From positions 1-24,689 of the IMG/VR virus record IMGVR_UViG_3300049137_000023: a stretch of 24,689 nt of DNA. One strand, given 5' to 3'. This document shows, piece by piece, positions 1 to 24,689 of this stretch (positions are counted from its first letter, which is position 1; each line of letters opens with the position of its first letter). Made by a program: the position numbers and the translations under genes. The stretch is from a virus (lineage: Duplodnaviria > Caudoviricetes). The notes beneath the pieces are model-generated. The model ran no database searches. It was not told the origin of the DNA and was given only the letters and a program-made list of their open reading frames with translations.

Positions 1-305
1 ACCCTGCGGCCCACCTCTTTACGCAGGCAGAGCAAACGGTAAGCCGAACTCCGGAGCCTGCAACCAACACCAGCCGTGGGGACCCGTGGTAGGACTGCCA
101 ACGCTATTGTTTCTGAGGCTGTCCCTTCCCATATACTCGCTATCGGCATTGCTGATGAGCGCTGAACCATTTGGTGCTCGCAATTGCCGCCGCCGCTTCA
201 GACCTTTGACCACGGATGTACTGGCTTTGGGCTTCGAAGCGGCGATGAGGAGAGCCGGTGCAGATTTGCACCCGGTCTTTTCATTCCCAACTGAAAGTCT
301 CTCAT
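1..305 (+). other. Hairpin-dense, apparently non-coding segment (candidate ncRNA or structured leader; 5' end may lie outside the window)
   Basis: Stems read by eye: GCAGGC 23-28/GCCTGC 56-61; 144-189 (CGGCATTGC..GAGCGC/GTGCTC..GCAATTGCCG); CGCCGCTTC 191-199/GAAGCGGCG 236-244; 245-284 (ATGA..CCGGTGCA-GATT-TGCA-C-CCGG..TCAT). G-U pairs favour the + strand. Confidence 0.4.
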
Positions 306-462
306 GAAAAAGACAGATGCCGCGTTCCAGATTAAACGCGCTGAACGACAGGTTACGCTCACGAGTGGCGGGGGTCACCTCGGCGGAACCCTTCATGGCC
401 AAGGCAATGATGCAAAGACGACCGGCGGCGGCGGTAAATCAAGCCGATCCACCAAAAAGTAA
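304..462 (+). CDS. Small 52-aa Gly/Lys-rich hypothetical protein (MKKTDAAFQIKRAERQVTLTSGGGHLGG...SSRSTKK)
   Basis: ATG 304 to TAA 462, below the ORF-track cut-off; followed by an intrinsic terminator at 501-527; no clear SD sequence. Confidence 0.35.
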   Translation: MKKTDAAFQIKRAERQVTLTSGGGHLGGTLHGQGNDAKTTGGGGKSSRSTKK

Positions 463-500
463 CAAGCAAGCCATCAAGCTTTGCAACAAGAGCCCATCAG

Positions 501-527
501 CCCGTCACCACCCGGTGGCGGGTTTTT
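501..527 (+). terminator. Rho-independent terminator
   Basis: CCCGTCACC-ACCC-GGTGGCGGG followed by TTTTT. Confidence 0.7.
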
Positions 528-571
528 CATATCCGCGTCCGGCGGTACCGGACCAACAAAGGAGAAGACGC

Positions 572-823
572 ATGAGCGTACAGGCAATGTTCTACGTGAA
601 AGAGATCAATCACCGCGCTACCAACCAGGCGGACGCCGTGAACGTCGAGATCAAGATGGCTGCCGCGTTCGGTACCTATCTACAAGGCCTGCCGGAAGGC
701 AATGGCGACTGGTCGAAGTGGACGCCGACTGGCGAGCTTTCCATCACCATCACGAACCCGGCAGCCATCGAGCAGTTCGAGATCGGCGGCGTCTATTCGC
801 TGACCTTCGAGAAGGCGGCCTAG
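572..823 (+). CDS. Phage hypothetical protein, 83 aa (MSVQAMFYVKEI...WSKWTPTGELSITITNPAA...YSLTFEKAA)
   Basis: Strong SD AAGGAGA upstream of ATG 572; phage-like codon usage. The 317 start in the track is an upstream extension across a terminator. Confidence 0.85.
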   Translation: MSVQAMFYVKEINHRATNQADAVNVEIKMAAAFGTYLQGLPEGNGDWSKWTPTGELSITITNPAAIEQFEIGGVYSLTFEKAA

Positions 824-856
824 ACTTCGTCGGGCTCGATCTGAGGAGCCGGAAAA

Positions 857-892
857 TCAAAAAGGAAAGGCGCCGACCCGAAGGCCGACGCC
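857..892 (-). terminator. Rho-independent terminator of the minus-strand peptide unit
   Basis: Minus strand reads GGCGTCGGCC-TTCG-GGTCGGCGCC-TTTCCTTTTTGA (UUCG tetraloop plus U-tract), 5 nt after the stop at 898. Confidence 0.8.
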
Positions 893-897
893 ATGCA

Positions 898-990
898 TCA
901 AAGCAGGACTTTCAAAATCGCCGCGATGCCGAATAGGCACGGGGCGAGATTGAGCGTGATGTTGACGCGGATCGTGGTTCTTTTCCACAT
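898..990 (-). CDS. 30-aa basic-then-hydrophobic peptide MWKRTTIRVNITLNLAPCLFGIAAILKVLL; candidate type I toxin-like membrane peptide
   Basis: SD-like GAGGG about 8 nt before ATG 990; hydrophobic C-terminal helix; terminator directly downstream; promoter-like motif at 1268-1296. Confidence 0.6.
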   Translation of the reverse strand: MWKRTTIRVNITLNLAPCLFGIAAILKVLL

Positions 991-1261
991 AGGTAAAGCC
1001 CTCGATCCCGTGCGCACGGAACCAAAAGGTTTCGTGAAGCATGCCTGCCGGAACGGTTTTCCCGCCGTTCGCAGGGGCATCGGTCTACCTTCCGCGACTG
1101 CAGTTCGCATTCAGTAGGTCCCGGTAGTCTCCTGTCCAGGTTCGCTTGGTCGAGTTGGGCCCTGCCCAAAGCGACGGCTACAGCCTTTCAGGCCGGGCCC
1201 TGAGGGTGGCCCTAGGAGGGTCGGTGTGACTAGCAGCCGGTTCCATCGGGGGCCCAGGGGC
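991..1261 (-). promoter_or_regulatory. ~270-nt highly structured 5' leader (putative translational control element)
   Basis: Hairpins at 1015-1036, 1041-1080, 1094-1108, 1142-1174 and around 1183-1213. On the minus strand, AGGTAGACCGAT (1090-1079) can pair with ATCGAGGGCTTTACCT (1006-991), covering the SD. Confidence 0.5.
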
Positions 1262-1267
1262 AAAGGT

Positions 1268-1296
1268 ACTGTGACATGCAGTCTACATTTTCGCAA
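1268..1296 (-). promoter_or_regulatory. Putative sigma70 promoter for the structured-leader/peptide transcript
   Basis: Minus strand TTGCGA-N17-CACAGT; predicted TSS near 1261. Confidence 0.45.
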
Positions 1297-1899
1297 CGGC
1301 CCGTCCCCACGGAAGATATGCTCGAAGACACCAGCATCCGGTTTGAGCCCGCGCTCGATCTGGTAGAGTGGGCTCGATCCACCTTCATCGACGAGACAGC
1401 CGACCTCCTGAACGAGGATCATGCTCATCTCCGGTTCGCCTCGATCGGCGCACTCTGGACGAACGCCCCGAATGGTCGCCACGGCCGCCGGGTAATCGGC
1501 CAATGCGAAATGGGATTGCCTCCAGCTGGCAAATGGTCGCGCGCTCGCATCGAGCTTCAGTTGCAGACATGGTTCGGTGACGTGCCGGACTTCCTCCTGA
1601 CCTTCGATGCTCATTATGCATCTGTATGTTCGGACACAGAGTTCTGCGCCCTGGTCGAGCATGAGCTTTATCATGCAGGGCAAGAGCAAGGACCATTCGG
1701 TCCGAAGTTCCGGAAGGACGGAAGGCCAGCCTTCGCAATGCGTGGGCATGACGTGGAAGAGTTCATCGGTGTTGTACGTCGCTATGGGGCTGATGCTGCC
1801 AATGTTCGTGCACTGGTCGATGCAGCAAACAGGCCTCCGGAAATCTCCCGGGCGAGCATCGGTCATGTATGCGGGACGTGTCAGTTGCGTGTCGCCTAA
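1276..1899 (+). CDS. Putative phage metallopeptidase (HExxH)
   Basis: 'CALVEHELYHAGQ' zinc-binding motif plus 'GHDVEEF.GVVRRYG', typical of the phage metallopeptidase family found next to terminase genes; alternative start at 1318. Confidence 0.85.
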   Translation: MQSTFSQRPVPTEDMLEDTSIRFEPALDLVEWARSTFIDETADLLNEDHAHLRFASIGALWTNAPNGRHGRRVIGQCEMGLPPAGKWSRARIELQLQTWFGDVPDFLLTFDAHYASVCSDTEFCALVEHELYHAGQEQGPFGPKFRKDGRPAFAMRGHDVEEFIGVVRRYGADAANVRALVDAANRPPEISRASIGHVCGTCQLRVA

Positions 1900-1923
1900 A
1901 CCTGAAGGCATCCTGATAGTTCG

Positions 1924-2385
1924 ATGGCAAAAGCGAAACTCACTCGCGAGCAACAAACCTTTGTTGTGCAATCGCTCGCATGCTTCGATTCCCCGACTGT
2001 CGTAGCTGCCGCACTCAGGAAGGAATATTCGGTCACGCTGACGCCGCAATCGATCGAGGCATATGACCCGACGAAGAAAGCCGGCAAGAACCTCGCCGAT
2101 CGATGGAAAGCCATCTTCGAGGAGACGCGCAAGACCTTTCTTGAGGACACCGCATCGATAGCCATCAGTCACCGGGCGGTGAGATTGCGTGCTCTCCAGC
2201 GCATGGCCGACAAGGCAGAGAACCAAGGAAACATGGTGTTGGCATCTTCGCTGCTGAAGCAGGCGGCTGAGGAAGTAGGCAACGCTTACACCAACAAGCG
2301 AGAAATCTCCGGCCCAGGAGGTGGAGCAATCAAGACCGAAACGCGAACCTGGCGGGAGGTTCTAAGGGACGAGGGTAAGGAGTGA
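1924..2385 (+). CDS. terS: Terminase small subunit (DUF2280-like)
   Basis: N-terminal 'FVVQSLACFDSPTVVA' and C-terminal 'EISGPGGGAIK' motifs; overlaps the TerL start. Confidence 0.85.
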   Translation: MAKAKLTREQQTFVVQSLACFDSPTVVAAALRKEYSVTLTPQSIEAYDPTKKAGKNLADRWKAIFEETRKTFLEDTASIAISHRAVRLRALQRMADKAENQGNMVLASSLLKQAAEEVGNAYTNKREISGPGGGAIKTETRTWREVLRDEGKE

Positions 2386-3803
2386 ATGCGCACGTCTCGC
2401 TGACCAACCCTGCGTTATTCGGCTTCTGGGAGAAAGTGTTCCTCGGCAAAGCTGATATCGCGGTCCTTCATGGAGGGCGGTCCAGCTCCAAGACGCGCGA
2501 TACGGCGTGCCAATTGGTTCGCTTGATCGACCATTTGTCCGTGAAGATGCGTGTTCTATGCATCCGTCGGTTCCAGAACCGAATTCAGGAATCGGTCTAC
2601 ACCGAGCTGAAGTGGGCGATTGACCATCTCGGGCTAAAGGGCGCTTTCGACGTCCAGAAGACGACGATCATCCACATCGCGTCGGGCTCGGAGTTCATAT
2701 TCTACGGCATCGAGCGCAACCTTGAGGAAATCAAGGGCACGTCCGATATCGACATCCTCTGGGTGGAAGAGGCGGAGAAGCTTACCGAGGAGCAGTGGTC
2801 AGTCATCGCGCCGACGATCCGCAAGGAAGACAGTCTCGCGATCCTGCTGTTCAATCCGAAGTTCGTCACCGACTACGTCTGGAAGAACTTCGTCATCAAC
2901 ACGCCACCTCACTGTGTGGTGCATCAGATCAATTATACGGAGAACCCGTTCCTTTCCGAGAAGGCGAAGCGCGACATAGCAGCGATGCAAGAGCGCGACC
3001 CGGAGATGTTCGAACACATCTACGGCGGCGTTCCCCTCGGAGACAGTGAGCTATCGATCTTCAAGCGCCGCTGGCTCGAAGCCTGTGTGGATGCTCACAA
3101 GGTCCTGAAGATCGAGCTGACCGGCCGGAACATCATCGGTTTCGACCCAGCCGACGACGGCGAGGACAAGAGCGCGACAGCCGACAAGATCGACGGCGTC
3201 TTCACTGATGCTGAAGACTGGTCATCGGGGAAGGATCAGCTCGTCCAGAATGCCAAGCGGGTATGGGCGAAGGCGAAGAACGCCGGCGCGACGGTCTCTT
3301 ACGACACGATCGGCGTGGGTGCGTTTGTCGGCGGCTACATCGACGAGCAGAACCAGGAGAACGACGCCAGCGTCGAGCACTTCGCATTCCATGCCGGCGG
3401 CGGGGTCATGGATCCTGACAAGCCGAGCGATGCGCTGAACGACAACAGCCCGCTGAACAAGGACGAGTATCTGAACCTGAAGGCGCAGGCCTGGGCCAAC
3501 ACGGCCCGCAAGGCGATGCTCACGTTCAATGCTGTGACGCGAGGCCAGTCGATCAAGCCTGAGGACGTGCTCTCGTTCTCGTCGGAGATGGGCAAGGAAA
3601 AGCTCGAGGCTCTCTTCACTGAGCTTTGCGTGCCGTGGTGGGTTGAGACTGAAGGCAAGAAGCGCGTCGTCCCGAAACTGAAGCTCAAGAAGGACTTGGG
3701 CGTCAAGTCGCACAACCTCGCTGATGCGGTCATCGCGGCCGACAACGTCAATATCGACGTAGGCCCAACCGTGGCGATGTTCCTGAGGAAGAAACACCGA
3801 TGA
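2382..3803 (+). CDS. terL: Terminase large subunit, PBSX family
   Basis: Walker A HGGRSSSKT, Walker B ILWVEEAE, 'LLFNP' coupling motif, nuclease motif 'IIGFDPADDGED'. Confidence 0.95.
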   Translation: MNAHVSLTNPALFGFWEKVFLGKADIAVLHGGRSSSKTRDTACQLVRLIDHLSVKMRVLCIRRFQNRIQESVYTELKWAIDHLGLKGAFDVQKTTIIHIASGSEFIFYGIERNLEEIKGTSDIDILWVEEAEKLTEEQWSVIAPTIRKEDSLAILLFNPKFVTDYVWKNFVINTPPHCVVHQINYTENPFLSEKAKRDIAAMQERDPEMFEHIYGGVPLGDSELSIFKRRWLEACVDAHKVLKIELTGRNIIGFDPADDGEDKSATADKIDGVFTDAEDWSSGKDQLVQNAKRVWAKAKNAGATVSYDTIGVGAFVGGYIDEQNQENDASVEHFAFHAGGGVMDPDKPSDALNDNSPLNKDEYLNLKAQAWANTARKAMLTFNAVTRGQSIKPEDVLSFSSEMGKEKLEALFTELCVPWWVETEGKKRVVPKLKLKKDLGVKSHNLADAVIAADNVNIDVGPTVAMFLRKKHR

Positions 3804-5179
3804 ACAACGTTGTCCGCTTCGTCGGGAACCGAGCCTATCGCAGCATCAATACCATCTTCGGTGGCATCTTTGCGGGCGCATCCACGAAGCACGATCACTT
3901 CAAGGATTTCGGCTATCCGGACATCCTGACGTTCGAGCAGCTTCACCGGATGTACATGCGGAACGGCATTGCCGCCGCTGGCGTCAACAAGACCGTCGGC
4001 AAGACCTGGCAGGACAATCCGTTCTTGCTCGAGCAGGAGCGCGACGGGTCGCAAACCGGCGAAGACGAGGAAACGACGCTCGAAGCCGAGATCCGCCAGC
4101 GTTTCGACGATCTTCGCCTCTGGGCGCGGCTTTCCGAAGCAGACCGCATGTCGATGGTCGGTCGGTACGCTGGTGTCATCCTCCGTTTCGCCGACAGCAA
4201 ACGATTTGATCAGCCAGTTGACCGCGTGAATGGCGGTCTCGACGGCCTGATCGAAGTAATCCCTGCATGGGAAGGGCAGTTGCAGGTGAGCGAGTGGGAT
4301 ACGGACCAAACGTCCGAGACCTACGGCGAACCGACGATGTTCCAGTTCAACGAATCTGCGGTAGGGGACGCAAAGCAGCCACGGAGCATCAGGATCCATC
4401 CCGACCGGGTCATCATCTGGTCGCGCGACGGAACCGTGAACTGCACGTCGGCTCTTGAGCCCGGTTATAACTCCCTCGTCGACCTGGAGAAGGTGAGGGG
4501 CGCCGGCGGCGAAGGCTTCTGGAAAAACGCCAAGTCTGCACCGGTCCTTGAGATGGATAAGGAAGCAGATCCCAAGAAGATGGCCACGGCCATGGGGATC
4601 AAGATCGAAGACCTGGCCGACAAGATGAACGACCAGGTCGCCGACTATAACGCCGGCTTCGACCAGCTTCTCATGCTGATGGGGATGACGGCAAAGCCTC
4701 TGCCCGTCACGCTTCCGTCGCCCGAGCACTTCTTTGCCGTCGCCCTGCAGGACTTCGCCGCATCGATCAACATGCCGGTAAAAATCCTCGTCGGGATGCA
4801 GACAGGCGAGCGGGCAAGCCAGGAAGACGCCGACGAATGGGCGCAGACGAACATGTCGCGCCGCGCAAACCAGACGATCCCGAACATCATGTCGTTTGTG
4901 AAGCGGCTGGAACGAGTCGGCATCCTGCCGAAAATGGACTGGTATCTCGATTGGGCTGACCTGACCGAAGCCTCGATGTCCGAGAAGATCGAGCGCGCCA
5001 ACAAGATGGCCGACACCAATCAGAAGATGGGCAACACCCTCTACGTCTTCACTGACGACGAGATCCGCGCGGCCGTCGGCTACGAGCCGCTTAGCGATGC
5101 GGACAAGTACCGCGACGACGTGAGCGAAGAAGAGCAGGGCGCCGCCGCAGGCAAAACGCCGCCGACCCAAGAGGATTGA
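3800..5179 (+). CDS. Portal protein (DUF1073-like)
   Basis: 459 aa immediately after TerL; motifs 'IHPDRVII' and 'PVKILVGMQTGERAS..D'. Confidence 0.9.
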   Translation: MNNVVRFVGNRAYRSINTIFGGIFAGASTKHDHFKDFGYPDILTFEQLHRMYMRNGIAAAGVNKTVGKTWQDNPFLLEQERDGSQTGEDEETTLEAEIRQRFDDLRLWARLSEADRMSMVGRYAGVILRFADSKRFDQPVDRVNGGLDGLIEVIPAWEGQLQVSEWDTDQTSETYGEPTMFQFNESAVGDAKQPRSIRIHPDRVIIWSRDGTVNCTSALEPGYNSLVDLEKVRGAGGEGFWKNAKSAPVLEMDKEADPKKMATAMGIKIEDLADKMNDQVADYNAGFDQLLMLMGMTAKPLPVTLPSPEHFFAVALQDFAASINMPVKILVGMQTGERASQEDADEWAQTNMSRRANQTIPNIMSFVKRLERVGILPKMDWYLDWADLTEASMSEKIERANKMADTNQKMGNTLYVFTDDEIRAAVGYEPLSDADKYRDDVSEEEQGAAAGKTPPTQED

Positions 5180-5185
5180 TCAATC

Positions 5186-6328
5186 ATGCCCCAGGTGCGT
5201 GTGAACGTCAGGACACTGGCGAACGTCAAGGCTGTCCGAAAGGAAAAGCGAAACGGACGGGATGTGGTCATCGTTCCGAGCGCTACCCTGCCGGATAACG
5301 TCGTGATGAACGACATCATGTATCCGGCCGACGAGATCGAAAAGGGCTACATAACCCTCAACCGGACGCCGGCGCCCCTCGGTCACCCGACCATCAATGG
5401 CAAGTTCGTTTCCGCTCGCGATCCTGAAGGCATCAACATCGGCTGGATCGGCGCATGGAACGAAAACTTGCGCCGCGAGAAGGGCCGCGTCTTCCTCGAT
5501 AAGGTGATCGACGTCGAGCGCGCCAATCAATCCGAAGGTGGCAGGGCTGTCCTGGCCGCCATCGAGAAGGGCGAACCTATCCACACCTCGACCGGGCTCC
5601 TCTGCAATCTGGAAGCTGCCAACGGCGACGTTCCTTACAAGCACATCGCTCGCAACATCGAGTTCGACCACGACGCCATCCTCCTCGACGAGGAAGGCGC
5701 AGCAACGCCCAAGCAGGGCGTCGGCATGCTGGTCAACGCCAAAGGCGAGCAGGAAGAAATCAAGGTCATCAACTCCTCACTCACTGAGGACATCGACCGC
5801 GAGATCGATTGGGCGGGCTCCCGCCTCGTCGAAGCTCTCAAGCGCCGGGAATCGGTCGGCACCTGGGAGAAAATGAAAGCCGCGATATTGGAAGCCCTTG
5901 GCTTTTCCGAGCGGGAACCCTCCACGAACACAAAGGAACTCGACATGACTGTTGAAGAACAGCTCAAGGCGCTTTCCGCGAAGGTTGACGCCCTCTCGGA
6001 AGCGAAGCCGAGCGAGGCGATGAACAAGACCATCGCTGACGCCGTAACCGCAGCCGTGAATGCGGCCGTCAAGCCGCTCACGGACGCTCATGCCACCCTG
6101 GTTGCCAACCAGAAGGCCAAGGACGACGCCGAGCATGCAGATCTGGTGGCCAAGGTCGTCAAGGCGAACTTGCTCGACGAGGCAACTGCCAAAGAGACCC
6201 CGCTGAACTCTCTGCGTGCTCTCGCCCCGAAAGCTGAGCCGGGAAAGGCCGCGCCTCTCAATTCCGGCGGCTTCCGCCCGAAAAGCAACGAGGGTGGTTT
6301 CAAGCTGCCCAAGGCAGAGGAGAAGTAA
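5186..6328 (+). CDS. Prohead protease/scaffold protein (DUF2213-like)
   Basis: N-terminal protease-like 'PLGHP' and 'FDHDAILLDEEGAA' motifs; Ala/Lys-rich helical C-terminal scaffold; position between portal and capsid. Confidence 0.8.
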   Translation: MPQVRVNVRTLANVKAVRKEKRNGRDVVIVPSATLPDNVVMNDIMYPADEIEKGYITLNRTPAPLGHPTINGKFVSARDPEGINIGWIGAWNENLRREKGRVFLDKVIDVERANQSEGGRAVLAAIEKGEPIHTSTGLLCNLEAANGDVPYKHIARNIEFDHDAILLDEEGAATPKQGVGMLVNAKGEQEEIKVINSSLTEDIDREIDWAGSRLVEALKRRESVGTWEKMKAAILEALGFSEREPSTNTKELDMTVEEQLKALSAKVDALSEAKPSEAMNKTIADAVTAAVNAAVKPLTDAHATLVANQKAKDDAEHADLVAKVVKANLLDEATAKETPLNSLRALAPKAEPGKAAPLNSGGFRPKSNEGGFKLPKAEEK

Positions 6329-6331
6329 TCC

Positions 6332-6781
6332 ATGGCTCGTTATAACAAGATCTTCGCGGGCCCGGTCTCTGAGACCCTTCCGCAGGTCCAGGAGCGCCCC
6401 TGCGCTGCGACGATCCTGCCAGGCACCGCACTGGTGGAATCCGGTTCGAGCTTCGCTCAGGCCGGTGCCAACGCCCTGACCAAGGTCTACATCGCCCAGG
6501 ACAACTACCTGGCGATGAAGGGCGTTGATGACGCTTGGCCGGCCAATGACCGCATCATTGGCATGGAAATGCTCGACGAGCAGTTTTTCAATGTTCGCGT
6601 CCCGACCGGCACCAACGTCGCCCGGGGCTCGCAGCTCACCACCTCCGCCGCCGGCAAGTTCGTTCTCGCGACCACTGGTCAGAGAGTGATCATGATCGCC
6701 GAGGAGGCCTACAACAACACGTCCGGTTCGGACCAGCTTGTGCGAGCCCGCGTTGCTCGTAACCAGCTTGCAGCGGCGTAA
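6332..6781 (+). CDS. Head decoration/cement protein
   Basis: 149 aa between scaffold and major capsid; SD GAGGAG. Confidence 0.7.
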   Translation: MARYNKIFAGPVSETLPQVQERPCAATILPGTALVESGSSFAQAGANALTKVYIAQDNYLAMKGVDDAWPANDRIIGMEMLDEQFFNVRVPTGTNVARGSQLTTSAAGKFVLATTGQRVIMIAEEAYNNTSGSDQLVRARVARNQLAAA

Positions 6782-6793
6782 GGGGGAAACCAG

Positions 6794-7837
6794 ATGCGCT
6801 ACTTTGACGAACAGCTCGTCGCCAACTCCCGACCGCATGCTGAATGGTGGGAAGACGTATCCATGAACCGTGAGCACTTCCATCAGGTGGAAGAGCAAAT
6901 GGCTTCCTTGGCCAACGCCGCCGCTGTCCTTCCTCGCGATGCATGGATCGACATCGACAGCATCACCCGCCGCGTCCTTCGCGATGACGAGGGTGAGGTC
7001 TACATGCGCGACCTGATGGCGCTCGCTCGCCCGATCAACATCGGCAAGCTCGTCAGCATGACCCGCGTGGCGTCCGACTCCTCGAACCCGGTCATCCGGT
7101 CCATGTCGGGCCAGACGCCGGTTCCGATGGATAAGGTCGTCTATGCGTATCGTGGCACGCCCATTCCGATCTTCCAGGACGGCTATGGCCGCGAATGGCG
7201 CGAGTGGAATACTCTGCAGTCCGAGAACTTCGATGCTCTGGCTGACGACGAGGAAGCCGCAAACGCCAAGATCCGCAAGGATCAGGCGGATTATGTCCTC
7301 AACGGCGATTCCTCCATCGTCTTCCAGGGCTATACCGGCACTGGCATTCGCAGCAACCCGCTCGCGAAGACCATCAACATCGGTGCTTCTGGTGCGAACA
7401 TCGATCTCACCTCGCCGGCTACGACGTCCGATGCGATCGATACGTTCTTTACCCAAACGCTTGGTGCGATGCTCGACGCGAACCTGATCACCGGCAAGGT
7501 GAACATCTACGTGTCGCCGGAGATCGGGAGAAACCTCGATCGGTCGTACTCCGGCGCCAACGGGTTCAAGGGCGGCACCCTGCTGCAGTACCTGCTGACG
7601 AACCGCCGCATCAACAAGATCGAAGTGACATTCAAGCTCTCGGGCAACGAGTTCTTCGGCTTTGCTCCGTCGGCCGAGTTCATCCGTCCCATCATCGGCA
7701 TGGCAGTGAACACGACTGCCATCCCGCGTCTGTATCCAACGGCGAACTACCAGTTCCTGAAGATGGGCGCGATGGGTCTGGACATCCGGGCCGACTACAA
7801 CGGCAAGTCCGGCGTCTTCTACTCCACCAACACCTGA
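6794..7837 (+). CDS. Major capsid protein
   Basis: 347 aa, strongly biased codons, SD AAGGGG, canonical position. Confidence 0.9.
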   Translation: MRYFDEQLVANSRPHAEWWEDVSMNREHFHQVEEQMASLANAAAVLPRDAWIDIDSITRRVLRDDEGEVYMRDLMALARPINIGKLVSMTRVASDSSNPVIRSMSGQTPVPMDKVVYAYRGTPIPIFQDGYGREWREWNTLQSENFDALADDEEAANAKIRKDQADYVLNGDSSIVFQGYTGTGIRSNPLAKTINIGASGANIDLTSPATTSDAIDTFFTQTLGAMLDANLITGKVNIYVSPEIGRNLDRSYSGANGFKGGTLLQYLLTNRRINKIEVTFKLSGNEFFGFAPSAEFIRPIIGMAVNTTAIPRLYPTANYQFLKMGAMGLDIRADYNGKSGVFYSTNT

Positions 7838-7843
7838 TGATGC

Positions 7844-7863
7844 GCCTCGCCTTCGGGCGGGGC
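7844..7863 (+). promoter_or_regulatory. Stable UUCG hairpin after the capsid gene, no U-tract (mRNA 3' stabiliser or weak attenuator)
   Basis: GCCTCGCC-TTCG-GGCGGGGC, 6 nt after the MCP stop. Confidence 0.55.
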
Positions 7864-7891
7864 TCACCAATCGCAACAGGAGAACGATCCG

Positions 7892-8284
7892 ATGAAGATT
7901 CGTTTGAAAGCGCCGGCAGGTCTGACCTCCACCGGCATCTACGGCAAGAACGGCGAAGAGATGCCGGTCGGCCACGAAATGGAAGTCAAGGAAGAGCCGA
8001 AGGGCTGGGCCGGCCGATACGATATCCTTTCGGGGGGCAAGTCCGAGGCTAAGTCTGAAACGAAGACCGAAACGAAGACCGAAACCAAGACCGCCGTCAC
8101 CAATCCGGCGCCTCCGCCTGAGACCGGCTATGCCGTCAAGGACAAGGGCGGCAGTTGGTTCGTCATCACCAAGGACGGCGAGGAAGTCACGAAGAGCTTC
8201 CGCAAAGCTGACCTCGAGGGCTTCGAAGAGATGAACGACGAAGACAAAGGCGCCTTCATCGACCTTCACAAGAAGGAAGCCTAA
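7892..8284 (+). CDS. Capsid-associated hypothetical protein with a low-complexity linker
   Basis: SD AGGAGA; two small domains joined by an (ETKT)3 / PAPPP linker; directly after the MCP. Confidence 0.8.
   Translation: MKIRLKAPAGLTSTGIYGKNGEEMPVGHEMEVKEEPKGWAGRYDILSGGKSEAKSETKTETKTETKTAVTNPAPPPETGYAVKDKGGSWFVITKDGEEVTKSFRKADLEGFEEMNDEDKGAFIDLHKKEA
8057..8092 (+). repeat. 12-bp tandem repeat x3 (GAAACGAAGACC x2 + GAAACCAAGACC)
   Basis: Read directly; encodes ETKT-ETKT-ETKT. Confidence 0.9.
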
Positions 8285-8287
8285 TCA

Positions 8288-8785
8288 ATGGCGGGCTATG
8301 GCGACGATGCAGGCTTTGCAGCCTGGCTAAGCGAAAACGGGTATACGTTGCCCGTTGGGGCGCCGTCGTCCGCCGTTCTTCGCAATCGTGGGAGCCAATA
8401 TATCGATGCGGTGTATGGCTCCCGCTTCCTCGGCTCCGTAGTTGATCCGGTTCAGGAGCGCCAGTGGCCGCGCGAGGGTGTGATCGTGAGCGGAAAGCTT
8501 ATCCCGTCCGACGTCATCCCGGTTGCCGTGATCAACGCCTCGTATCAGGCCGCATTGCAGGAGGCGAACGAACCAGGAAGCCTTTCAGCGTTCGGTTCCG
8601 CATCGAGCGGGATCAAGAGCGAGCAGGTCGGCCAAATCAAAGTAGAATACCGATCGGCATCATCCGACGGTTCGGCATCCGGCATCACGCCGCTGATATC
8701 GATCGTCGACGGAATGCTGGCACCGTTCTTGCGCGATGACAGCCTGCCTTATCTTGGCATCTGGTCTATCGGAGATCGCTGTTGA
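8288..8785 (+). CDS. Head-tail adaptor (DnaT-like annotated family)
   Basis: Motifs 'Q..QWPR', 'IPVAVINA.YQAAL', 'IKSEQVGQIKVEY' and 'VDGMLAPFL'. Confidence 0.85.
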   Translation: MAGYGDDAGFAAWLSENGYTLPVGAPSSAVLRNRGSQYIDAVYGSRFLGSVVDPVQERQWPREGVIVSGKLIPSDVIPVAVINASYQAALQEANEPGSLSAFGSASSGIKSEQVGQIKVEYRSASSDGSASGITPLISIVDGMLAPFLRDDSLPYLGIWSIGDRC

Positions 8786-8814
8786 TGCCGTGCCTGCCCG
8801 GGATTACGGGTGGT

Positions 8815-8955
8815 TTAGATATCACCCTTGGGGAGGTCGCCAGTAGCGTCCTTCATCCCCTTTTCGGCCTTCTTCACGAGCTCCCCACGGTTCTTGTCGG
8901 CATCCTTGCTGGTGCGAGCATCGTCGCTGGTGTTGTCTGGCTTCTTCTCGGTCAT
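8815..8955 (-). CDS. 46-aa charged hydrophilic protein (MTEKKPDNTSDDARTSKDADKNRGELVKKAEKGMKDATGDLPKGDI), antisense moron
   Basis: SD CAGGAG upstream of ATG 8955; fills the gap between adaptor and head-closure genes; EcfG-like promoter upstream. Confidence 0.75.
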   Translation of the reverse strand: MTEKKPDNTSDDARTSKDADKNRGELVKKAEKGMKDATGDLPKGDI

Positions 8956-8981
8956 CGCAATCTCCTGTGGTTGCACGTCAC

Positions 8982-9006
8982 AACCGAAGCTAGCGGTCAT
9001 TGTTCC
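8982..9006 (-). promoter_or_regulatory. Putative sigma-EcfG/RpoE2 (general stress response) promoter
   Basis: Minus strand GGAAC-N16-GGTT, close to the alphaproteobacterial consensus GGAAC-N16/17-CGTT; the -10 element ends 26 nt upstream of the ATG. Confidence 0.6.
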
Positions 9007-9019
9007 TCGCGAGGTGCGA

Positions 9020-9385
9020 ATGCCTAACCCAATCTACGCCCGCCTGCAGGCTACGGCACATCGCTTGCTCACCTCATATGGGCAACAGGGGACCGTAACG
9101 CGCATCACGCCTCCCGATCCTGTCGAAGGTGGAGAGCCAACCGAAACCGCTCATCCGGTCACGCTCGTGCCGATGACCTATGACCAGCGGTACATCTACG
9201 GCACGAACATCACGACGGCAGATCGGCAGATTTACATTTCCTCGGTCGGACTGGCGATCGAGCCGACGGTCGGCGACATCATCACCGCCGGCGGCAAGAC
9301 GTTCCATGTGATCGCCGGCGACCCGAACAACTACGACGGCGATACGAACGTCGTCTACATTGTTCAGGGAAGGAGCGTCGCTTGA
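9020..9385 (+). CDS. Head closure / head-tail joining protein
   Basis: SD GAGGTG before ATG 9020 (MPNPIYARLQATAHRLL); motifs 'I.GTNI...DRQ.YI' and 'EPTVGD.I'. Confidence 0.85.
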   Translation: MPNPIYARLQATAHRLLTSYGQQGTVTRITPPDPVEGGEPTETAHPVTLVPMTYDQRYIYGTNITTADRQIYISSVGLAIEPTVGDIITAGGKTFHVIAGDPNNYDGDTNVVYIVQGRSVA

Positions 9386-9387
9386 CA

Positions 9388-9417
9388 CTTGCGTATAAAA
9401 ATCCGGCGGACTATAGG
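9388..9417 (+). promoter_or_regulatory. Putative sigma70 promoter giving a leaderless GNAT mRNA
   Basis: CTTGCG-N17-CTATAG, resembling the rhizobial CTTGAC-N17-CTATAT consensus; predicted TSS at or next to ATG 9425; no SD present. Confidence 0.6.
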
Positions 9418-9424
9418 CGCCCGC

Positions 9425-9859
9425 ATGATCGACATTCGAGTTTCCACACCAGAGGATGGCGAGCGTGTGCTAGCAATTTGGCGCGCGGCCGTTGATGCCA
9501 CGCACGATTTTCTAAAGCCGGATGATCGTCTTGAACTCGACGAGATGCTTGAACGCTTCTTAGCTGAAGCGCCGCTCACGCTCGCAGTCGATCATCAGGG
9601 AACTGTGCTAGGCTTCATGTTGGTTGATGAAGGTCACATGGAGGCCCTATTCATCGATCCAGCATACCACGGGAAAGGCATTGGCCGCTTTTTGGTAGAC
9701 GTCGCCCTCAAGGCGAACCCGAACCTGACTACTGACGTCAATGAGCAGAACTCACCGGCAGTCGGATTCTACAAGAAGCTAGGCTTCCGGGAAACCGGGC
9801 GCTCGAAGCTTGACGGGCAGGGCAAGCCTTATCCGTTGATCCACCTACGGCACGATTAG
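9425..9859 (+). CDS. GNAT acetyltransferase, YjaB-like (moron)
   Basis: Motifs 'IWRAAVDATHDFL', 'LFIDPAYHGKGIGR' (acetyl-CoA binding) and 'DVNEQN..AVGFY..LGF...GRS.LDGQG.PYP'. Confidence 0.92.
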   Translation: MIDIRVSTPEDGERVLAIWRAAVDATHDFLKPDDRLELDEMLERFLAEAPLTLAVDHQGTVLGFMLVDEGHMEALFIDPAYHGKGIGRFLVDVALKANPNLTTDVNEQNSPAVGFYKKLGFRETGRSKLDGQGKPYPLIHLRHD

Positions 9860-9884
9860 CTTTTTGCGGAAACCACCTAAACCC

Positions 9885-9908
9885 AGGCTCGCTTCGGCGG
9901 GCCTTTTT
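9885..9908 (+). terminator. Rho-independent terminator of the GNAT moron
   Basis: AGGCTCGC-TTCG-GCGGGCCT-TTTT. Confidence 0.8.
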
Positions 9909-9921
9909 CATGAGAATTGCC

Positions 9922-10971
9922 ATGACTTTCGAGGAGCTGCTTGGTCAGTATGAGCCCCGCGTTGCTGCAGCTTTTCGCGACGCCATCGACGTAATCAAGT
10001 CATCCGTCGTGCTGCAAACTATCGTGGATCGCCTGGAGCGAGGCGACATCACTGGTGCCGTAGCTGCTGTGCAATTCGAGCCTGAAGCCTTCGCGGCGCT
10101 GGAAATGACGTTGCGGGAGGCTTTCAACGCTGGCGGGATCAACATGGTGCAGAGCCTGCCGTCCTTGGTCGCGCCAGATGGCACTCGAGTGCTGTTTCAG
10201 TTTGGCGTTCGCAACCTCGAAGCGGAGCGTCTTATTCGGGAGCAGTCGTCGACGCTGGTAACGAACATCACAGAGGATCAGCGCGAGGCGCTTCGATTAG
10301 CCTTTGAGGCTGGTCTGTCGCAGGGAAGGAACCCGACATCGACGGCGCTTGACGTTGTTGGGAGGGTGAACCGTATCACCGGGCGTCGGGAAGGCGGCAC
10401 CATCGGGCTCACCTCCCGGCAGGTGGAATTCATCACCCGAGCGCGCGACAGGCTCCTGTCTGGCGACCTCGAGGGCATGAAAGCTTATCTCGATCTCAAG
10501 ACGAGGGACCGCCGCTTCGACCGCACCGTGGCGAAGGCTATTCGGGAAGAGCGCCCAGTTGATGCCGCGATGGTGGGGAAGATCATCGGCCGGCTGAATG
10601 ACAATAACCTGCGGCTCCGCGGCGAAACCATCGGTCTCGAAGAAACCAGGACGGCGCTATTTTCAGTCCGCGATAATGCGATCCGTCAGCAGATCGAAGG
10701 AGGCAAGATCACATCGGCGGAAGTGACCAAGCATTGGCTTCATTCGGCTTCCGAGCATCCCCGGATGCAGCATGTCGAGATGGCCTCAAGGTATAAGGCT
10801 GAAGGGGTTCCGCTCGATCAACCTTTTGTGGCCCCGGACGGGACGCTGCTGATGTTTCCGCATGCTCCGGGCATCCCGGCAAAGCACAAGATCGGATGCA
10901 AGTGCCGGTTGGAGTATCGGATCAACTACATAGCCGCCGGTCTCCGGCGGTACCGCGCACGAGCAGCCTGA
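9922..10971 (+). CDS. Head morphogenesis / minor head protein (SPP1 gp7 / Mu gpF-like)
   Basis: C-terminal 'KHW...R.QH...VPLDQPF....G..LMFP....I.CKC' motif; alternative start at 9910. Confidence 0.85.
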   Translation: MTFEELLGQYEPRVAAAFRDAIDVIKSSVVLQTIVDRLERGDITGAVAAVQFEPEAFAALEMTLREAFNAGGINMVQSLPSLVAPDGTRVLFQFGVRNLEAERLIREQSSTLVTNITEDQREALRLAFEAGLSQGRNPTSTALDVVGRVNRITGRREGGTIGLTSRQVEFITRARDRLLSGDLEGMKAYLDLKTRDRRFDRTVAKAIREERPVDAAMVGKIIGRLNDNNLRLRGETIGLEETRTALFSVRDNAIRQQIEGGKITSAEVTKHWLHSASEHPRMQHVEMASRYKAEGVPLDQPFVAPDGTLLMFPHAPGIPAKHKIGCKCRLEYRINYIAAGLRRYRARAA

Positions 10972-11417
10972 TGGCTACGCTATCATTCGCGGCGCAGGTC
11001 GAAGGATGGGCAGAGAAAGTTCCCGAGGCTGTTGAGGCGGTACGAAATCAAAGCGCCTCCGATGTCGTCAAGGAGATGCAGACGCTTGCCAGCGAGGGCG
11101 GCCGCCTTCCATTCGAAACCGGGTTTCTCTGGGCATCCTTGATGGCTTCAACGGCTGCTATGCCAAGCATCAATCCGAACGCCCAGCCTGCGGAGGGGCG
11201 AACCTACCGTTTCGACTTCGGCACGATCGAGGCAATCATCGCCGGATCATCGCTGGAGGACGACCTCTTCTTCGGATACACGGCTGCTTATGCTGGACAT
11301 CAGGAATATGGAGCCAACGGCAGAGCGCCGGCCGGCTTTGTACGTGGTGCGGTGCAGAATTGGGATGTCCACGTTAATCGGAATGCGGAGACGGTTCGGA
11401 AGGCATTTGGTCTGTAG
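10971..11417 (+). CDS. Neck / tail completion protein (HK97 gp10-like)
   Basis: TGA/ATG coupled to the previous gene; motifs 'P.ETGFL.AS' and 'YA..QEYG.....P.GFVR'. Confidence 0.85.
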   Translation: MATLSFAAQVEGWAEKVPEAVEAVRNQSASDVVKEMQTLASEGGRLPFETGFLWASLMASTAAMPSINPNAQPAEGRTYRFDFGTIEAIIAGSSLEDDLFFGYTAAYAGHQEYGANGRAPAGFVRGAVQNWDVHVNRNAETVRKAFGL

Positions 11418-11589
11418 TGCCCTCCATCTTCATCATCATAGCCATCTGGAAGCTAAAGAGTGACAGGCGAGCAGCCTTCAGAGTGTTGTTGCCGAACTCG
11501 GTAGCGCCTTCTTCCTTGGCAAGCATGATCCACGCGTTGTGCAACGCTTCGTGAACCTCGCGGTCCGATAGGGGCGGCTTTTCTGACAT
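11374..11589 (-). CDS. 71-aa hypothetical antisense moron protein
   Basis: Fills the gap between the gp10-like and terminator genes; helical sequence (LSDREVHEALHNAWIMLA); no clear SD. Confidence 0.6.
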   Translation of the reverse strand: MSEKPPLSDREVHEALHNAWIMLAKEEGATEFGNNTLKAARLSLFSFQMAMMMKMEGTTDQMPSEPSPHSD

Positions 11590-11602
11590 AGGTGGACGGT
11601 AT

Positions 11603-12028
11603 ATGGCGACGGGAACGGACGCAATGATATTCAGCGCGCTGTCGACTCACCTCCGCACCATGTCTGGAGCTCTGCCAATCGCAGGCCCGAATGTCACGTT
11701 TCCCGCGCAGGGGCAGCCGAAGCCGGACAAGTTTCTCGCCTTGGCTTTCTTACCAAATCGACCGGTCCCTTATCCGATCGGTGACGATCCAGAGCCGAGG
11801 CGGGGCATTCTCCAGGCGTCGGTCATGTGGCCCATCGGAAACGGTTTGACCGACGCGCTCGACGTCGTCGGTCAGATCGTCAACCGGTTCAAGAACCAAA
11901 CCCTATTCGTCTCTGGCGTGAAGATCACGATCAGCAGCGAGCCGTGGGCATCGAGCCCATTCAAAGACGAGGACCGGATGAACATCCCCGTCACCATCCC
12001 CTACATCGCCTTCGAACCGGAGACCTAA
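11603..12028 (+). CDS. Tail terminator protein (DUF4128-like)
   Basis: Motifs 'PNV.F', 'GILQ.SV.WP.G.G' and 'IPVTIPY'; precedes the tail tube gene. Confidence 0.85.
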   Translation: MATGTDAMIFSALSTHLRTMSGALPIAGPNVTFPAQGQPKPDKFLALAFLPNRPVPYPIGDDPEPRRGILQASVMWPIGNGLTDALDVVGQIVNRFKNQTLFVSGVKITISSEPWASSPFKDEDRMNIPVTIPYIAFEPET

Positions 12029-12031
12029 CCC

Positions 12032-12523
12032 ATGGCGAACAAATCCACGAAAAAGGGCAGCAAGGTTTACGTCTGCGCGACCGCCCAGAACAGCGACCTA
12101 ACCGAAACCGCCTTCGAAGGCTTGACCTGGGTCCAGGTCGGTAAAGTCGGCAACATCGGCGACTTCGGCGCCGACTCCACCATGAACAGCTATAATACGC
12201 TGGACGAGGCGGTGACCCAAAAGCAGAAGGGGACGGCGAACGCCGGTGACCCGCAGATTGAGGTCGCCGATATTGCCGACGACGCCGGCCAGGTCATCCT
12301 CCGCACCTTCGGCGATCCGCTGAACCAGAACAACATGGCCATCAAGATCGAGCGGAACGACAAGCCGCAGGACGGCTGGTCGAACACGATCCTCTACAGC
12401 CGCGGCGTCGTATCCGGCCCGCTCTACCCAGGCGGCGGCTCCGATGATTTCGAACTCGCCCGCTACACCATCGGCCTCAATCAGCTGCCGATCCGCGTCA
12501 ATCCCGTAGACCTGACCCCGTAA
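12032..12523 (+). CDS. Major tail tube protein
   Basis: Motifs 'LTWVQVGKV.NIGDFG', 'K.KG.ANAG' and 'DAGQ.ILR'; SD GGAGA. Confidence 0.88.
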   Translation: MANKSTKKGSKVYVCATAQNSDLTETAFEGLTWVQVGKVGNIGDFGADSTMNSYNTLDEAVTQKQKGTANAGDPQIEVADIADDAGQVILRTFGDPLNQNNMAIKIERNDKPQDGWSNTILYSRGVVSGPLYPGGGSDDFELARYTIGLNQLPIRVNPVDLTP

Positions 12524-12532
12524 GAGGATCAC

Positions 12533-12934
12533 ATGGACATTTCCAAACTCGTCAACTCGGAAGACCTGTTCGAGCTTCACCTCGTCGACCCCAAGAGCGA
12601 GGAACGGCTCGGCATCCGTTTCATGGTCCGATCCTCCGAAAGTGATGCCGTCAAGAAGGTAGTCCGTCAGCATTCCGACAAGTTCCTTTCCAGCCGGAAA
12701 AAGAAGCTGACGACGGACAAGGTGGAGGCCGAGTACCTCGATCGCGCGGCTGCTTCTATCGCCTCCTGGGATTGGGGCGATCACAACTGGAAGGGTTCCA
12801 AGCCGGAACTGTCATTCGAATTGGCGCGTGAAGTCGTCTCGGAAGCCGGCTGGATCTATGACCAGGTCAGCGCGGCCAGCGAGGACCGCGCAAATTTTAC
12901 GAAGAGCTCGGAGAAAGGCTCTGCGAAGCCGTAG
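12533..12934 (+). CDS. Tail assembly chaperone (gpG analogue)
   Basis: Follows the tail tube gene; 'WIYDQV......RANF' near the end, with a slippery heptamer. Confidence 0.88.
   Translation: MDISKLVNSEDLFELHLVDPKSEERLGIRFMVRSSESDAVKKVVRQHSDKFLSSRKKKLTTDKVEAEYLDRAAASIASWDWGDHNWKGSKPELSFELAREVVSEAGWIYDQVSAASEDRANFTKSSEKGSAKP
12892..12898 (+). other. Programmed -1 ribosomal frameshift site A AAT TTT
   Basis: X XXY YYZ heptamer in the correct phase (GCA AAT TTT); the -1 frame is open to TAG 13266. Confidence 0.85.
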
Positions 12935-13266
12935 CGGTCACAGCCCGGTACGACAGCATCAAGGACAAGGAAGGTGAGACCCGCCGCGAAAGGAACGAGG
13001 CTTTCGAGGTGGAAAGCCCGGAGCCTGACATTCCGGACGCCGGCGGCATGCTCTGGGATTGGTTTTGGCAGATCAGGGCAGGGCAGGCGTCGGGCTTCAA
13101 CGGTGCCAACCCCGTCTCGCATTCGGAGCTGCTCGCCTGGCTGCAGATCACCGGCAACATCCTCAGGCGGGAGGAAATAGCGGTCCTTCGCGCCATGGAT
13201 TGCCGATATTGCGTTGAGATTGATCGGGAAGCGGAAGCCATCAGGGAGCGAGAGAGCGCGGCTTAG
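12898..13266 (+). CDS. Tail assembly chaperone frameshift extension (gpT analogue)
   Basis: The -1 frame reads YEELGERLCEAV...LWDWFWQIRAGQASGFNGANPVSHSELLAW...EIAVLRAMD; the 13009 ORF in the track is its distal part. Confidence 0.82.
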   Translation, partial: YEELGERLCEAVAVTARYDSIKDKEGETRRERNEAFEVESPEPDIPDAGGMLWDWFWQIRAGQASGFNGANPVSHSELLAWLQITGNILRREEIAVLRAMDCRYCVEIDREAEAIRERESAA

Positions 13267-13891
13267 CCTTCAGATCGGAGACCTTCGACTGGATGTGGTC
13301 GGACAGAGCCAAGGCGGCCTCCTGGATTGTTTTTGCTCTCTGGAGATCTTGGTCAGTACCAACGCCGTCTAAAGCATCAATGACTCGGTCGATGTACTTC
13401 TTTCGGGTCTCTAACTTCCGCTCCACCTTGCGTAGCTCAGTAACGTTCGCAGCAGATTCAGCATCGGATCGGAGCGAAAGGAGGATCTGAGGCTCGTCGT
13501 TCAAGAAGGTATATTGCTGTTCCTTCTCGCGCTGGCGCCGAAGTGCTCGTCTGGCTTCTGGAAGCGATTGATTTCGAGGGTTCCTTCCATCGATGCGCCT
13601 TTGACCTTCTTCCATTGCAATGTCTTTAGTCTCGTATGGTTCTGAAAACTCCGGCTCGCGACGGTCATTATGGTCTGCGATGCAGTACTTCCATCCGCCG
13701 TCACTCTCAAAGACGGTCAGCCGCCAGCCCTGATAAGTCGTGGTCGGGTTTCCGCTTTCGGAGGAAACCCATTGCGAGCGGCGTGTCGCGTCCGTTTTGG
13801 AAATCTGTGCATGCTGCAGGGATGAGTTGCGAAGCTTGAGCATGATCCACGCAACAAGCGCGGCGACAGCAAATAATACAACGTATTCCAT
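13241..13891 (-). CDS. Membrane-anchored hypothetical protein, 216 aa
   Basis: SD GGAGGTGG before ATG 13891; N-terminal TM segment YVVLFAVAALVAWIML; aromatic beta-rich domain followed by a helical/coiled C-terminus. Confidence 0.8.
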   Translation of the reverse strand: MEYVVLFAVAALVAWIMLKLRNSSLQHAQISKTDATRRSQWVSSESGNPTTTYQGWRLTVFESDGGWKYCIADHNDRREPEFSEPYETKDIAMEEGQRRIDGRNPRNQSLPEARRALRRQREKEQQYTFLNDEPQILLSLRSDAESAANVTELRKVERKLETRKKYIDRVIDALDGVGTDQDLQRAKTIQEAALALSDHIQSKVSDLKAKPRSLAP

Positions 13892-13962
13892 AATATCCAC
13901 CTCCACCTAAAGGGAAGGAAGCACGGCGGCAACCGGAAGTCGAGTCGGCGTGGACGGTAAAG

Positions 13963-14502
13963 TTAGCCGCCAGATCTGGCTTTATATTTCGCTAAAGCAC
14001 GACCTATAAAATCAACTTTCGCTACAATCATGACGGGGCACGCTTCCCGCTCGCAGTCCGGCGGATGGCTCGGTCGAAGATCATCAGCGCTCATCTTCTG
14101 ATCTCTCATGCGAACGCAACCCGGGCAGTCGTTCGAGATCGTGCTGTACTCGAAGAAGTCAGCATCGATAGTCTCGGCCTTCTCGACTGCGGCGCGGCGC
14201 ATGGCATTGAAGTGAGCGCGGAGGAGGGTAACCTCGTGAGCCTCAAGGGGGCGCCTTAGACCGGCTTCCGACAGTTCGGCTGCTGCGGTTTTGGATAAGA
14301 AGGCGTTCGCCCGAAGCCCCAACGCTTTCTTATCTTCCTTGCCCAGTTGCTCACCGTTCTTCCGGTAAGCCGTCGTTACCGCCCGAGGGTGCAATATAGA
14401 GCAGTCGCTGAGCATCCCAGCAATAGTTTCGACCGCTGATGACCGCAGCAACTTAAGAGAAGATACAGCTTCATGAGCGCTTTGGATGAAAATATCGCTC
14501 AT
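13963..14502 (-). CDS. Hypothetical protein, 179 aa, with a CxxC...CxxxxC putative metal site
   Basis: 'DCPGC' and 'HPPDCEREACP'; SD GAGGTG overlapping the upstream stop. Confidence 0.8.
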   Translation of the reverse strand: MSDIFIQSAHEAVSSLKLLRSSAVETIAGMLSDCSILHPRAVTTAYRKNGEQLGKEDKKALGLRANAFLSKTAAAELSEAGLRRPLEAHEVTLLRAHFNAMRRAAVEKAETIDADFFEYSTISNDCPGCVRMRDQKMSADDLRPSHPPDCEREACPVMIVAKVDFIGRALAKYKARSGG

Positions 14503-14505
14503 GCT

Positions 14506-14805
14506 TCACCTCATCAGATTGAGCATGTCGCGGCAGAGCTGTGGCGTTATTGTTTTCGTATCTACTGATTTCAGTCCGGAAACGATGATCTGCAATTTCT
14601 CCTGTGCTTCCGAATCACTATAGCCCGCCGCCTTTAATCGGCTCGGGGCCTCTGAAATGGCTGCGTCGTACGCATTGGCGTCGCCCGTAACATCCCTACA
14701 CGTGTGGGCTGTGGCAATTTTAACCGCTACCGCTTGGTAGGTGGCTGCTTTGGTGTCGGCTACGGCCACACCAGAAGCGAGCATCAAAAACAAAAGTGTT
14801 CGCAT
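14506..14805 (-). CDS. Secreted/periplasmic hypothetical protein, 99 aa
   Basis: SD AAGGAGG before ATG 14805; signal-peptide-like MRTLLFLMLASGVAVA; two Cys residues. Confidence 0.8.
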   Translation of the reverse strand: MRTLLFLMLASGVAVADTKAATYQAVAVKIATAHTCRDVTGDANAYDAAISEAPSRLKAAGYSDSEAQEKLQIIVSGLKSVDTKTITPQLCRDMLNLMR

Positions 14806-14829
14806 CGAATCCTCCTTCGTGGAGATGGG

Positions 14830-14859
14830 ACGATAGCGCTCGTTCGTGGAAAAGGACAA
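14830..14859 (-). promoter_or_regulatory. Putative sigma70 promoter of the antisense cluster
   Basis: Minus strand TTGTCC-N18-TATCGT; the -35 overlaps the tape measure SD on the + strand. Confidence 0.4.
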
Positions 14860-14862
14860 CTG

Positions 14863-16938
14863 ATGGCAGACGTAGCCCAGCTAGGTATCCAAGTCACAGA
14901 ACTAGGTACCGATAAGGCGACCGATGGCCTCACTAAGCTGGCCGGCGCCGCGGCTCGTGCAGAAGCCTCGACCGAGGGGCTGGCAGCGGCAAACCGTGGT
15001 GCGACTGGCGCAGCGGCGTCTGCAGCCGCAGCGTATGCGAAAGAGGGCACAGCGGCACAATCGGCATCCCGCCAAATCGAGATGATGAACCGCGCCGCAA
15101 ACAGCAATGTCGCCGGTCACCGCGGTAACATCGCAAATCTGGCCGCCCAGGTGCAGGACACGATTATCAGCGCTCAAGGCGGTATGGCCGCGCTCACGAT
15201 CGGCTTCCAGCAGGGCACGCAAGCGGCGATGGTTCTTGCTTCGATGGACAAGCCGATCCAGGGGCTTGCGCAGGCATTCGCGATGGTTCTTTCGCCAGTA
15301 TCCCTCGTGACGATCGCAGTAATCACCCTCGGGGCCGCCCTCATTCAGATGGTCAATTGGGGGAAGCTGGCGGGTGCAGCGCTCCGAGGGCTAGCTGAGA
15401 TCTTGGATGAGATCGCTCCCTATGCCGTAGCCGCCGCAACTGCATTGGCTCTGCTATATGCGCCGGCGATCATTGGCGGCGTCATCACGCTTATTGCTTG
15501 GCTAGGTCGTCTTATAGCCCAGTTGGGAGCTGTTGCTGTCGCTTTCCTTGCAGCCAACCCAGCACTGGCCTTCATCGCAGGCATCACCGCAGCCGTCGCG
15601 GCCGCAGTAATCTTCCGAGATGAACTAGCGCAGATCTTCGGCCGTGATGTCGTCGCCGACGCCAAGAGAGGGGCCAATCTTGTCATCGGTTCGTTTGTCG
15701 CCGCGTATGAAGACATCAAGTTCGTATGGAGCAACTTCGGCACCATCATCGGAAAAGCCGTTGAAGGTGCTGTGAATGCCGTCATCCGAGGTGTCAATCA
15801 AATGATCAAGCAGGCGGCGGCCGGTGTCGATGAAATGATCGGGATGATGAACAAAATACCGGGCGTTGCAATAAACCCGATTGGAGATCTCGGCGATGTA
15901 GTAAAACCTTGGGACGGCGGCTTTGGCGATCTCGGAGGTGCAGTCGACGCTCGAAACAGGGCTGTTCAGGATGCGCTTAGCCGAGACTACCTCGGCGAGT
16001 TTGGAGAAGGCATCAGCCGCGGGGCCTCTGCCGCTTCCGAGAAGTTGAAGGATCTCGCGAAGTGGATGGAGACCGTCGACGAGAAGGGAAAGAAGAAGGG
16101 CGGGAAAACCGAGGCGGAGAGATACGACGACATCATCAACGGTGCTGAACGTCGGATTGCCTCTCTTCAGGCCGAGAGAGATGCGCTGGGCCTGACAGAG
16201 GAAGCGGCCCTCAAGCTTCGTTACGAGCAGGATATGCTCAATCAGGCCCAAGCTCGAGGCATCACGTTGACCGCCTCGCAGCGCGCGGAGATTTCCGGTT
16301 TGGCGGAGCACATGGCTTCGCTGGAATACGGAACCGAGCGCATCCGAGAGCAGATGGACTTTGCGAAGGACACGGCGCGTGGGTTCCTCGATGATTTCCG
16401 CGCCGGCCTTGAGAATGGCGAAAGCGTCTGGAAGAGCTTTGGCGATGCCGCATTAGGCGTGCTCGACCGCATCACGGATAAGCTCCTTAACGACGTCCTC
16501 GACGCGGTGTTCAAGGTAACTGACGCCGGTAGCGGCGGAGGAGGTGGGCTGCTCGGCAACCTGTTTGGTTCGCTGTTCGGCGGAGGTAGTGGAGCCTTCC
16601 CGTCCAAGCCTGGTGTGGGTCTCTATGCCGCTGGCACTCCTGCCGCGCGCCCGGGTCTTGCATGGGTAGGAGAGAAGGGGCCGGAACTGGTTCGCTTCAA
16701 GGGTGGTGAAGAGGTAATTCCAAATCATCGCATTTTGCCGGCCGCGAACCAGAACAACGCTTCCACCCGAAGCCAGCCCAGCGACCAGCCTCGAGAACTC
16801 GTCCTGCGGGTTATAGGCGAGGAAGGACCGATGTTCCGTCCGACGATCCGCGCAGAGAGCCAAGACATTGCCGTGTCGGTTGTTCAGGAGAGCAACAAGG
16901 CCCGCGAAAACCTGTACCAGAACGGCGAGTCTCACTGA
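14863..16938 (+). CDS. Tail tape measure protein, 691 aa
   Basis: SD AAAGGA before ATG 14863; Ala-rich, 'NLAAQVQD...QQGTQ' motif, central hydrophobic segments, C-terminal 'VGEKGPEL'. Confidence 0.93.
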   Translation: MADVAQLGIQVTELGTDKATDGLTKLAGAAARAEASTEGLAAANRGATGAAASAAAAYAKEGTAAQSASRQIEMMNRAANSNVAGHRGNIANLAAQVQDTIISAQGGMAALTIGFQQGTQAAMVLASMDKPIQGLAQAFAMVLSPVSLVTIAVITLGAALIQMVNWGKLAGAALRGLAEILDEIAPYAVAAATALALLYAPAIIGGVITLIAWLGRLIAQLGAVAVAFLAANPALAFIAGITAAVAAAVIFRDELAQIFGRDVVADAKRGANLVIGSFVAAYEDIKFVWSNFGTIIGKAVEGAVNAVIRGVNQMIKQAAAGVDEMIGMMNKIPGVAINPIGDLGDVVKPWDGGFGDLGGAVDARNRAVQDALSRDYLGEFGEGISRGASAASEKLKDLAKWMETVDEKGKKKGGKTEAERYDDIINGAERRIASLQAERDALGLTEEAALKLRYEQDMLNQAQARGITLTASQRAEISGLAEHMASLEYGTERIREQMDFAKDTARGFLDDFRAGLENGESVWKSFGDAALGVLDRITDKLLNDVLDAVFKVTDAGSGGGGGLLGNLFGSLFGGGSGAFPSKPGVGLYAAGTPAARPGLAWVGEKGPELVRFKGGEEVIPNHRILPAANQNNASTRSQPSDQPRELVLRVIGEEGPMFRPTIRAESQDIAVSVVQESNKARENLYQNGESH

Positions 16939-17612
16939 TGCCCGATCCCATTCTTCTGCCAACTTTCGGTGGCGGTCGCCGCGATTGGGTGGATTGCACC
17001 TTTGATCCTGTCCGCCCGCGCGATACGGACCGGATGGAAGGCCGCCGCACTGAGGCGCAGTCTTTCGGCACGCCCTATTGGGTGGCTCGGTACGCCTCGC
17101 GCCCGCTGTTGCGCGAAGAGTATGGCATCATGGATGCCTTCATGATGCAGGCCGGAGACGATGGGGAGACGTTCCTCGCCTACGACGCTTTCCGCCCGAG
17201 GCCTGTCGCTCATGATAATGGTCTTCCGCTGTCGGGCACCAGGGCAGGGGGAGGCGCATTTAATGGGCAAGCGGTTCTTCAGTCGATCACGAACAGCCGT
17301 ACGATTGTTGTCTCTGGCCTTCCTGCGGCGTTCAAGCTGTCGGTTGGTGACTATGTCGAGATCCGCAAGTCTCTTTGGGAAAGATCGCTTCATAGGATCA
17401 TGGCACCCGCAACAGCAAACGGCTCGGGCGTTGTAACGCTCTCGATCAAGTATGGCCTCGATACGGGCATCTTCACCACGGGCAACACCGTGCATTTCGA
17501 AAAGCCGTCGTGCACCATGCAGATCGATCCCGGCAGCTACGACGGAAAGAAGTCCTGGGCAAACCGCTCGCCATCTTTCTCCGCGACGGAGGTGTTTTTC
17601 AGTGGCTCTTGA
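16938..17612 (+). CDS. Distal tail (Dit-like) / minor tail protein
   Basis: TGA/ATG coupled to the TMP gene; motifs 'F.AYD..RP.P' and 'L.VGDYV'. Confidence 0.75.
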   Translation: MPDPILLPTFGGGRRDWVDCTFDPVRPRDTDRMEGRRTEAQSFGTPYWVARYASRPLLREEYGIMDAFMMQAGDDGETFLAYDAFRPRPVAHDNGLPLSGTRAGGGAFNGQAVLQSITNSRTIVVSGLPAAFKLSVGDYVEIRKSLWERSLHRIMAPATANGSGVVTLSIKYGLDTGIFTTGNTVHFEKPSCTMQIDPGSYDGKKSWANRSPSFSATEVFFSGS

Positions 17613-18189
17613 TCCTGGCGTTGCCGCTCTCGTTGACGGTGGTCGCATTGCGCGCCTCGACCTTATTCGCTTCGACCTGCCTGGGAAGACGGTCGGATAT
17701 CACCGCGGCGGACGGCCATACACCTACAACGGCTTGACCTACCTTCCGAACCGTTTTTTGCAGATGGGCAACATGTCGAGTGCCGTGGGTATAGCCGTGA
17801 GCACGCGCACGATCGTGTTTTCGAACATTCCGGTCACCAATCCCGATGATGCGGTCGCGCAGATCGAGAGCTACGATTATCAGAATGCCCCGGTGATCAT
17901 CGCGCATCTGGCGGGCGATCCCGATACGGATGAGGTAATCGGCGTCCTGGCATCATCGATCTACGAGATTGACCAGGTGCGTTTCAATGAGGGCGCAGTG
18001 TCTGGTTCCGAGCGCTCGCTTACACTCTCGATCGATCTGCAGCCTCCCGGTCGGTCGGCCCGCGGCGCGACCTTCGTCAAGCGCAGCCTGAAGGAACAGC
18101 AGTTCGACAATCTCGCGACCGATACCGGTCTCGAATACGTCGCCACCAATGCCACGATCCCCGAAGAATGGGGCCAAAGGTCCGGCTGA
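17602..18189 (+). CDS. Minor tail / baseplate hub protein
   Basis: GTG 17602 after SD GGAGGTG (MALDPGVAAL...); typical position before the NlpC/P60 gene; 'D.GLEYV.....WG' end. Confidence 0.75.
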   Translation: MALDPGVAALVDGGRIARLDLIRFDLPGKTVGYHRGGRPYTYNGLTYLPNRFLQMGNMSSAVGIAVSTRTIVFSNIPVTNPDDAVAQIESYDYQNAPVIIAHLAGDPDTDEVIGVLASSIYEIDQVRFNEGAVSGSERSLTLSIDLQPPGRSARGATFVKRSLKEQQFDNLATDTGLEYVATNATIPEEWGQRSG

Positions 18190-18193
18190 CATC

Positions 18194-18607
18194 ATGAACA
18201 GATTTCGAGTTGTCGAGGCCACGCTCGCGCGTGAGCTTGCGAACCCGTATGCCTATGGCGACCCAAAGCAGTCCGACTGCTTCATGATGGGCTGCGCTTT
18301 GGTCGACGCCCTGGAGGGAACGCAACTCGCCAAGAAATATGCCGCGGCCTATAAAACCCTCCCTGGTGCGCAGCGCGCTCTGCGCAAGCGCGGCTTCAAG
18401 AGCCTGATCAATTTCTGGACGGTCGAGCTCGGCCGGCCGCCAGTTGGCGCGGCGGAAGCCCAATTCGGCGACCTCGTCATTCTCCGCCTTGCAGATGGCG
18501 CCGAACACGTCGGCGTCTGCGTTGGCACGCGCTTTACCACAAAGACCGCGAAGGGCCGGCAGGATCACGGCCTTTCCGATGTCGTCGCAGCATTTCACAT
18601 TGGATAA
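18194..18607 (+). CDS. NlpC/P60-like tail tip assembly protein (DUF6950-like)
   Basis: Papain-like Cys/His motifs 'YG....SDC', 'AQFGDLV' and 'HVGVC.G'. Confidence 0.85.
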   Translation: MNRFRVVEATLARELANPYAYGDPKQSDCFMMGCALVDALEGTQLAKKYAAAYKTLPGAQRALRKRGFKSLINFWTVELGRPPVGAAEAQFGDLVILRLADGAEHVGVCVGTRFTTKTAKGRQDHGLSDVVAAFHIG

Positions 18608-18614
18608 TTTCTGA

Positions 18615-21299
18615 ATGGCGATCTTTACTGCGATTGGCACTGCCATTGCCGGCGCGCTGTTTGCCGGCTCGGCACTTGCCGCGACCGTCATCAGCAGCGG
18701 CCTGGCCTTCGCGGCAAACCTTGGCATCAGCTATCTGCGCCGGCCGAAGAAGCGGAAATATGCCGCTGTTCAAGGCGAGACGCAGTATGGCGGCGACGTT
18801 CCAACTGGTGCCCTCTTCGGTACAGGCAAGACCAAGGGGCAGCGGATTTTCTACGCCAAGTGGGGTAGCGGCAACAAGATCAATGCCGAGGTCTTTGTTC
18901 TCGCCAATGGCTGGAATGACGGACTTGAGCCCTATGTCTATTTCTTCGGCAAGAAGCACAATTTGGTTGTTCTCCCGGCTATCGGCGATGAGGCGGCACA
19001 CTACGGCGTTGAGGGCTTCGCCAACGATGAGGATCAATATTACCTGTCGTTCCGTTTCTATGACGGGCGGCCGGGGCAAGGGGTCGATCAGAAGCTTGTC
19101 GACGACACATCTGCTCTAGGCCAGACGTGGAAGGCCACGAGCGTCAATGCCGGCCTCTGCTATGTAATCGTTCAGCGGGTCTATGATGGCGATCTGTTCC
19201 GGAACGGAAAGCCGGATATAGAATTCGTGCTGCGCGGCCTGAGGGAATATGACCCTCGCAAGGATTCCACGGTCGCAGGCGGCTCCGGACCGCAGCGCAT
19301 CAACGATCCGTCGACGTACGTCCACACGCTGAACCCGGCCGTGCATCGGCTGAACTATCAGCTGGGGCTCAAGGCCCTGATATCCGGTCGTACGCTGATC
19401 GGCGAAGGAAAGAGCTTAGGTCAGCTGGATCTTGGCACATATTTCGTTGCCATGAACGTCTGCGACACGCTGCGGACCGATGGCAAGAAGACCTATCAGT
19501 GCTCGCTTTGGGTGACAGGCGATGACGACCATACGGAGATCCTGAAAGAATTTGACGATGCGATGGCCGGTTACGGCATCAATCGTCGCGGTCTTTCCGG
19601 CGTCATTCCCGGCGCGCCGCAGATCCCGGTCATGGAGATCACGGCGGATGACATCCCCGCCGATCGCGCGAAGGAGATACAGTACCGGAAGTCTGCATTC
19701 GAACGGTATAACTATCTCTCAGGTCAGTTCCTCTCGATCGAGCTGATGTGGAACCCCGACAGCCTGAAACCGGTCTACGTGAATGCCCACGTTTCGGAAG
19801 ATGGCCGGCCCCGCCAGACCAGCAACGACTTTCTGCAGGTGACCGATCCGGACATTGCGCAATATCTGCTTTACATCCGCTACCGTCAGAACCGCATGGG
19901 TGGAACGGCGACGCTGCCGGTAAGCCGCCGCGTCGGCTTGAAGGTGCAGGAAGGTGAGTGGATCACCTGGCGCGGTCGCATCTGGATGATCTCGGAATGG
20001 GTGCTGGACGAGCAGTTCCGTGTCACGCTGAAGCTGAGCGAGACCTCAGCCGCGATCTATGACGACGATGATATCGAACCCGGGCCGGTGGTCATTCCTC
20101 CAACGCCGCCGATCAATCCTTCGCTGCTGTTTACCGTCCAGAACTTCAATGTTGAGGCTGGGTTGATCCTTGGCGCTTCCGGGTTTCAGGTGCCGGTCCT
20201 TGAATTCACCTGGACGCCGCCCGCCGATCCGTCGATCACGGCGGTACGGTTCGAATACCTGATCGACGGCGAAACAGAGGTCTTTCAGGACCAGACCGGA
20301 GAACCTGAGGCCGGTGTCTATCGCACAACCAAGAACGTCGTCTCCGGCAAGGTTTACGCGGCGCGAGCTACAATCACCACCGTGCCGGATCGGCTCAAGA
20401 TCTGGACGCCCTACGTACTGACCGATAATCCGACCGGAAACTTCACGTCCCCTTATGCGGGGGTGATTGGTCTGGAGAACCTCGGCGACGATCTGAAAGA
20501 ATACCAGGACTGGCTGGGCGCCGGCCGTCGCGAAATCTTGGAGCGGCTGGAGGAGATCAATCTTCTGGTCTCCGATCAGGATCTCGGCAATGCTCTAGAG
20601 CGCCAACAGATCCGAGAGCAGATCACCGCCACGCGGGACGGCATCACGGCCGACTACCTTAGGCAGGTCGATATCCTGATCACGGCGGACACGGCGCTTT
20701 CCAGCCGAATCGAGACGCTTTCGACCTCCTTCGGCAACTATCAGGCCACCGTCAACAGCCAACTGGTGGCTCTGTCGAGTGCAGACCAGGCGCTGGCGCT
20801 TTCGGTCACTGAACTGGAGGCGGAAGTTTTCGATCCGATGACTGGCCTGCCTTCCGTCGCCAGCGCAGTTTCTGCGCTCGAAACTGAAGTCGCTACGATC
20901 GATGGAGAGCTGACCGCCACTTCGGATGCGGTGCAGGACCTTGAGGTGACAGTCGGCAAGTTCTCCGCCTCTGGTCGCTTCCGGACGACTGTCGAGGCGA
21001 CGCCGTCAGGTGCGCAAGCTCGTATCGGTTTGAGCGTGTCGGCAACCTCGGGCGGCGCGACGGCAGCCGCGGCGATGTATCTCGATGCCCTTGCAGGCGG
21101 CTTGAGCCGCGTGGTCTTCGAGGCCGATCAGTTCATCGTTGTGGCCGGCGGCAATCTCAACAATCCGTTCGTGGTCGACGGGACGGCTGTCCGCATGAAC
21201 GTCGCCAATATCGGCACGGTCAATGCTGGCATCATCCAGAGCCCGAACGGCAAGATGGTGATCAACGTGAATGCAGGCACGATCGTGATCAGCTCATGA
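18615..21299 (+). CDS. Central tail tip / host specificity protein (J-like)
   Basis: 894 aa; 'G...YDPRKDSTVAGGSG..R', FN3-like segment, coiled-coil stalk, C-terminal 'F.ADQF.V....PFVV.G..V.MN.A.I'. Confidence 0.88.
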   Translation: MAIFTAIGTAIAGALFAGSALAATVISSGLAFAANLGISYLRRPKKRKYAAVQGETQYGGDVPTGALFGTGKTKGQRIFYAKWGSGNKINAEVFVLANGWNDGLEPYVYFFGKKHNLVVLPAIGDEAAHYGVEGFANDEDQYYLSFRFYDGRPGQGVDQKLVDDTSALGQTWKATSVNAGLCYVIVQRVYDGDLFRNGKPDIEFVLRGLREYDPRKDSTVAGGSGPQRINDPSTYVHTLNPAVHRLNYQLGLKALISGRTLIGEGKSLGQLDLGTYFVAMNVCDTLRTDGKKTYQCSLWVTGDDDHTEILKEFDDAMAGYGINRRGLSGVIPGAPQIPVMEITADDIPADRAKEIQYRKSAFERYNYLSGQFLSIELMWNPDSLKPVYVNAHVSEDGRPRQTSNDFLQVTDPDIAQYLLYIRYRQNRMGGTATLPVSRRVGLKVQEGEWITWRGRIWMISEWVLDEQFRVTLKLSETSAAIYDDDDIEPGPVVIPPTPPINPSLLFTVQNFNVEAGLILGASGFQVPVLEFTWTPPADPSITAVRFEYLIDGETEVFQDQTGEPEAGVYRTTKNVVSGKVYAARATITTVPDRLKIWTPYVLTDNPTGNFTSPYAGVIGLENLGDDLKEYQDWLGAGRREILERLEEINLLVSDQDLGNALERQQIREQITATRDGITADYLRQVDILITADTALSSRIETLSTSFGNYQATVNSQLVALSSADQALALSVTELEAEVFDPMTGLPSVASAVSALETEVATIDGELTATSDAVQDLEVTVGKFSASGRFRTTVEATPSGAQARIGLSVSATSGGATAAAAMYLDALAGGLSRVVFEADQFIVVAGGNLNNPFVVDGTAVRMNVANIGTVNAGIIQSPNGKMVINVNAGTIVISS

Positions 21300-22804
21300 C
21301 AAAAACACTGATCGGCCTCGACTCCTCTGGCGTCCCTTGCGTCAAAATTACCAAGGGCAGCATCAATCCAGTCACCGAACCCGACACGAATGTCGGCTCG
21401 TTCTACTACAATTCAAAATGGTCGAAGGACATCAAGCTCGTCGGGATGACGAACACGCCCTACACGGGCGCGAACTACTACGTTCCCTCCGGCTCGAACA
21501 TCAATACCTATCAGAAGTCGACCTATGTGCCGACCAGCAACGCGATGATCGTCGCGCTGCGCAATAGCTTTTTCGGGAGTGACCTGATGTACGATCTTCC
21601 TCTCTGGGACATGAAGGTGCGGAAGATCGCTGACAACCACTATGTCGAGCAGTATCGAAGCCGCAGGCAGGGCAGTGAAGATCCCCAGGGGCGAGAGCCT
21701 GGATACTACACGACATGGGATCGCGGCCGTTCCGCCTGGTGGGCAAACCGTGGCGACGACCCGGGCTTTCCTTACGGCGCCATGGGAAATGGCTGCTTCT
21801 ATTACGGAAACATGTATGGCGAAAACAACGCCAATCAGGTCACGCCAGAGATTGTCGTCTGGCGGCTTCCCGGGGACAACACTGCGATACTGAACGGCGC
21901 GCCCTTGTCGCCGGTCCCGGGGCAACAATCGATCCAGATCAACAAGGACTTCTGCCGCGTTGCGAAGCCCGGCTATGACGTGACGGTGGCAACCCCGACG
22001 CAGCTCGCCTTCGACTCGTCTGGTAGACCTCTTTCAATCATCAAAGCGGGAGACATTGCCCTTCCTATCGGGACGACCGAAGTCGAGCTTGGGCATGCTG
22101 TCGATCCGACGACGATCTGCGACATGGTCCTCTATACCGGGAGCACGATCGTTTTCCCCATGAGCCAATTCGGGGAATCGCTGATCTGCGAATATTGGTT
22201 CTCGGGAACCAAGATGTACATCAGCAACACGACTGCTGCCTGCCGTTGCAGGTATCTCGTGTTCGCAAAGGACAAGCTCTCCACCAGCAGTGGAGCTAAC
22301 AAAGTCCTGAGGCAGTTCGACGACGGAACTCACGACGTGGTGCAATTCCTGCGGCCAGGCGCTGCTGATCCTCCACGCCTTGCAGACATCATTTTGGACA
22401 GCCGCTGGCCGTCTCTGCAACTGCTCGCGGAAGGCTACCAGACGATAGGGCCGCAGCCGAACAGGACGCCGCCAGGAAGTGTAAACACCGGTCAGTCATT
22501 CACTGTGAACTTCCCGAACACCGGCGGGGTCTTCCCATTCGTCAAATACATGACCGTTCATGACTACGGCTCCAACGGCATCCTTGTCCGGCCACCGATG
22601 TCGGGGATCACCGAGAACTACGACAACCAGACGCAGTACCACATGGGCAATTCCACCTACTGCACAGTCTCCAGCAATCAGGCGACGTTCTGGACGTTCA
22701 AGGGAAATCCTGAATTCGAACGATACACCTCCGGATGGACGTTCGACTATCCGGCTGATCCCATCATTGGCATTCGCTACTACATCCTTGGCATCCCCAC
22801 ATGA
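21296..22804 (+). CDS. Tail tip-associated / putative receptor-binding protein with three repeated modules
   Basis: Related motifs 'VKITKGSINP..FYYNSKW', 'RVAKPGYDV..LAFDSSG' and 'QFLRPGAAD..IILDSRW'; aromatic-rich. Confidence 0.7.
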   Translation: MTKTLIGLDSSGVPCVKITKGSINPVTEPDTNVGSFYYNSKWSKDIKLVGMTNTPYTGANYYVPSGSNINTYQKSTYVPTSNAMIVALRNSFFGSDLMYDLPLWDMKVRKIADNHYVEQYRSRRQGSEDPQGREPGYYTTWDRGRSAWWANRGDDPGFPYGAMGNGCFYYGNMYGENNANQVTPEIVVWRLPGDNTAILNGAPLSPVPGQQSIQINKDFCRVAKPGYDVTVATPTQLAFDSSGRPLSIIKAGDIALPIGTTEVELGHAVDPTTICDMVLYTGSTIVFPMSQFGESLICEYWFSGTKMYISNTTAACRCRYLVFAKDKLSTSSGANKVLRQFDDGTHDVVQFLRPGAADPPRLADIILDSRWPSLQLLAEGYQTIGPQPNRTPPGSVNTGQSFTVNFPNTGGVFPFVKYMTVHDYGSNGILVRPPMSGITENYDNQTQYHMGNSTYCTVSSNQATFWTFKGNPEFERYTSGWTFDYPADPIIGIRYYILGIPT

Positions 22805-22998
22805 GGAAATCCATGAATATCCGTCCTGAGGTCGCATTTCGGGAGCTTGGCGTTCAGCATGAGTTCCTGAAGCAACGAAACCTCGCTCTGGCGCAACTCC
22901 TGGCGGAAATGACCGGCGAGCGCGACCAGCTGAGATCAGAGCTTGATGCCTTGAAGCAAGAGCTTGCCAAGGGAGGTGCGGATGGCGATCCTCAGTGA
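22801..22998 (+). CDS. Small coiled-coil protein (possible fiber chaperone)
   Basis: Heptad-rich; overlaps both neighbours; alternative start at 22813 with SD GAGG. Confidence 0.7.
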
Positions 22999-24178
22999 CT
23001 ACACCGCCGGCACTATCTCGGTCGCAGCCGATGGAACGGCGGTTACCGGTGCGGGTACCGCCTGGCTAACGGCCGATTTCCGCGAGGGCGATCTCCTGTT
23101 TGCCAATGGCGCAACCGGCGTCGTGCTGTCGGTGAACAGCAATACGTCGATCACCCTGGCCCAGCCGTGGAAGGGTGGCCTCCTCAACAATGCCGCCTAC
23201 CGCCTTCGATATCAGGGCGACAATTCGCGCGTAACGGCGCAGGCACGTCAGCTGATTGAGCTGCTTGGTGGGAACGGCAATTTCGAGGCATTCGCTGGTC
23301 TGGTGCTGGCGGCAAACAAGCTTCCCTATGGCACCGGTGCCGGGACTATGGCGCTCACGGATTTGACGCCGTTTGCTCGGACTTTGCTCGACGATGGCGA
23401 CTTGGCCACTGTCATGGCAACGCTCGGTGCAGGCACGAAGGGCCGAGATATCCTCGCCTCGACCTCAATGGCAAACCTTCTCGGCAGGCTTGGCCCAGTC
23501 TTTGGCGGCCCTGCACCGGCGCCATCGGCAGCCGATGTAGGCTTGGCGGATGGTGACTTCAACACGATCACTGTTCCGGGCGTCTATACGATCGCCAACA
23601 ATTGGAACAATGGACCGGATGGGGTTGGGCCTGGGTACGTCGGAATACTGGAGGTGCGAGCACGTGCCTTCTCTAACCTTTATGTTCAGACGCTCTATTA
23701 CAACGTCAGCGGGCGCCTGCAGATATGGGGAAGGCTCGGCACGGCGGGGCCGTCGTGGTCCCCCTGGAGAAGGTTTGCCTCCGAAATTGTCGGGACGGTT
23801 GCGCAGAGCGGTGGCATTCCAACAGGGGCAATCATCGAGCGCGGCAGCAACGCAAACGGCGAGTATGTCCGCTTCGCCGACGGAACGCAGATTTGTTATA
23901 TGGTCTATGACGACACGGCCGGGGCGTGGGATAGCGCCTATTTCAATATCTGGCGGCGGGCGACGTTTCTTACCCTGAACTATCCGATCAGCTTCCCTGT
24001 GGGACAACCGGTTGCAGCGGCGTCTGCGTCTCACGGCTCAAGTTCGCCGGTAGTGGGTATCAGCTTCCGGAACGTAGCCAATGCTGCATGCAATATTGTT
24101 CCGTGGGCTGGCGCTTCCGGTTTCGGGACAGGTGTTAGCAAATCCATATACGTCACAATCATGGGCAGGTGGTTCTAA
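22982..24178 (+). CDS. Tail fiber protein (pyocin-knob-like and gp53-like C-terminal domains)
   Basis: SD GGAGG; motifs 'Y.AGTISV....AVTG.GT.W', '[14 protein letters not shown]', 'DFNTI..PGVY' and '[22 protein letters not shown]'. Confidence 0.88.
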
Positions 24179-24528
24179 TGTTCATCAAGCTTTCTCCGCA
24201 GCGTCGGGATGACGCGCTGACCGTCATCAAAGATGGCGACAAGCTCCGGATCAACGGAGATCTGTTCAGCTTCATCTCGCTTCCTGATGGTGCGACCCTC
24301 CCGGCGGGCGAAGTGCCTTGCGAATGGATCAGCGGACCTGTCGAGCGCATCGACGGCGATTTACGCCTGACGCTGATCCTGCCGCATGGTCAGAACCCTT
24401 CGGAGGCTGTCGCATTCCCTGCGCCGCTGATCGATCCACCGGATGGTGAGCTTGCCATTCCGTTCGATCCGCCGCCTACGGCAATACCTGAGCCTGAAGA
24501 CGAGGAGCCTGCCGATGTGGACGCCTGA
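24178..24528 (+). CDS. Tail fiber-associated protein (putative chaperone)
   Basis: TAA/ATG coupled; 'LSPQRRDD.L...GD.L.ING..F.F..LPDGATLP...V.C.W..G.VER..G.L.LTL.LPHG'. Confidence 0.8.
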   Translation: MFIKLSPQRRDDALTVIKDGDKLRINGDLFSFISLPDGATLPAGEVPCEWISGPVERIDGDLRLTLILPHGQNPSEAVAFPAPLIDPPDGELAIPFDPPPTAIPEPEDEEPADVDA

Positions 24529-24689
24529 TCCTGCGAAGATCATTACGGCCGAACAGAAGGCTGCGACGGCCAAGCAATCGCTTTGCGATGCCATCAATGC
24601 CGAACGTCAGCGCCGCATCGTCGCCGGCAAGGTGGTCGACGGCATGCATGTGACCGGCCGTGACGAGGATGCGCGCAACCTCACCAATC
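24515..24689 (+). CDS. DUF4376-like tail fiber assembly protein (partial, runs off the window)
   Basis: SD GAGGAG; MWTPDPAKIITAEQKAA...INAERQRRI...GRDEDARNL. Confidence 0.75.
   Translation, partial: MWTPDPAKIITAEQKAATAKQSLCDAINAERQRRIVAGKVVDGMHVTGRDEDARNLTN

Follow-up and report, generated by a model that had tools for sequence, protein, structure and literature searches.

A mobile, predicted RNA-controlled gene for a small membrane peptide in Hyphomicrobiales

The window analysed here is the whole of a 24.7-kb virus record (24,689 nt), whose plus strand codes for a phage packaging, head and tail region. Among these genes, on the minus strand, lies a short unit that a preliminary description had read as a self-contained type I toxin-like gene, possibly borne by a prophage and missed by annotation.

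Anatomy of the unit

The claimed promoter site, leader, Shine-Dalgarno sequence, 30-aa ORF and terminator could all be located at the stated positions on the minus strand, in the following arrangement:

1268..1296, minus strand: candidate sigma-70 promoter (-35 TTGCGA at 1296-1291, 17 nt, -10 CACAGT at 1273-1268)
1133..1261, minus strand: 5' part of the leader, of variable sequence (folding z -0.87)
1082..1121, minus strand: two-tier hairpin P2/P3, with covariation
1097..1104, minus strand: palindrome 1 in the P3 loop (core CTGCAG at 1103-1098), a predicted kissing site
1051..1084, minus strand: conserved junction (CCG at 1083-1081) and hairpin P4/P5; a pseudoknot is predicted between the junction and the loop of this hairpin (CGG at 1064-1062)
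1015..1036, minus strand: hairpin A:B (1036-1028 with 1023-1015), which competes with the ribosome-site hairpin
999..1029, minus strand: hairpin B:C over the ribosome site, its tip being palindrome 2 (1019-1008, 12 nt)
999..1003, minus strand: Shine-Dalgarno sequence GAGGG, 8 nt before the ATG at 990
898..990, minus strand: ORF of the 30-aa peptide (P0001), in which 974-969 can pair back with 1009-1003
857..892, minus strand: intrinsic terminator (hairpin 892-869, 10 pairs, plus U-tract)
572..823, plus strand: phage gene phrog_6978, a flank that converges on the unit
1276..3803, plus strand: phage metallopeptidase, DUF2280 and terminase large subunit genes, a flank that diverges from the unit

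Transcription is predicted to start near 1261 on the minus strand, downstream of the candidate promoter, and would render a single RNA of about 400 nt holding the folded leader, the peptide ORF and the terminator. The same layout was found in about 50 relatives selected by their peptide, mostly from Hyphomicrobiales, which bears out the reading of a self-contained unit. The recurrence of start, ribosome site, stop and terminator across these relatives indicates more than chance, and terminator-like sites were detected in 29/49 and 18/49 copies in two bins after the stop. The promoter stood only in part: the sequence is present at its site and the relatives carry a motif at the same distance, but it is weak, and a generic scan of positions 1-3000 detected none. 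The promoter-like motif falls in two adjacent 25-nt bins in 14/49 and 22/49 copies (0-6 in other upstream bins) and the site in the window has the second-best score of its region, this positional support being partly circular since the matrix was set after the relatives had been inspected. An ORF of 70 aa (1110-898) was rejected as the real gene because in many copies the reading frame is closed upstream of the conserved ATG, within 20-45 codons of the cysteine.

Elsewhere in the window, within the phage record, the Rfam small RNA ar35 was detected at 142-285 of the plus strand (113 bits), with a 52-aa Gly/Lys-rich ORF of no family (304-462) and a terminator-like site (499-524) 3' of it. A GNAT acetyltransferase gene among the head-completion genes (9389-9859, plus strand), as well as three ORFs without Pfam family between the tail chaperone and tape measure genes (13241-14859, minus strand), are likely accessory.

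The peptide family

The searches gave 11 viral loci, 38 genome loci and 3 plasmid records, with 4 further viral loci found by a leader pattern and more from a sample of the order, and 54 copies were kept after same-record repeats and near-identical leaders had been dropped; L049 (at a contig edge) and L051 (with a stop inside the ORF) lie outside this set. The range is patchy: of 400 genomes sampled from the order Hyphomicrobiales, to which most of the named hosts belong, 7 have the unit. Three metagenome bins assigned to other phyla may owe this to mis-binning. A profile search among 1.84 billion representatives rendered 120 clusters at E 0.001, nearly all of them showing the same short motif, with gene-caller extensions in some.

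All 54 peptides are 28-35 aa long, have a net charge of +1 to +7 and a best 19-residue hydropathy of at least 1.6, and the common build is a basic start, a stretch of about 9 strictly alternating hydrophobic and polar residues, and a hydrophobic end. AlphaFold places a helix at residues 15-29 only (mean pLDDT 63), the N-terminal half having no confident model. As modelled, the peptide is an alternating, strand-like segment followed by a hydrophobic helix of 15 residues, which is short for a bilayer, and not a single long amphipathic helix. The peptide is conserved: homologues were found, and synonymous change (pS 0.38-0.89) exceeds non-synonymous change (pN 0.05-0.24) between the window copy and nine close relatives. 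The apparent invariance of its core is partly due to the core having been the search word for the genome loci, and leader-selected copies are more varied than word-selected ones.

No library scanned recognises the peptide gene, in agreement with the suggestion that annotation overlooks it. The window peptide has no match in Pfam or PHROGs, while 42 family members gave none in NCBIfam and only five single weak ones in Pfam; PDB sequences yielded chance matches only, Rfam no match to the RNA of the unit, and annotated phages no match to its DNA. The best ESM Atlas score (0.83) led to clusters without names and is taken as a lead only. A lipoprotein was rejected on inspection because a hydrophobic signal region is lacking and the residue before the cysteine varies. 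On balance, the putative toxicity of this 30-aa membrane peptide seems probable. At L001, a homologous ORF (4112-4204) is labelled 'PDC-198 beta-lactamase, 100% identity' in a plasmid database, a resistance annotation that is spurious for an ORF of 93 bp.

Structure of the leader

The leaders of the 54 copies comprise 42 with one scaffold, 7 with a second scaffold bearing the same two loops, and 5 with none recognisable. Peptides without the leader were observed at L011, L046, L038, L020 and L027; at L011 and L046 the peptide lies directly behind another gene, and the downstream protein is common to both. The preliminary description had proposed about 270 nt of nested hairpins. Covarying helices support this for the last ~140 nt, but the leader alone is not more stable than shuffles (z -1.27). 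The whole unit reaches z -3.11, and only the part from 1040 to 960 is clearly structured (z -4.0). The sequence of the first ~130 nt is poorly conserved; within it, 1259-1253 can pair with 1204-1198 as a closing helix, which was noted on visual inspection of aligned copies and left uncounted. In the 42 copies of the main scaffold, 94% of the cells of P2 and 97% of those of P3 are paired, with two-sided change at every pair, and the candidate pseudoknot of 3-4 bp between junction and loop is paired in 90%, with two-sided changes at two of four pairs; the alignment was made on sequence only, and the structure was chosen from the same sequences, which favours it.

Closer to the ORF, segment B can pair either upstream (A:B) or downstream, over the ribosome site (B:C), and segment C can pair into the ORF (C:D). 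The conservation of the B:C hairpin and the C:D helix predicts that the ribosome site is sequestered by mRNA structure. A:B and C:D are each more stable than shuffles in 49/49 copies, and together they beat B:C in 49/49 monomers; the conserved B:C hairpin therefore needs another reason to exist.

Palindromic loops and predicted dimers

Two of the loops are palindromic. As counted by automatic folding (n=41, one of the 42 copies lacking the anchor), palindrome 1 is a perfect 6-nt palindrome in 29/41 copies, which use 17 hexamers and all four possible central dinucleotides, and it is self-complementary through 9 different central tetramers; palindrome 2 is palindromic in 41/41, with six central tetramers. 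The control loops, those of P5 and of the terminator, have a palindrome in 1/41 each, and shuffled loops gave a mean of 4.4 and a maximum of 10 palindromic copies (n=41). In the second scaffold, palindrome 1 is found in 6/7 copies and palindrome 2 in 7/7. An independent metagenome scan, with a query of the junction and P5 alone, free of palindromes and peptide, rendered at least 121 loci, at least 102 of them distinct; among the matches listed, 27 carry family peptides, with palindrome 1 in 27/27 and palindrome 2 in 25/27, against a background palindrome rate of 0.0125 per position. Within a single strand the central bases have no way of pairing, and a site bound by a protein would be expected to retain its sequence, which points to pairing between RNA molecules. 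Judged from the sequences, it is very likely that the leader pairs intermolecularly, in predicted dimers.

In folding models of the A-to-D segment, taken as one strand or two, which being of the nearest-neighbour type cannot model kissing or pseudoknots, the ribosome site is paired with its anti-site in 5/49 monomers, 29/49 dimers and 11/49 dimers with permuted centres, and the gain on dimerisation is larger than that of the control in 40/49 copies. The remaining 20/49 copies fail to lock the ribosome site as dimers; in the window copy and in L001 and L002, the two relatives closest to it, a strong C:D helix prevents the switch.

Mobile carriers

The neighbour scan covered 50 loci, with 123 of 139 ORFs submitted. 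In 9/50 the unit lies 3' of an IS1595-family transposase gene, on the same strand; terminal inverted repeats of 19-32 bp were found in 7 of these 9 loci and 8-bp target duplications in 4. Such elements, of 2.3-3.1 kb, hold the transposase, the unit, one variable ORF and nothing else, so that the unit is a passenger between the transposase and the right end, whereas the window copy is phage-borne. Five other loci adjoin phage packaging genes, and several adjoin integrases or resolvases. The unit had been thought to be prophage-borne: this is true of the packaging-region copies, that of the window included, but its carriage by IS1595 elements as well makes it a passenger of unrelated mobile elements.

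Some features of these neighbourhoods deserve mention. At L037, L039, L042, L050, L086, L087, L022 and L024, a second frame overlaps the end of the IS1595 transposase gene and codes, by eye, for a 25-40-aa Lys/Arg-rich peptide ending at the promoter of the unit, which may be a frameshift tail or an RNA-binding micro-protein. Downstream of the unit, L036, L043, L044, L050, L086 and L087 carry related passenger proteins of 160-210 aa (about 24% identity, no Pfam family), and at L002 a HipA-like kinase gene (3275-4246) lies directly 3' of the terminator.

Copies without the reading frame

A covariance model of the leader rendered matches in 21 of 150 further genomes, of the family of G003; none has a family peptide and all keep the core, most of them continuing for 150-210 nt to a related terminator in housekeeping-gene surroundings. 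With those found by pattern, the ORF-less set comprises 34 loci in all, further ones coming from the order and from metagenomes; one leader-pattern search was a letter off the commonest form, which makes for an undercount, and L116 was rejected as a chance match. A class-wide search for the RNA gave 0/151, with about 22 candidates scored per genome and no positive control. Among the metagenome matches listed, about a third (33/92 with enough flank, classified by rule, some by chance) are ORF-less, and in some metagenome loci the ORF region is deleted outright.

ORF-less copies keep A:B, the near-invariant core and a structured spacer. By eye (n=34), 15 of them have a perfect palindrome in loop 1, 10 a partial palindrome or one with wobble pairs, and the other 9 a GNRA-like tetraloop, and palindrome 2 is lost with the ORF (present in 7/34, versus 42/42 coding copies). 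Decayed traces of the ORF at the DNA level, of at least 5 bits, were detected in 7/47 ORF-less copies and in 0/47 of both controls, which points to ORF loss. Trees mix ORF-less with coding copies, with 3 changes in one tree and 9 in another; the starred branches force 2 changes, and a single origin of the ORF-less copies is not rejected (p-AU 0.108). ORF loss is thus likely, and repeated loss possible. Leaders are intact and peptide ORFs broken or run-on at L051, L167, L190, L217 and L236, possible early stages of such loss. A word resembling the DnaA box precedes 28/34 ORF-less promoters, and coding promoters have GANTC, the CcrM site, in 26/42. Both kinds of copy occur together in one genome, which has two that code for the peptide and a single ORF-less one. 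Since full-length ORF-less copies are common on chromosomes, the RNA itself appears to be selected.

Expression

RNA evidence came from 8 of the 24 listed runs, as contigs that carry no strand or end information and may include DNA carry-over. In L003, a relative that shares about 80% identity with the window in the conserved part, six such contigs, drawn from the RNA libraries of four studies, fall entirely within the predicted unit (2819-3160 of about 2800-3200) and hint weakly at its expression. In run X10 the L003 unit is uncovered, and X19 leaves the L003 reference at 3200; uncovered flanks are no evidence here because those of the sequenced organism may differ from L003. Four contigs, from four studies, end at L003 3087-3099, 15-27 nt into the ORF, which could be a processing site or merely an assembly break.

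A model of self-silencing and its alternatives

The layout and the relatives support the reading of a mobile, predicted RNA-controlled gene for a small membrane peptide. The explanation we favour, although tentatively, is that of a toxin module akin to type I in which the mRNA, by forming dimers, would silence itself and serve as its own antitoxin. A single molecule would fold into A:B and C:D and leave the ribosome site partly open. As long as the element is present and transcribed, RNA copies would meet by kissing at palindrome 1, and palindrome 2 would then zip up as a duplex of two strands, in which the ribosome site is bound to its anti-site and which would be a suitable substrate for RNase III. 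Should the element be lost or its transcription stop, leftover monomers would become open to translation, and damage done to the inner membrane by the peptide would result in addiction or abortive infection. Chromosomal ORF-less copies would be domesticated versions that have been disarmed. The unrelated mobile carriers and the patchy range fit an addiction module; the step of monomer release is weakened by the fact that stable duplexes are not readily separated. Against the model stand the 20/49 copies, that of the window included, whose modelled dimers do not lock the ribosome site, the five peptide copies with no recognisable leader, and the shortness of the hydrophobic helix. Nor could ORF-less copies that lack palindrome 2 lock partners in the same way, and in 9/34 of the ORF-less set a GNRA-like tetraloop stands in place of loop 1.

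It could also be the case, although we consider it rather doubtful, that the unit is a one-RNA toxin-antitoxin system in which the mRNA counts its own copies and dimers are silent. The variable loop letters would then set compatibility groups between mobile elements, and hosts would time and again acquire ORF-less copies whose RNA acts as a standing decoy, pairing with the toxin mRNAs of incoming elements.

The type I reading of the preliminary description was sustained as regards the mRNA, but the defining antisense antitoxin was sought and not found, which is why a type I-like mRNA with a putative toxin is not filed here as a type I system. No flanking repeat marks an antitoxin acting in trans (repeats of at least 11 nt in 1.2-kb flanks, 23 versus 20 with swapped flanks), no Rfam RNA other than tRNAs lies beside 20 relatives, and no separate antitoxin gene was found in the IS copies of 2.3-3.1 kb; ar35 was rejected as antitoxin, being absent beside 20/20 relatives. 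It is unlikely, in our estimation, that the unit is a conventional type I system, in which an overlapping antisense RNA, made from a promoter inside the ORF or by read-through, would silence the mRNA and the palindromes would aid only folding or decay. The classic layout speaks for it, as do antisense promoter-like sites inside the ORF, at +25 to +49, in 12/49 copies (up to 9 in other bins), with a sub-threshold site at 962 in the window. Moreover, between 823 and 1276 of the window there is no terminator-like site on the plus strand, and in prophages the late transcript would run antisense to the unit. However, this promoter signal is largely accounted for by Val-Asn/Lys codons, shifts between copies and is barely above background, antisense terminators were found in none of the 49 copies, and a cis-antisense RNA needs no palindrome.

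Still less probable is that the dimer-forming RNA is the working part, in the manner of OLE, ROOL, GOLLD and ARRPOF, and the peptide an accessory without toxicity, for instance a partner of the RNA or its anchor in the membrane. The frequency of full-length ORF-less copies in genomes and metagenomes would argue for it, together with their near-invariant core and structured spacer, the genome with both kinds of copy, and the swap of the loop to GNRA, which suggests a tertiary contact. Against it, the traces of the ORF point to its loss, and coding copies keep an elaborate switch at the ribosome site, which is what one would expect if the product were harmful. Least likely of all is a leader acting as a sensor that switches translation on, in which a ligand, a protein or dimerisation itself (through rising copy number in phage replication or transposition) would favour the pseudoknot and the open fold, as in timP: the candidate pseudoknot has conserved junction bases, timP is activated by a pseudoknot and long-range pairing without processing (PMC13000454), and the GANTC and DnaA-like words hint at replication coupling, but the modelled dimers close the ribosome site rather than open it, the core never precedes an unrelated gene in the viral scan (11/11 with the peptide), and it does so only once, by eye, among the metagenome matches listed (L154, likely a rearrangement).

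Comparison with known systems

The unit adds a peptide family and a structured RNA, both uncatalogued, in Hyphomicrobiales, for which the literature searched describes no type I system; in open papers, and with the proviso that toxin databases and motif supplements may list it, neither the peptide, the RNA, a self-dimerising toxin mRNA nor an RNA module borne by IS1595 was found described. If dimers control translation, the concentration of this bacterial mRNA would itself regulate it, and no separate antitoxin would be involved. It would also become clear how a 2.4-kb insertion sequence can carry addiction, and the unit would be a case of an mRNA that has given rise to a conserved noncoding RNA on chromosomes. 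It would also offer a direct test of the purpose of natural RNA multimers, with the loop variants as ready-made specificity controls.

The nearest known system is perhaps timPR of enterobacteria, whose TimP mRNA (formerly RyfA) is described in PMC13000454 and PMC11228461 as a stand-alone mRNA first taken for a noncoding RNA. Both share a multi-hairpin leader, a pseudoknot, a ribosome-site hairpin, an alternative long-range pairing and a small membrane peptide. They differ in that timPR has the separate antitoxin TimR and another host order, and in that the unit is carried by IS1595 elements and prophages. The terms 'dimer' and 'palindrom' do not occur in PMC11228461, and no TimP or TimR homology was detected with the library models of Rfam, Pfam and NCBIfam.

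Membrane-associated type I toxins are, according to PMC8309996, shorter than 60 aa, hydrophobic and cationic, with a conserved cysteine and a sequestered ribosome site. The unit resembles TisB, ZorO, DinQ, AapA, Hok and Fst/Ldr in its small hydrophobic cationic peptide with a conserved cysteine and in the predicted sequestration of its ribosome site; type I toxins have one transmembrane helix and an antisense RNA, whereas this peptide has the alternating segment before its helix. The Fst/Ldr motif A-P-x-x-x-G can be read in the window peptide, but the proline is present in only 9/54 copies, and the Fst/Ldr Pfam models matched none of 42 members at E 5.

With regard to the RNA, OLE, ROOL, GOLLD and ARRPOF form homodimers through kissing loops and palindromic pairing (PMC12990946). 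These are catalogued noncoding RNAs, whereas the RNA of the unit usually encodes a peptide and has a palindrome over its ribosome site; Rfam matched none of the four here. In retroviruses, the dimer initiation site has a 6-nt palindromic loop that is flanked by purines and borne on a short stem, with letters that differ from one lineage to another. It serves as an analogy only, the unit being a bacterial mRNA with no known packaging role.

As for the carriers, toxin-antitoxin systems on transposons (Tn3) and chromosomal anti-addiction copies have been described (PMC12548467). Transporter elements of the IS1595 family are like the carriers of the unit in having a passenger module between the transposase and the right end.
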